From: an uncultured Eubacteriales bacterium
GTDB lineage: Bacteria; Bacillota_I; Bacilli_A; RFN20; CAG-826
Assembly: GCA_963652335.1 (NCBI GenBank)
Contig: CAVJSS010000001.1
Span: 60 to 64,059, forward strand
Direction: 5' to 3'
Length of the DNA stretch: 64,000 bases
Shown here: piece after piece, positions 1 to 64,000 of the stretch
Position numbering within the stretch: position 1 is the stretch's first letter
How the letters are laid out: each line of letters opens with the position of its first letter
Position numbers and translations under genes: made by a program
Notes under the pieces: generated by a model
Told to the model about the DNA's origin: nothing
Database searches by the model: none
What the model saw: the letters and a program-made list of their open reading frames with translations, nothing else

Positions 1-324
1 GTATGTTTCATAATGGGACGTTACCTTGTGTCTAACCAGACAAGTACAAATCAAAATTGCTATATAGTAACCATTATCAAGTAAATAATTTACTTACAGC
101 CATATTTGAACCATTTGAAAGAAAAGAATATAAAATATGAACCGCCACTCTTATATAACCATCTTTTAAAATCTTTTTGATCAATTCAGTAATACCAAAC
201 TTATTCAAATAAGATCCGATTTGAAGATCATGTCGGGGGATAGTTCTTTGCATGTACGATGAGCTAATTCCCTATAACAGAGATTGCTGGTTATGCCCAA
301 TCGGTTTGATTTGATGGCGGCAGC

Positions 325-1014
325 CTATTGTTGCTTAAGGAAATATTCAAAGAGCTTGTTTATCGATTCATCGGACATGAATGGGTAAAATCCGTTTATG
401 TTAAGGAATTCGAAATTCCCTTTGCAATATTCGTCACATAGATAATCTAGGACCCGTTCGGATACGAATGGGGCGAATTGGATCAATTCATCCTTTTTCG
501 TTTCGTCTTTCAAACAATTCATGAACAGTTCGTCTATGGCGTCATTAGACATAAACGGCAATAAAAGGGCCAATCTCAAATCTTTGTATTTTTCGTTGCC
601 ATTTAATTTATCCTTAACGATCTCATCGACTTTTTCCTCATCTAAAAAAGGCAATAACATGTAGATATCCATGCCTTTTCGATCATGGGGTATATCGAAA
701 TCAATATTGATGTCGCCGTCCTCGTTGATGGTCCTTTTGTTCTTTGAGTCGTTTAACCTGTCGAATATTTTTTCTTTCGTCTCATCCAAAACATTCTTTA
801 GATGATCATATCTTTCGTTTTTGCTTAGATCCTTGAATTTCTCTCCTGCTTCTTCAATTTCTTCTTCTCCCTTTTCTTCGAGATAATCATCGTATTCGTC
901 TTCATCGTCATCGGTGGTAAAAACAAGTTCGTCTTTCTTCAATTTGATGGCTTCGTCATAAGAAATTCTTTCGAAGGCTTCTTTTCCGTCATCGTTTATC
1001 TTTTTCAAAATCAT
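325..1014 (-). CDS. Hypothetical acidic protein with four C-terminal PF-motif repeats
   Basis: 229-aa ORF with an AAGGAG-type RBS just upstream of the ATG. The N-terminal half is D/E-rich (TTDDDEDEYDDYLEEKGEEEIEE). The C-terminal half has four repeats of about 30 aa (LLPFLDEEKVDEIV, LLPFMSNDAIDELF, FAPFVSERVLDYL, FYPFMSDESINKLF). It lies 38 nt downstream of the XRE gene on the same strand. Confidence 0.75.
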   Translation of the reverse strand: MILKKINDDGKEAFERISYDEAIKLKKDELVFTTDDDEDEYDDYLEEKGEEEIEEAGEKFKDLSKNERYDHLKNVLDETKEKIFDRLNDSKNKRTINEDGDINIDFDIPHDRKGMDIYMLLPFLDEEKVDEIVKDKLNGNEKYKDLRLALLLPFMSNDAIDELFMNCLKDETKKDELIQFAPFVSERVLDYLCDEYCKGNFEFLNINGFYPFMSDESINKLFEYFLKQQ

Positions 1015-1052
1015 GGCATTCTCCTTTCCTTTTTAGCAATGCATCCTTTAAG

Positions 1053-1544
1053 TTATATTCTGTTTTTGTCGCCTTTTTGGCATATATGGATGTCGTTGCC
1101 GTATAACAGCCTTTTTTCGCTTACGCTTAGCTTTTTTGAAAATTCGGATCTATCTATCGCTATTTTCCCTTCTTTTATGGCTTTGATGACCAAGATTCTT
1201 TCCAAAGGAGAAAATTGATAGAAAACGTCGATCAGATCAACTTTCAGTTTGCCGTTTATTATCTTATCGACGATGTATTTGCGGTTATGGCCTTTGAATA
1301 TATTGCTTTCATCGATAACGATTTCTCCTTCGCTTAAGCATAGAAGGTCATCTATCGGGACTGAAAGCAATTTGGAAAGCTCGATTATCAAGTCGACGCT
1401 TGGCAAAGAATAGCCATGTTCCCATTTCGAAATGACTTGGCGAGTAACCATCAGCTCATTGGCCAAATCATCCTGGGTTAAGGATTTTTCTTTCCTTAAC
1501 GCTTTGATCTTTTTTCCAACTTCAATCGAATCGATCATAGCCAC
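1053..1544 (-). CDS. XRE-family helix-turn-helix transcriptional regulator with an uncharacterised C-terminal domain
   Basis: 163-aa ORF with an AGGAG RBS. It has an N-terminal HTH_3 signature (IKALRKEKSLTQDDLANELMVTRQVISKWEHG). The C-terminal ~90 aa includes one PF-like repeat (FYQFSPLERILVIKAI) resembling the repeats of the downstream protein. Confidence 0.85.
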   Translation of the reverse strand: MAMIDSIEVGKKIKALRKEKSLTQDDLANELMVTRQVISKWEHGYSLPSVDLIIELSKLLSVPIDDLLCLSEGEIVIDESNIFKGHNRKYIVDKIINGKLKVDLIDVFYQFSPLERILVIKAIKEGKIAIDRSEFSKKLSVSEKRLLYGNDIHICQKGDKNRI

Positions 1545-1583
1545 TCCTTACGACTATAGTGTATGCTTCTTTCAAAGATTGGC

Positions 1584-1602
1584 ACGCAACCAAATGTTGC
1601 GT
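1584..1602. promoter_or_regulatory. Palindromic candidate operator ACGCAAC-N5-GTTGCGT upstream of the XRE gene
   Basis: Perfect 7-bp inverted arms were read directly from the sequence, 40-58 nt upstream of the XRE start codon at 1544. Confidence 0.4.
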
Positions 1603-1691
1603 TTTCTAGTAAAACAACAAACCTTATTTGATTTTGCAATAATTTGATATCGTCGATGATTTTGATTATGGATTTCTAAATTGAATAAAAA

Positions 1692-1794
1692 TTATACCCT
1701 CAAAGGTATATTATTGATGAAATGTTATCCTTTTATACCCTAAAAGGTGCAATTTAGATAATCTCTTATTGTTTTATACCCTCAAAGGTATATT
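1692..1794 (+). promoter_or_regulatory. Three phased HipB-type operators (TATACC-N6-GGTATA) overlapping the hipB promoter
   Basis: A 21-nt perfect direct repeat TTATACCCTCAAAGGTATATT occurs at 1692-1712 and 1774-1794, with a degenerate copy TATACCCTAAAAGGTGCA at 1734-1751. Each copy is an inverted repeat. The start-to-start spacing is 41 bp twice. The third copy overlaps a TATATT -10 (1789-1794), with a TTATTG -35 (1766-1771) and a 17-nt spacer. Confidence 0.6.
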
Positions 1795-1818
1795 TTATTT
1801 ATAAAGGACAATTCAAGC

Positions 1819-2025
1819 ATGAATCCAATCGCAGAATATATCAAAAAGAGTAGAAAAGAAGTTGGGCTGACCCAAGAAGAATTTGCCATCCGTTCTGGTT
1901 TAGGACTTCGCTTCGTTCGTGAATTAGAACGAGGAAAGCCTACTGTCAGGATGGATAAAGTGAACATCGCTTTAAATATGTTTGGTATGGAAGCGGGCCC
2001 AATCAAGAAAGTTAATGACAAATGA
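1819..2025 (+). CDS. hipB: HipB-like XRE HTH protein (DNA-binding component of the Hip toxin-antitoxin module)
   Basis: 68-aa ORF with an HTH_3 motif (IKKSRKEVGLTQEEFAIRSGLGLRFVRELERGK). Its stop overlaps the next start in an ATGA. Confidence 0.8.
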   Translation: MNPIAEYIKKSRKEVGLTQEEFAIRSGLGLRFVRELERGKPTVRMDKVNIALNMFGMEAGPIKKVNDK

Positions 2026-2351
2026 AATCATTTAGGACGGCTTATGTTTATGTAAGAGATATTTATGCCGGAATCCTTAAAGAAACGGAAACGGGCTATG
2101 GTTTTGCCTATGATCATGAATATCTCGATAGAAAGGACGCAAGCCCAGTGTCTTTGACTTTGCCATTGTCAAAGGAAGAATATCAATCTAGCGTGTTGTT
2201 TCCGTTTTTTGACGGACTTATTCCGGAAGGATGGCTTTTGGATGTCGTGAATAGAAATTGGAAATTGGATCCGAACGATCGTTTCGGAATCCTTATGGTT
2301 TCGTGTAAGGATTGCATAGGCAACGTCAGCGTTTCGGAGAAAAAATTATGA
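2022..2351 (+). CDS. hipS: HipS-like protein (stand-alone HipA N-terminal subdomain)
   Basis: 109-aa ORF. It aligns by eye to the E. coli HipA N-terminus (PVSLTLPL ... LFPFFDGLIPEG versus PLSLSLPL ... VFNFFDNLLPDS). ATGA overlaps link it to both neighbours. Confidence 0.75.
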   Translation: MKSFRTAYVYVRDIYAGILKETETGYGFAYDHEYLDRKDASPVSLTLPLSKEEYQSSVLFPFFDGLIPEGWLLDVVNRNWKLDPNDRFGILMVSCKDCIGNVSVSEKKL

Positions 2352-3298
2352 TTCGTTGTTTATGCTGCGGCAAGTCATTAAGAAATGGAGAATCAAACGG
2401 TTGGCACGAATCATGCATAAAAAGATTCTTCGGATCGAAAGTGATTCCTGAGATTAATTTGGGTGAAGGTGCCTTGGAATCATTCGCATTGCAAAACGTT
2501 CGTCAAGGCCTTACGGTGCCTGGCGTGCAGAAAAAAATGTCTTTGCTTTTAAATAGCGATGGAAAACATAATAAGCTCACTTTGGTTGGCTACCCAACTG
2601 GATATATTTTGAAACCGCAAGCGGAAGAATACGATTCGCTTCCGGAATTGGAATGGGTTGGCATGAAAATGGCTGACTATGCAGGAATAGCGACGGTCGC
2701 TAACGCCTTGATATCCATAAATGATAAATATGCGTATATCTCAAAACGAATTGATCGGGTTTTTGAGAAAAATTACGTGAAAAAGCTTGCGATGGAAGAT
2801 TTTTGCCAACTCGATTCTAGAATGACGAGCGACAAATATCACGGATCATATGAAAGATGTGCGAAAATCATTCAGAGGCATTCGTCGCGTTCTGGCCTTG
2901 ATTTGGCCGAATTGTTCATGCGTGTCGTCTTCTCTTATATTATCGGAAATTCGGATATGCATCTTAAAAATCTATCCCTGATCGAAACGGAATTCGGAAG
3001 TGGGTTATATGTCCTATCGCCTGCTTATGATTTGTTTCCTGTCAGCGTTGTTTTGCCTGAAGATGAAGATGAATTCGCCCTTACGGTCAACGGAAAAAGG
3101 AATAATGTCACCAAAAACGATTTGTATGTCTTTGGCAGCCGCTGCGGATTGAGCAAAATCGCCTGTCAAAAAATGATAAAGAAACTTCTTTCTTTGGAAG
3201 ATGGGCTTATCGACATTGTCGAAAACTCCGTCTTAAAGGATGAATTGAAAAGCGATTTAGCGAAAGTGATAAAAGGAAGGTGTTCTGCGCTTTCTTAA
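2348..3298 (+). CDS. hipT: HipT-like Ser/Thr kinase toxin (HipA_C core) with an N-terminal Cys/His cluster
   Basis: 316 aa counted from the ATG at 2348 (the ORF track starts earlier, at 2312). It has a Gly-rich loop VPGVQKKMS, a catalytic loop IGNSDMHLKNLS and a Mg-binding region SPAYDLFP. The N-terminus is MIRCLCCGK..NGWHESC. Confidence 0.8.
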   Translation: MIRCLCCGKSLRNGESNGWHESCIKRFFGSKVIPEINLGEGALESFALQNVRQGLTVPGVQKKMSLLLNSDGKHNKLTLVGYPTGYILKPQAEEYDSLPELEWVGMKMADYAGIATVANALISINDKYAYISKRIDRVFEKNYVKKLAMEDFCQLDSRMTSDKYHGSYERCAKIIQRHSSRSGLDLAELFMRVVFSYIIGNSDMHLKNLSLIETEFGSGLYVLSPAYDLFPVSVVLPEDEDEFALTVNGKRNNVTKNDLYVFGSRCGLSKIACQKMIKKLLSLEDGLIDIVENSVLKDELKSDLAKVIKGRCSALS

Positions 3299-3344
3299 GA
3301 TGACATAAATGAGAGGAGTTTTTTACTATCTGCAAAGAGGATGG

Positions 3345-4742
3345 CTAAGCAGTTTGGCTTTGCTTGCTCCTTTTTTCGATAGGATAGCCGCATTTTTTCT
3401 TCCATCTTCCGATAAAGAACATGGCAATCGAAATACACATCCCAACACCCCATCCGATAGGCCAAGCGAAGAATATCCCTTCATATCCGAAATATTTGCC
3501 CAAGATCAAAGCGGCGATGACCCTACACGCCAAATCAACCGAAGTCCCTAACGTGAATCCAAGCATGTCTTTGGCGCCTTTCAATATCCCGTCGAGCGGT
3601 ATTTTGACTACCATGAAGATGAAGAAAGGAACGATGCAGAGGATAAACAGTTTGCCTGAATTTATTATCACGTCGATGTCGCCTTCTGCTCCATCGCTCA
3701 AAAACAAGCGGACCCAGAATTCCCTAAAAGGCAAAATAGCCGCCATCGCTATGACGCAAAACGCAGCTGAGATGATCAAGGCGGAATAATACCCTTTCAT
3801 GATCCTATCGTATTTTTTAGCTCCGACGTTTTGGGAAACGTAATTGGACAAGGCATTGCACAAAACGGTGAAGATGTTGATGGCTATATAGCAGATCTTG
3901 TAGCTTGCGCTATATCCTCCAGCGACGCTGTTCCCACCTATTCTGGTTAAAATCGAAGTGATAAGAACGCCGCCTATCGAAATGAAACATCCTTGAAGTA
4001 TCGATGGGGCAGCCACGCCCAAAATCGATTTGAAGATGTTTTTGTCAAATAATTCGCATTTTTCCGCCTCGAATTTCTTTATGCATCCAAAAAGGACGAC
4101 GACCGATAAGATGCCGGCGATGGCTTCGGATATGATGGTGCCCAGAGCAAGGCCGGCGCTATTCATTTTTATCGGCATTACGAACAATATGTCCAATCCT
4201 ATGTTCAGCAAGGTAGAGAATATAAGGAAGTACAACGGGGTCCTGGAATTTCCAAAAGCCTGGAACATATACATCGAATAATTGTATAAAAAGAGGGATA
4301 TGACGCCTCCGATATAGATATACATATAGGATTTGGCTTCGTCTAGGCATCCCTCGCCTTTATCTTGGCCGATCATCGCATTGAGCAAAGGGGAAATGAT
4401 CGCAAAACCGATTGCCGTCACGACCAAAGCCAAAACGATGGTGGATATCAATCCGACGGTGGCCGTCTTTTTTAGGTTCTTCATGTCCTTGGCACCGAAA
4501 TAAGCGGCTCCGATGACCCCACATCCAACCCCGAAGCCAACGGCGATATCCAAAAACACAACCGTGATTGGATAAACGATGCCAACGGCATTGAAACTAT
4601 CCAAATTGGAAATGAAGTGTCCGGCTATGAAATTGTCCGCAAGGTTATAGAGCTGTTGCAAGGTGGCAGACAATATCAAAGGGATGGAAAACAGCAAGAT
4701 TATTTTAAACGGGTTGCCGACCGTCATGTCTTTAGATTTCAT
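3345..4742 (-). CDS. MATE-family efflux transporter
   Basis: 465-aa polytopic membrane protein. It has the typical MATE N-terminus (GNPFKIILLFSIPLILSATLQQLYNLAD) and about 12 hydrophobic segments. Confidence 0.85.
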   Translation of the reverse strand: MKSKDMTVGNPFKIILLFSIPLILSATLQQLYNLADNFIAGHFISNLDSFNAVGIVYPITVVFLDIAVGFGVGCGVIGAAYFGAKDMKNLKKTATVGLISTIVLALVVTAIGFAIISPLLNAMIGQDKGEGCLDEAKSYMYIYIGGVISLFLYNYSMYMFQAFGNSRTPLYFLIFSTLLNIGLDILFVMPIKMNSAGLALGTIISEAIAGILSVVVLFGCIKKFEAEKCELFDKNIFKSILGVAAPSILQGCFISIGGVLITSILTRIGGNSVAGGYSASYKICYIAINIFTVLCNALSNYVSQNVGAKKYDRIMKGYYSALIISAAFCVIAMAAILPFREFWVRLFLSDGAEGDIDVIINSGKLFILCIVPFFIFMVVKIPLDGILKGAKDMLGFTLGTSVDLACRVIAALILGKYFGYEGIFFAWPIGWGVGMCISIAMFFIGRWKKKCGYPIEKRSKQSQTA

Positions 4743-4952
4743 ATCGATAATCCTGGTAGCAAAACGCGTCGAAAATCATAGTCTCATACAATGATGATGA
4801 CCTATGTAAGCGATTACACGTTAGATGTTTAATCATTTGATATCATTTGAAATTGGCAAATCGTTTCTGATTGAATTGTTTTTTTTGCTAGAAGGCCCCA
4901 GCGTGAATATTTCCTCCAAACGTCAATAATCTACCAGTTTTTTCACAATCAC

Positions 4953-5020
4953 CCGTGAGAAAAACCGATATTCCGAGAGAAAAATACAAAAAACGAGAGA
5001 ATAATTGATTTTCCGTGAGA
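4953..5020 (+). repeat. Four direct CGWGAGA repeats at an exact 20-bp period
   Basis: CCGTGAGA at 4953, CCGAGAGA at 4973, ACGAGAGA at 4993 and CCGTGAGA at 5013. Each is followed by A-rich sequence. The array overlaps the predicted promoter of the 5054 gene. Confidence 0.7.
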
Positions 5021-5033
5021 TTCTATGTATAGT
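5005..5033 (+). promoter_or_regulatory. Candidate sigma-A promoter of the AlbA_2 regulator gene
   Basis: -35 TTGATT (5005-5010), 17-nt spacer, -10 TATAGT (5028-5033). The fourth repeat lies inside the spacer. Confidence 0.45.
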
Positions 5034-5053
5034 ACTTCCTGGAGCTAAATGTC

Positions 5054-6481
5054 ATGAACGCAGACATCAATTACCTTGCCATTCTAAAAGAAGGGCCCAA
5101 CATCGAATTAAAAGAAGCGACGAATAAAGTGCCTGATAGTTTTTACGAAACATATTCGGCTTTTTGCAATACCGATGGCGGAACCATCTATTTGGGCATA
5201 AAAGAAGGAAAAAAGAATAAAATCTTAGGGGTTAGCAATCCCATTGAGCAAAAAAAGAACATAATCGCAGCACTGCATTCTAGAGAAAAAGTCAGTTATT
5301 GTGCGTTATCGGAAAAAAACGTGAGAATCCTTTCCGTGGGCGACAAAAACATAATGCAGATAGATATTCCTGAGGCTCCGAAAGAAGTTAAGCCCGTTTA
5401 CATAAAAGGCAATCTTTCATTAAGCTATGAAAGAGCCGGTGGCGGCGATTTCAAGTTAAACGAAGATTCGATAACGAGAATGCTCATCGATCGAAGACAA
5501 ACTCATTTCGATAGCGTTCCGAATGTTTTGGATTTGGATTTTTCTAGAGTTGATGCAGATACATTGAAAAAATATCGCACATACTTAAACGAAATATCGC
5601 CAAACAATATCTTTTCGAGACTGTCGGATCACGACTTTTTGCTAAGAATCGGAGCTTTGAAAACCAAAGAAGATGGCAAAGAGGTATTAAGCAACGGAGC
5701 GGTGCTCTTTTTCGGCCAAATCACCGACATCATGCAAATATCTCCAAATTTCTTTTTGGACTATAGGGAGAAAATAACGAACTACTCGAGGTGGGATTAT
5801 CGGATAGTTTCCGATGACATTTCCTTAAATTGCAATCTATACAATTTCTTCGAGATCGTTTCGGAACGTTTATTGATGAATGTTCCTAATCCGTTCAAAA
5901 CCAACGGCATCTCGAATTTGAACGGAACAGATTTGAAACGCTCGATCATTGAAGGATTGGCCAATGCCATTTCGAACAACGATTATTTGTCTACGCCTGG
6001 GATATGCATAGAAAAAACCGCTAATTCCATTTGCATAACCAATTCAGGAGATGTCCCGACCGGAATCGAGCAAGCAAAAAAAGGCGGCATAAGCGAGCCG
6101 AGGAATTCCAATATAATGAATTATTTAAGAATAATACAGGTTACCGACCGTGCCGGAACCGGCATCCCGAACATCTTCGACGTTTTCGCTTCCTATCAAT
6201 TTCCGACTCCTGGGTTTTTCGTTTTGAAGAACCCATTAAGAACTCGACTTTCCTTAAACTTTTTGCAATTGCCTTCAAATACACGCTATCGCCAAGAAAA
6301 GCTCGATATCTTAGCTTATCTCGAAAGCCGTCCTGAAGGCGTATCATCGGTAGAAATCTCCAAATTGATAAATAAGAAGAGCACCATCACCAATCAAATA
6401 TTGAACGAATTATTGCTAATCGATCTGATTTCGACAAACGGGATGAAAACAAAAGGCAAAAAATTCATGAAGAATTCATAG
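5054..6481 (+). CDS. Schlafen/AlbA_2 divergent-AAA domain protein with a RecG-C-like HATPase_c_4 region and a C-terminal winged HTH (putative regulator)
   Basis: 475 aa. AlbA_2 signature: EGPNIELKEATNKVPDSFYETYSAFCNTDGGTIYLGI. HATPase_c_4-like signature: SEPRNSNIMNYLRIIQVTDRAGTGIPNIF. C-terminal wHTH-like segment: ILAYLESRPEGVSSVEISKLINKKSTITNQILNELL. Confidence 0.7.
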   Translation: MNADINYLAILKEGPNIELKEATNKVPDSFYETYSAFCNTDGGTIYLGIKEGKKNKILGVSNPIEQKKNIIAALHSREKVSYCALSEKNVRILSVGDKNIMQIDIPEAPKEVKPVYIKGNLSLSYERAGGGDFKLNEDSITRMLIDRRQTHFDSVPNVLDLDFSRVDADTLKKYRTYLNEISPNNIFSRLSDHDFLLRIGALKTKEDGKEVLSNGAVLFFGQITDIMQISPNFFLDYREKITNYSRWDYRIVSDDISLNCNLYNFFEIVSERLLMNVPNPFKTNGISNLNGTDLKRSIIEGLANAISNNDYLSTPGICIEKTANSICITNSGDVPTGIEQAKKGGISEPRNSNIMNYLRIIQVTDRAGTGIPNIFDVFASYQFPTPGFFVLKNPLRTRLSLNFLQLPSNTRYRQEKLDILAYLESRPEGVSSVEISKLINKKSTITNQILNELLLIDLISTNGMKTKGKKFMKNS

Positions 6482-6556
6482 TCTTTTAATGGCGAATGTC
6501 TTTGCTACAAACATTTTCAATGAGGAAAGTGTTATCTTATTTCCGAGGTAAGACAA

Positions 6557-7063
6557 ATGGTAATTCTAAATGTTCGAAACTATGGTGAAATCGATATCGA
6601 ATTAGATTGGGATTCCGCACCAAACACCTGCGCCAATTTCGTCGAATTGGCCAAAAAGGGGTATTACGATGGACTGACCTTCCATCGCATCATCAAACAT
6701 TTCATGATCCAAGGCGGATGTCCGATCGGCAATGGAACCGGTGGTCCCGGATATTCGATCAAAGGGGAATTCAAAATCAACGGCTTCAGAAACGACTTGA
6801 AACATGAAAGAGGAGTCATATCGATGGCTCGTTCCTATTTCCCAGACAGCGCCGGATCGCAATTCTTCATATGCGATGCCGATGATTTCTTTTTGGATGG
6901 ACAATATGCCGCTTTCGGGAATGTGACGAAAGGGATGGATGTCGTCGATAAGATAGCGGCGGTGAAAACCAGCAAGAACGACAGACCTTTGGAACCAATC
7001 GTCATCGCATCTGCAAAAGTTATGAATGAGCCTGACAAGGAAGCCATCAAAATCGTCAAATGA
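6557..7063 (+). CDS. ppiB: Cyclophilin-type peptidyl-prolyl cis-trans isomerase
   Basis: 168 aa with FHRIIKHFMIQGGCP and SMARS...GSQFFI cyclophilin motifs. Confidence 0.9.
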   Translation: MVILNVRNYGEIDIELDWDSAPNTCANFVELAKKGYYDGLTFHRIIKHFMIQGGCPIGNGTGGPGYSIKGEFKINGFRNDLKHERGVISMARSYFPDSAGSQFFICDADDFFLDGQYAAFGNVTKGMDVVDKIAAVKTSKNDRPLEPIVIASAKVMNEPDKEAIKIVK

Positions 7064-7177
7064 TCAGTCACTCTCTAGCCGTTGGCCTCACAAAGACTTT
7101 TGTTTTCAGCCAAAAATATTCTTTAAATATTTCGCTTTGGCGATAAACTTACCAAATCAAAACCTTAAGGAGCGACC

Positions 7178-8056
7178 ATGAATTTCAAAAAACTGGCTTT
7201 GGCGGCATTATCCGCTTTGACGATTACGATGACTTCTTGCGAAAACAACGTTGATCCATCGGCTTCTTCTTCGATTCCACCCTCTTCTAGTTCGGATTCC
7301 AGCGATTCCGTTACGTCTCCTTGGGGAAAAGACATCTCGGCTTTGCTTCATAAACATTATGGGATGGACATTCCATTCCCTAGCGGTGCTTTGGGCGCCA
7401 AATATGGCGTTACCAAAGACAATTATGGCGATCCGATGATCGTGATCCTTTGCGAATTCGCGGATGCCGATGCCATCGATGCTGCGGTCGAAGCCTATGC
7501 CATAACGGCCGTAAACGAGGGATACAATGTCGTATCGGTGGATTACGACAATGGCCACCCCGCCTATGATTGCTCTATCCCTTATAATGATTCGATGACC
7601 ATGCATATCCAATGCTTGTATGGAGGGATGGACACCGATGACGACGGCGAAGCCGAAGATTACCTTGGCTTATTCGTTACTTCCGAAGCCAGCGTCGATC
7701 CATATGTTTGGCCAGCTGGATTGATCGAATATGTCCTTGGCTTTGAAGCGAATGTCCCTGCTTTGGAAGGCGAATACATCACTTATTCTTCTAGCGAGAT
7801 CCACGATGACGATTTCGGCAATTATGTGAACATCGTCGTTTATGGTGCGACTGAGACCGATTTCACTAATTATCAAAATGATCTTAAATCAGCTGGCTAT
7901 ACGGTCAAATTCTTCGAGGATGAAGACTATAGATATTATCTGGCTTGGTTAGACGAAACTTTCTTCATTCAATTGAATACCGGAACGGAAAATTCGAGAT
8001 ATTACATCGACATCAACATCGCCAAGGGCAACGTTCGCGATTCCTTCGATATCTAA
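7178..8056 (+). CDS. Lipoprotein built from two copies of a ~110-aa module (paralog of 9898-10701)
   Basis: 292 aa. Signal peptide with lipobox (LTITMTSC). Ser/Asp-rich tether SSSSIPPSSSSDSSDS. Internal duplication: PWGKDISALL..IPFP..EGYNVV and VWPAGLIEYV..VPAL..AGYTVK. Confidence 0.8.
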   Translation: MNFKKLALAALSALTITMTSCENNVDPSASSSIPPSSSSDSSDSVTSPWGKDISALLHKHYGMDIPFPSGALGAKYGVTKDNYGDPMIVILCEFADADAIDAAVEAYAITAVNEGYNVVSVDYDNGHPAYDCSIPYNDSMTMHIQCLYGGMDTDDDGEAEDYLGLFVTSEASVDPYVWPAGLIEYVLGFEANVPALEGEYITYSSSEIHDDDFGNYVNIVVYGATETDFTNYQNDLKSAGYTVKFFEDEDYRYYLAWLDETFFIQLNTGTENSRYYIDINIAKGNVRDSFDI

Positions 8057-8071
8057 AAGACTTTCCCATTT

Positions 8072-16612: not shown

Positions 16613-17485
16613 ATGCATAAAATCGTTTCCAAAAAGGTTTTGAATCCAAACGTGATCCAAATCGAGATCAAATCCCCTTTGGTGGCCAATAAAGCCAAAC
16701 CAGGCCAGTTCATCATTCTGCGCGTTGATGAAAATGGGGAGAGAATCCCTTTTACGGTCGCCGGGGTCGACAAAGAAAAAGGATATACGAAAATAATCTT
16801 TCAGGTCGTAGGCTCTTCGACTGAAAAGCTCAAGCATTTGGAAGTAGGGGACTATATAGCTGACTTCGTCGGCCCATTAGGAAAACCAACTGAAACGGAT
16901 GGGATAAAGAAAGTTTGCGTGGTCGGAGGCGGAGTCGGATGCGCGATCGCGATGCCAATAGGCGAAGAATTCCATGCATTAGGCGCGGAAGTGACTTCAA
17001 TCATCGGATTCAGAAACAAGGACCTTGTCATATTGGAAGATGAATTCAAGTCGTTTTCAGATCATTTTCATTTAGTTACGGATGATGGATCTTACAAAGA
17101 AAAAGGCAATGTCACGATGCCTCTACGGAAATTGTTGGAAGAAGATCCAAAGAGATTCGACTTAATAATCGCGATCGGACCGCTCATCATGATGAAATTC
17201 GTGGTCATGACCGCCAAGGAATTCGGCGTCCCATGCACCGTTTCGATGAATCCGATCATGGTCGATGGGACTGGGATGTGCGGCGGATGCAGATTATCCG
17301 TTATCGAAAACGGCAAACGTTGCATGAAATTCGCCTGCGTAGATGGGCCCGATTTCAATGGCTATGAAGTTGATTTCGATGAGGCGATGTCAAGGAACCG
17401 CCAATACGGCGAATGGGAAAAACACGCCTACGGAAAGACCTGCAATCTTTTAAAAAAAGGAGGTTCAATGATATGGCCAACATGA
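16613..17485 (+). CDS. nfnA: Ferredoxin-NADP(+) oxidoreductase small subunit (PyrK-like FAD/[2Fe-2S] protein, NfnA type)
   Basis: 290 aa. FAD/NAD-binding pattern (GQFIILRV, VGGGVGCA) and a C-terminal Cys cluster CGGCRL...FACVDGP. Confidence 0.8.
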   Translation: MHKIVSKKVLNPNVIQIEIKSPLVANKAKPGQFIILRVDENGERIPFTVAGVDKEKGYTKIIFQVVGSSTEKLKHLEVGDYIADFVGPLGKPTETDGIKKVCVVGGGVGCAIAMPIGEEFHALGAEVTSIIGFRNKDLVILEDEFKSFSDHFHLVTDDGSYKEKGNVTMPLRKLLEEDPKRFDLIIAIGPLIMMKFVVMTAKEFGVPCTVSMNPIMVDGTGMCGGCRLSVIENGKRCMKFACVDGPDFNGYEVDFDEAMSRNRQYGEWEKHAYGKTCNLLKKGGSMIWPT

Positions 17486-18927
17486 ATCCTTTGAAAAATC
17501 CGATGCCTACCGAGGATCCCAATATCCGTTCCAGGAACTTTTTAGAAGTGGCGAAAGGCTATAATGAAGAGATGGCGATCGATGAGGCCGATAGGTGCCT
17601 TAATTGCTTGAATAAACCTTGCGTGAATGGCTGTCCAGTCCATATCGATATCCCGTCCTTCATCTCAAAAATCAAAGAAAAGGATTATGACGGCGCTTAT
17701 AACGTAATCTCTTTATCCTCTTCTTTGCCTGCCATATGCGGACGCGTGTGCCCTCAAGAAAGCCAATGCGAATCCAAATGCACAAGAGGCAAAGGATTGC
17801 TTCCTTTGAAAAACGAGGACGGAAGCATCAAAAAGGACCAAAACGGAAATGTGATCAAAATCCAATCCGAGCCAGTCGGAATCGGAAGGCTGGAACGATT
17901 CGTAGCCGATTATTATATTGACAACGGCCATTTGAAGGTGAAAACGCCCGAATCAAATGGGCATAAGGTTGCGATAATCGGCTCTGGTCCTTCGGGTTTG
18001 GCGTGTGCTGGAGACCTGGCCAAAAAAGGCTTTATGGTCACGATTTTCGAAGCCCTTCATGTCGCTGGCGGGGTCTTATCCTATGGCATTCCGGAATTCC
18101 GTCTTCCGAAAGCCGTCGTCCAAAAAGAAGTCGATAGCCTAAAAGATTTGGGTGTTGATATCGAGACGAACGTCGTCATCGGAAGGACTTTGACGATCGA
18201 TGAATTGTTCGAAAAAGGATATGAAGCGATCTTCATCGGTTCCGGTGCCGGGCTTCCTAAATTCATGGATATTCCAGGGGAGGGTTTAAAAGGCGTTATG
18301 TCAGCCAATGAATTCTTGACCAGACTTAATCTTATGAAGGCATATAAAGATAATTCCGACACTCCTATCGTCAAAGGCAAACACGTCATCGTCGTCGGAG
18401 GCGGCAACGTAGCGATGGATGCCGCTAGAAGCGCCAAACGATTGGGAGGAGACGTAACCATCGTTTACCGCCGTACCAAAGATGAACTTCCAGCCAGGAA
18501 AGAGGAAGTGGAACACGCCGAGGAAGAAGGCATCGAATTCGCTTTCCTTAACAATCCGACGAAGATAAACGGAGACGAAAACGGCAACGTTGCTTCCGTT
18601 ACGTGCATCAAGATGGCACTTGGCGAACCTGATGCTTCCGGGAGAAGACGTCCAATCGAAATAAAAGGCTCCGAATACGAGATTGAAGCCGATCAAGTGA
18701 TAATGGCTTTGGGAACTTCTCCGAACCCATTGATAAAACAAACCACAAGCGGATTGGAAACCAACAAACATGGCGGGATCATCGTGAACGAAGAAACCCG
18801 AGAGACATCTAGAAGCGGAGTCTATGCCGGTGGGGATGCCGTAACGGGAGCCGCAACGGTCATATTGGCTATGGGAGCGGGCAAAAAAGCCGCAGCCGCC
18901 ATCGCTGATTCATTGCTTAAGAAATAA
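17473..18927 (+). CDS. nfnB: NADPH-dependent glutamate-synthase-small-subunit-like oxidoreductase (NfnB type)
   Basis: About 484 aa from the ATG at 17473 (MANMNPLKN), overlapping the nfnA stop. It has two Fe-S Cys clusters and dinucleotide folds IIGSGPSGLACA and VVGGGNVAMDAA. Confidence 0.85.
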   Translation: MANMNPLKNPMPTEDPNIRSRNFLEVAKGYNEEMAIDEADRCLNCLNKPCVNGCPVHIDIPSFISKIKEKDYDGAYNVISLSSSLPAICGRVCPQESQCESKCTRGKGLLPLKNEDGSIKKDQNGNVIKIQSEPVGIGRLERFVADYYIDNGHLKVKTPESNGHKVAIIGSGPSGLACAGDLAKKGFMVTIFEALHVAGGVLSYGIPEFRLPKAVVQKEVDSLKDLGVDIETNVVIGRTLTIDELFEKGYEAIFIGSGAGLPKFMDIPGEGLKGVMSANEFLTRLNLMKAYKDNSDTPIVKGKHVIVVGGGNVAMDAARSAKRLGGDVTIVYRRTKDELPARKEEVEHAEEEGIEFAFLNNPTKINGDENGNVASVTCIKMALGEPDASGRRRPIEIKGSEYEIEADQVIMALGTSPNPLIKQTTSGLETNKHGGIIVNEETRETSRSGVYAGGDAVTGAATVILAMGAGKKAAAAIADSLLKK

Positions 18928-18958
18928 AAGAAAGGAGGCAAGATAGCCTCTTTTTTTA
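18928..18958. terminator. Bidirectional terminator between nfnB and the lipid kinase gene
   Basis: GAGGC-AAGATA-GCCTC hairpin flanked by an A-rich run and a T7 run. Confidence 0.65.
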
Positions 18959-19810
18959 TTTCGATATGTACGCCTTATATTCGGTGACGTCTTCGATGAC
19001 TTCCCCATCGATTTGCAATGAATGAGGGATGGAGAATCTTACTTTCACTTCTTCGGTTAAATAATATTTTACCGTTTCCGGAATTTTATCGGCGCGGCCT
19101 TTGTTTACTTCGTTTAAGGCCAATAACGTTTTCAATTTGCCTTTGGCGTTAGCTATCACGACCGTAAGTTTTCCACTGGAACGGTCTTGGCTTTTGGCTA
19201 CTTTTATGCCACCGCCGAAATATCTTCCAAGCATCGAGGAAACCAAGAAAACATCGTTGACCACCAATGTCTCGCCGTTTATCTCGACTGTGGCGGTAGT
19301 GGTCTTATAGTTTCTCAATATCAGCTTCAAGGTGATTCCGATATAACTTATTTTCTTTTTGCCTTTTTTCTTTTGTTTGTTGGCTTCGGCGCAGGTGTCT
19401 CCGTCGATTCCTAACCCCGTTCCGTTGAAGAACCGATAGGTTTTTCCTTTGACTTCCACAAAGGGGAGGTTACGAAGCAAGTCATTTACCTTTAAAAGGC
19501 CATCTTCGTCTAACTTGTCGGAATTGTCTTTCGCAAAGTCGTTCCCGGTTCCTATCGCGGTGAAATAAAAAGGGCAAGGGAGATCTATTCCGTGGATCAT
19601 ATTGATGAAATGATTCAAGGTCCCGTCTCCGCCTGCGATTATGACATTGTCGTCTTTTTTAAGGCTCGATATGAACGCATTATGGTCCATATCCACTGAA
19701 TTCGTTTCGATTAAATCGGAGAATCTCTTAGATAATTTCAAGGCTTCTTTGTGGGCTCTTTCTTTGCCTTTCAAAGAAGATGAGAAGGAATTGTATAGCA
19801 AATAATTCAT
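18956..19810 (-). CDS. Diacylglycerol/lipid kinase family protein (YegS/DagK-like)
   Basis: 284 aa with the DAGK catalytic motif IIAGGDGTLNHFIN. Confidence 0.8.
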   Translation of the reverse strand: MNYLLYNSFSSSLKGKERAHKEALKLSKRFSDLIETNSVDMDHNAFISSLKKDDNVIIAGGDGTLNHFINMIHGIDLPCPFYFTAIGTGNDFAKDNSDKLDEDGLLKVNDLLRNLPFVEVKGKTYRFFNGTGLGIDGDTCAEANKQKKKGKKKISYIGITLKLILRNYKTTTATVEINGETLVVNDVFLVSSMLGRYFGGGIKVAKSQDRSSGKLTVVIANAKGKLKTLLALNEVNKGRADKIPETVKYYLTEEVKVRFSIPHSLQIDGEVIEDVTEYKAYISK

Positions 19811-19911
19811 ACGAATAATTTTATGTTCTTGAGCGACAATGTCAAAAGCTTCATTGGATTCGTTGCTGTTTTATCTTTTTCTAATAAGTCATAAATGGCA
19901 AAATTATAGAC

Positions 19912-21723
19912 ATGAAAAACAACCGTATATTTTTGCTAGTTTCTTTAAGCGCAGCCCTTCTGTTGGGTTCATGCGACAATCAAAAAGACAATCATTCTTC
20001 TTCGTCCGATTCTTCGAATTCTAGCTCATCGATCTCTTCGTCCCCATCGGAAGACGAGTCGCCCAGCGATACCTCGAGCAGCTCATCGGATTCAGGCTCA
20101 AGTTCTGATCAAACATGTTTGCTTTATAACGGCTATTATTCGTCTCTGACCAGTTGGGAAAACGGGGACGACCTGATCCAAAAATTGCATAATATCATTT
20201 CTTCTGGAACTTATAAGCCAATCGAATATTCGGGAAGTTACACGAATTGGATGAGCAACAAGGACGCGGATAGGGATATATATGATAGAGAACGTTTGGA
20301 CGTCATTTATTCAGGAGATTCCTTAAACCCTGACAAAACCAATATCGATTGGCAACGGGAACATGCCTGGCCTGCTTCTTTGATGACCAATCAAAATACC
20401 AGCGAAGCGGTGAAAACCTTGGGCAGAGCGACCGATTTTCATAGCATATTCGCTTCTTACTTTTCGGGTAATACTTCCAGAGGCAACAAGAATTACGGGA
20501 ATGCCGATCTGAACGCATCTTCTTTCCAAGACAAGGGCTTTGCTTCGGGCGGATATCGATTCGACAATAAGAACTTCGAACCTGCCGATTGCGACAAAGG
20601 ACGCCTTTCGAGAGCCATCTTTTATATGGCCACGATGTACAATGAGCCGGTTTATAAGGAAGATGGCACAACGTTGTTGTATGGCGCCTTGACCATCACC
20701 GAAGATTACGTCGATTACGATTCTACGAATTATTCAGCCTACGCGATCGGCAATCTGAACGATTTGCTCGATTGGTCCAAAAACGCGGTCGATCTAGCCG
20801 AATACCAACATAACGAATCAGTTTATTCCTTCGTTCCCGACACCCATGAGGACAAAACCAAAAACACCGCCCAAGGGAACAGGAATCCTTACGTCGATTT
20901 CCCTGGATTGGTCGATTATGCCTTCGGAAGCAAAAAAGATATGGCTGGTTCCTTATCCTCGTTGCTATCTTCCTATGAGGCTTTGAATATCGAAAATCCA
21001 ACAAATAACGTTAGGACCATCATCTCGGCCAAACGTTCATACGAGGTTGGCGAAAGTTTTTCGAAAAGCGACGTCGTAGTCGGAAAATACGTCAAAGACA
21101 TGAATATCGAAACTGATGGCACTTTCTCTATCGAAGGAGTGTCCGACGGAGAGGTGTTGGATGCCGTTTGCACCAAGGTCGTCACGATAAAAACCTCCAC
21201 GAATTCTTTGAAATATTCCTTTGAGGTAAAAAGCGCCGACCCGTTTGCCTATAGTGCCTATAGTTATACCCTTACCGGAAAATCAAGCGGAGGGGATTTG
21301 GCTGACATCAAAGAGAATCCAGGGGTCGATAATGAAGTCGATCTAGGCGGAGTGACTTGGATAATCCGTTATGAAAAAGGAGCGGTTGGAAGCAAAAATT
21401 CCACTTTTGGCATCGCTTTCGGCACTTCGAAAGTTCCGGTGGAGACATTGACCATAAGAAGCAAAGAGGCTTTCTCTTTTTTAGATAAATCCAAAATCAA
21501 ATCCATTTATTTGAAGGGGTCGGCTGCTTCTGGGGAATCGTATTCATGTTCTCTTTATGTCGGCGATTCTTTGCTGAAACAAACCTCGCTAGGCTATAAA
21601 TATGGCGAGGCCCAAGTAATCTCGTCTAATCTTGAGACTCCGACAAGCGGTGAAGTCAAATTCGTCATATCAAACATCACCAAAGCGGTCTATGTCCATT
21701 CTTTGGCGGTCAATCTGGAATAA
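19912..21723 (+). CDS. Lipoprotein nuclease, endonuclease I family, with a ~235-aa C-terminal extension
   Basis: 603 aa with lipobox LLLGSC and a long Ser/Asp tether. Endonuclease_1 motifs: REHAWPAS, TDFHSIF..NTSRGN, KGRLSRAIFYMATMY, GNRNPYVDFP. Confidence 0.75.
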   Translation: MKNNRIFLLVSLSAALLLGSCDNQKDNHSSSSDSSNSSSSISSSPSEDESPSDTSSSSSDSGSSSDQTCLLYNGYYSSLTSWENGDDLIQKLHNIISSGTYKPIEYSGSYTNWMSNKDADRDIYDRERLDVIYSGDSLNPDKTNIDWQREHAWPASLMTNQNTSEAVKTLGRATDFHSIFASYFSGNTSRGNKNYGNADLNASSFQDKGFASGGYRFDNKNFEPADCDKGRLSRAIFYMATMYNEPVYKEDGTTLLYGALTITEDYVDYDSTNYSAYAIGNLNDLLDWSKNAVDLAEYQHNESVYSFVPDTHEDKTKNTAQGNRNPYVDFPGLVDYAFGSKKDMAGSLSSLLSSYEALNIENPTNNVRTIISAKRSYEVGESFSKSDVVVGKYVKDMNIETDGTFSIEGVSDGEVLDAVCTKVVTIKTSTNSLKYSFEVKSADPFAYSAYSYTLTGKSSGGDLADIKENPGVDNEVDLGGVTWIIRYEKGAVGSKNSTFGIAFGTSKVPVETLTIRSKEAFSFLDKSKIKSIYLKGSAASGESYSCSLYVGDSLLKQTSLGYKYGEAQVISSNLETPTSGEVKFVISNITKAVYVHSLAVNLE

Positions 21724-21729
21724 ACAGTC

Positions 21730-23478
21730 ATGATAATCGAACGCATAAATAGCCCTAAGGACGTAAAAATTTTATCCAATGAAGAATTGGTCGTTTTGGC
21801 TGATGAGATAAGAAACGCTTTGCTTGAATCGATTTCCAAATTCGGCGGACATTTAGGCCCTAATTTGGGAATCGTCGAATTGACCATTGCCCTTCATTAC
21901 GTTTTCGATTCGCCAAAAGACAAAATCGTTTTCGACGTATCCCATCAATGTTATGCCCATAAGATGCTAACCGGCAGAAAGGATGCCTATCTATTCGATG
22001 ATAAGCATCATGAATGCTCAGGCTTTACCAATCCAAACGAATCTGAACACGACGTTTTTGAGATCGGACATACATCTACTTCCCTATCTTTGGCCAACGG
22101 ATTGGCCAGGGGCCGTGATTTATTGGGCGGGAAGGAAAATGTGATCGCCGTAATCGGGGATGGATCGTTGTCTGGCGGAGAGGCATACGAAGGATTGAAC
22201 AACATAGCCGAAGCCAATACCAACACGATAATAATCATCAATGACAATGAGAATTCAATCGCCGAAAACCATGGCGGATACATCTTTAATCTCAACGAAT
22301 TAAGGGCCACCAGAGGCCTAGCCACGAACAATATGTTCAAGGCCATCGGACTCGATTACCGTTATCTTGAAGAAGGGAATGACGTCATCAAGTTAATCGA
22401 GGCTTTAAAAGAAATCAAAGACATCGATCATCCTTTCGTTTTGCATATCCATACCCAAAAAGGCAAAGGATATGAGCCGGCGGTAAGAAATCCTGAGAAG
22501 TATCATTCCTTAAGCCCTTTTGATTTAAATACCGGCGAAGTCATCCAAAAGCCAAGCAAAGAAACCTATTCCGAGATAACTTATTCCTTTTTGGAAAAGA
22601 AAATAGAAGAAGGCGAACCGATCATTATGATCAATGCGGCAACCCCTACATTCGTTTTCGCCGCCAATAAGGAAAGAAGGAAAAAACTCGGCGATCATTT
22701 CGTCGATGTCGGAATATGCGAAGAACACGCAGCGGCCATGGCTAGCGGCATTGCTAAGAGGGGTGGGAAAGCGATTTGGGGAATTTCCGCTTCGTTTATC
22801 CAAAGGACTTACGATCAAATCTCGCAGGATATTTGCCTAAATGATACTCCAGCTATCATTTTGGATTTCAATGGCGGCGGGCTTAATGGAATAAGCACCC
22901 CAACCCATTCAGGCATTTTCGATATGGCGATGCTTATGTCGATCCCGAATCTTGTCTATTTGGCGCCTATAAGCAAAGAAGAATATCTTTCGATGCTCGA
23001 ATATGCGATCAATCAAAGAGAACACCCTATTTGCGTCCATGTTCCTTTGGAAGTCATATCCTTAGGAGAAAACGACGGTACCGATTATTCGATTTTGAAC
23101 AAATCGAAGGTCATGAAACGTGGCCATGATGTGGCGATAATCTTTGTCGGAAGCACTTATGAAAGGGCTTTGGCCTTGAGCGAGGCGTTGGGCGGGAATT
23201 GTTCATTGATAAATGCCGTTTATTTATCCGGTCTTGACAAACGTTTGCTTGATTCATTGAAAAAGGACCATAAAGTAGTTGCCACTTTGGAAGATGGCGT
23301 ATTGGATGGCGGATATGGCCAAAAAGTCGCTGCCTATTTCGGAAATAGCGACATCAAGGTTTTGACTTTCGGTATACCAAAAGGTTTTTATCGCAACAAA
23401 AGCGCCAAGCAAATGGAAGAATTATCCAATATGAGCGTTGGCCAAATGAAAGCAGCAATCGAAGAATCGCTTAAATAA
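21730..23478 (+). CDS. dxs: 1-deoxy-D-xylulose-5-phosphate synthase
   Basis: 582 aa with GGHLGPNLGIVELTIALHYVFDSPKDKIVFDVSHQCYAHKMLTGR and GDGSLSGGEAYEGLNN motifs. Confidence 0.9.
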   Translation: MIIERINSPKDVKILSNEELVVLADEIRNALLESISKFGGHLGPNLGIVELTIALHYVFDSPKDKIVFDVSHQCYAHKMLTGRKDAYLFDDKHHECSGFTNPNESEHDVFEIGHTSTSLSLANGLARGRDLLGGKENVIAVIGDGSLSGGEAYEGLNNIAEANTNTIIIINDNENSIAENHGGYIFNLNELRATRGLATNNMFKAIGLDYRYLEEGNDVIKLIEALKEIKDIDHPFVLHIHTQKGKGYEPAVRNPEKYHSLSPFDLNTGEVIQKPSKETYSEITYSFLEKKIEEGEPIIMINAATPTFVFAANKERRKKLGDHFVDVGICEEHAAAMASGIAKRGGKAIWGISASFIQRTYDQISQDICLNDTPAIILDFNGGGLNGISTPTHSGIFDMAMLMSIPNLVYLAPISKEEYLSMLEYAINQREHPICVHVPLEVISLGENDGTDYSILNKSKVMKRGHDVAIIFVGSTYERALALSEALGGNCSLINAVYLSGLDKRLLDSLKKDHKVVATLEDGVLDGGYGQKVAAYFGNSDIKVLTFGIPKGFYRNKSAKQMEELSNMSVGQMKAAIEESLK

Positions 23479-23568
23479 AAGGCGACTTATCGCCACTTAT
23501 TTTGTCTTTATAAATAAGGTGTGGTATGGTCTTAGCTAGGTAAAATAGTAAAATGCCTATCGTATTTT

Positions 23569-24915
23569 ATGGCTGAAGAAGAACGAAAAGAGACAAAACC
23601 TAAGAAAGAAAAAAGCAAGCTTGGAAACAAGATACGCTTGGTGATTTGCATCACGATCGCCGTTGTTTTCACGGTCGTTTCTTTGGTTTTGTCGTTGCTT
23701 TCTGCCGGAGGCGGAGACGTTGCCGAAGGAGCCAAGATTTTCTGGAATGCCTTAAAAACGGCCCAATGGCAATGGCTTTTGGGGTTGGTTGGAATGGTCG
23801 TGCTTTCCGTATTATTGGACGCCTTGGTGATTTTCATTTTCGCCCGTTTGTATACGAGACAATACAATTATGGCCAAGCCATAGCCAATTCGATGGTCGG
23901 AATCTTTTATTCGGCTTTGACTCCGGGAGCCTCAGGTGGCCAGGTGATGCAAAGCTACATCATGAAAAGGCAAGGGATAAAGATATCCAATGCCGCTTCT
24001 ATCTTCGTTATGTATTTCATCCTTTATCAGATCAACCTTCTGATTTTCGACATCGCTTCGATAATAGTCGAATGGGGTCGCATATCGGAATACGCATCAT
24101 TCTCATTCACGGTCGGGAACGTGAAAATGACTTTGCTCCCTTTGATCATCATCGGTTTTGCGTTCAATTTCATAATTTTGGGTGGCTTGTTTTTGCTATC
24201 CTATTCCCATAGGTTCCATAACTGGTTCATGAATTTGATCGTCAAAGTCGGACATAAACTTAAAATAGTCAAGAACCCTGATGGATTAAGGGAATCCCTC
24301 AATATCCAAGTCGAGAATTTCAAAATCGAATTGAAACGTCTTCAAACCAATATTCCGGTGGCGATTCTTATTTCGGCGATCCTTCAGCTCATCTTATTCG
24401 TCAAATTCTCGTTCCCGTATTTCGCGGCCTCCGCTTTCCAAGCGACCGGTGAATTCAATTCCAAAACTTTCTTCGATACTTGCTTTTTGTCGGCATTCCA
24501 TCAAATGGTTACCGGTTTGTTCCCGGTTCCGGGCGCGGCCGGCGTTTCTGAGTTGTTCTATGGCCTTGTCTATCAGTCGGTGATTGGACCTACCATAGGA
24601 GCTTCGGGAGAGATAATCCGTGACCAAGCCGCCAATTTGGCTTCCACTCAGATCCTTTGGAGGGCAATAACCTATCATTTCTTGGTCGTTTTGACTGGGG
24701 CAGTTTCGATTGGCTGCCAAGTTAGGCCATCCAAAGAATATGCGAACGCTTCATATAAGAATTTCATCACCGTCCAACATGAAACGTATGAAATCCGCAA
24801 AATGGAAGCTGAGCAAGCTTATGAGACAAAGCAGATCAGCCGCCAGATATTGAAAGACAAGATAAAGAACGGCGTTTCAAGGAAAAAGAAAAAGAAAGAA
24901 GACGGAGACAAATGA
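23569..24915 (+). CDS. Flippase-like membrane protein (UPF0104 / LPG_synthase_TM family)
   Basis: 448 aa and polytopic. It has a K/E-rich N-terminal tail and the family-typical TPGASGGQ motif. An ATGA overlap couples it to the downstream GT4 gene. Confidence 0.65.
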   Translation: MAEEERKETKPKKEKSKLGNKIRLVICITIAVVFTVVSLVLSLLSAGGGDVAEGAKIFWNALKTAQWQWLLGLVGMVVLSVLLDALVIFIFARLYTRQYNYGQAIANSMVGIFYSALTPGASGGQVMQSYIMKRQGIKISNAASIFVMYFILYQINLLIFDIASIIVEWGRISEYASFSFTVGNVKMTLLPLIIIGFAFNFIILGGLFLLSYSHRFHNWFMNLIVKVGHKLKIVKNPDGLRESLNIQVENFKIELKRLQTNIPVAILISAILQLILFVKFSFPYFAASAFQATGEFNSKTFFDTCFLSAFHQMVTGLFPVPGAAGVSELFYGLVYQSVIGPTIGASGEIIRDQAANLASTQILWRAITYHFLVVLTGAVSIGCQVRPSKEYANASYKNFITVQHETYEIRKMEAEQAYETKQISRQILKDKIKNGVSRKKKKKEDGDK

Positions 24916-26090
24916 AGATCGCCATCTTTTCCGATACGTTCCCTCCTGACATAAACGGAGTGGCGACATCCACTTATAATCTTTCTGAAGCTTTGAAAGA
25001 ACATAACGAAGAAGTCTTGGTGATTACCAGCAATTCTTTGAATCGAAAGAAATCGGAATATTCCAAATCTTTGATCCGTTTGAAAGGAATTCGCCTGAAA
25101 CGTTTATACAATTACGTCATTTCCTGGTTCGGTAACAGGAAAACGATGAAAATCTTGAAGGATTTCAAACCCGATGTATGTCATATCCAAACCGATGGCC
25201 CATTGGGTCAATTTGGTTTTAAAGCGGCAAAAAAGACGGATTCCGCTTTAGTTTACACCTACCATACTTCTATCGAGGATTATACGTATTACGTCACCCA
25301 TGGCTGGTTTTTCGACAAATCCGCGAAAGCCATCGTCAAACGTTACGTAAAGAAAAAAGGCAAAAAGGTCGACGCTTTGATAGTTCCGAGCGAAAAGATG
25401 GCGGATTATATGAAGTCTTTGAATATAATGTCGAAAGTAAGCGTCGTTCCAACCGGCTTTGATTTTGAACGTTTCAAAAATATCGACAAAGGCAAAGTGG
25501 ATGAATTGAAAAAACGCTACGGGATAAGCCAAGACGATTATGTCATCCTTTATTTGGGACGCATTGCCAAAGAGAAATCCATCGATTCTTTGTTTGAGGC
25601 TTTCAAAGAATATTCAAAAGGATGCGAATCAAAAGGAAATGCCAAATTCTTGATTGCCGGAGGCGGTCCTGATCTTCCGCGTTTGAAAAGACTGGCGAAA
25701 GATTTATGGATAGGAGAAAAGGTCATTTTTACAGACAAGGTTGAGCCTACCGAAGTCCCTTATTATTATCGTTTGGGAAACGTCTATGTCTTCGCCTCCA
25801 TTACCGAAACGCAAGGCCTGACAACCTTGGAAGCGATGGCATCCGGTTTGCCAGTGATCGTCAAATATGATGAATCGAACAAAAATTTCATCAAGGATGG
25901 AATAAACGGTTTCGTGTTCCAAAACGAATCGGAACTCAGCCGTCTTTTGGATAAAGTCAGAAACCTTAGCAAAAAAGAAAAGGAAAAGATGATAGAAAAC
26001 GGTTATATTTCCTTAGAGGACTACACTTTAGAATCTTTCTGTTCTTCCGTTATCAAGGTCTATGAATCGGCAATAAAAAACAATGAGTGA
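24912..26090 (+). CDS. GT4-family glycosyltransferase (glycolipid synthase-like)
   Basis: 392 aa. N-terminus MKIAIFSDTFPPDINGVATS and an EX7E region TETQGLTTLEAMASGLPVIV. Confidence 0.85.
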   Translation: MKIAIFSDTFPPDINGVATSTYNLSEALKEHNEEVLVITSNSLNRKKSEYSKSLIRLKGIRLKRLYNYVISWFGNRKTMKILKDFKPDVCHIQTDGPLGQFGFKAAKKTDSALVYTYHTSIEDYTYYVTHGWFFDKSAKAIVKRYVKKKGKKVDALIVPSEKMADYMKSLNIMSKVSVVPTGFDFERFKNIDKGKVDELKKRYGISQDDYVILYLGRIAKEKSIDSLFEAFKEYSKGCESKGNAKFLIAGGGPDLPRLKRLAKDLWIGEKVIFTDKVEPTEVPYYYRLGNVYVFASITETQGLTTLEAMASGLPVIVKYDESNKNFIKDGINGFVFQNESELSRLLDKVRNLSKKEKEKMIENGYISLEDYTLESFCSSVIKVYESAIKNNE

Positions 26091-26850
26091 GAGCGTAATC
26101 AAAAAGATAGAAAAAAAGAAAGGCGAATATCTGATTGTCTTTCCCGATTTCCAATTGTCTCTATGCGAATCTTTCTTTTCGGAAGAACTTTTATACGTAG
26201 GCAAAGAATTATCGGATGAAGACCGTATCCGTCTTAAAAAGCTAAGCGAAATTAACGGTCCATACGAATACGCCCGTAGCTTATTGCTCCGTTCTTCTTA
26301 TAGCAGTCATGCAATCAAAGAAAAGATCAAAGCCAAATATCCTCAATGCGCCTATGCAAACGAAACGATCCTCAAACTGAAAAAAGAAGGCTTGCTGGAT
26401 GATTCTAGATATGCTGAAACATATAAAGATTATAAAGAAGCCGAGCTTTATGGACCTAAAAGAATATTGGATGATCTTCGATATAAAAAAGGGATAAGCG
26501 ACGAAATATTGGATAATCTTGAATTTCAAAACGAAAGAGATGCATTGAATAAGCTATTTCCCATCATCAATAACAAATATAAAGGATTGCCTTATAAAAA
26601 GAAGGCCTCGAAAGTCGAAAACGCTTTATTGGTTCGCGGATTCTCTAAGGATTTGGCGAAAGAATATGCTTCCAAGGCCGAAATAGATCCCAAAGAAGTC
26701 AAAAAGAACCTTATGATGGATTTTTCCAAATCAAAAAGGAATCATTCGAAAAAATACAAAGGATACGAGCTAAAGCAAAGAATAATTCGTTCTTTGCTTA
26801 GCAAAGGATATACAATGAATGAGATAAAAGAGGTGCTGGAAGATGAGTAA
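26083..26850 (+). CDS. recX: RecX-family recombination regulator
   Basis: 255 aa with a helical-repeat pattern (ETILKLKKEGLLDDSRYAETY). Confidence 0.65.
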   Translation: MSESVIKKIEKKKGEYLIVFPDFQLSLCESFFSEELLYVGKELSDEDRIRLKKLSEINGPYEYARSLLLRSSYSSHAIKEKIKAKYPQCAYANETILKLKKEGLLDDSRYAETYKDYKEAELYGPKRILDDLRYKKGISDEILDNLEFQNERDALNKLFPIINNKYKGLPYKKKASKVENALLVRGFSKDLAKEYASKAEIDPKEVKKNLMMDFSKSKRNHSKKYKGYELKQRIIRSLLSKGYTMNEIKEVLEDE

Positions 26851-27778
26851 GCAAATCAAAGACTTCGAAGATGGATTGACTATCGATACCCAATTCTTGG
26901 TAACGGCCGTCACCAAAGGCGTCAAGGCGGACGGAGGCCGTTATCTAAACGTTACAATCCAGGATTCGTCTGGGACGATCGAAGCCAAAAAATGGAATGT
27001 CACCGAGCAAGATGACGATATATTGGTTCCTGGCAATATCGTTGGGCTTTATGGCCAGGCATACGAATATAAGAACGCGCTGCAGTTTAAAATATTCGAA
27101 GCCGTCAAAGTCAATGCTACGGATATCGATATATCGCGTTTCGTCAAGCCGAGCCCACTTCCAAAGGAAGAATTGATCGCAAAGCTAAACGCTTACCTAG
27201 ATGCGATAAAAGACGAAGAAGTCAAAAAGCTGACTAAGGCTTTGGCAAACAAATTCTATAATGAATACATCACCTATCCTGCAGCGGTAAGGAATCATCA
27301 TGCCTTTGGAAGCGGGCTCTTGTACCATTCCATCACCATGGCGGACGTCGCTTCCAAGATTTGCGATATCTATCCTTCGCTAAATAGGGATTTCCTTATA
27401 GCGGGATGCTTGCTCCACGATATCGGAAAAACCATCGAATTATCCGGTCCTATCGCCACCAAATATACCTTGGAAGGCAGACTGATCGGGCATATATCCA
27501 TAATGCAATCCGAAATCAAGAAGATGGCGGAAGAATTGAATGTTTCCTCCGAAACGTCGATTTTGATGCAGCATATGATCCTTTCCCACCATGGCGTACC
27601 TGAATATGGCTCGGCGGTGGTCCCAATGACAAGAGAGGCTTTAGCCTTATCGACAATCGATAATTTCGATGCCAAAATGCAGGTTCTTGACAATGCTTTG
27701 GAAGGCGTTAAGCCAGGAGAATTCACCCCAAGGATCTTCGCTTTGGAAAATCTATCTTTCTATAAGCCAAACAAATAA
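26843..27778 (+). CDS. yhaM: 3'-5' exoribonuclease YhaM (OB-fold plus HD domain)
   Basis: 311 aa. It has an N-terminal OB-fold and an HD domain (LLHDIGKTIE, HHG). Confidence 0.85.
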   Translation: MSKQIKDFEDGLTIDTQFLVTAVTKGVKADGGRYLNVTIQDSSGTIEAKKWNVTEQDDDILVPGNIVGLYGQAYEYKNALQFKIFEAVKVNATDIDISRFVKPSPLPKEELIAKLNAYLDAIKDEEVKKLTKALANKFYNEYITYPAAVRNHHAFGSGLLYHSITMADVASKICDIYPSLNRDFLIAGCLLHDIGKTIELSGPIATKYTLEGRLIGHISIMQSEIKKMAEELNVSSETSILMQHMILSHHGVPEYGSAVVPMTREALALSTIDNFDAKMQVLDNALEGVKPGEFTPRIFALENLSFYKPNK

Positions 27779-27808
27779 AAAAGGCGGGTGTTGACCCGCC
27801 TTTTATTT
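27777..27808. terminator. Bidirectional terminator between yhaM and hslO
   Basis: GGCGGGT-GTTGA-CCCGCC hairpin flanked by an A-run and a T-run. Confidence 0.8.
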
Positions 27809-28669
27809 CATATCGATGATTTTTTGAATCTCTTTTTTCGAAAAGGAATAGTCTTTTTTGCAAAAATCGCATGTAATGACGATAGGCTTTCCGTCTTCTT
27901 TTATGGAGGCGAGTTCTTCTTTCGATAAAGACGATAAGGCTCTTTCCATCCTTTCTTTCGAACAAGGACATTTATAGGCGACGTCTCTTTTTTCCAATAT
28001 TTCGATATCGAGGCCATCCATTATTTTGTTCAATAGATGCTCAGCGGTTCCTTCTTCTTCCAACACTTTATGTAAATCGCCCATCCAAGATAGGTTCTCT
28101 TCTATCGTTATGACATATGGTTCCGGACAATCTGGCATCAATTGGATGAAGAATCCTCCTGCGATTTTGACTTTCAATGTCTCTTTGTCAAAGACAACCG
28201 CCAATCCCATCGCGGAGGGAGTCTGCTCTGAAGAGGCATAATAGAAGGTAAGATCATCGCCGATCTCTCCGCTTTGAAGAGGAACGGTGGAAGTATAAGG
28301 TTTCTTTAAGCCCATATCTCTGATAACCGTCAAACTACCCTTCCCAATGGCTTCTCCGACCGTTTTCGAATTCATGACCAGTGGATTGGACAAAGTCCCT
28401 CTGACGCTGCCTTTCGAATCGGCGATGGCTATAAGGGAAGACAATTCACCATCTCCGTTTATCCTTAAAGTCAAAGTCTCTTTCTCGCCTTTTAAGGTAT
28501 CGCCCATTAACAAGGCGCCGATCAGAAGCCTTCCCAAAGCCATTCCGGATAATGGCGAGCAGTTATGGATATCGATGGCCTCTTGGACCAATTTGGTGCA
28601 GACGCACGCAAATCCGCGGACGGTTTTGCTTTGATCGCAGGCCCTAAGCAAATAATTATCGGCGGTCAT
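27803..28669 (-). CDS. hslO: Redox-regulated chaperone Hsp33
   Basis: 288 aa with the C-terminal zinc motif CPCSKE...CDFCKK. Confidence 0.9.
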   Translation of the reverse strand: MTADNYLLRACDQSKTVRGFACVCTKLVQEAIDIHNCSPLSGMALGRLLIGALLMGDTLKGEKETLTLRINGDGELSSLIAIADSKGSVRGTLSNPLVMNSKTVGEAIGKGSLTVIRDMGLKKPYTSTVPLQSGEIGDDLTFYYASSEQTPSAMGLAVVFDKETLKVKIAGGFFIQLMPDCPEPYVITIEENLSWMGDLHKVLEEEGTAEHLLNKIMDGLDIEILEKRDVAYKCPCSKERMERALSSLSKEELASIKEDGKPIVITCDFCKKDYSFSKKEIQKIIDMK

Positions 28670-29078
28670 TTAAGGCTTCCTTTAGCTTTTCGCATCTTTC
28701 TCCGATCGCTTCGAAATTCGGCTCATGATCGGAGAAGACGATATTCAAACCGTCGTTTTCGCCATAACGAGGCAGAACATGGACATGGAAATGAATGACG
28801 GATTGGCCTGCGGCTTCTTTGGCATTGGTCAATATGTTGACCCCTAAAGCTCCAAAGGCCTTGATTTCGGCCTTGGCGACCATCTGAGCCACTTCAAAGA
28901 CCTTGTCTAGCAAATACTTTGGGCAATCCAAAATCGACTCGCAGTGGGCTTTAGGCATGACTAAGGCGTGTCCTTTGGTGCATTGAGAAATGTCCATAAT
29001 GGCCAAGACATCATCATCTTCGTATATTTTCGTCGAAGGTATCTCTCCTTTGATTATTCTGCAAAATACGTCTTCCAT
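28656..29078 (-). CDS. HIT-family nucleotide hydrolase
   Basis: 140 aa with the histidine triad HFHVHVLPR. Confidence 0.9.
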   Translation of the reverse strand: MEDVFCRIIKGEIPSTKIYEDDDVLAIMDISQCTKGHALVMPKAHCESILDCPKYLLDKVFEVAQMVAKAEIKAFGALGVNILTNAKEAAGQSVIHFHVHVLPRYGENDGLNIVFSDHEPNFEAIGERCEKLKEALNDRR

Positions 29079-29103
29079 AGATTACTCCTTATAAGATAAA
29101 GAA

Positions 29104-29125
29104 AGAGGTGGCTTTAACCACCTCT
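29104..29125 (-). terminator. Hairpin terminator after the 29141-32813 lipoprotein pair
   Basis: 8-bp stem AGAGGTGG / CCACCTCT with a 6-nt loop. The plus-strand sequence upstream is A-rich, which gives a U-rich tail on the minus strand. Confidence 0.55.
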
Positions 29126-29140
29126 AACTATATCAGTTTT

Positions 29141-30802
29141 TCATTCAAAGAGAGACGGGAAGGTCTTCTTGAAATATTCGTAGACGCTGGTGTCGTGGTA
29201 GATGAGCATCATTTTCTCGACCCAATATTTGTTGGAATCGGTCTTATAGGTGTCAGAGCTAGCCAAGAGGGAAGCGATTTGACGAGCGATGTGCTCGGCA
29301 ACGAATTCGACTCCGCGGGCAGTATCGTAATAATTGTCGTCGCTGGCATTCAATTTCGAAGACATGACGGCTTCCTCTACCTTGACGAAATAATAGGTTC
29401 CGCTGTCGTTGATGATGTATGGATATTGATTGGAGGTTTCGAATTTCTCCGGAATCACGTAATATCCGCCATTGCGGACATATCCATAACGGCCGTTAAC
29501 GGTCTTCTCGTTATCGACTTCCTGGGCGACGGTGATTTTGAACAAACGTGTCGAGATATCGCTAGGGACGACGGATCCGATGCCGCTTTGGTTATACCAA
29601 CCATGAGTGGTGGAATCGGTGGCCATCAACGAATTCTTCTTGATTTGAAGGCCTGTTTTGGCTGTATAGGCGCCAGAATTGGTGAAATCGGTCAAAACGG
29701 AAGAATCATCGGCCGTGTTGTCGTAGATCTTAAGATAATCGGCGACGTATCCGCCAAAGGTTGATTCCTTATATATTGTGGTTCCGGCATAAGTTCCGTT
29801 ATCAGCGAGGAATTTCGCATAGACGGAATCGGTATCGGAATAGGCGTTCCAGCCGGCGTCGGCATATATCTTATTCACCAATGTTGAATTGGCGTATCCG
29901 GCAACGACTTCAGGGATGCCTTTATAAAGATCGTCCAAGAAGGTAAAGTCATAAACGGACATGTCGACATTGGAATCTTCGATGACGTTCTTGGCGTAGG
30001 ATGTGACCAATCTCTTGGTCGCATCGGCGTAAGAAGTGTTATCCGCCAATTTGATGACGTCGATCTTACGGGCATAGGAGAGACCTAAGGAACGATAGTT
30101 GACGGTGTAGAGATATTGGGAAACCAACATATCGCGATAGATATCAGGAAGGACCGCGATATCGATATATTCCTTATAAGTTACGAAGAGGTTTTTGAAA
30201 TAAGGAGTCATTTCATATGAAGTAGGAGTTTCTTGGACTCTGAATGAGCCTTTTACGTTCACGGCTTCTTCATAATATTCGCTTCCGAGGTTGTAGTTGT
30301 TCTTCACTTGGGCATCATAGAACTTCCTTTCGATGAATTGGGAACGTTCTTGATAGCTGGTGTTGGTCATAAAACCATGGAAGACTTTTTTGACTGCGAC
30401 CATGAAATCGGTGAAGGTGTTGATGAGTTTGGCGGTTGAGCCCTTGCCGTTTTTGTCATGATAGACGGAATGCTCATCGGCGATCTTTTGGAGATTGGCG
30501 GCGTTATTGTTGTCATAGGCGTCTTTGATGGCCCAGAAATCGCCATATAGGGATTGAGAATAGAGCTTGGTGATGTTTTTGAGGACTTTTTCGGAATTGG
30601 AATCGCCTTCGTTCACCAAAGCGTCGTAAATTTGTTTCATCGTGTTGTTTTGGATTTCTGAATCATCTCCAAAATCAAGGATGGAAGCCTTGTCATATTC
30701 GTCTTCGGTTGGGTGGGCGATGACATCGCTGCAAGAAGTCAATCCCCCTAACAGAAGAAGCGAGCTTGCCCCTAAGAACAATTTCTTAAATTTATTTGAC
30801 AT
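29141..30802 (-). CDS. Large lipoprotein, tentatively a PrsA/SurA-like foldase
   Basis: 553 aa with lipobox GGLTSC. A chaperone-like N-terminal region and a degenerate parvulin-like end (GTYYFVKVEEA) are present. The function is tentative. Confidence 0.6.
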   Translation of the reverse strand: MSNKFKKLFLGASSLLLLGGLTSCSDVIAHPTEDEYDKASILDFGDDSEIQNNTMKQIYDALVNEGDSNSEKVLKNITKLYSQSLYGDFWAIKDAYDNNNAANLQKIADEHSVYHDKNGKGSTAKLINTFTDFMVAVKKVFHGFMTNTSYQERSQFIERKFYDAQVKNNYNLGSEYYEEAVNVKGSFRVQETPTSYEMTPYFKNLFVTYKEYIDIAVLPDIYRDMLVSQYLYTVNYRSLGLSYARKIDVIKLADNTSYADATKRLVTSYAKNVIEDSNVDMSVYDFTFLDDLYKGIPEVVAGYANSTLVNKIYADAGWNAYSDTDSVYAKFLADNGTYAGTTIYKESTFGGYVADYLKIYDNTADDSSVLTDFTNSGAYTAKTGLQIKKNSLMATDSTTHGWYNQSGIGSVVPSDISTRLFKITVAQEVDNEKTVNGRYGYVRNGGYYVIPEKFETSNQYPYIINDSGTYYFVKVEEAVMSSKLNASDDNYYDTARGVEFVAEHIARQIASLLASSDTYKTDSNKYWVEKMMLIYHDTSVYEYFKKTFPSLFE

Positions 30803-32813
30803 AGTAGCATCTTCCTCCTTTCTCCCAATCGTCTCCGGTGTGTTCGGAATAGCCGATCGCGCAGACTTCGCTAAGCATGCGGCCTTTATCGGTGGCGTTG
30901 CCTTCGAAGCTCCCGCCTTCGCTGCCCCAATCGAAAGTCAAGCTACGATCGTAATTTTGGGCTTCGATCATTTCGGCGTAGGTCTTCCAGGCGTTCTGCC
31001 AGGTTTCGAAGTTGCCATCGGAAGTGGATTGACGTTGAGTCTTGGAATAGATTTGGATACGTTTTTCCATATTGGCATCGCTGAATTTGATCTGCCCGCT
31101 TTCGACCAAGCCTTGGAAGATATAAGTGCTTAATGAGGTGTTATAGGATTTTACCAAATCAAGCAACGAGGTCTTTCTTGAGGTCCAGTCTGATGTCTGC
31201 TGCCTATTGTAGTTGATATAGGTTGTCATCGCATTGCCTTCGCTATCGGTCGGATAGCCGGTCTCATTCGGCGTTTTGCCCAATACATAATATTGGCTTA
31301 AGGTCGCGACATTGGCGTCTTGGGTATCGGTGCCGTTTCCATAAAGGTCAAGGCCGGAACGTTGGACGACGATGAAGTGGATGCCTTCATAGGAGGAAGA
31401 ACCGGCTCTGACGGCGAGGATGATGTGTCCTTCGTCATCGGTTAAGACATTGCTTCCGATATTTGGCAATTGGGCACTGGTATCGTTTTGGAACCCAGGA
31501 AGGGCGGCATATTTGGCCGATTTGATTCCGACTTCGGAATCGACATCCACGGAAGAATCGTTATAGGCTATTTCGTTTGGGGTGATGACGGCGATGTTGT
31601 GCTTATTGAAATATTTGTTGAACAAAATGTTTCTCGGATAGAACACCTCGCGGTTGCCTTCGTTGACGATGGCGCCGTTTTTATCGGTGGTGATCTTGGC
31701 GGCCTTCAACATGGCGACGGCAGCCCCATATGGGATTTGGCCAATGCCCTGATCTTTGAAAAATTGGTTGATGGTGGTGCCGGTATCATCCAATTTCTGG
31801 TTTACGTCGACATCGTTTGCGTCAGTGGCGGATTCTTTAAGGCCCGGGGTGATCGTGGCGATGTTGTCTTGGGCATATTTGGTGGTATTGGCTTTGTTAT
31901 AAAGCGATTCGTAGGCATAAGTGCCAAGGCGGAATTCGTTTACGTAGTTGATGCCATTGCCAGAACGGGCGGTCATCAAATCGATTTCGCCGAAGTCAGC
32001 GCCGGAAGCGGTGTCATCGGAAGAAGAGAAAGCGATTTCGCCGAAGGTTTCGCGTCCGGATGCGGAAGTAGTGGAACCGGTAGTGGTATCGGCGCCAGCC
32101 AAACGCATGATCGTCGTGGCCAATTTGGTAGCTTCCCCGGCTGCATTGGTGCTAGGCTCGGAAATCTTGCCTTGGGTATATTCGCCGGAAGCGGCGGAAA
32201 CCTTGACCAAGATATGGCGGATTTGATAAGGGATTTCCTCTCTTAAGAATCCTTTGTTGCTCTTGCCGTATTTTTCATTGGCGGAGAAAAGGAGATTGTC
32301 CGAGGTCAAGCCTTCGCTGGAACCATCACGCATGGCGTCGCGGTTGTTGTCGTTATAGTCTTGCTCGAATTGTTCTTTTTCCCTTTGGTAAAGGTGATAC
32401 TGCTTGAGTTGGTCGATGTTGTCGACTCCGGCAGCGTCTAGGATGGCTTCGAATTCAGCCTCGTAAGTGGTGTTGTTCGAATCGGCGTTGTTCTGAGCGC
32501 GGGTTTTGTCGTTTTCGACGTCATAATCGGCTTCCTTGGTCAAACGTTCCAAGTCAGATTTTTTGTCTGCGCTGAGATAATATTTACGAACCAAGACTTC
32601 ATAGACTTTATCGAATTCGGTTGAGGCAGATGCACCAGCCTCCTGATAACTCTCCAATAATTCTTTCGCCGTATAGGACACCACGTTTCCCAAAGCGTCG
32701 GTATAGGTCATGACGCTTCCATTCGACGAAGGAACAGCCTGATCGCAGCCGACGACGGCCGCAGCCGTGGTCAGCAATGTCAAGAGGCTAAGAGCGGTAT
32801 TACGTTTTTTCAT
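30792..32813 (-). CDS. Large lipoprotein, tentatively a PrsA-like protein with a degenerate parvulin domain
   Basis: 673 aa with lipobox AVVGC. Parvulin-like strands are IRHILVKV and YEGIHFIVVQR. It overlaps the downstream lipoprotein gene by 11 nt. Confidence 0.6.
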   Translation of the reverse strand: MKKRNTALSLLTLLTTAAAVVGCDQAVPSSNGSVMTYTDALGNVVSYTAKELLESYQEAGASASTEFDKVYEVLVRKYYLSADKKSDLERLTKEADYDVENDKTRAQNNADSNNTTYEAEFEAILDAAGVDNIDQLKQYHLYQREKEQFEQDYNDNNRDAMRDGSSEGLTSDNLLFSANEKYGKSNKGFLREEIPYQIRHILVKVSAASGEYTQGKISEPSTNAAGEATKLATTIMRLAGADTTTGSTTSASGRETFGEIAFSSSDDTASGADFGEIDLMTARSGNGINYVNEFRLGTYAYESLYNKANTTKYAQDNIATITPGLKESATDANDVDVNQKLDDTGTTINQFFKDQGIGQIPYGAAVAMLKAAKITTDKNGAIVNEGNREVFYPRNILFNKYFNKHNIAVITPNEIAYNDSSVDVDSEVGIKSAKYAALPGFQNDTSAQLPNIGSNVLTDDEGHIILAVRAGSSSYEGIHFIVVQRSGLDLYGNGTDTQDANVATLSQYYVLGKTPNETGYPTDSEGNAMTTYINYNRQQTSDWTSRKTSLLDLVKSYNTSLSTYIFQGLVESGQIKFSDANMEKRIQIYSKTQRQSTSDGNFETWQNAWKTYAEMIEAQNYDRSLTFDWGSEGGSFEGNATDKGRMLSEVCAIGYSEHTGDDWEKGGRCYYVK

Positions 32814-33003
32814 GTGTTGGATCGCTCCTCCTTAAATAAAAAAAGTTTGCCTTAAAAGAATATTCTCATAAGAGAATGCTTGCAAGACTTATTAAACTCA
32901 TTTGAGAAAAGATGCCATTTATTCAATAAATGCGTATATTTTTATCATATCTTTTGCCACTTTCGTGACGTTATGGCAAAATACACGTCTTCGGAGGAAG
33001 AAT

Positions 33004-33831
33004 ATGGCCAACCTAGAAATCAAAGATCTTCACGTTTCCGTCAAGGGATTGGAAATATTACGTGGCATAAATTTGTCATTGAAAGACGGCGAAACGTTGG
33101 CGTTGCTAGGACCTAATGGCCATGGAAAATCAACATTGTTCGCCGCCATCATGGGAAATCCGATATATGAGATAACCTCTGGAAGCATTGCCGTGGATGG
33201 CAAGGATATTTTGTGTCTGCCAGTCAATGAACGCTCTAAGGCCGGATTGTTTTTGGCGATGCAATACCCATCTGAGATTCCGGGATTGAATTCGGCTGAT
33301 TTCTATAAAGCCGCCATCAACGCCCACCGCGAGAAACCAATCAAATTGTACGAATTCTATTCAAAACTCCAAAAAGCCTATGAAGACGTCGGAATCCCTT
33401 TCGAAATGAGCAACCGCAACCTCAATGAAGGCTTCTCTGGCGGAGAAAAGAAGCGTAACGAGATCTTGCAAATGAGACTATTGGATCCAAACATCGTCAT
33501 GCTGGACGAAATCGATTCCGGGTTGGATGTCGATGCCATGCAAATCGTTGCTAGCGAAATCGAAAAAGAACAGGCAAAAGGAACGGGATTCTTGGTAATT
33601 TCCCATTATGCGAGGCTTTATGAAATGATAAAACCAACCAGGACCGCGATAATCATCAATGGCAAAATAGCCGTCGAGGGTGGTCCTGAATTGATCAAGA
33701 AAGTCGATAGCGAAGGCTATGAATGGATCCAAAAGGAATTGGGCATTTCCGTCGAAAAGGAAATCAACAAGCCAATGAATGACATATCATTGGGAAGCTG
33801 TGCCGCAAGGGTGAACATCAATGGCAAATGA
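33004..33831 (+). CDS. sufC: Fe-S cluster assembly ATPase SufC
   Basis: 275 aa from the ATG at 33004, preceded by a GGAGGA RBS. Walker A GPNGHGKST and signature FSGGEKKR. Confidence 0.9.
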   Translation: MANLEIKDLHVSVKGLEILRGINLSLKDGETLALLGPNGHGKSTLFAAIMGNPIYEITSGSIAVDGKDILCLPVNERSKAGLFLAMQYPSEIPGLNSADFYKAAINAHREKPIKLYEFYSKLQKAYEDVGIPFEMSNRNLNEGFSGGEKKRNEILQMRLLDPNIVMLDEIDSGLDVDAMQIVASEIEKEQAKGTGFLVISHYARLYEMIKPTRTAIIINGKIAVEGGPELIKKVDSEGYEWIQKELGISVEKEINKPMNDISLGSCAARVNINGK

Positions 33832-34513
33832 ACTGATTCAGAAAATAGACGATTTGCCAAAAGAAAAAGAATTCGTGGTGAACGAAAACGGAGAGATTCG
33901 TTTAGAACTCGCGTTTTTCGATAAGGCTCCGAATGGCGTTTTGGCCATTCACGGATCAAAGAATTCCAAAATCAACGTTTACATTTCTGATTTCACGGCG
34001 GATAGCAATAAATTCGACTTGGAAATCAAATTGGACGATGGAGCTGTTGCCGAAGTTAGGATCGCGGTTCTTTGCCATGGTAACGCCAAGAAAATCTATT
34101 CGCCAAATATCGAGCATTTGGCTCCACGTAGCAAAGCTTTGGTCTCTTGCTATGGGATAGCGGCAGATAGCTCAGACCTATCCTTCAAAGGACTTTCTTC
34201 AGTCGACAAAGGAGCCAAAAAAGCCAACACAAGGCAAGAAGCCAAAATCATATTGTTCGATAAATCCGCCAAAGGTGCGGCATCCCCAGCCCTGAAGATA
34301 TCCGAAAACGATATCAAAGCAGGGCATGGAGCATCCATCGGAAGATTGAATGATGAACATCTTTTCTATTTGGAATCAAGAGGACTGAACGAAAGGGAGG
34401 CCAAGCGTTTGATTGTTTTAGGATATCTAAAGCCAATCGTCAGGTTCTATTCCGATAAATCTTTTCAAGAAAAGATAAACGAAGCGATCGAAGGAGGCAT
34501 TTCTCATGATTGA
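33821..34513 (+). CDS. sufD: Fe-S cluster assembly protein SufD (short form)
   Basis: 230 aa. The C-terminal SufBD beta-helix motifs are present (AGHGASIGRLNDEHLFYLESRGL). It sits between sufC and sufS. Confidence 0.8.
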   Translation: MANELIQKIDDLPKEKEFVVNENGEIRLELAFFDKAPNGVLAIHGSKNSKINVYISDFTADSNKFDLEIKLDDGAVAEVRIAVLCHGNAKKIYSPNIEHLAPRSKALVSCYGIAADSSDLSFKGLSSVDKGAKKANTRQEAKIILFDKSAKGAASPALKISENDIKAGHGASIGRLNDEHLFYLESRGLNEREAKRLIVLGYLKPIVRFYSDKSFQEKINEAIEGGISHD

Positions 34514-35735
34514 CGTTAAGAAAATCAGAGAAGATTTCCCAATGTATCGCAATCAGATAAAAATGCAGGGGAAACCTCTTGTTTGGTTGGACAACGCATC
34601 TACCACCTTTAAGCCAGATTGCGTGATTGAAGCGATAACCGACTATTATTCAAAGGAAACGAGCAATTCGCACCGCGGCGATTATGACCTTTGCTACAAC
34701 ATGGACATGAAGGTTTTGGAAACCAGGAAATCCATCGCGAATCTGATTAACGCAAAACCTGAGGAGATAGTGTTCACCTCTGGCACGACCATGTCCATCA
34801 ACCTCATCGCTTTTGGCTATGGGGTCAAATATTTGAAGAATGGTGATGAAATACTTATCACCGAAGCCGAACACGCTTCCAACGCTTTGCCTTGGTTCAA
34901 GGTGGCGGAAATGACTGGAGCGGTTGTCAAAATGATACCTCTTGACGAAAAGGGGAGACTGACTGTCGAAAACCTTAGGAAAACGATCAGCGAAAACACC
35001 AAAATCGTCGCCGTAGCACACGTTACGAATGTGCTTGGATACGTCGCGCCAGTCAAAGAAATCGCCGACATCGCTCATGAATTCGGAGCAATTCTGGCTT
35101 TGGATGGCGCTCAATCCGTTCCTCATATGAAAATAGACGCAAAGGAAATTGGGTGTGATTTCTTGTCATTCTCAGGACATAAAATGTGTGGGCCTACCGG
35201 CATTGGCGTTTTATATGGCCGTTATGACTTATTGGATTCGATGGATCCATTCATGACTGGCGGCGGGATGAACGTCAAATTCGATACGTGCGGAGACATC
35301 TCCTTGTTGCACGCTCCGATGCGTTTTGAAGCCGGAACCCTGAATCTAGCAGGCATAGTTGGATTGAAAACTGCTGTCGATTACATGAATTCGGTCGGTA
35401 TAGAAAACATCCAACGGCATGAAAAGGAATTGAAAAAATACGCGGTGAGGAAGCTGAAAGAAACGGGAAAAGTCACCATATATAACGAAGACAGCCCAAC
35501 CGGGTTAGTGGCTTTCAACATCAATGGCATTTTCGCTCAAGATGCGGCCACGTTCCTCAATTCAAAAGGCATAGCCTGCCGTTCTGGCCAACATTGCGCC
35601 AAAATGTTGAATGATTTTCTCAAAACCGTGGCCACCATCAGAGCTTCTTTCTATTTTTATACGTCAAAAGAAGACATAGATGCTTTAGTCGAAGCCGTCA
35701 AACATGGGGAGGATTTCTTAGATGCCTACTTTTAA
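34506..35735 (+). CDS. sufS: Cysteine desulfurase SufS
   Basis: 409 aa with the PLP lysine motif SGHKMCGPTG and the active-site segment CRSGQHCA. Confidence 0.9.
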   Translation: MIDVKKIREDFPMYRNQIKMQGKPLVWLDNASTTFKPDCVIEAITDYYSKETSNSHRGDYDLCYNMDMKVLETRKSIANLINAKPEEIVFTSGTTMSINLIAFGYGVKYLKNGDEILITEAEHASNALPWFKVAEMTGAVVKMIPLDEKGRLTVENLRKTISENTKIVAVAHVTNVLGYVAPVKEIADIAHEFGAILALDGAQSVPHMKIDAKEIGCDFLSFSGHKMCGPTGIGVLYGRYDLLDSMDPFMTGGGMNVKFDTCGDISLLHAPMRFEAGTLNLAGIVGLKTAVDYMNSVGIENIQRHEKELKKYAVRKLKETGKVTIYNEDSPTGLVAFNINGIFAQDAATFLNSKGIACRSGQHCAKMLNDFLKTVATIRASFYFYTSKEDIDALVEAVKHGEDFLDAYF

Positions 35736-36168
35736 TCTCAATCCGATGATGATGCGTGAGATCATCATGGACCATTATTCTTCTCCATCTCACAAAAAGG
35801 CGCCTAACGATCCTTCGTATAAGGAAATCCATGCCTCTTCGACCAATTGCATCGATGATTTCACTTTGTACTTAAAAAGCGAGAATGGGAGGATTGCCGA
35901 TGCATTATGGGATGGAGTCGCTTGTACTATATCTTCTGCTTCTACCGATATTTTATGTGAGCAAGCAATCGGAAAGAAATACGATGAAGCCAACTATATG
36001 ATCGAGCAGTATTTGAATATGATCGAAGAAAAGCCGTATGATGATTCGGTTTTGGATGAAGCCATCGTTTTCATGAATACCGGAAAGCAGGCTGCCAGGA
36101 TCCATTGTGCGACGATGGGCTGGACCGCTATGAAAGACCTTATCAAGGAAGACAAACAAAATGGCTGA
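35722..36168 (+). CDS. sufU: Fe-S scaffold/sulfurtransferase SufU
   Basis: 148 aa with conserved cysteines in [15 protein letters not shown] and HCATMGW. Confidence 0.9.
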
Positions 36169-37555
36169 AGAATTTTTGGATAAAAGAAGCGAATATGATT
36201 TCAAAACCGACGCTGAAGTCGTTTTTTCGACCGGCAAAGGATTAAACGATGATGTCGTCAAAGCCATTTCAAAACACAAAAACGAACCGGAATGGATGAT
36301 GGAATATCGTCTTAAGGCTTTACGCGCTTTTAGCAAAATGCCTCTTCCTGCCTATGGGCCGGATCTTTCGTTTTTGGACTTTGATAGCTATACCTATTAC
36401 AATCAGGTTTCAAGCAAAGAACAGTCAGATTGGGACGATGTTCCTGAAGCTGTCAAAAACACTTTCGACCGTTTGGGAATTCCAAAGGCCGAACAAAAAT
36501 ATTTGGCGGGCGTAACCACCCAATTCGAATCGGAAGTCGTCTATCATAACATGCTTCAAGAAGTAGAAGAAAAAGGCGTCATTTTCCTTTCTACCGACAT
36601 GGGCCTTCGCTTGTTCCCTGATCTATTCAAGAAATATTTTGGAACGGTTGTGCCTATAGCCGATAACAAATTCGCCGCTTTAAACAGCGCCGTTTGGTCT
36701 GGCGGATCGTTTATTTATGTTCCAAAAGGCGTAAAGTTGGAAAAGCCGCTTCAGTCTTATTTCAGAATCAATAATGAAAAGACCGGACAATTCGAGAGAT
36801 CTCTGATAATTTGCGACGAAGGATCGGAAATCCATTACGTCGAAGGCTGCACGGCACCGGTATATCAAAAAGAATCGCTGCATGCCGCAGTCGTCGAAAT
36901 CGTCGTTTTGAAAGGGGCACATTGCCGTTATACAACAGTCCAAAATTGGTCCAACAACATCGTCAATTTGGTTACCCAAAGGGCATTGGTTGAGGAAAAC
37001 GGGTTTATGGAATGGGTCGATGGGAACATCGGCTCCTATAGGAATATGAAATATCCGGCCTGCATCCTTAAAGGAGATGGGGCGAAAGGCTCCGTCATTT
37101 CCATTGCTGTCGGTGGTCCAGACCAATTTCAGGATAACGGATCAAGAATGATCCATATTGGGAAAAACACCTCGTCAACCGTTATTTCCAAATCGATATG
37201 CAGGGGCGGTGGAACTGCTAATTTCAGAGGAACTATCCGCATTATGCCTAGCGCCAGCAACAGCCACGCCCACGAAGAATGCGATACCTTGATTTTGGAT
37301 GATAAATCATTCTCTGACACCTATCCGAAGAATGAGATGAAGGATTCCACTTCCTATATCGAACATGAGGCGACTGTTTCCAAAATCAACGAAGACCAAT
37401 TGTTTTATTTGATGAGCAGGGGCTTGTCCAAAGAACAAGCGACCCAAATGATCGTCATGGGATTCATTGAGCCGTTCGCCAAAGAATTGCCAATGGAATA
37501 TGCGGTCGAACTTAACCAATTGCTGAAATTGGATATGTCGGAATCGATTGGATAA
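36161..37555 (+). CDS. sufB: Fe-S cluster assembly protein SufB
   Basis: 464 aa with typical SufB core motifs. The order sufC-D-S-U-B matches Bacillus. Confidence 0.9.
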
Positions 37556-37556
37556 T

Positions 37557-39428
37557 ATGAAGTATCAGGTAATCGTCATAGGAGGCGGACATGCCGGAAT
37601 CGAAGCCGCGGCTGCTGCTGCGCATCTGAACATGCGCACTCTTTTAATCACCTTAAACAAAAAAATGATCGGCAACACTCCGTGCAACCCTCATATCGGT
37701 GGATCGGCAAAGGGCATTGTCGTAAGAGAAATCGACGCCTTAGGCGGGATGATGGGAAAATTTGCCGATCATCACCCACTTCAGATAAAAATGCTAAACA
37801 CCGCCAAAGGCCCCGGCGTTCAATGCTTAAGGGCCCAAGTGGACAAAAAAGAATATCCAGCCTTCGTTCAAGGCGTCCTTGAAAAAATCGACGATCTGAC
37901 GATTTTGGAAGATGAAGTGAAATCTTTGATCGTGGAAAACGGAACGATCAAAGGAGTCAATCTCGGGTCGGGGAAAGCGATTATGGCGGATGCTGTGATA
38001 ATCACGACTGGAACCTATATGAATTCTTCGATAATTTCAGGCTGGGATTCCTTTAAAGGTGGACCCGATGGCGAAAAAGCATCCATTGGTTTAAGCGAGA
38101 ACCTACGTGATTTGGGCGTTTCGATCAGAAGGCTTAAGACCGGGACTCCTCCAAGAGTGGATGGCAAAACCATCGATTGGTCAAAAGGTTCCATCCAACC
38201 TGGAATGGGTGGCGAACTCGCATTTTCCTACGAAACGAAAGCATTCACCCCATTGAAAGAACAATTGCCTTGCTATTTGATCTATACCAGCGACGAAACG
38301 ATAAAAATCATCAAAGATCATTTAAGCGAATCAGCGGTTTTCAATGGCATTATAACAGGAATTGGCCCACGTTATTGCCCATCAATCGAATCAAAGGTAG
38401 TCAGATTCGCCGACAAGCCAAGACATCAGCTATTCTTGGAACCGGAATTCCGAGATGGCGATTCGATTTATGTCCAAGGATTTTCGACCGGATTCGATCA
38501 TCAAATCCAAGAAAGATTGATACATAGTTTGCCCGGCTTGGAAAAAGCCAAAATCCTTAAATATGCCTACCAGATAGAATATGATGCGGTGGATCCTTTC
38601 GAATTAAAGAAGAATTTGGAATTCAAAAAAATCAAAGGATTGTTCGGAGCTGGCCAAATATGCGGCACGTCTGGCTATGAAGAAGCTGCTGGATTGGGCT
38701 TGATGGCTGGGATAAATGCCGTGCGTTACCTAAAAAAAGAAGAACCTTTCATCCTTAGAAGAGATGAATCATACATCGGCGTCATGATCGATGATTTGGT
38801 CACGAAGGGGGCTGATGAACCTTATCGTTTGTTATCCTCTAGGGCTGAATATCGTTTGCTTCTAAGGCACGATAACGCGGATGAAAGATTGACTGCTTAT
38901 GGTCATGATATAGGACTTATCTCCGATGAAAGATACGAAATTTATCTTTCGAATCAAAAAAAGATAGCCGAAGCAATCGAAATAATGTCCAAGACAAACC
39001 TAAGTGACAAAGAATATCTAAGGCCATTTCTGGAAGCTTCTGGATATTCTGATTTCAATGTCGGGCATCGATGTATCGACCTTTTGAAAAGGCCAGGCCT
39101 TCATTATAGTGAAATCAAAGCCGCGACTCCTGAATTGAAAGATTACGAATTCAATGAGAATTCGATTCTTTCTTTGGAAACAAAGGTGAAATATGAGGGC
39201 TATATCAAAAAAGCCCTTTCGGATGCCGAAAGGACAAGAAAAATGGAATTTGCCAAGCTCCCTGCCGATATTGATTATCAAAAACTGGATGGACTCCGTT
39301 TGGAAGCCCGTCAAAAACTCAATATGGTCAAACCGACGACGATTGGGCAGGCTGGACGCATCGCTGGGGTCAATCCGGCCGATATATCGGCTTTGATATT
39401 GATTCTGAAAAAGGAAGGACGCTTATGA
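37557..39428 (+). CDS. mnmG: tRNA uridine 5-carboxymethylaminomethyl modification enzyme MnmG
   Basis: 623 aa from the ATG at 37557 (MKYQVIVIGGGHAGIEAA). Confidence 0.92.
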   Translation: MKYQVIVIGGGHAGIEAAAAAAHLNMRTLLITLNKKMIGNTPCNPHIGGSAKGIVVREIDALGGMMGKFADHHPLQIKMLNTAKGPGVQCLRAQVDKKEYPAFVQGVLEKIDDLTILEDEVKSLIVENGTIKGVNLGSGKAIMADAVIITTGTYMNSSIISGWDSFKGGPDGEKASIGLSENLRDLGVSIRRLKTGTPPRVDGKTIDWSKGSIQPGMGGELAFSYETKAFTPLKEQLPCYLIYTSDETIKIIKDHLSESAVFNGIITGIGPRYCPSIESKVVRFADKPRHQLFLEPEFRDGDSIYVQGFSTGFDHQIQERLIHSLPGLEKAKILKYAYQIEYDAVDPFELKKNLEFKKIKGLFGAGQICGTSGYEEAAGLGLMAGINAVRYLKKEEPFILRRDESYIGVMIDDLVTKGADEPYRLLSSRAEYRLLLRHDNADERLTAYGHDIGLISDERYEIYLSNQKKIAEAIEIMSKTNLSDKEYLRPFLEASGYSDFNVGHRCIDLLKRPGLHYSEIKAATPELKDYEFNENSILSLETKVKYEGYIKKALSDAERTRKMEFAKLPADIDYQKLDGLRLEARQKLNMVKPTTIGQAGRIAGVNPADISALILILKKEGRL

Positions 39429-40117
39429 CATACGAAGAACTTTTGGACACATATTCTCCGCTGAATATCCTTTCCGAGAAAAAAATCGAATTATTGAAGC
39501 GCTATGCCGAATTGCTTTTGAAAGCCAATGAGAAATTTAATCTAACGGCCATCAAAGAAGTGCCGGATATAGTTGAAAAACATTTTTATGATTGCCTTTT
39601 GCCATTGAAACGATTCGATCTTAAAAACAAAAAAATCCTTGATGTCGGAAGCGGAGGAGGATTTCCTGGATTGGTTTTCGCGATTTCCTTGCCAGAAAGC
39701 CAATTGACTTTGCTTGATGCAACTTTGAAAAAATGCGTGTTTTTGGAAGAAACAGCCAAAGCTTTGGGATTAACGAACGTCAAAGTCGTGAATTCCAGAG
39801 CAGAAGATTTCAAAATGAAAAATTGCTTCGATGTAGTTACTGCCAGAGCGGTGGCATTTATGCCAAAGCTTTTGGAAATCACGGCCCCCTTTGTTAAAGT
39901 AGATGGGAAGATTCTTTTGATGAAATCCTTAAAAGGAAAGGAAGAACTTAAAGAAAGCCAAAAAGCGATAAAAACTCTTAATTTGGAATTGATCGAATGT
40001 CAAAACGAAATCATGCCAAACAAAGAAGAAAGATCGAACTTCCTATTCGTTAAGAAAAAAGAAACCGCTAGGAAATACCCACGTTCATGGAAGGAAATAA
40101 TGGAAAATCCCCTATAA
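39425..40117 (+). CDS. rsmG: 16S rRNA (guanine527-N7)-methyltransferase RsmG
   Basis: 230 aa with an ATGA overlap with mnmG and the SAM motif LDVGSGGGFPGL. Confidence 0.9.
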   Translation: MTYEELLDTYSPLNILSEKKIELLKRYAELLLKANEKFNLTAIKEVPDIVEKHFYDCLLPLKRFDLKNKKILDVGSGGGFPGLVFAISLPESQLTLLDATLKKCVFLEETAKALGLTNVKVVNSRAEDFKMKNCFDVVTARAVAFMPKLLEITAPFVKVDGKILLMKSLKGKEELKESQKAIKTLNLELIECQNEIMPNKEERSNFLFVKKKETARKYPRSWKEIMENPL

Positions 40118-40150
40118 ATCGTTTACAAAACTTTTATTAGTCCTACAATA

Positions 40151-40319
40151 AGTTCGCTTCAGGGAGACGTTAGAATCGTCGACTGGCGGTAAAGTCCGCG
40201 AGCCTATAATGGCACGAACTGGTGAGATTCCAGTACCAACGGTAAAGTCCGGATGGAAGAAGCGTTGCATCAATCCTATTTCGGTTGATTGTTCGCCCCT
40301 GCAGCAAGGGGGTATTTTT
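40151..40319 (+). promoter_or_regulatory. FMN riboswitch (RFN element) with an SD-sequestering/terminator-like hairpin
   Basis: Conserved RFN segments are present: CUUCAGGG, GGCGGUAAAGUCCGCGAGCC, GGUGAGAUUCCAGUACCAACGGUAAAGUCCGGAUGGAAGAAGCG. P1 pairs CGCUUC (40155-40160) with GAAGCG (40259-40264). A CCCCU/AGGGG hairpin (40296-40311) covers the AGGGGG SD ahead of the ATG at 40320. Confidence 0.85.
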
Positions 40320-41015
40320 ATGAAAGATTGGCAGATTTACGTATCTGTCTTTGGCATCTTCTTACTCGTCTTGATTGCAGCTATTTTCATTGGCAAGAAG
40401 ACAGGGAAAAAGAAGAGGACGCCAGTTAGGATGTGCGCTCGTGTGGCTGTATTCGGGTCGCTTTCGGCTATCCTTTATGTCATTCCGGTTTTCCAAATTC
40501 ATTTTCCATTCTTCCCAAGTTTCTTGGCTATTCATTTCGACGAGATTCCAACTTTCATCGCCGGATTCGCTTATGGACCTTGGGCCGCTATTGGGGTAAT
40601 TGCCATCAAAACGATAATAAAATTGCCATTTACGTCCACTTTATGCGTGGGCGAATTGGCAGACCTTATCTTTTCTTTGTCTTATGTTCTCCCAGCCGTC
40701 TTGATCTATAAAAAATGGAGAAACCTCAAAGGCGTGGCGTTGGGCTTTGCGGTTGGAACGGTATGCCAATTGGTGGTTTCGTTGATAATGAACATTTATG
40801 CCATGCTTCCGTTTTACATGTTCGTTATGGGGTTTCCGGAGGAAGCGTTGCTTTCTTTGTGCCAAGCCGCTAATCCAAAGATAACTTCATTGGGGTGGCC
40901 GTACGGGCTTTATGCGGTGCTACCTTTAAATGCGATGAAGGATGCTATCGTAATGGTGGTTACTTTCATCGTTTATCGTTACATACACGTTCTATTGAGA
41001 TTCGATAGGGATTAA
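40320..41015 (+). CDS. ribU: ECF-transporter S component for riboflavin (RibU-like)
   Basis: 231 aa from the ATG at 40320 (MKDWQIYVSVFG). It is a multi-TM protein immediately downstream of the FMN riboswitch. The ORF-track N-terminal extension (40209-40319) is the riboswitch itself. Confidence 0.8.
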   Translation: MKDWQIYVSVFGIFLLVLIAAIFIGKKTGKKKRTPVRMCARVAVFGSLSAILYVIPVFQIHFPFFPSFLAIHFDEIPTFIAGFAYGPWAAIGVIAIKTIIKLPFTSTLCVGELADLIFSLSYVLPAVLIYKKWRNLKGVALGFAVGTVCQLVVSLIMNIYAMLPFYMFVMGFPEEALLSLCQAANPKITSLGWPYGLYAVLPLNAMKDAIVMVVTFIVYRYIHVLLRFDRD

Positions 41016-41046
41016 GAAAAAAGGCTTGCGATGGGCAAGCCTTTTC
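41016..41046. terminator. Bidirectional terminator between ribU and the ferredoxin gene
   Basis: 8-bp stem AGGCTTGC / GCAAGCCT with a 5-nt loop, flanked by an A-run and a T-run. Confidence 0.8.
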
Positions 41047-41058
41047 AATCATCGTCAA

Positions 41059-41241
41059 TTATTCGATCGTGATAGCGGAAACTGGGCAGTTGGCGGCAGC
41101 TTCTTCGGCAGAGGCGTCAGCCTCGACTCCTTCGATAGCGGTAGCCTTTCCATCATCTCCGAATTCGAAAACGTCTGGGGCGCTTCCGACACAGAGACCG
41201 CATCCGATGCAAGCGTCATTGTTAACTGTGGCTTTTGGCAT
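41059..41241 (-). CDS. Small 4Fe-4S ferredoxin
   Basis: 60 aa from MPKATVNNDACIGCGLC....CP. A GGAGGA RBS lies 7 nt upstream of this ATG, so the longer 79-aa ORF is unlikely. Confidence 0.85.
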   Translation of the reverse strand: MPKATVNNDACIGCGLCVGSAPDVFEFGDDGKATAIEGVEADASAEEAAANCPVSAITIE

Positions 41242-41372
41242 TGTTGGATCCTCCAAAATAAGTAGCCTAATTATATTGTCGTTGAATGTTTTCTTCAATA
41301 ATATGAACGAAATTTCAAATTAGCGTCCATTCATGAATGAATGTGGCGCTTCTTTAGAGTAAAATACGAGTT

Positions 41373-41669
41373 ATGAAGAGCAGGATCGAGAAATATGAAA
41401 AATACAGATCCAGGATCGCCAGGGCGCCGGAATGGAGTTTCAGGCTTGATAGAAAAAGTTCTTCAAAACATTCGGCTGATGAAAGGGCTATGGAAGGAAA
41501 ATCTATCGGTTCTAGAGCCATTTTGCTTGAAAGTGAGAAAAAAGGTCCGAGAATCGTTGGCTATGAGAAATACCGCCAATCCAAGCAAACGATCAATATT
41601 CTCAAATACACCTTGTTTGCAGTCAGCATCATCTTCATGATTGTTCTCTATATTACTTGGGCGAGGTAA
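41373..41669 (+). CDS. Hypothetical small protein with a C-terminal transmembrane anchor
   Basis: 98-aa ORF with a basic N-terminal region and one C-terminal TM (YTLFAVSIIFMIVLYITW). It has no clear RBS and lies directly upstream of cmk. Confidence 0.45.
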   Translation: MKSRIEKYEKYRSRIARAPEWSFRLDRKSSSKHSADERAMEGKSIGSRAILLESEKKGPRIVGYEKYRQSKQTINILKYTLFAVSIIFMIVLYITWAR

Positions 41670-41674
41670 CTGCA

Positions 41675-42346
41675 ATGTCAAATATCGCAATCGCAATCGA
41701 TGGTCCTGCCGCAGCAGGTAAGTCAACCGTGGCAAAAGCCGTCGCATCGGCTTTAGGCTTTACTTATATCGATACTGGGGCTATGTATCGAGCCGTTACC
41801 TATGCCGTCATCCAAGCCGGATTGGATCCGCAAAATGAAACCCAAGCGGTCAAGGTTTTGCCAGGATTGTCAATCGAATTGAAACAAGACGGGACTGTTT
41901 TATGCAACGGCGAAGACGTGACAAAACAAATTAGATTGCCTTTGGTTTCCGGCCAAGTCAGTTATATCGCGGCGATGAAACCCGTTCGTTTGGCATTGAT
42001 TGAGATGCAGCGCCAAATGGCTGATTCCAAATCGGTTGTGATGGATGGCAGAGATATCGGCACTTATGTTTTGCCAAATGCCCAAGTGAAGATTTTTCAA
42101 ATCGCATCCGTTGAGACAAGAGCTGTCCGCCGCTATGAGGAAAATCTCGAAAAAGGAATCCATTGCACGTTGAAAAGCGTGGAAGAAGAGCTCAGGCTCA
42201 GAGATAAGATCGATTCCGGGAGGGAATTCGACCCACTTAAGCCGGCTATCGATTCGGTTCTTTTGGATACGTCTTGCCTAACGATAAAAGAATCCATCGA
42301 CGCCATTTTGGAAATCATCGAAAGAAAGACGGGAGTCAAAGCATAA
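41675..42346 (+). CDS. cmk: Cytidylate kinase
   Basis: 223 aa from the ATG at 41675, with P-loop IAIDGPAAAGKSTVAK. Confidence 0.9.
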   Translation: MSNIAIAIDGPAAAGKSTVAKAVASALGFTYIDTGAMYRAVTYAVIQAGLDPQNETQAVKVLPGLSIELKQDGTVLCNGEDVTKQIRLPLVSGQVSYIAAMKPVRLALIEMQRQMADSKSVVMDGRDIGTYVLPNAQVKIFQIASVETRAVRRYEENLEKGIHCTLKSVEEELRLRDKIDSGREFDPLKPAIDSVLLDTSCLTIKESIDAILEIIERKTGVKA

Positions 42347-43650
42347 TGCAGTTAGGAACATTGGCTATAGTTGGTGCTCCGAGCGCTGGAAAAAGCACCA
42401 TATTCAATCGAATAGTCGGCGAAAGGCGGGCAATTGTTGAGCCAACCAGAGGCGTGACCAGAGATAGGCTTTACGGAAAAGGCGAATGGCTGACCAAAGA
42501 ATTCACCGTGATCGATACCGGAGGCATTCAGATAAAAGACGCTCCTTTCCAGGTGGAAATCAGGGCCCAAGTCGACATTGCTATCGAACAAGCCGACGTG
42601 ATTCTTTTCATCGTGGATGGAAAATTAGGGCGTTCCCAAGATGATGAATTCATTGCCAGATTGCTTCAAAAGAGCGGAAAGCCGATTATTTTGGCGGCAA
42701 ACAAAATCGACTCCATACAAGAAATAGCAGACTTATCGGAATTCTATCGTTTGGGCTTGGGAGAGCCGTTGGCCGTTTCTGGCGCTCATGGCATAGGCAT
42801 CGGCGACCTTTTAGATAAAGTGGTATCCTTGCTTCCGGGAAAAGAAGAAAGCGTTTATGGAGATGCCATATCTTTTTGTCTTATCGGTAGACCGAATGTC
42901 GGCAAGTCGTCATTGTCGAACCGCTTTTTGAACAAGGAAAGGACCATTGTTTCCAACATTGCCGGCACAACCAGGGATTCCGTCGATTCTCCGTTTAGCT
43001 TCAATGGGCAAAATTATGTCGTCATCGATACGGCTGGTTTAGTGAAACGCGGCAAAATCTATGAAGCGATCGACAAATATGCTGCCTTAAGGGCCTTAGC
43101 GGCTATCGATCGGTCCCAAGTGGCCCTTCTTTTGATTGATGGAGAGGTCGGAATAACCGAACAAGACAAACATGTGGTCGGCTATGCGGTGGAAGCGAAA
43201 AAAGCCATCGTTATCGTCGTCAATAAGTGGGATGTGGCCAAAAACGAGAAGGACGCTGAAGAATTCACGAGAGAAATCAAAAAGGAATTCAAGTTTTTGG
43301 ACTATGCCCAGATTCTTTATGTTTCGGCCAAAACAGGTCATAATGTCGAAAAGATCCTCCCAGCCATCAAAAAAGCCTACGAAGGGTACAATAGAAGAAT
43401 CCCGACCAATGTTTTGAATGAAATAATATTGGATGCCCAAGCCATGAATCCTACCCCATTATTCAATCATGGTCGCCTTAAAATCGTTTACGCTTCCCAA
43501 ATCGATGTTTGCCCACCGAAATTCGTTTTCTTTTGCAACGATCCGAAATTCGTGCATTTCAGTTATACGAGATATTTGCTCAATAGACTTAGGGAAACGT
43601 TTGATTTCGAAGGCAGCCCGATCGATATAATTTATAGACAAAGGAAATAA
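42346..43650 (+). CDS. der: Ribosome-associated GTPase Der (EngA)
   Basis: 434 aa from the ATG at 42346. It has two G domains (GAPSAGKST, GRPNVGKSS) and a KH-like C-terminus. The cmk-der order matches Bacillus. Confidence 0.92.
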   Translation: MQLGTLAIVGAPSAGKSTIFNRIVGERRAIVEPTRGVTRDRLYGKGEWLTKEFTVIDTGGIQIKDAPFQVEIRAQVDIAIEQADVILFIVDGKLGRSQDDEFIARLLQKSGKPIILAANKIDSIQEIADLSEFYRLGLGEPLAVSGAHGIGIGDLLDKVVSLLPGKEESVYGDAISFCLIGRPNVGKSSLSNRFLNKERTIVSNIAGTTRDSVDSPFSFNGQNYVVIDTAGLVKRGKIYEAIDKYAALRALAAIDRSQVALLLIDGEVGITEQDKHVVGYAVEAKKAIVIVVNKWDVAKNEKDAEEFTREIKKEFKFLDYAQILYVSAKTGHNVEKILPAIKKAYEGYNRRIPTNVLNEIILDAQAMNPTPLFNHGRLKIVYASQIDVCPPKFVFFCNDPKFVHFSYTRYLLNRLRETFDFEGSPIDIIYRQRK

Positions 43651-43697
43651 TTCAGAGAAAACAATAGCTAGTTCTTATCTAAGTTTTTCACTTCTTC

Positions 43698-43725
43698 TTG
43701 AAATAGTTCGTCAATGTGATAAATT
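43698..43725 (+). promoter_or_regulatory. Candidate promoter of hup
   Basis: -35 TTGAAA (43698-43703), 16-nt spacer, extended -10 TGaTAAATT (43717-43725). Confidence 0.5.
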
Positions 43726-43757
43726 CATCTCAGTCCACCTATATAGGAGAAAAAAAC

Positions 43758-44033
43758 ATGAACAAAACCGATTTGATTCTTGCAGTCGCCGAAAAGGCCG
43801 AGGTCTCAAAAAGAGAAGCCGAAGACGTCATCGAAGCCGCTCTCGCCATCGTCGAAGCCGCTTTGATCAAAGGCGAAGCAGTCAAGATTTCCGGCTTTGG
43901 TGTTCTCACCAAGAAGGAACGTGCCCAAAGAGAAGGAACCAATCCTTCCAACCAGGAAAAGATCGTTATCCCATCTTCCGCGACCGTCAATTTGAAGGTC
44001 TCCAAATCCTTGAAAGAAAAGCTCAACGGCTAA
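43758..44033 (+). CDS. hup: DNA-binding protein HU
   Basis: 91 aa from the ATG at 43758 (MNKTDLILAVAEKA...), preceded by an AGGAGA RBS. Confidence 0.92.
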   Translation: MNKTDLILAVAEKAEVSKREAEDVIEAALAIVEAALIKGEAVKISGFGVLTKKERAQREGTNPSNQEKIVIPSSATVNLKVSKSLKEKLNG

Positions 44034-44050
44034 TTTAAACCAAGCAAGGA

Positions 44051-44083
44051 AAATCCAGGGAATTTGTTTCCTGGATTTTTTCT
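44051..44083 (+). terminator. Rho-independent terminator after hup
   Basis: 9-bp stem AAATCCAGG / CCTGGATTT followed by a T-run. Confidence 0.8.
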
Positions 44084-44100
44084 TTTGTTAGAATATTGTC

Positions 44101-44721
44101 ATGAGAGATTCTATCTTTGATGAACTTAAGGTGAGGTTCAACGAAAAAGGCAAAAGGCTGTATCTTGTTGGAGGCTCAGTCAGAGATCTTCTTTTAAATA
44201 GGCCTTATACCGACCATGATATGGCCACTGACGCCACGCCGAACGAAATGAAAGAGATCGTGCCTGAAGGAAACTTCGTTTTCGCCAAATATGGGTCTGT
44301 GAGGCTGAAGGCAAATAACGAAGAAGTCGATATAACCACTTTGCGAAAAGAAGGCGAATACAATGATTCGAGACATCCGTCATATATTGAATTCGTTTCC
44401 GATCCAAAAATCGATGCGAAAAGAAGGGACTTCACCATCAATGCGATGTATCTTGATGAAAGTTACAATCTTTTGGATTTTTATTCCGGCAAAGATGATT
44501 TAGATAATAAAACGATCAGATTCATCGGCGACCCGAAAACAAGAATCATCGAAGATCCGCTGCGTATTTGTCGTGCCGAACGTTTCAAAGAGACGCTTGG
44601 ATTCACTTTCGCAAAGGAAACCGAAGAAGCTTTGGATTCATCACGCTGCTTGCTTAATGTCATCAAGAAAGAGAAAATCGAGGAGGAAAAAAGAAAACTT
44701 CTCAGAGGAAAAAAACAATGA
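44101..44721 (+). CDS. Short class-II nucleotidyltransferase (CCA-adding/poly(A) polymerase head and neck only)
   Basis: 206 aa. Motifs: LVGGSVRDLLL..DHDMAT, RRDFTINAMY, EDPLRICRAERF. The protein ends about 180 aa earlier than typical CCA enzymes. Confidence 0.75.
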   Translation: MRDSIFDELKVRFNEKGKRLYLVGGSVRDLLLNRPYTDHDMATDATPNEMKEIVPEGNFVFAKYGSVRLKANNEEVDITTLRKEGEYNDSRHPSYIEFVSDPKIDAKRRDFTINAMYLDESYNLLDFYSGKDDLDNKTIRFIGDPKTRIIEDPLRICRAERFKETLGFTFAKETEEALDSSRCLLNVIKKEKIEEEKRKLLRGKKQ

Positions 44722-45374
44722 ATTCGAATGGAATATATGGTGCGGTAAGTTTCCGTTACATGATTTTGGAGCAATATAAAAGCTTAGGATTGAACGAAAA
44801 GGAATTGGCGACTTTGCTGATGGTCGATCATTTGCTATCCCAAGGCAATTCTTTGATCAACGCCGATTCGCTTTCTTTGAAGATGAGCATGGATAGCAAA
44901 GAAATCGATGCCATCCTTGCCAGCTTGCTTAATAGGAAAATGATCGCTTACGAGATGAAAGATGGCAAATTGGTAACCACCTTGACTCCTTTATATGACA
45001 AATTGGGCAAGGCTTTCGCCAAAAAGATGCGTTATGTCGAAGAAAAATCAAAATTAGAAGAAATCGATAAAAGAGTGGCGGCCTTAAATGAATTCTTCGA
45101 AGATAGATGGCTTAGGACCTTGACTCCTCTTGAAAAAAGCAAGCTATACGATTGGGTTAATGCAGGATACAAAGATCTTGAAATCCAAAATGCGTTAAGA
45201 GACGGCTTAAAGGAAAATAAGCCTAACGTTCGTTTCATCGATCGGAAGCTTAGGTCGATGAGGGCTGCTTCCGACATCGAAGCCGAAGGCTATACGGCTA
45301 CCTCTGAAAACTGGGATAAAAACATATCTGAGTCCTTGAAAATAGCCAAAGACAAATGGGACGATGAAAACTAA
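44718..45374 (+). CDS. dnaD: Replication initiation/primosome protein DnaD
   Basis: 218 aa with DnaD-like N-terminal wHTH and C-terminal domains. It lies immediately upstream of nth, as in Bacillus. Confidence 0.75.
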   Translation: MNSNGIYGAVSFRYMILEQYKSLGLNEKELATLLMVDHLLSQGNSLINADSLSLKMSMDSKEIDAILASLLNRKMIAYEMKDGKLVTTLTPLYDKLGKAFAKKMRYVEEKSKLEEIDKRVAALNEFFEDRWLRTLTPLEKSKLYDWVNAGYKDLEIQNALRDGLKENKPNVRFIDRKLRSMRAASDIEAEGYTATSENWDKNISESLKIAKDKWDDEN

Positions 45375-46011
45375 ATCGAAAATCCTTTTGGACTATCTTC
45401 ATGCCTATTATTCCGATTCTAAATGCGGATTGGTTTTTTCTTCGGATCTTGAATGTTTGTGCGCTATCCTTCTTTCGGCTCAGACAACTGATGCTTCAGT
45501 CAACAAAGCGACCCCGAAATTGTTTGAAAAATACAAAACCGCCGAAGATTTAGCCAACGCCAAGATCGAAGATATAGAAGATATGATTCATTCCTTGGGC
45601 CTTTATCGCAATAAGGCCTTAAATCTTAAAAACCTTGGTTCCGCTTTGCTGAAAAGATTCAATGGGGAAGTCCCACATGATTTCGATTTATTGAAGTCCC
45701 TTCCTGGGGTTGGAAGCAAAACGGCAGGAGTGTTTTTGCTAGAAAGGGATAATAGGGCCTCCATCCCGGTTGATACCCATATCGGAAGAATCTCATCTCG
45801 TTTGCAATATGTCAAAAATAGCGAGACTCCTATTCAAAAAGAATTGAAACTGGAAAAAGAATTTCCAAAGGACGAATGGAAATTCCTCCATCATTCTTTG
45901 ATATGGTTCGGCAGGAAAGAATGCAAAGCCGTAAGGCCGGATTGCTCAAGATGTCCAATGGGAAAATATTGCCTTCATTTCAAAAACGCTTTATCAACGA
46001 CCGATAAGTAG
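45364..46011 (+). CDS. nth: Endonuclease III
   Basis: 215 aa with HhH motif LPGVGSKTAGV and Fe-S cluster motif CKAVRPDCSRCPMGKYC. Confidence 0.92.
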   Translation: MKTKSKILLDYLHAYYSDSKCGLVFSSDLECLCAILLSAQTTDASVNKATPKLFEKYKTAEDLANAKIEDIEDMIHSLGLYRNKALNLKNLGSALLKRFNGEVPHDFDLLKSLPGVGSKTAGVFLLERDNRASIPVDTHIGRISSRLQYVKNSETPIQKELKLEKEFPKDEWKFLHHSLIWFGRKECKAVRPDCSRCPMGKYCLHFKNALSTTDK

Positions 46012-46571
46012 TCATATCGCGGGCGGTAATTGACAGGAACCTTGTACCCCTTTTCTTTGATGGTTTTGAAAGGGATGGATTTACGGTCCCCGTTATGATA
46101 GAAATCGCAAATATATCGGGCATCTAAAAGATATACTTCCTTATAATTCACCAATTGGATCAAAAAGAAAGCGATGCCGCCATGACGGATTACGCCTTCA
46201 AGGTGTTCGATTTGCTGAAGGGCGATATTCGAAAGGGGAAATGATGTTTTATTGTGGGTGGATTTGGCCTCGAAGTCGAGATAACGAGATTTATATATCC
46301 CGTTGTAATCGGTGGTTGATTGGGTTTCGAAGAAAGCTTCGGTTATCTTGGCTCCTCTTGAATAATCGACCTTCACTATATTGATGGGAGTTGGCCTTTT
46401 GGTTATCAAAGCGATGTCCTTTTCCTTGTAATATTCATTGGAATCGTTGATTTCGTTTTCAAAATCCATTCCGCGGTTGCCGGCGGCGATGCTGATTTTC
46501 ATTTTCGCCTTGCTGCTCTTTTGGGCGATTTTTTTAGGTACTATTCCGCTAGGATATTTGATTGTCATCAT
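45975..46571 (-). CDS. recU: Holliday junction resolvase RecU
   Basis: 198 aa. It aligns by eye along its whole length with B. subtilis RecU (TKRPTPINIVKVDY, QSTTDYNGIYKSRYLDFEAKSTHNKTSFPL). Confidence 0.9.
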   Translation of the reverse strand: MMTIKYPSGIVPKKIAQKSSKAKMKISIAAGNRGMDFENEINDSNEYYKEKDIALITKRPTPINIVKVDYSRGAKITEAFFETQSTTDYNGIYKSRYLDFEAKSTHNKTSFPLSNIALQQIEHLEGVIRHGGIAFFLIQLVNYKEVYLLDARYICDFYHNGDRKSIPFKTIKEKGYKVPVNYRPRYDYLSVVDKAFLK

Positions 46572-47293
46572 TCGATTGACTCCTTGATCAAACGGTTGTA
46601 AGTTTCTTGGTCGACGATGTTTCCGGAGGCCAATTCATTCATGACCTTTTGAACCGGAGAAGGCAACGAATGATATTTCGACAACGTTTTCTTATATAAA
46701 GCCGCGACTGTGTCTTTTTGTTCCAAGAATTGTTCATAGAGATTCGCTAGGTTCATCGCATCCGAAAGGGCATCATGGGCCGTTCCTTCAAAGACGGCAT
46801 CAAACAATTTCAAGGCGTTTGTCACGGAATAAATGTTGCCTTTGTCGCTTTTGACGTAAGTTCCGAAAAATTGGGAATAATCGAAATAATTGTGTTTTAT
46901 GAAACGGATGAAATCTAGCTGGTCGTCAAAATTGGCGAAGGCAGATTGTTCCAACATGGTGATATCGCCTATTCCGTATGAGCAAAACATGACATCGCCT
47001 TTGTATTTCGAGGTGTATCTATAAAATTTTTGCATCGCCTCATGATAGACGATTCCTTTGTCTTTCAAAGTTTTTTCGGTAATACCGGTCAGATTGGTTA
47101 CGATCGATCCGATCGGAGATCTGGCTTTGACGTAGCAAGAAAAAGGCTTTGAGTACTTTCTGATCGTGCAATCTTGGTTAAGCGTTACGCCTATCGCTCC
47201 TATTTCGATTATTTCGTGGGTGATTTGGGTTCCTTCCAAATCGAAGAAAACGATATGTTTTTTCCCTTTGAGTATCTTTTTTAGAGCTTCCAT
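46568..47293 (-). CDS. DEDDh 3'-5' exonuclease (DnaQ/KapD-like)
   Basis: About 241 aa from the ATG at 47293; an alternative TTG start lies at 47320. Motifs: FFDLEGT, EIIEIGA, AHDALSDAMN. Confidence 0.75.
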   Translation of the reverse strand: MEALKKILKGKKHIVFFDLEGTQITHEIIEIGAIGVTLNQDCTIRKYSKPFSCYVKARSPIGSIVTNLTGITEKTLKDKGIVYHEAMQKFYRYTSKYKGDVMFCSYGIGDITMLEQSAFANFDDQLDFIRFIKHNYFDYSQFFGTYVKSDKGNIYSVTNALKLFDAVFEGTAHDALSDAMNLANLYEQFLEQKDTVAALYKKTLSKYHSLPSPVQKVMNELASGNIVDQETYNRLIKESIE

Positions 47294-47413
47294 CCGGAAA
47301 ATGATAGCACCAAAAGTCAAAATCGACTAGACTAACGACTTCTAGCCTTTGGCTAGCTATCATAATATCATTGCTTATAGGTGCCACCTTCGATATAATC
47401 GAACAAGGTCGAT

Positions 47414-47836
47414 ATGAGCAACGGTTTGAAATTGAACGCTGAGAAAATTTTCGAGAAGAAATTCCCAAAAGCCCTTAAAGGCTATGACCCATATGAGGTC
47501 GACCTCTTTTTGGATCAAGTCATCTTGGATTATAAGACCGTCGAAAACTATTTGGCCAAAAATGACGCATATGTGTCATCGCTTCAAGAAAGGATCGATG
47601 AGCTTGAGGACGCCAATGCCAAGCTGACTGCCGACAATGTCAGACTTGCCAATTCCAACAAACAAATGGAAATCAGCGTAGCCGGATTGAGTTCGCGATT
47701 GGATGGCATCAAAGAAAGCGACAAGCCAACCACCGAGAACCTTCGTTTGATAAAAAGGATCAACACGTTGGAAAGCTTTCTTAAATCCAAAGGTTACACC
47801 GAATCCCAATTGAAGGAATTTTTAGGAAAGGAATAA
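47414..47836 (+). CDS. gpsB: DivIVA-domain cell-cycle protein GpsB
   Basis: 140 aa with the N-terminal DivIVA motif FEKKFPKALKGYDPYEVDLFLDQV followed by a coiled coil. Confidence 0.8.
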   Translation: MSNGLKLNAEKIFEKKFPKALKGYDPYEVDLFLDQVILDYKTVENYLAKNDAYVSSLQERIDELEDANAKLTADNVRLANSNKQMEISVAGLSSRLDGIKESDKPTTENLRLIKRINTLESFLKSKGYTESQLKEFLGKE

Positions 47837-47838
47837 AT

Positions 47839-48165
47839 CCGGCCCAGGCGACTGCTGCTAGAAAATCTAGTAGAGGAAAGTCCATGCTCGCACAGCCTGT
47901 GATGGCTGTAGTGATTGCGCTAGACGAATAAATAAGTCTAGGCACGCGGGAGCGCGTGACGGCGGAAGAATACCTCTCGTAGGTAGGATGCCCTAAGGTG
48001 CCACAGAGACGAGCTTGCTAGCGATAGCAAGATGAAACGCGGTAAACCCCTCAAGCGAGAAACCCAAAATTGGTAGGGGAAGGATCGATGCCAAAACGAA
48101 GGCAGAGGTCCCAGCAAAGCTGAGATAAATTGTCGCCCTAGACAAAACATGGCTTATCGGGCCGG
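47839..48165 (+). ncRNA. rnpB: RNase P RNA (bacterial, compact type-B-like)
   Basis: Universal P4 strands GAGGAAAGUCC (47873-47883) and ACAUGGCUUA (48147-48156), plus GGUAAACCCC. P1 pairs CCGGCCC with GGGCCGG, and P2 pairs AGGCGAC with GUCGCCU. Length is about 327 nt. Confidence 0.9.
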
Positions 48166-48176
48166 AGACTCAAATC

Positions 48177-48824
48177 ATGAAAAATCTAAATGTTCCAAAC
48201 CGCATTACCATTTCAAGAATCGTGATGGTTTTCTGCATGCTTATCGCCCTTTTCGTTTTGCGTTTCATTCCGAATCTAGAGGTTCCGAGCATTGGCGGCG
48301 ATCTTAACATCAACGTCGTTTATCTTGCGATTTGCATCGTCTTCGTTGCTGCCTCAATAACCGACAAAATCGATGGCGATTTGGCCAGAAGAAACAACGA
48401 AGTCACGGATTTTGGGAAATTTTTGGATCCAGTCGCCGATAAGCTCTTAGTCAATTCGACTTTGATTTATTTGGCGATACCTCACTTCGACGAAAATCAA
48501 ATGGTCATCCCTCTCTATTGCATAATTATCATGATAGTCAGGGATTTGGTCGTTGACGCATTGCGCTTAGTTGCCTCTTCCAAAGGCGTTGTTTTGGCCG
48601 CCAATAACTGGGGCAAGGCCAAAACCGTTCTTCAGATGTTTGCCATACCGCTCGTTCTTTTAAACGGTTTCCCATTCACCTATTTCGATGCTTCTTGGGG
48701 AGAGGGAAGAGTGGCTTTGTGGTTTGTTTACGCAGCGACTTTGGTTTCCTTTGTTTCTGGCTTGATTTATGTCATACAAAACTGGAAAGTGGTTTCTCTT
48801 ACCGGAGGGAAAAATGACAAATAA
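48177..48824 (+). CDS. pgsA: CDP-diacylglycerol--glycerol-3-phosphate 3-phosphatidyltransferase
   Basis: 215 aa with the CDP-alcohol phosphotransferase motif DKIDGDLARRNNEVTDFGKFLDPVADK. Confidence 0.9.
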   Translation: MKNLNVPNRITISRIVMVFCMLIALFVLRFIPNLEVPSIGGDLNINVVYLAICIVFVAASITDKIDGDLARRNNEVTDFGKFLDPVADKLLVNSTLIYLAIPHFDENQMVIPLYCIIIMIVRDLVVDALRLVASSKGVVLAANNWGKAKTVLQMFAIPLVLLNGFPFTYFDASWGEGRVALWFVYAATLVSFVSGLIYVIQNWKVVSLTGGKNDK

Positions 48825-49284
48825 TAGCGAAAAGCTCCTATCTCTCTTGAAAGAGAAAAAATATACGATAGGGTGCGCCGAAAGTTTCACGGCCGGCTTA
48901 TTCGCATCGACTTTTTGTTCTATAAGCGGTGCTTCCATTGCCTTTAAAGGCGGAATCATTTGCTACAATAGGAGTATCAAAGAGAATGTCTTATCCGTTC
49001 CTAAAGAATTGATAGACACCTATGGGGTCGTAAGCAAAGAAGTCGCGTTTTCGCTTTCTGAATCCACTAAAAATGTTCTTGATGTCGATATAGCCGTTTC
49101 CTTTACCGGAAATGCCGGGCCAACTGCCGAGATAGGAAAAGCCAAAGTCGGAGAGGCTTATATCGGAATCGATTTTTTAGGAAAAACGGAAACGTATAAA
49201 AAAATATTCGAAGGCGATAGAAACCAAATAAGGGAAGAAGCGGTGGAATTCGCGATTGACAAGCTGATTGAGAAACTGATTTAA
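48814..49284 (+). CDS. cinA: CinA C-terminal domain protein (nicotinamide-nucleotide amidohydrolase PncC-like)
   Basis: 156 aa from the ATG at 48814, with a GGAGGG RBS. Motif: IGCAESFTAGLFAS. The order pgsA-cinA-recA matches Bacillus. Confidence 0.85.
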   Translation: MTNNSEKLLSLLKEKKYTIGCAESFTAGLFASTFCSISGASIAFKGGIICYNRSIKENVLSVPKELIDTYGVVSKEVAFSLSESTKNVLDVDIAVSFTGNAGPTAEIGKAKVGEAYIGIDFLGKTETYKKIFEGDRNQIREEAVEFAIDKLIEKLI

Positions 49285-49332
49285 GGAAAAATCGAAAGAT
49301 TGCCTGTTATAAATAAAGTGGAGGACAATGAT

Positions 49333-50331
49333 ATGTCAGAAAACAAAGATATGGCTTTAAAGGAGGCTTTGCGCTCAATCGAAAAAGCCTATGGCAAAGG
49401 GTCGATAATGGTTTTGGGGGAACATGCCAAAGTCGACGTTGACGTAATACCAACCGGATCGCTTATGCTTGATGAGATATTGGGGGTCGGCGGTTATCCA
49501 AGAGGAAGGATCGTTGAGATTTACGGGCCTGAATCTTCGGGGAAAACCACCCTGGCATTGGAAGCGGTGGCCCAAGCTCAAAAGAAAGGCGGGCGCGCCG
49601 CTTATATCGACGCCGAACATTCCATTGATCCTGATTATGCGAAGAATTTGGGTGTCGATATCGACGAATTGATTCTGTCTCAGCCTGATTCTGGCGAACA
49701 AGCTTTGGAAATCGTCGAATTGCTGGCTGAATCCGGAGCGATTGATCTTATCGTCGTCGATTCGGTCGCCGCTTTGGTTCCGCAAGCGGAATTGGATGGG
49801 ACGATGAGCGACAACAACGTCGGCCTCCAAGCCAGGATGATGTCAAAAGCCATGCGAAAGCTAGCCGGCGTTTTGAATAGGACCGGATGCTTGGTTATTT
49901 TCATTAACCAACTTCGCGAGAAAGTCGGGGTTATTTATGGAAATCCCGAGACCACCACAGGTGGACGTGCGTTGAAATTCTATGCTACCATCCGTTTGGA
50001 TATCAGGCGTTCCGAAGCCATCAAGCAAGGCTCCGAAATCATCGGTAACACCATTAAGGCAAAGGTCGTTAAAAACAAAGTTTCCGCTCCTTTTAAGAGC
50101 TGCGAAATCGATATTATTTACGGAAAAGGGATCAACTTGGATGGTGAAATCCTCGACCTGGCCGTGAATAAGAACATCCTATCTAAGTCCGGGAACTGGT
50201 TCGTATATAAGGATGAAAAGATTGCCAATGGTCGCGATGCAGCGATCAGATATTTGAGAGCCAATCCGGAATTGCTCGCTTCTTTGGAAAAACAAATCAA
50301 AGAAACTCCTTCTATGGAAAAAGGCGAATAA
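49333..50331 (+). CDS. recA: Recombinase RecA
   Basis: 332 aa from the ATG at 49333, with a GGAGGA RBS. Motifs: [11 protein letters not shown] and Walker [10 protein letters not shown]. Confidence 0.95.
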
Positions 50332-50341
50332 TCGACAAGCT

Positions 50342-50378
50342 AAGCAAGTCATTAATGCGGTGGCTTGCTTTTATTTTT
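50342..50378 (+). terminator. Rho-independent terminator after recA
   Basis: Stem AAGCAAG / CTTGCTT followed by TTATTTTT. Confidence 0.7.
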
Positions 50379-50595
50379 CGTCAAAACTTGTCGGTTTCCC
50401 ATTATAAATTTTTGCTTGATTTTAAGGTGTTCCATTTGCTTATGCGTTCGTATATTATGTAAGCGTGCTAAGGCACCCACCATATTAAGGTCATGCGTCT
50501 ATTTCGTTGGGATGAAATAGGCAAAAGTCTCATATAATTCGTTTTATATAATGTGCTTTAAGTGGGTACTGAGGCTCTAATTAGGAGTCTTTTTA

Positions 50596-52185
50596 ATGTT
50601 GAATCTATTAACCGGGGAAGGTCTCTCCGGAGCTATCGTCGCCATCATAGCCATCGCCTCCGCTTTAGCGGTTGGAGCGGCTGTTGCTTGCGTCTTTATC
50701 TTCGTTCCTTCCATCAAAGCCAAGAGAGCCCAAAATTCCGCTGCTTCGATTGTTGAAGCGGCGGAGAAAAAAGCCGATCAGATCGAAAAAGAAGCTAAGT
50801 CGGAAGCCAAACGCATCAACGTTGAGGCTAGGCAGCAAGCCGATCGTGACGTCCGTTCGATGACCGAAGAAGTCAGATCGGAAAGGGCTAAGCTTAATGC
50901 TCGCGAGGAAGTCATCAATCGTCGTGACGAATCGTTGTTAAGCCGCGAAAAGGAAATCGAGAAAAAGAACGATTCCCTCAATTCCCGTTTGGCCGAATTG
51001 GACGCCAAGCACAAAACGTTGGATGAAAAGATCAATTCCATCATTGCCGAACTTGAAAAAGTTTCTGGCATGACGACCAAAGAAGCCCATGATGAAATCA
51101 TGGCTAGAGTCGAATCGAAAATGTCGACCGAAATCGCCCTTTATATCAAAAACCAAGAGGATGAAGCGAAAGCCACAGCCCAAGAAAAAGCCACCCAGCT
51201 TTTGTCTCTTGCTTGCGCTAAATACGCCCAAGAAGTCGTTACCGAACGTACCGTTTCGGTAGTTGCTCTTCCTTCTGACGAAATGAAAGGACGAATCATC
51301 GGACGCGAAGGCCGCAATATCCGCATCATCGAAGCGACCCTAGGGGTTGACATCGTCATTGATGATACTCCTGAGGTAATCACGGTCTCCTGCTTTGACC
51401 CAATCAGGAGGGAAATCGCTAAGAGAACCCTTGAATACTTGGTCAAAGATGGACGCATTCAACCTGGAAGGATCGAGGAAATCGCCGCTAAGTGCAAACG
51501 CGAAATGGAAACCGAGATGAGCAAGACGGGAGAAGAAGTCGCTTTCCGCCTCGGTCTTCCGAAAATGAACAGGGAAATCACCAATTGTCTTGGCCGTTTG
51601 AAATATCGCACCTCCTATGGCCAAAATGTTTTGGATCATTCAATCGAAGTCGCCTATATCTGTGGCATCATGGCTGCTGAATTAGGCTTGAATCAGAATC
51701 TTGCCCGTCGTGCCGGTTTATTGCACGATATTGGCAAAGCGGTAGACTTCGAAATGGAGGGATCACACACTCAATTAGGTGCTCAATTAGCCAAAAAGTG
51801 CGGCGAAAACGAAGTGGTAATCAATGCTATCGCCTCCCACCATGGTGAGGTCGAAGCCACTTCTTTGATTGCGAATTTGGTAGTTGCCGCCGATACCGTT
51901 TCCGCCGCTCGCCCAGGGGCTAGATCCGAGACTTTGGAGACTTATATCAAACGAGTCGAGCAATTGGAGAACATCGCCAAGGATTTCGATGGCGTCCAAA
52001 CAGCCTATGCAATGCAAGCGGGACGCGAAGTACGCGTCATGGTCGTGCCTGAAAAGATCTCTGATTTGGAAGCCACCAAATTGGCAGTTGAAATAAGGGA
52101 GAAGATCGAAAACGAAATGACCTATCCAGGCACCATAAAAGTGTCTGTTATCCGCGAATACCGTGCGATTGAAACCGCTAAATAA
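50596..52185 (+). CDS. rny: Ribonuclease Y
   Basis: 529 aa. It has an N-terminal TM, a coiled coil, a KH domain (GRIIGREGRNIR) and an HD domain (LLHDIGKA). Confidence 0.95.
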   Translation: MLNLLTGEGLSGAIVAIIAIASALAVGAAVACVFIFVPSIKAKRAQNSAASIVEAAEKKADQIEKEAKSEAKRINVEARQQADRDVRSMTEEVRSERAKLNAREEVINRRDESLLSREKEIEKKNDSLNSRLAELDAKHKTLDEKINSIIAELEKVSGMTTKEAHDEIMARVESKMSTEIALYIKNQEDEAKATAQEKATQLLSLACAKYAQEVVTERTVSVVALPSDEMKGRIIGREGRNIRIIEATLGVDIVIDDTPEVITVSCFDPIRREIAKRTLEYLVKDGRIQPGRIEEIAAKCKREMETEMSKTGEEVAFRLGLPKMNREITNCLGRLKYRTSYGQNVLDHSIEVAYICGIMAAELGLNQNLARRAGLLHDIGKAVDFEMEGSHTQLGAQLAKKCGENEVVINAIASHHGEVEATSLIANLVVAADTVSAARPGARSETLETYIKRVEQLENIAKDFDGVQTAYAMQAGREVRVMVVPEKISDLEATKLAVEIREKIENEMTYPGTIKVSVIREYRAIETAK

Positions 52186-52209
52186 TTAGCTTAGAAAGGC
52201 GCAACCGAT

Positions 52210-52989
52210 ATGCGTGTCCTCTTTGTCGGAGATTGTGTTTCCAAAGCTGGCAAAGCCATTCTTTTCTCATCATTGGAAAAGTTGGAAGGTCAATATGATT
52301 TTCTTATAGTCAATGGCGAAAACATCTCCAACGGCAAAGGAATAACGAAAGCAGATTACTTTGATTTGATCGATCATGGAGTTGACTGCGTGACACTAGG
52401 CAATCATTGGAGAGGGCAATCCGATTTGGATCGTTGGATAGATGACGCAGATCGATTGGTCAGACCTTTGAATGTTATCGGTTATCATCATGGATCTGGA
52501 TCCAGATTGTTTGTTTGCAACGGAGTTCCTATCCGTGTAACGAATATGTTAGGGACGGCCTTCATGAAAGAAGCCGTGCATTCGCCGCATTCTGTTATCG
52601 ATGATTTATATCGAAAGATAGAACCGTGCATTCACATCATCGATTATCATGCCGAATCAACGTCAGAAAAGCAAATATTCATGCTTAATAACGTCAATAA
52701 AGCAACAGCTGTTCTTGGGACGCACACTCACGTTGCCACCGCTGACGAAAGAATAGTAAACGGAACGGCTATCCAAACTGATATTGGCATGTGTGGCATA
52801 ATGAATGGTTCGATCGGAGCAACGTTCGAATCTGCCAAATCCAAATTCATCGAAGGAAAAAACGTTGCATTGGATTTTTCCGGAACGGGATTAAGCCAAT
52901 TCAATGCCGTTTTGATCGAAGTGGATGAAAAAACCTATAAGGCAACGGCAATCCGCCGCATATTTCTAAAGGAGACCATTGATGAGTAA
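52210..52989 (+). CDS. ymdB: YmdB-family metallophosphoesterase (2',3'-cyclic-nucleotide 2'-phosphodiesterase)
   Basis: 259 aa with MRVLFVGDCVSKAGK and NGENISNGKG motifs. It lies downstream of rny, as in Bacillus. Confidence 0.9.
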   Translation: MRVLFVGDCVSKAGKAILFSSLEKLEGQYDFLIVNGENISNGKGITKADYFDLIDHGVDCVTLGNHWRGQSDLDRWIDDADRLVRPLNVIGYHHGSGSRLFVCNGVPIRVTNMLGTAFMKEAVHSPHSVIDDLYRKIEPCIHIIDYHAESTSEKQIFMLNNVNKATAVLGTHTHVATADERIVNGTAIQTDIGMCGIMNGSIGATFESAKSKFIEGKNVALDFSGTGLSQFNAVLIEVDEKTYKATAIRRIFLKETIDE

Positions 52990-54721
52990 ATGCGTTTATT
53001 ATTCTCTGCCTAACATGAAGGAAGCCAGAATGAGAATCGAAGAAGCCGAACGCTTGGTCGATCATGTTGAGGTTTCCGATTTATTGAAGAATTTTGCCAA
53101 AGGAAAAAAATTTTTCATCAAGACTTTTGGCTGCCAAGCAAATATCCGCGATGAAGAGATAATGGCAGGATATTTGAAAATGGCTGGATATGAAAAGAGC
53201 GAAGATCCTAATGATTGCGATCTAGCTATCATCAATACTTGCGCCGTTAGGGAGAACGCTGAAGACAAAGTATATGGGGAACTTGGCTCATTCAAATCCA
53301 AAACGGAAATGGATAAGAACTTCATACTTTGCTTATGCGGATGCATGATGCAACAAGAAGGATTTGCCGAAAAAATATTGAAGACTTATCCATATGTGAC
53401 TTTGGTTTTTGGCACTCATAACGTCCATCGTTTGCTGCCTCTTCTGACCGATGTTTTGAAAAACAAAAAGCACATAGTCGACGTCGAATCAGGACCAAAG
53501 GAATTGGTCGAAGACATGCCTTCATCCCGCTTGTCTTCTTCTGAAGCCTTCGTGAATATTTCCTATGGGTGCGATAAATTCTGCACATATTGCATCGTCC
53601 CATACACCAGAGGCAAAGAACGTTCCAGGAAGATGGAAGACATTATTAAAGAATGCAAAGAGCTCGTAGCGGATGGATATAAACAAATAACGTTATTGGG
53701 TCAAAACGTCAATTCTTATGGATTGGATCTTAAGGATGGAACGACATTTGCCAAATTGCTGGAGGAAGTCGCCAAATTAGGCATTCCTAGATTGACTTTC
53801 CTTACTTCTTATCCATCCCAATTCACCGATGAGATGATCGATGTGATGGCCAAATATGACAATATCAGAAAGTGGCTCCATTTCCCGGTTCAATCAGGCT
53901 CGACTTCTTGCCTTAGAAGAATGGGAAGAAGGTATAGCAGGGAAGAATATATCGCTTTAGTTAAGAAAATCAGAGAGAAAATGCCTGATATCGCTTTAAC
54001 CACTGATATAATCGTTGGCTTCCCAAACGAAACAGACGAAGAATTCGCGGATACTCTTTCTTTGGCTAATGAAATCGGCTATTCGGCGGCATTCACATTC
54101 ATTTATTCGCCTCGAAAAGGAACGCCGGCAGCCGCTTTGAAAGATTTAACGCCCGATGCTTTGAAACACGAACGATTCAATCAATTGGTGAAAGTCATCG
54201 AAAAGACAACCGGCGAGCATTCTTTGAAGATGGTCGGCAACACTTATTCGGTGTTGGTCGAAGGGCCTTCGAAGAAAAATTCTAACGTCTTATCAGGCTA
54301 TGCCGAAAACGGAAAGCTTATAAATTTCCCTGGTCCAACTTATCTTGCCAGTTGCTTAGTCGATGTCAAAGTCGTCGAATCCAAAACATTTTCTTTGAGA
54401 GGAGAACTTGTCGGAGATCCACTTATTTATAAAGCGAAGGACGTTGCATACGTTCTTTCCTTAGATCCGTTGCTTAAAGAATATAAGCTTTTGACCGAAG
54501 CTTTAAAAAATCCCAGATATTCCGAACTTGGTTTCAAACTCAAGGCTGCCAAAAAAGCTTTGGCGATGTCAATGGGCGATGACGAGAAACATGAAAAATG
54601 CAAAGAAGAATACCTAAAGCTTTCTTCCTTGATCAACGACGACCCTTTGATCGCCAACAAAGAGGCGTTGGCTAGCGAAGTCGAATCTTATTTAGAAAGG
54701 GTTCGTTCTTTATTGGCATGA
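52982..54721 (+). CDS. miaB: tRNA-i6A37 methylthiotransferase MiaB with a ~100-aa YmcA/RicA-like C-terminal extension
   Basis: 579 aa. UPF0004 domain (FFIKTFGCQAN), radical-SAM motif CDKFCTYC, and a TRAM domain ending near aa 477. This is followed by a helical tail (54416-54718). Confidence 0.88.
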   Translation: MSKCVYYSLPNMKEARMRIEEAERLVDHVEVSDLLKNFAKGKKFFIKTFGCQANIRDEEIMAGYLKMAGYEKSEDPNDCDLAIINTCAVRENAEDKVYGELGSFKSKTEMDKNFILCLCGCMMQQEGFAEKILKTYPYVTLVFGTHNVHRLLPLLTDVLKNKKHIVDVESGPKELVEDMPSSRLSSSEAFVNISYGCDKFCTYCIVPYTRGKERSRKMEDIIKECKELVADGYKQITLLGQNVNSYGLDLKDGTTFAKLLEEVAKLGIPRLTFLTSYPSQFTDEMIDVMAKYDNIRKWLHFPVQSGSTSCLRRMGRRYSREEYIALVKKIREKMPDIALTTDIIVGFPNETDEEFADTLSLANEIGYSAAFTFIYSPRKGTPAAALKDLTPDALKHERFNQLVKVIEKTTGEHSLKMVGNTYSVLVEGPSKKNSNVLSGYAENGKLINFPGPTYLASCLVDVKVVESKTFSLRGELVGDPLIYKAKDVAYVLSLDPLLKEYKLLTEALKNPRYSELGFKLKAAKKALAMSMGDDEKHEKCKEEYLKLSSLINDDPLIANKEALASEVESYLERVRSLLA

Positions 54722-55596
54722 TAATCGTTTTGACTGGTGCCACGGGCACAGGGAAGAGCAAGCTTGCCATTGAGCTAGCCAAGGAAATCGGCGCCGAAAT
54801 AATCAATGGCGATGCTTTTCAGGTTTATAAAGACCTAACTATTGCCACGGCCGCTCCAAGCAAGGAAGAAAAAGCCGAAGTGCCTCATCATCTTTTCCAA
54901 TACGTTGATTTAAATGAATCTTATTCGATAGCCCGTTACCAAAAGGATTGCCGAGAGAAATTGAAAGAGGTTCTTTCTAGGAGAAAGAACGTGATCATCG
55001 TTGGCGGCAGCGGTCTTTATATAAGAGCCGCTTTATACGATTATGATTTATCTTTGGATACTTCGAAGATCGATATGTCCTTATACGAAAACAAAAGCAA
55101 TGAAGAATTGCATGGCATTCTTTCTGAGCTTGATCCAACTGAGGCTCATAAATTGCCTATCCAAAACCGGCAACGAATGCTTCGTTCGATTCAAATATGT
55201 TTGGCCGCAGGGGAATCTAAAACAGATTTTTTAGCCAAGCAGAAACACGAGCCCATGTATCCTTCCAGATTCTATGTCCTCCATTTCGATCGTGACGTAC
55301 TCTATCCTAAAGTAAATGCCAGGGTCGATCAAATGTTCGAGATGGGATTGCTGAATGAGACCATTCCTTTGATTGAAAAATACGGAAAAGACGTTCAAGC
55401 GTTTAAAGCAATCGGAATAAAAGAGCTTTTCCCATATTTAGATGGTGACATTTCCCTTAATGAGGCTATAGAGTTAATTAAGTTTGATACGCGAAGATAT
55501 ATCAAACGGCAAGAAACTTTCTTCCGTCATCAATTCAAAGCCAAGAACATTTCTTGTTTGAATGAAATTTTGGAAGATTTGAATCAAAGGGGGTAA
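54718..55596 (+). CDS. miaA: tRNA dimethylallyltransferase MiaA
   Basis: 292 aa with P-loop LTGATGTGKS and an ATGA overlap with miaB. Confidence 0.92.
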   Translation: MIIVLTGATGTGKSKLAIELAKEIGAEIINGDAFQVYKDLTIATAAPSKEEKAEVPHHLFQYVDLNESYSIARYQKDCREKLKEVLSRRKNVIIVGGSGLYIRAALYDYDLSLDTSKIDMSLYENKSNEELHGILSELDPTEAHKLPIQNRQRMLRSIQICLAAGESKTDFLAKQKHEPMYPSRFYVLHFDRDVLYPKVNARVDQMFEMGLLNETIPLIEKYGKDVQAFKAIGIKELFPYLDGDISLNEAIELIKFDTRRYIKRQETFFRHQFKAKNISCLNEILEDLNQRG

Positions 55597-55600
55597 CGAC

Positions 55601-57217
55601 ATGGATTTGCTTAAGATAAACGAGGTTGCCAGTATCTCTGGGATCGATCTTCAATTCCTCGAGCCTTATGGATATTATAAAGCCAAGATAAATCCCGATA
55701 TCCTTTTAAGCAAAAAGAAGAAACAAGACGGAAAGCTTATCTTGGTAACCGCGATTACGCCCACTAAGGCTGGCGAAGGGAAAACCACGACTTCCATAGC
55801 CTTGGCTGAAGGCTTTGGAGAGATCGGCCAAAAATGCATGCTCTGTCTAAGGGAGCCGGCTCTCGGACCAGTCTTTGGAATCAAAGGTGGTGCCACAGGC
55901 GGCGGTCTTGCCTCAATTGGTCCTGCGGAAGACATAAATCTTCATTTTACCGGAGACATGCACGCCTTAACCAGCTCAATAAATCTTATTTCCGCCATCA
56001 TCGATAACCATATCTATCAAGGAAATGAGCTTAATATCGATCCCAATCGCATCGTCTGGAAAAGGGCGATGGATATGAACGATCGCGCCTTGAGACACAT
56101 TACGGTTGGCCAAGGTGATAAGAAAGGAACGCCAAGAGAAGACGGCTTTGTTATAACCGTCGCTTCGGAAATGATGGCCATTTTGTGTTTGGCCAAAGAT
56201 CCTGAAGATTTCTGTCTGCGGCTAGAAAAGATAATCGTGGCCTATACTTACGATGGCAAGCCTATAACGGTCAATGATTTGAAAATCACCCATGCGATCA
56301 TGCGCTTGATGAATGATGCTTTAAAGCCGAATCTCGTCCAAACCCTCGAACATCAACCTGCCATCCTCCATGGCGGGCCATTTGCCAACATTGCTCATGG
56401 CTGTAATTCCTTAATAGCCACCAAAATGGGGCTGAAATTGGCTCCGATAGTGATCACTGAAGCTGGGTTTGCCGCTGATTTAGGCGCTGAAAAATTCTTG
56501 GATATAGCTTCTAGAGAAGGCGGATTGCATCCAGACCTTACCATAATGGTAGCTACGATAAGAGCTTTGAAAATGCATGGCGGAATGAAATTCGAAGACC
56601 TGGAAAAAGAAAATCTTGATGCTTTGAAAGAAGGCATGGCCAACCTTGAAGTCCATACGGAAAACATCAAGAAATTCGGCGTCCCTGTCATCGTTGCGAT
56701 CAATCATTTTTCATCCGATACCGAGCAGGAAGTCAATTTTGTTTTGAATTGGTGCAGAAATCATCATTACGAAGTCGCTTTCTTGGATGGCTTCTTGAAA
56801 GGCGGAAAAGGCTCAGTTGAATTGGCTGAAAAAGCCAAATTCATGTTGGATAATTTTCCGAGCGACTACCACCCACTTTATGATTTGAAATGGCCTATTA
56901 GAAAGAAAATAGAAACCATTTGCAAAGATATATATCGCGCCGGAGAAGTCATATATGAAGAAAAGGCTTTAGAACAAATCCGCGAATACGAAAAGATGGG
57001 TTTTTCGAACGCCTATATCTGTATGGCGAAGACTCCAAACTCGTTGACTGATAATCCTAAAATTTATGGTGCCCCCATCGGCCATACGATCACCGTTCGT
57101 GAATGTAATTTGTCAGCTGGCGCTAATTTCATCGTCGTTTTGACAGGGAAAGTCGAAACGATGCCAGGCCTCCCCAAAATTCCTAATGCGGTAAAAATGG
57201 AGGATGAACGATGGTAG
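55601..57217 (+). CDS. fhs: Formate--tetrahydrofolate ligase
   Basis: 538 aa with the motif PTKAGEGKTTTSIALA. Confidence 0.95.
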   Translation: MDLLKINEVASISGIDLQFLEPYGYYKAKINPDILLSKKKKQDGKLILVTAITPTKAGEGKTTTSIALAEGFGEIGQKCMLCLREPALGPVFGIKGGATGGGLASIGPAEDINLHFTGDMHALTSSINLISAIIDNHIYQGNELNIDPNRIVWKRAMDMNDRALRHITVGQGDKKGTPREDGFVITVASEMMAILCLAKDPEDFCLRLEKIIVAYTYDGKPITVNDLKITHAIMRLMNDALKPNLVQTLEHQPAILHGGPFANIAHGCNSLIATKMGLKLAPIVITEAGFAADLGAEKFLDIASREGGLHPDLTIMVATIRALKMHGGMKFEDLEKENLDALKEGMANLEVHTENIKKFGVPVIVAINHFSSDTEQEVNFVLNWCRNHHYEVAFLDGFLKGGKGSVELAEKAKFMLDNFPSDYHPLYDLKWPIRKKIETICKDIYRAGEVIYEEKALEQIREYEKMGFSNAYICMAKTPNSLTDNPKIYGAPIGHTITVRECNLSAGANFIVVLTGKVETMPGLPKIPNAVKMEDERW

Positions 57218-57426
57218 AATTCAATCTTTTCGATATCGTTGAGATGAAAAAGCCTCACCCTTGCAAAGAAAAAAACAAAAAGTTCCAAGTTGTCAGAGTC
57301 GGGGCCGATATCAAAATAAAATGTCTTAGTTGTGGAAACGTCATCATGATGGAGAGAGAAAAATTCGAATCTTCAATGAGAAAAGTCATATCCCATAGCG
57401 ATGTGCCTATTGATATAGGTAAGTAA
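57211..57426 (+). CDS. DUF951-family small protein (YyzM-like)
   Basis: 71 aa with the motif DIVEMKKPHPC....VVRVGADIKIKCLSCG. It overlaps the fhs stop. Confidence 0.75.
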   Translation: MVEFNLFDIVEMKKPHPCKEKNKKFQVVRVGADIKIKCLSCGNVIMMEREKFESSMRKVISHSDVPIDIGK

Positions 57427-57450
57427 AAACGTTCCTTTTCTGACTATAAG

Positions 57451-59469
57451 TTGGTGGAGGATCTTTTTATTTTCGTAGTCAAGAAAGCATCCAAAAGTTT
57501 TGGTCCAAAGGAAAATGGCTTTTTCGCTTTGAAGGACATCTCTTTGACTTTTCCTCCCAGAGGCCTGGTTGGCTTGCTTGGGAAATCCGGATCCGGCAAA
57601 TCCACCTTGCTTAATTTGCTTTCAGGAAACGAAAAGCCATCCTCGGGACGGGTTCTCTTTAATGGCAAGAACATAGCCAAATTGAAAAAGAACGAATTGG
57701 AAGAAATAAGAAACCATTCATTTGGATTTGTTTACCAACATTTCAATTTAATTGAATACCTATCTGTTTTGGAAAACATTTCGTTGCCTTTGCTTATTAG
57801 GGGAGAAACCAAGAAAGAAGCTTACAAAGCTGCCACGAAATTGCTTGAGAGTCTAAATATGTCTTTTTTGAAAGACAAGAAAGTTTCGTTGCTTTCTGGC
57901 GGCGAAAAGCAAAGGATATGTCTTCTAAGGGCAATTATCGGAAATCCTGACGTAATATTCGCCGATGAACCAACCGGGGCGCTGGATAAAGATAACGGCG
58001 TGCTTGTGATGGAACTTCTAAAAGAACAGGCCAAGGACAAATTGGTGATAGTGATTTCGCACAACGAGGAGTTGATAAAACGATATTCCGATTACGTTAT
58101 ACGTCTTAAAGATGGATATGTGGTTGAGTCGAATTTGAATTTTGAGGGAGAACGTAGGGTTCGGAAGTCTTATGAAAAAACCAAAAGAAGCAAATGGATA
58201 TGGCCAATTCTTTTTGGGCATTTCAAGAGGAACAAAGGCAAAAATTCTTTCACCTTGATTTCAAGTCTAATCGGCTTTCTGACAATCATGTTATCGTTTG
58301 GCTTTTTCAATGGATCTCAAATCGTTGCCAAGAACGAAACAAAAAGGCTATTGACCAAATTCAACGCTGGCATAAGCAAAAAGGAAACCGTAGATTTAAA
58401 AGATTCGCCGATCTCCTTAACCAAATTATCCAGACCATCTATTGAAGAAATAAATAATATCGTCAGCGAAAACGTGGAAGTAGGTTATGATTTATCTTAT
58501 TTCATTCCTTCTAAGAGCACGATTAGAAACGAAAATGGAAGCGTTCATGAATCATCTCTGATGCCATTGTTATTGAAAAGCTGCGATACATACTATGATT
58601 TGCTAAATGATAAATTCTTTGATGCAACGATTCGAAATGGTTGCGTTGTGAATAATCAATTCGTTGCGGAAACCAACTGTTTTATAGGCGAAACGATCAC
58701 ATTGAAGCACGAAATAGCGATGCTTATCAATGATAAGAAAGAAACAATATCGATTAAGTACGAATTCGTCATCGCTAGCGTTGCTTCCGAGTTCTCGTTT
58801 TTGAATGGGCCAAGGCTTTATTATGATTATGAGACAATAAGGGAATCCCTTCTGGAATATGAAACCGAGGAAGGGAGCAATCTGTTTGAATTAATAGAAA
58901 ACGCGTCGCCGTCAGAATCGTTATCATGCTATCAATTAATGTTGTTTCCACTCAATGAAATCGGAGTGGAAGAAGTAGAAAATCTCAGCAATTCAAATGG
59001 TTTTTCGCTGACGTCTAATTACCAAATTGTCAAAGATTCATTTGAGTCGCTCCACAAAGCTGTCAATTTGTCATTGACCCCATTTGTGGTCTTAGAGGCG
59101 ATAATGGTGGTTTTCATTTCTGGGTTTGTTTCTTATTCGACCTTTTTGGATCAAAAAAAGGAGGCCGCTGTTTTGAGTGCACTCGGCGCAACCAAATCCT
59201 CACTAATAAAAATTTATGTTCTCGAAGGAATCATTTTAACTTCTTGCGGAATGGCATTGGCTTTAGCTTTATCGTTCCCATTTGAATTTGGGCTCAATTG
59301 GTATTTGGCTTCAAAGCTTGAATTATCAAATCTAATAAGAATCCCTTTTGGCTTGCTGTTTATCCTCGCCTTATTGATTTTTTCTATATTTCTTGGCTTT
59401 GTCGGGACAAGAGTGCCGCTGGGCGGATTGTCGAGGTGTCCATTATCGGAGGCTTTAAAAGAAGAATGA
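57451..59469 (+). CDS. MacB-type fused ABC transporter (N-terminal ATPase plus FtsX-like 4-TM permease)
   Basis: 672-aa ORF (TTG start in the track; the true start is uncertain). Walker A GKSGSGKST, signature LSGGEKQR, Walker B IFADEPTGALD. One TM is followed by an extracytoplasmic domain of about 250 aa and then three TMs. Confidence 0.85.
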   Translation: MVEDLFIFVVKKASKSFGPKENGFFALKDISLTFPPRGLVGLLGKSGSGKSTLLNLLSGNEKPSSGRVLFNGKNIAKLKKNELEEIRNHSFGFVYQHFNLIEYLSVLENISLPLLIRGETKKEAYKAATKLLESLNMSFLKDKKVSLLSGGEKQRICLLRAIIGNPDVIFADEPTGALDKDNGVLVMELLKEQAKDKLVIVISHNEELIKRYSDYVIRLKDGYVVESNLNFEGERRVRKSYEKTKRSKWIWPILFGHFKRNKGKNSFTLISSLIGFLTIMLSFGFFNGSQIVAKNETKRLLTKFNAGISKKETVDLKDSPISLTKLSRPSIEEINNIVSENVEVGYDLSYFIPSKSTIRNENGSVHESSLMPLLLKSCDTYYDLLNDKFFDATIRNGCVVNNQFVAETNCFIGETITLKHEIAMLINDKKETISIKYEFVIASVASEFSFLNGPRLYYDYETIRESLLEYETEEGSNLFELIENASPSESLSCYQLMLFPLNEIGVEEVENLSNSNGFSLTSNYQIVKDSFESLHKAVNLSLTPFVVLEAIMVVFISGFVSYSTFLDQKKEAAVLSALGATKSSLIKIYVLEGIILTSCGMALALALSFPFEFGLNWYLASKLELSNLIRIPFGLLFILALLIFSIFLGFVGTRVPLGGLSRCPLSEALKEE

Positions 59470-62237
59470 AAGTTCTGCTAAAAGACGTTACTAAAAAGTT
59501 CGGGAAGCGAGTCATATTTCACAAAGTTTCTTTTTCGTTTGCTAACAAAGGCTTGTATGCGTTGGTCGGGGCTTCAGGATCAGGCAAATCGACCTTGCTT
59601 GAGATGATTGCTGGAATCGATACCAAATATGATGGAAAAGTAGTTGTAAACAAGAAGAATCTCAAAAATAAAACAGAAGATTTTATTGATGACTTCCGTT
59701 TAAAAAATATCGGCTATTTAAGACAAGGCTATGATCTTTTAGAACTAGAAAATTGCCTAGATAACATAATTCTTCCTCTTAAAGCGGTTTCCAGAGAAGA
59801 CAATAAATTCCAAAAGAAAAGAGCTAAGGCCCTATGCAAACAAATCGATATCGGTGACAAATTGGAAGATACGGTAAAATGCTTAAGCGGTGGCGAGAAA
59901 CAAAGAGTTGGTTTCATTCGTTCCATCATCAATTCGCCTTCTGTTTTGCTTTGCGATGAGCCAACCGGTGCTTTGGATGAAAAAAACGCTGTATGTATCT
60001 ATGAAAAAATCAAAGAAGCATCTAAAACTATGCTTGTTATCATGGTCACTCATGACGAAGGAGCGGCTTATAAATATGCGGATTGTGTTCTAAATATCGA
60101 AAACAATTCTTTGAACGTGATAAAAGATGCTGAACAAGAAGATCGAGACATAGGACGATTCAAAATGAAAAAAAGGTCCAAAACTAAACGGATCTCATCT
60201 TTTTCTTGGATCAAACATGCGTATCATCTTTGCAAAGAAAGAAAAAAACGTTCCCTTCTCTCATTCTCTGTCTTGTCGTTTTCATTCATCTCTTTGGGTC
60301 TTGCGACTTATTTAAGCAACGATATTTCCGTTGAGATAAATCGTTCATTCGCATCGATCCTTGGAAACGGATCCATTGTTATGCAACGCAGCGGAGCTTC
60401 TTCCACAACGATTGGAAGAACCATAACCGCAGATGAGAATGAATTGTCTAAAATGGTGGACGACATTCCTGAAATCAAGGATTATGGAACTTACTATTTC
60501 GCAGATTTCGATTCTTATTTCAAAGATCTTGACACCGTATATATTGATAATGGTGCCAATAAAATTACTTTAAAAGGATTATCGATAAGATCAATTAATG
60601 AATATCTATGGCTGGACGATATCGGAAGTCTCGAATGTTATCCGGAATTTCCCAAAACGTTGGAAGATGATCAAATCGTTTTGGGCCTGCCTTATGCGGA
60701 CATGTTTCAGATTTGCTTTCAGTTGCATATTCTTAGAGACTATGAACATCTTGGCGACTATATTGCCGATAACGGATTGGAGATTATCTTTTCGGTATCG
60801 AATCAAGAATGGAATTACGATGATGAACAGATAGTATCCGTCAACGCCGTTGTGCCATATTCCGTCCCTACTATCTTTTCTTATAACCATCGGTGGTCAG
60901 AACATATGTATGAGCAAAGAATGTGTTTTCCAACTACTGACAGCGAGGAATTCACCTTGCCATGGATGATGCAAAAAGCTTTTTACGTTAAACCATTGAA
61001 CACTTGCTCGGATATGATGAAACAACTTAGGCAGAATTCTCATTACGAAAAATTCATATTTGAGCCGGACAATTACGATTACGATAGAAGCCATTGCAAA
61101 ATCGGGCAGATTTGTGGAACCAAACGTTACTATGTATTTATGGCCGACAAGTCTTCGATATCCATTTCGGATATAGACGTTATTAGGAAACAAGCCGGCA
61201 TTGATTCCTTTATAGTAGGGACTTCTTATACGTATACTTCCTATCCGGAAAACATGATGGCGGGTTTCGCCTTTCCGTTTTACGCAACAAATAGCGTGGA
61301 ATTGGCTGAAATGATGGTTGATCAGGCAACAAGCCTTAGCACAGAACAAGGCGTGACCGAAAACCTGCCGGAAAGAGTGGTAAAAGGAAGCTGCATTCTG
61401 CCTGCATCTACCAGCCTAACGATCTCAAACGATTTCAAGAATCTTATATCCGGTTATAGACCGACGTTAAGTTCCGAAGTTGCGATATCGACTTCTTTGG
61501 CTAAGGAATTGGGCAATCCTCATATACTATTTCTTGTAGGATTGGTAGGCCAAGAACAATTGGGAGAACAGACGAATAACGAATATCGAATCGCCAAAGT
61601 GAAGGTGTGTGGCGTAGTGGAAGATTCGTGGGACAGATTATACGTCGATAGCTATTGGGCGATCGATTTCTTCCGCGATGAATTGGGTATGTCCTCATTT
61701 TTGCTGGAACCCACGAAATGCATTTTCGAATATGAGGATGGCGATTCTGAAAGCTTAATGAGAAACTTTGCCTCGAATTTTCCTGGTTACGAATTCAAAG
61801 ATCCATCTAAAAAGGTAGCAGAATCAAGCAAACAGGTATTCGATTATTTGAAGATATCGTTGTCCTTGGCATCTGTTTCGTGCTTCGTTTTAGCTTTCGT
61901 TTTGCTCTTCGTTACTATAATTCTCACAATCCTCGAAAATGCAAAAGAAGGCAGGATCCTATTCTATTTGGGCTTCAAAAGGAAAGAAATCGGACGTAGC
62001 CTTAATGCGGTAAACATATTGATGAGCTTGCCAAGCATCATCATTTCTTTGGGTGCTGTATCCGCCATGGAGTTTTTCCTTCATCGACAAATAGGCAATA
62101 ACTTTGGGACAATAACCAATTTCGTTTTTTCCCTTAAACCTGTTTTCGCGATCTTAGGCTTTGGACTTTTATCGTTTTCAATCGTTGGGATCTACATTGG
62201 TTTATACGTGAAAAAGCGGGATTTCAAAAAGAAATAA
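59466..62237 (+). CDS. MacB-type fused ABC transporter with an enlarged (~520-aa) extracytoplasmic domain
   Basis: 923 aa from the ATG at 59466, in an ATGA overlap with the upstream gene. Motifs: GASGSGKST, LSGGEKQR, LLCDEPTGALD. TM1 is near aa 275, and three C-terminal TMs follow a long external region. Confidence 0.85.
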   Translation: MKVLLKDVTKKFGKRVIFHKVSFSFANKGLYALVGASGSGKSTLLEMIAGIDTKYDGKVVVNKKNLKNKTEDFIDDFRLKNIGYLRQGYDLLELENCLDNIILPLKAVSREDNKFQKKRAKALCKQIDIGDKLEDTVKCLSGGEKQRVGFIRSIINSPSVLLCDEPTGALDEKNAVCIYEKIKEASKTMLVIMVTHDEGAAYKYADCVLNIENNSLNVIKDAEQEDRDIGRFKMKKRSKTKRISSFSWIKHAYHLCKERKKRSLLSFSVLSFSFISLGLATYLSNDISVEINRSFASILGNGSIVMQRSGASSTTIGRTITADENELSKMVDDIPEIKDYGTYYFADFDSYFKDLDTVYIDNGANKITLKGLSIRSINEYLWLDDIGSLECYPEFPKTLEDDQIVLGLPYADMFQICFQLHILRDYEHLGDYIADNGLEIIFSVSNQEWNYDDEQIVSVNAVVPYSVPTIFSYNHRWSEHMYEQRMCFPTTDSEEFTLPWMMQKAFYVKPLNTCSDMMKQLRQNSHYEKFIFEPDNYDYDRSHCKIGQICGTKRYYVFMADKSSISISDIDVIRKQAGIDSFIVGTSYTYTSYPENMMAGFAFPFYATNSVELAEMMVDQATSLSTEQGVTENLPERVVKGSCILPASTSLTISNDFKNLISGYRPTLSSEVAISTSLAKELGNPHILFLVGLVGQEQLGEQTNNEYRIAKVKVCGVVEDSWDRLYVDSYWAIDFFRDELGMSSFLLEPTKCIFEYEDGDSESLMRNFASNFPGYEFKDPSKKVAESSKQVFDYLKISLSLASVSCFVLAFVLLFVTIILTILENAKEGRILFYLGFKRKEIGRSLNAVNILMSLPSIIISLGAVSAMEFFLHRQIGNNFGTITNFVFSLKPVFAILGFGLLSFSIVGIYIGLYVKKRDFKKK

Positions 62238-62264
62238 ATTCCTTTACCTACTTTTAAAAAACGT

Positions 62265-62273
62265 TGATATAAT
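62265..62273 (+). promoter_or_regulatory. Extended -10 promoter element of the cold-shock gene
   Basis: TGaTATAAT read directly from the sequence, about 50 nt upstream of the csp ATG. Confidence 0.5.
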
Positions 62274-62323
62274 ACCTCTCGGTTTTGAGTTTACGACTCG
62301 ACTAGAAAGTGAAGGTTTTCTTA

Positions 62324-62524
62324 ATGAAGGGAACTGTCAAAATGTTCAACAAGGAAAAAGGCTATGGATTCATCCGTGGCGAGGACAAAAACGACTACTT
62401 TTTCCACTATTCCTCATTAATCATGGAAGGATTTAAGACCACTGAACAAGGCGAAAACGTCGAATTCGAAGTTGTCCAATCCGACCGCGGATTAAGAGCC
62501 CAGAACATCAAGAAAGTCGACTAA
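62324..62524 (+). CDS. cspA: Cold-shock protein (CspA family)
   Basis: 66 aa from the ATG at 62324. RNP1 motif KGYGFI and RNP2-like segment YFFHYS. Confidence 0.92.
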   Translation: MKGTVKMFNKEKGYGFIRGEDKNDYFFHYSSLIMEGFKTTEQGENVEFEVVQSDRGLRAQNIKKVD

Positions 62525-62540
62525 AAGGTCGTGAATTCTT

Positions 62541-62566
62541 ACCCACCATTGGCGGTGGGTTTTTTC
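62541..62566 (+). terminator. Rho-independent terminator after csp
   Basis: Stem ACCCACC / GGTGGGT followed by T5. Confidence 0.85.
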
Positions 62567-62606
62567 TTATTCGACTACGAAACCGTAAAGCATTATGAAC
62601 TTGTGA

Positions 62607-62634
62607 TTGTTCTTTACGTTTAGAGATATATAAT
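62607..62634 (+). promoter_or_regulatory. Candidate promoter of ychF
   Basis: -35 TTGTTC (62607-62612), 16-nt spacer, perfect -10 TATAAT (62629-62634) embedded in the palindrome TAGAGAT-ATATA-ATCTCTA. Confidence 0.5.
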
Positions 62635-62661
62635 CTCTACGTTACTTTTAGGTTTATTTGT

Positions 62662-63774
62662 ATGTCTTTGAAAGCAGGAATCGTCGGATTGCCAAACGTT
62701 GGCAAATCAACATTATTCAACGCTATAACGAATTCTCACGTTTTGGCCGAAAACTATCCATTCGCTACCATCAATCCAAACACGGGCGTCGTCATCGTTC
62801 CGGACGAAAGGCTCGATTACCTAACCGAGAAATTCCATCCTTTGAAGAAAATCAACGCCACATTCGAATTTTACGACATAGCCGGATTGGTTCGTGGCGC
62901 TTCAAAAGGAGAAGGGTTGGGAAATCAATTCTTGGCTGCCATTCGGGAATGCGATGCGATCGTCGAAGTCGTCAGATGTTTTGATAACGAAGCGGTTTTG
63001 CGTTACAACGAAGAACCAGTCGATCCTGCCAATGATATTTCGACCATCAATCTCGAATTGGCAATGTCCGACTTGGATTCGATTGAAGGAAGAATCGCCC
63101 GTCAAGCCACCAAAGCCAGAGTCGGCAGAGATAAAGTAGCCGCTTACGAGCTCCCTATTTTGGAAGCTTTGAAATCCGTTTTAGATCAAGGCCTTCCGGC
63201 CCGAATGGTCAAGGGATTGAGCGACGAACAAATGGAATATGCGAAAAAGAATTTCTTCTTATTGACGCTTAAGCCAATCCTTTATGTTGCCAATGTCAAC
63301 GAAGAGGCTTATTCCGATTTGGATAATTGCAAATACTATCAAACCGTCAAATCCATCGCCGCAGAAGAAAACGCGCAATGCATACCTGTGAGCTGCCAAA
63401 TCGAATATGAGATCTCTCAATTGGATTATGAAGAAAAGAAAGAATTTCTCGATACTCTTGGCGAAAAAGAATCTGGTCTGGATAGGCTGGTCAAGGCTTC
63501 TTATAAACTACTGAATCTTTCGACTTTCTTTACCAGCGGCGCCGACGAATGCCGGGCTTGGACTTTCTCTAACGGCATGTTGGCTCCTCAATGTGCCGGA
63601 ATCATTCATTCTGATTTCGAAAAGGGATTCATCAAAGCGGAAGTCTATTCTTTCGATGATTTCAAAAAATATGGAAGCGAAGCCGAAGTCAAAGCCAACG
63701 GCAAGCTTCGCATGGAAGGCAAAGAATATCAAATGAAGGATGGAGACGTGGTCTTCTTTAGGTTCAACGTATGA
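62662..63774 (+). CDS. ychF: Ribosome-binding ATPase YchF
   Basis: 370 aa with G1 motif GIVGLPNVGKSTLFNAIT and a C-terminal TGS-like domain. Confidence 0.95.
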   Translation: MSLKAGIVGLPNVGKSTLFNAITNSHVLAENYPFATINPNTGVVIVPDERLDYLTEKFHPLKKINATFEFYDIAGLVRGASKGEGLGNQFLAAIRECDAIVEVVRCFDNEAVLRYNEEPVDPANDISTINLELAMSDLDSIEGRIARQATKARVGRDKVAAYELPILEALKSVLDQGLPARMVKGLSDEQMEYAKKNFFLLTLKPILYVANVNEEAYSDLDNCKYYQTVKSIAAEENAQCIPVSCQIEYEISQLDYEEKKEFLDTLGEKESGLDRLVKASYKLLNLSTFFTSGADECRAWTFSNGMLAPQCAGIIHSDFEKGFIKAEVYSFDDFKKYGSEAEVKANGKLRMEGKEYQMKDGDVVFFRFNV

Positions 63775-64000
63775 GGATCGGAATAGGCGAAGACATCCAT
63801 CGTTTGATCAAGGACAGAAAACTGCTTTTAGGGGGCGTGGAAATCCCTGCCGATTTAGGCGAAGACGCTCATTCCGATGGAGATGTACTTTTGCATGCCT
63901 TGGCTGATGCAATTTACGGATCGATTGCCGAAAAGGACATTGGATGGCACTTTCCAAACGATCGTATCGAGACCGAAAATATCGATAGTCGGATAATCGT
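63771..64000 (+). CDS. ispF: 2-C-methyl-D-erythritol 2,4-cyclodiphosphate synthase (partial, runs off the window)
   Basis: ATGA overlap with ychF. The N-terminus MRIGIGEDIHRL...AHSDGDVLLHALADA is typical of IspF. Confidence 0.88.
   Translation, partial: MRIGIGEDIHRLIKDRKLLLGGVEIPADLGEDAHSDGDVLLHALADAIYGSIAEKDIGWHFPNDRIETENIDSRII

Follow-up and report, generated by a model that had tools for sequence, protein, structure and literature searches.

What kind of Hip module is encoded by the three overlapping genes that follow an array of palindromes in this DNA, and which of the gene products would restrain the kinase? We report that positions 1693-3298 of the window (the whole 64-kb stretch of DNA that was analysed) very probably constitute a self-contained chromosomal hipB-hipS-hipT toxin-antitoxin operon of the Legionella-like (HipBST-Lp) clade, with HipB as the proposed autorepressor and HipS as the proposed neutraliser of the kinase, a mechanism drawn from sequence comparison and from analogy with characterised systems. 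The locus is an ordinary but intact HipBST operon in an uncultured Firmicute, i.e. a confident annotation and no discovery. Our contribution is modest and lies at the level of the family, namely a likely zinc knuckle in HipT and an operator/promoter layout that recurs across phyla.

The genes hipB (1819-2025), hipS (2022-2351) and hipT (2348-3298) are adjacent, overlapping and co-oriented on the forward strand, and encode a 68-aa XRE-family HTH protein (predicted operator-binding autorepressor), a 109-aa homologue of HipA N-subdomain 1 (predicted antitoxin) and a 316-aa HipA-core Ser/Thr kinase (predicted toxin), respectively. As stated in the initial annotation, the genes are joined by ATGA overlaps, which can be read directly from the sequence at hipB/hipS (2022-2025) and hipS/hipT (2348-2351); 4-bp overlaps are also present in the Legionella pneumophila operon (PMC9325769). 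A Shine-Dalgarno-like AAAGGA (1803-1808, forward strand) can be discerned 10 nt 5' of the hipB ATG. The mechanically generated list of open reading frames starts hipT at TTG 2312, and this start was dropped; since all homologues are 315-317 aa long and begin with M-x(1-2)-C-x-C-C, the true start is ATG 2348.

Domain matches to HTH_3, Couple_hipA and HipA_C confirmed the identities originally suggested for the three products. The reading of the locus as a split-HipA HipBST module was likewise upheld by these matches, by best sequence matches to Legionella counterparts of solved structure for all three products, by a fold search and by the conserved B-S-T order. It is not a canonical HipBA module: two products, of 109 aa and 316 aa, take the place of a single-chain HipA (~440 aa), and HipB lacks a C-terminal Trp. 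The closest characterised relative is L. pneumophila HipBST (Lpg2368-2370; PDB 7vkb, 7vkc, 7wcf, 8ezr-8ezt), which provides the top solved-structure match for all three proteins, while E. coli O127:H6 HipBST (PDB 7ab3-7ab5), with the same tripartite order, is more distant. Specifically, HipT matches its Legionella counterpart, HipT(Lp), with an E-value of 4.8e-35 (5.8e-58 by profile) vs 9e-15 for E. coli O127, HipS with 1.2e-20 vs 2.4e-11, and HipB matches HipB(Lp) and gave no match to E. coli O127. The similarity has its limits, as the HipT identity is only ~30% to Legionella and ~20% to E. coli O127. No second hip-like copy was found within the 64-kb window.

Relatives are encoded in at least 581 species genomes, among Clostridia, Bacteroidales, Treponema and Mollicutes, and approximately 76 of 80 related loci from several phyla have the B-S-T order with small overlaps. 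The impression that this kind of low-GC lineage has no characterised example is correct as far as characterisation goes, but homologues of the clade in Lachnospira, Treponema and Bacteroidota have already been catalogued bioinformatically (PMC10653801, Table S6); in the part of Gerdes 2021 Table S1 that was accessible, a peptide-string search did not recover family members. Flanking genes differ between the related loci, as one would expect of a mobile cassette, and hence the operon does not belong to a larger conserved system. Matches on plasmids are at most 40% identical, so the subfamily is not obviously plasmid-borne. Within the window, the gene for a divergently transcribed 163-aa XRE regulator (1053-1544) shares a 274-bp intergenic region with hipB, and a separate palindrome (1584-1602) is located closer to the regulator gene. 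Moreover, an AlbA_2/Schlafen-type protein (5054-6481) is encoded nearby, together with a second XRE cassette, which gives the region an island-like look.

Part of this picture would also fit a main role in abortive-infection phage defence instead of persistence or plasmid/genome stabilisation, with infection triggering the release of HipT and with the same biochemistry. In its favour are the island-like surroundings with the AlbA_2/Schlafen-type neighbour and the second XRE cassette, the patchy cross-phylum distribution, the non-conserved flanks, and matches of HipT and HipS to PDC-M03A/B, a candidate defence system in PADLOC (1.1e-5 and 3.9e-5, respectively). However, these PADLOC matches are weak, a search of 50,697 phage records detected no relative and no known defence gene accompanies the module consistently, and we regard phage defence as an unlikely main role. 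It is a statement about biological role and is compatible with the proposed HipBST mechanism.

As judged from alignments, HipT keeps all the catalytic motifs of HipA-family kinases; it is a HipA core without N-subdomain 1 in which the Gly-rich loop and the catalytic and Mg-binding motifs are intact. The domain search gave HipA_C with an E-value of 3e-42, and an AF2 model (pLDDT 78.6, pTM 0.83) has HipT(Lp) as its top Foldseek match (TM 0.81-0.82 to 7vkc/7wcf). The Gly-rich loop with its preceding Thr, T56-V-P-G-V-Q-K-K (2513-2536), is well conserved among homologues (T56, V57 and P58 at least 90%; G59-K63 invariant). T56 is directly ahead of the loop, aligns with Ser54 of HipT(Lp) and is the predicted autophosphorylation site; the corresponding T[IV][TP] motif class has been described (PMC10627512). 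A single Ser/Thr in this place is shared with HipT(Lp), where the motif is S-V-Q vs T-V-P here, while E. coli O127 HipT has two phosphoserines (S-I-S). The catalytic motif G200-N-S-D203-M-H-L-K207-N208 (2945-2971) is invariant in the homologue alignment and corresponds to GNEDMHLKN in HipT(Lp), and the Mg-binding motif S-P-A-Y-D228-L (3017-3034), with A226, Y227 and D228 invariant, aligns with SPAYDL. E. coli K-12 HipA shares the kinase fold and the catalytic motifs, but it is a single 440-aa chain and matches at only ~1e-5.

By analogy with the characterised systems, loss of HipS would allow HipT to phosphorylate an essential protein and cause growth arrest, with a target that is probably in translation, and autophosphorylation of T56 may modulate the kinase. 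The kinases of E. coli O127 and of the proteobacterial HipBST-Ec clade, to which the Haemophilus influenzae system belongs (PMC6581861), target TrpS, and K-12 HipA targets GltX. HipT(Lp), the nearest characterised kinase, targets neither of the two (PMC10653801), which makes TrpS and GltX poor default candidates; the target here is probably a different protein. For HipT(Lp), PheS has been a candidate. A HipBST module from a gut Firmicute could provide a second system in which to seek the kinase target of the clade.

The initial annotation had singled out a Cys/His cluster (CLCCGK...WHESC) at the start of the kinase as distinctive and possibly zinc-binding. The cluster exists (C4, C6, C7, H20 and C23; 2357-2416, forward strand), but it belongs to the family and not to this locus in particular: the CCHC cap is kept in 119 of 120 close HipT homologues, in 105 of 110 full-length short 50%-cluster representatives and in 12 of the 18 that are fused. 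The set of zinc ligands can also be narrowed, as C4, C7, H20 and C23 are the likely ones while conservation of C6 does not extend beyond the close subfamily. The four conserved residues form a C-x2-C...H-x2-C pattern in a short structured segment (pLDDT 77-88 in the AF2 model), with H20 and C23 at the start of a helix (21-28), and we predict that they bind one Zn ion and stabilise a mini-domain of ~40 residues ahead of the Gly-rich loop. K-12 HipA has no such mini-domain. That of E. coli O127 HipT aligns with residues 2-40 here, and the paper on the E. coli structure describes it as "of unknown significance". The ligands have been lost in both characterised HipTs, entirely in E. coli O127 (NCRILLTPL...GYSTQGL) and three of four in Legionella (MKHCPITYEK...NYSQRGL). 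Searches with the cap alone (N-terminal 52-67 residues) gave no meaningful match in Pfam (E up to 10) or among PDB sequences; no named family covers the cap, and none of its solved homologues has kept the ligands. We found no description of the motif in the literature on HipA/HipT and zinc, of which our coverage is incomplete. That most family members carry a CCHC motif which is absent from the characterised proteins should be useful to those working on Hip kinases.

The knuckle could be a redox or metal switch and not a mere structural staple, such that Cys oxidation or loss of Zn would unfold the mini-domain and alter the binding of HipS or ATP. We consider this decidedly improbable. Were it true, toxin activation would be tied to exposure to oxygen or oxidants, and most hosts of the clade are gut anaerobes; such a switch would so far have gone unseen because the ligands were lost from both HipTs that have been studied, the Legionella and the E. 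coli O127 kinase.

Turning to the antitoxin, the earlier suggestion that the 109-aa protein matches only HipA's N-terminal subdomain proved accurate: it matches Couple_hipA (1.6e-25, covering 97 of 99 profile positions) and residues 20-103 of HipA (5e-6), as well as H. influenzae HipS (HI_0666, PDB 7czo; 1e-14), where the PEGW motif is kept. Hence a separate protein of ~100 aa is homologous to HipA N-subdomain 1, and by sequence comparison HipS is a free-standing version of this subdomain. Among 78 relatives, conservation of HipS residues 62-73 is 95% or higher. This stretch includes E69 and W71 (codon 2232-2234), which align with E63 and W65 of E. coli HipS, and neutralisation depends on W65 as an essential residue (PMC10627512). 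Of the six residues that HipT(Lp) requires for HipS binding (PMC9325769), five are kept in the aligned kinase (D133=D136, R134=R137, E144=E150, K157=K163 and K201=K207), whereas R154 is replaced by T160. We propose, by homology with the E. coli O127 and Legionella systems, that HipS docks on HipT beside the Gly-rich loop, with W71 and E69 locking the loop in a state that does not bind ATP, and that HipB would not neutralise the kinase directly. Legionella HipS has an Ile in place of Trp71, and therefore relatives differ in exactly how neutralisation works.

In the canonical HipBA system of E. coli K-12 HipB is the antitoxin, and the same could be assumed here, with HipS as no more than a subdomain that the kinase requires for activity and receives in trans. 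Relatives in the same clade in which Couple_hipA, the Cys motif and HipA_C are fused in one chain are in keeping with such an arrangement, since their existence indicates that the HipS-like and kinase parts can work as one polypeptide, and in K-12 HipA N-subdomain 1 belongs to the active toxin. Split and fused forms coexist in the clade, and in the former the chain is divided precisely at the junction of the HipS-like domain with the knuckle. However, in both characterised split systems HipS, and not HipB, neutralises the kinase (PMC6581861, PMC9325769, PMC10653801), the inhibitory HipS Trp is conserved, and HipB here is just 68 aa and has no counterpart of the C-terminal Trp used by K-12 HipB (PMC10627512). 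We therefore find it very improbable that HipB is the antitoxin.

In the preferred reading, with HipS as the antitoxin, HipB would act as a repressor only, as HipB does in E. coli O127:H6. It matches HTH_3 (4.4e-6) and TIGR03070 couple_hipB (2e-19), and its top solved-structure match is HipB(Lp) (8ezt, 4.4e-5), which is similarly small (~70 aa) while the E. coli O127 protein is longer and has an N-terminal extension. With 68-87% identity to relatives in other phyla HipB is the best conserved of the three proteins, in keeping with conserved operator half-sites. Upstream of this small HTH protein there is a three-site array. The 21-nt direct repeat noted earlier is confirmed (1692-1712 and 1774-1794 are identical), as is its degenerate middle copy, and three 41-nt units start at 1692, 1733 and 1774. 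Each unit contains an 18-bp 6-N6-6 palindrome: the distal operator (site 1; TATACCCTCAAAGGTATA, 1693-1710) and the promoter-proximal operator (TATACCCTCAAAGGTATA, 1775-1792) have no mismatch to TATACC-N6-GGTATA, and the middle operator (TATACCCTAAAAGGTGCA, 1734-1751), which starts 41 bp from either neighbour, has two, its right half-site being degenerate. In the 64-kb window there are seven such sites (at most two mismatches) vs 0.79 expected, and none of 100 shuffles reached seven.

The array had been presented as a distinctive feature. It is real, but it is family-wide, as a triple array with 40-42 bp spacing, including an equivalent of the distal operator, is present in 62 of 76 testable related loci. 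Moreover, 154 copies of the motif (at most one mismatch) were counted in 22 kb of hipB upstream sequence vs 0 in 443 kb elsewhere. These comparisons strongly support the prediction that the palindromes are HipB operators. That they instead serve the divergently transcribed 163-aa XRE regulator, or are a chance repeat, is extremely improbable. The palindromes do lie in the intergenic region shared by the two genes, but the same array is ahead of hipB in 62 loci of which only two have a regulator homologue, the motif is absent from the 443 kb outside hipB upstream regions, and a separate palindrome is located closer to the regulator gene.

With the palindromes as HipB operators, a HipB dimer would bind to each of them and block RNA polymerase at the proximal site, giving autorepression of the operon. 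The spacing of 40-42 bp corresponds to about four helical turns and all three operators are thus predicted to be on one face of the DNA, where neighbouring HipB2(HipST)2 complexes could pack side by side. HipB(Lp) binds to three 18-bp 6-N6-6 operators at even intervals, of which the proximal one overlaps the promoter (PMC10653801) and abuts the -10; the half-sites are TTACTG/CAGTAA vs TATACC/GGTATA here and the spacing is 71 bp vs 41 bp. The parallel previously drawn to E. coli hipBA is valid insofar as K-12 HipB is also an HTH autorepressor with several palindromic promoter operators (TATCC-N8-GGATA), but those are four in number with 5-nt half-sites, and the Legionella hipBST array is closer. 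The E. coli O127 promoter is without Legionella-type operators (PMC10653801).

The promoter elements were placed by alignment with 61 related loci, giving a weak inferred -35 hexamer, TTGTTT (1769-1774, forward strand; TTGACA in relatives), and a weak inferred -10 hexamer, TATTTT (1791-1796, forward strand); a consensus promoter scan (1500-3500) gave no site in 1690-1818. With these positions the proximal operator fills the -35/-10 spacer and its last two bases are the first two of the -10, and the original statement that the last repeat copy covers the -10 is borne out to this extent. The layout, i.e. a -35, a spacer-filling 18-bp operator, a -10 and two further operators at 40-42 bp, is kept in Clostridia, Bacteroidales, Spirochaetes and Mollicutes and provides a ready-made, testable model of autoregulation. 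Among the related loci a TTG[ACT] -35 motif is found at most 9 nt from the left edge of the proximal operator in 56 of 62, and TTGAca is seen beside this site and not beside the other two. Finally, the -10 varies in relatives, with TAAAAT (21 loci) and TATAAT (14 loci) followed by TAATAT (8 loci) and the TATTTT found here (3 loci).

The hipB (1819-2025), hipS (2022-2351) and hipT (2348-3298) genes, all on the plus strand, encode proteins of 68, 109 and 316 aa, respectively, and direct reading of the sequence bore out the coupling noted in the initial annotation, i.e. at both junctions (2022-2025 and 2348-2351) the upstream stop overlaps the next ATG in an ATGA. HipB matches Pfam HTH_3 (4.4e-6) and NCBIfam couple_hipB TIGR03070 (2e-19), HipS matches Couple_hipA (1.6e-25, 97 of 99 profile positions) and couple_hipA TIGR03071 (2e-30), and HipT matches HipA_C (3e-42). 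A mechanical ORF list started hipT at TTG 2312, which was rejected; we place the start at ATG 2348 because the close homologues are all 315-317 aa and begin M-x(1-2)-C-x-C-C. The window has a GC content of 43% and, since it carries a class B RNase P RNA (47840-48161, 243 bits) and an FMN riboswitch (40151-40268, 89 bits), it represents a Bacillota-type (Firmicute-type) chromosome; an identical hipBST locus is also present in the MAG GCA_963654045.1.

Comparison with all PDB sequences gave the Legionella pneumophila HipBST component as the top match for each of the three proteins. Specifically, HipT matches HipT(Lp) at 4.8e-35, followed by E. coli O127 HipT (9e-15) and E. coli K-12 HipA (~1e-5), HipS matches HipS(Lp) (1.2e-20), H. 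influenzae HI_0666 (1e-14), E. coli HipS (2.4e-11) and HipA residues 20-103 (5e-6), and HipB matches HipB(Lp) (4.4e-5). An AlphaFold2 model of HipT (20 homologues; pLDDT 78.6, pTM 0.83) was ranked by Foldseek closest to HipT(Lp) (7vkc and 7wcf; TM 0.81-0.82, full length), and then to E. coli HipT, HipA and CtkA. Hence, domain, PDB-sequence and fold matches support the proposed split module of the E. coli O127 and Legionella type, with the 109-aa protein corresponding to the N-terminal part of HipA.

In HipT the Gly-rich loop (V57-P-G-V-Q-K-K63), the RxDR motif (R134-I-D136-R137), the catalytic motif (G200-N-S-D203-M-H-L-K207-N208) and A226-Y-D228 are intact and invariant in the family. T56 aligns with Ser54 of HipT(Lp), the autophosphorylated residue, and the T-V-P motif fits the T[IV][TP] class previously described for HipT kinases (PMC10627512). 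Mutation of six HipT(Lp) residues impairs HipS binding (PMC9325769), and five of these are kept (D136, R137, E150, K163 and K207), whereas R154 is replaced by T160. Across 78 relatives, conservation of HipS residues 62-73 is at least 95%; W71 and E69 align with W65 and E63 of E. coli HipS, where W65 wedges in beside the Gly-rich loop and neutralisation fails without it (PMC10627512), whereas Legionella HipS has Ile in place of this Trp. HipB lacks a C-terminal Trp, unlike E. coli K-12 HipB, which by this residue reaches into HipA (PMC10627512).

We consider it highly probable that the locus operates as a HipBST toxin-antitoxin operon; the layout of the genes, the intactness of the catalytic motifs, the conserved residues of the HipS interface and the geometry of operators and promoter are observed directly. 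By homology, HipB dimers would repress at three sites and HipT would be neutralised by HipS, not HipB, through locking of its Gly-rich loop; once free, HipT, with T56 as putative autophosphorylation site, would phosphorylate an essential protein, leading to growth arrest. For HipT(Lp), toxicity is not rescued by TrpS or GltX, and PheS is an unconfirmed phosphoproteomic candidate (PMC10653801). A role in phage defence is a tentative possibility to which matches to PADLOC PDC-M03A/B (~1e-5) point, but no relative was found in a phage collection of 50,697 records. That HipB acts as the antitoxin is unlikely, as judged from the precedent of both studied split systems, which contradicts it. Overall, the sequence, fold and comparative evidence confirms the initial observation and supports its interpretation as a HipBST operon.

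Relatives are numerous: a search of 5.8 billion proteins gave 6,658 cluster representatives at E ≤1e-10 among 8,000 candidates scored, and, with each species represented by a single genome, at least 581 genomes encode one. Lachnospiraceae, Oscillospiraceae, other Clostridia, Treponema, Bacteroidaceae, Alistipes, Paludibacteraceae, Mollicutes and Izemoplasmatales are among the matches listed. HipBST-Lp homologues are known to be widespread outside Gammaproteobacteria (Lin et al. 2023, PMC10653801; its Table S6 names Lachnospira eligens, Treponema putidum, Prevotella and Capnocytophaga), and our literature search found no paper characterising a Firmicutes member. In essentially all of the 80 related loci that reach far enough, hipB and hipS precede hipT. 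The loci do not share flanking genes, and therefore the three genes, together with their promoter, move as a cassette. Identities to the window proteins (related loci L004-L083) are 68-87% for HipB, 55-76% for HipS and 52-65% for HipT, and by this measure HipB is the most conserved of the three across phyla. Usually it is the DNA-binding partner that diverges fastest, the opposite of what is seen here; the high conservation of HipB matches the near invariance of the operator half-sites. Taken by itself the locus is ordinary, and its worth may lie in two points of interest to specialists on the family, the operator/promoter architecture conserved across phyla and a CCHC knuckle missing from the model systems.

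Upstream of hipB, a repeat search identified three units of 41 nt that begin at 1692, 1733 and 1774, each with TATACC-N6-GGTATA; the distal (1693-1710) and proximal (1775-1792) operators are perfect and the middle one (1734-1751) has two mismatches. Allowing ≤2 mismatches, the window has seven sites (the other four scattered, with two mismatches each) compared to 0.79 expected, and none of 100 shuffles reached seven; thus the array described in the initial annotation is real and not due to chance. That the palindromes serve the divergent 163-aa XRE gene (1053-1544, minus strand) is excluded on comparative grounds, since its homologue is present in only two related loci.

For each locus, the 260-300 nt preceding hipB were scanned for the same pattern, and 62 of 76 loci have three sites with a start-to-start spacing of 40-42 bp, most commonly 41 and 41 (21 loci). 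With ≤1 mismatch the motif occurs 154 times in these 22 kb vs 0 in the other 443 kb of the loci, and the family consensus is TATACCCgATAGGGTATA. A conserved TTGAca precedes the proximal site only, ending one base before it, and the hexamer formed by the last two bases of this site and the four that follow is TAAAAT (21 loci), TATAAT (14) or TAATAT (8). The proximal operator therefore fills the spacer (17 bp) of a sigma-70-type promoter and extends into the -10, which by its sequence is the classic occlusion arrangement; on the same comparative basis, the array is a family feature that defines the promoter. In the window, alignment with these loci places the putative -35 at 1769-1774 (TTGTTT) and the -10 at 1791-1796 (TATTTT), so the earlier suggestion that the last copy covers the -10 was right in substance. 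A consensus promoter scan called no site upstream of hipB in the window because both hexamers are weak. In five loci (L062, L066, L067, L075 and L078) the proximal operator ends only 10 nt before the hipB start codon, which leaves the -10 ~7 nt from the ATG, and hence the hipB mRNA there is probably leaderless; in L010, L015, L021, L031, L038 and L081 the leaders are instead ~80-145 nt.

In Legionella, EMSA has demonstrated binding of HipB(Lp) to three 18-nt operators that are evenly spaced and contain 6-nt inverted repeats; the outer two are imperfect, and the proximal one overlaps the promoter (Lin et al., PMC10653801). These sites (TTACTG-CTATAA-CAGTAA, CTACCG-CCATAA-CAGTAA and TTACCG-CGATAA-CAGTAA) start 71 bp apart with TATATAAT after the proximal one, according to the oligonucleotide table of that study and a Legionella adelaidensis locus (L084). 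The 6-N6-6 geometry, the three copies, the proximal copy at the -10 and the presence of imperfect copies (middle or outer) are thus common to both, whereas the half-sites and the spacing (41 vs 71 bp) differ. The ~four helical turns between sites in the window are predicted to allow adjacent HipB2(HipST)2 complexes to sit on one DNA face. Two of the three operators in L084 (631-792, on a plasmid) have a central CGATA/CCATA spacer, the third having CTATA, and this spacer is shared with the family consensus TATACC-CGATAG-GGTATA despite the different half-sites; such sequence likeness could reflect shared ancestry or chance.

Of 120 close homologues, 119 carry a C4-x-C6-C7...H20-x2-C23 motif in the N-terminal HipT segment before the Gly-rich loop. 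When 1.84 billion 50%-identity representatives were searched with a profile, 520 matched at E ≤1e-30 and 3,348 at E ≤1e-10; among the best 150, which were examined, C-x2-C-x(8-22)-[H/C]-x2-[C/H] is present in 105 of 110 full-length short kinases, where it precedes the Gly-rich loop by ~55 residues, and in 12 of 18 fused kinases (roughly 390-540 aa, most ~440 aa). Five scanned fused (unsplit) cluster representatives (P0149, P0203, P0205, P0222 and P0250; 427-450 aa) have the order Couple_hipA, C-x2-C...H-x2-C, HipA_C, and hence this mini-domain is not restricted to split HipT; compared with them, the split systems divide the chain exactly in front of the knuckle. Since conservation of C6 is limited to the close subfamily, the ligand set is likely C4, C7, H20 and C23. 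The HipT model is confident for the segment (pLDDT 77-88), with H20 and C23 at the start of helix 21-28. In the two characterised kinases, the corresponding segments of E. coli (NCRILLTPL...GYSTQGLKRL) and Legionella (MKHCPITYEK...NYSQRGLHLL) keep, of these residues, only the first Cys. Searched alone, the segment matched no Pfam family and no PDB sequence, a term search of HipBST/Hip-family papers found no mention of zinc tied to HipT or HipA, and a title-and-abstract search for HipA and zinc gave no relevant paper. The cap is real and, as the initial annotation suggested, probably binds zinc, with one zinc ion predicted to stabilise the mini-domain, but it is the norm in this clade and not the distinctive feature it was taken for.

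Adjoining hipBST, a minus-strand two-gene pair (325-1544) encodes the 163-aa XRE protein and a 229-aa protein that is acidic, contains four PF(L/M/V)S-x-E/D-like repeats and matches nothing in Pfam, PHROG or PADLOC. The same pair lies beside hipBST in a Bacilli MAG (L055, 1082-1941) in opposite orientation (37% and 30% identity), and may constitute a separate small cassette. A perfect 7-bp inverted repeat, ACGCAAC-N5-GTTGCGT (1584-1602), which a scanner flagged as terminator-like, lies ~40 nt upstream of the XRE gene and is probably this regulator's own operator. Two genes downstream of hipBST, a 475-aa protein (5054-6481) has AlbA_2/Schlafen and HATPase_c_4 domains and matches a PHROG 'DNA helicase' family (1e-42) and, weakly, a pAgo-associated PADLOC model (1.9e-14).
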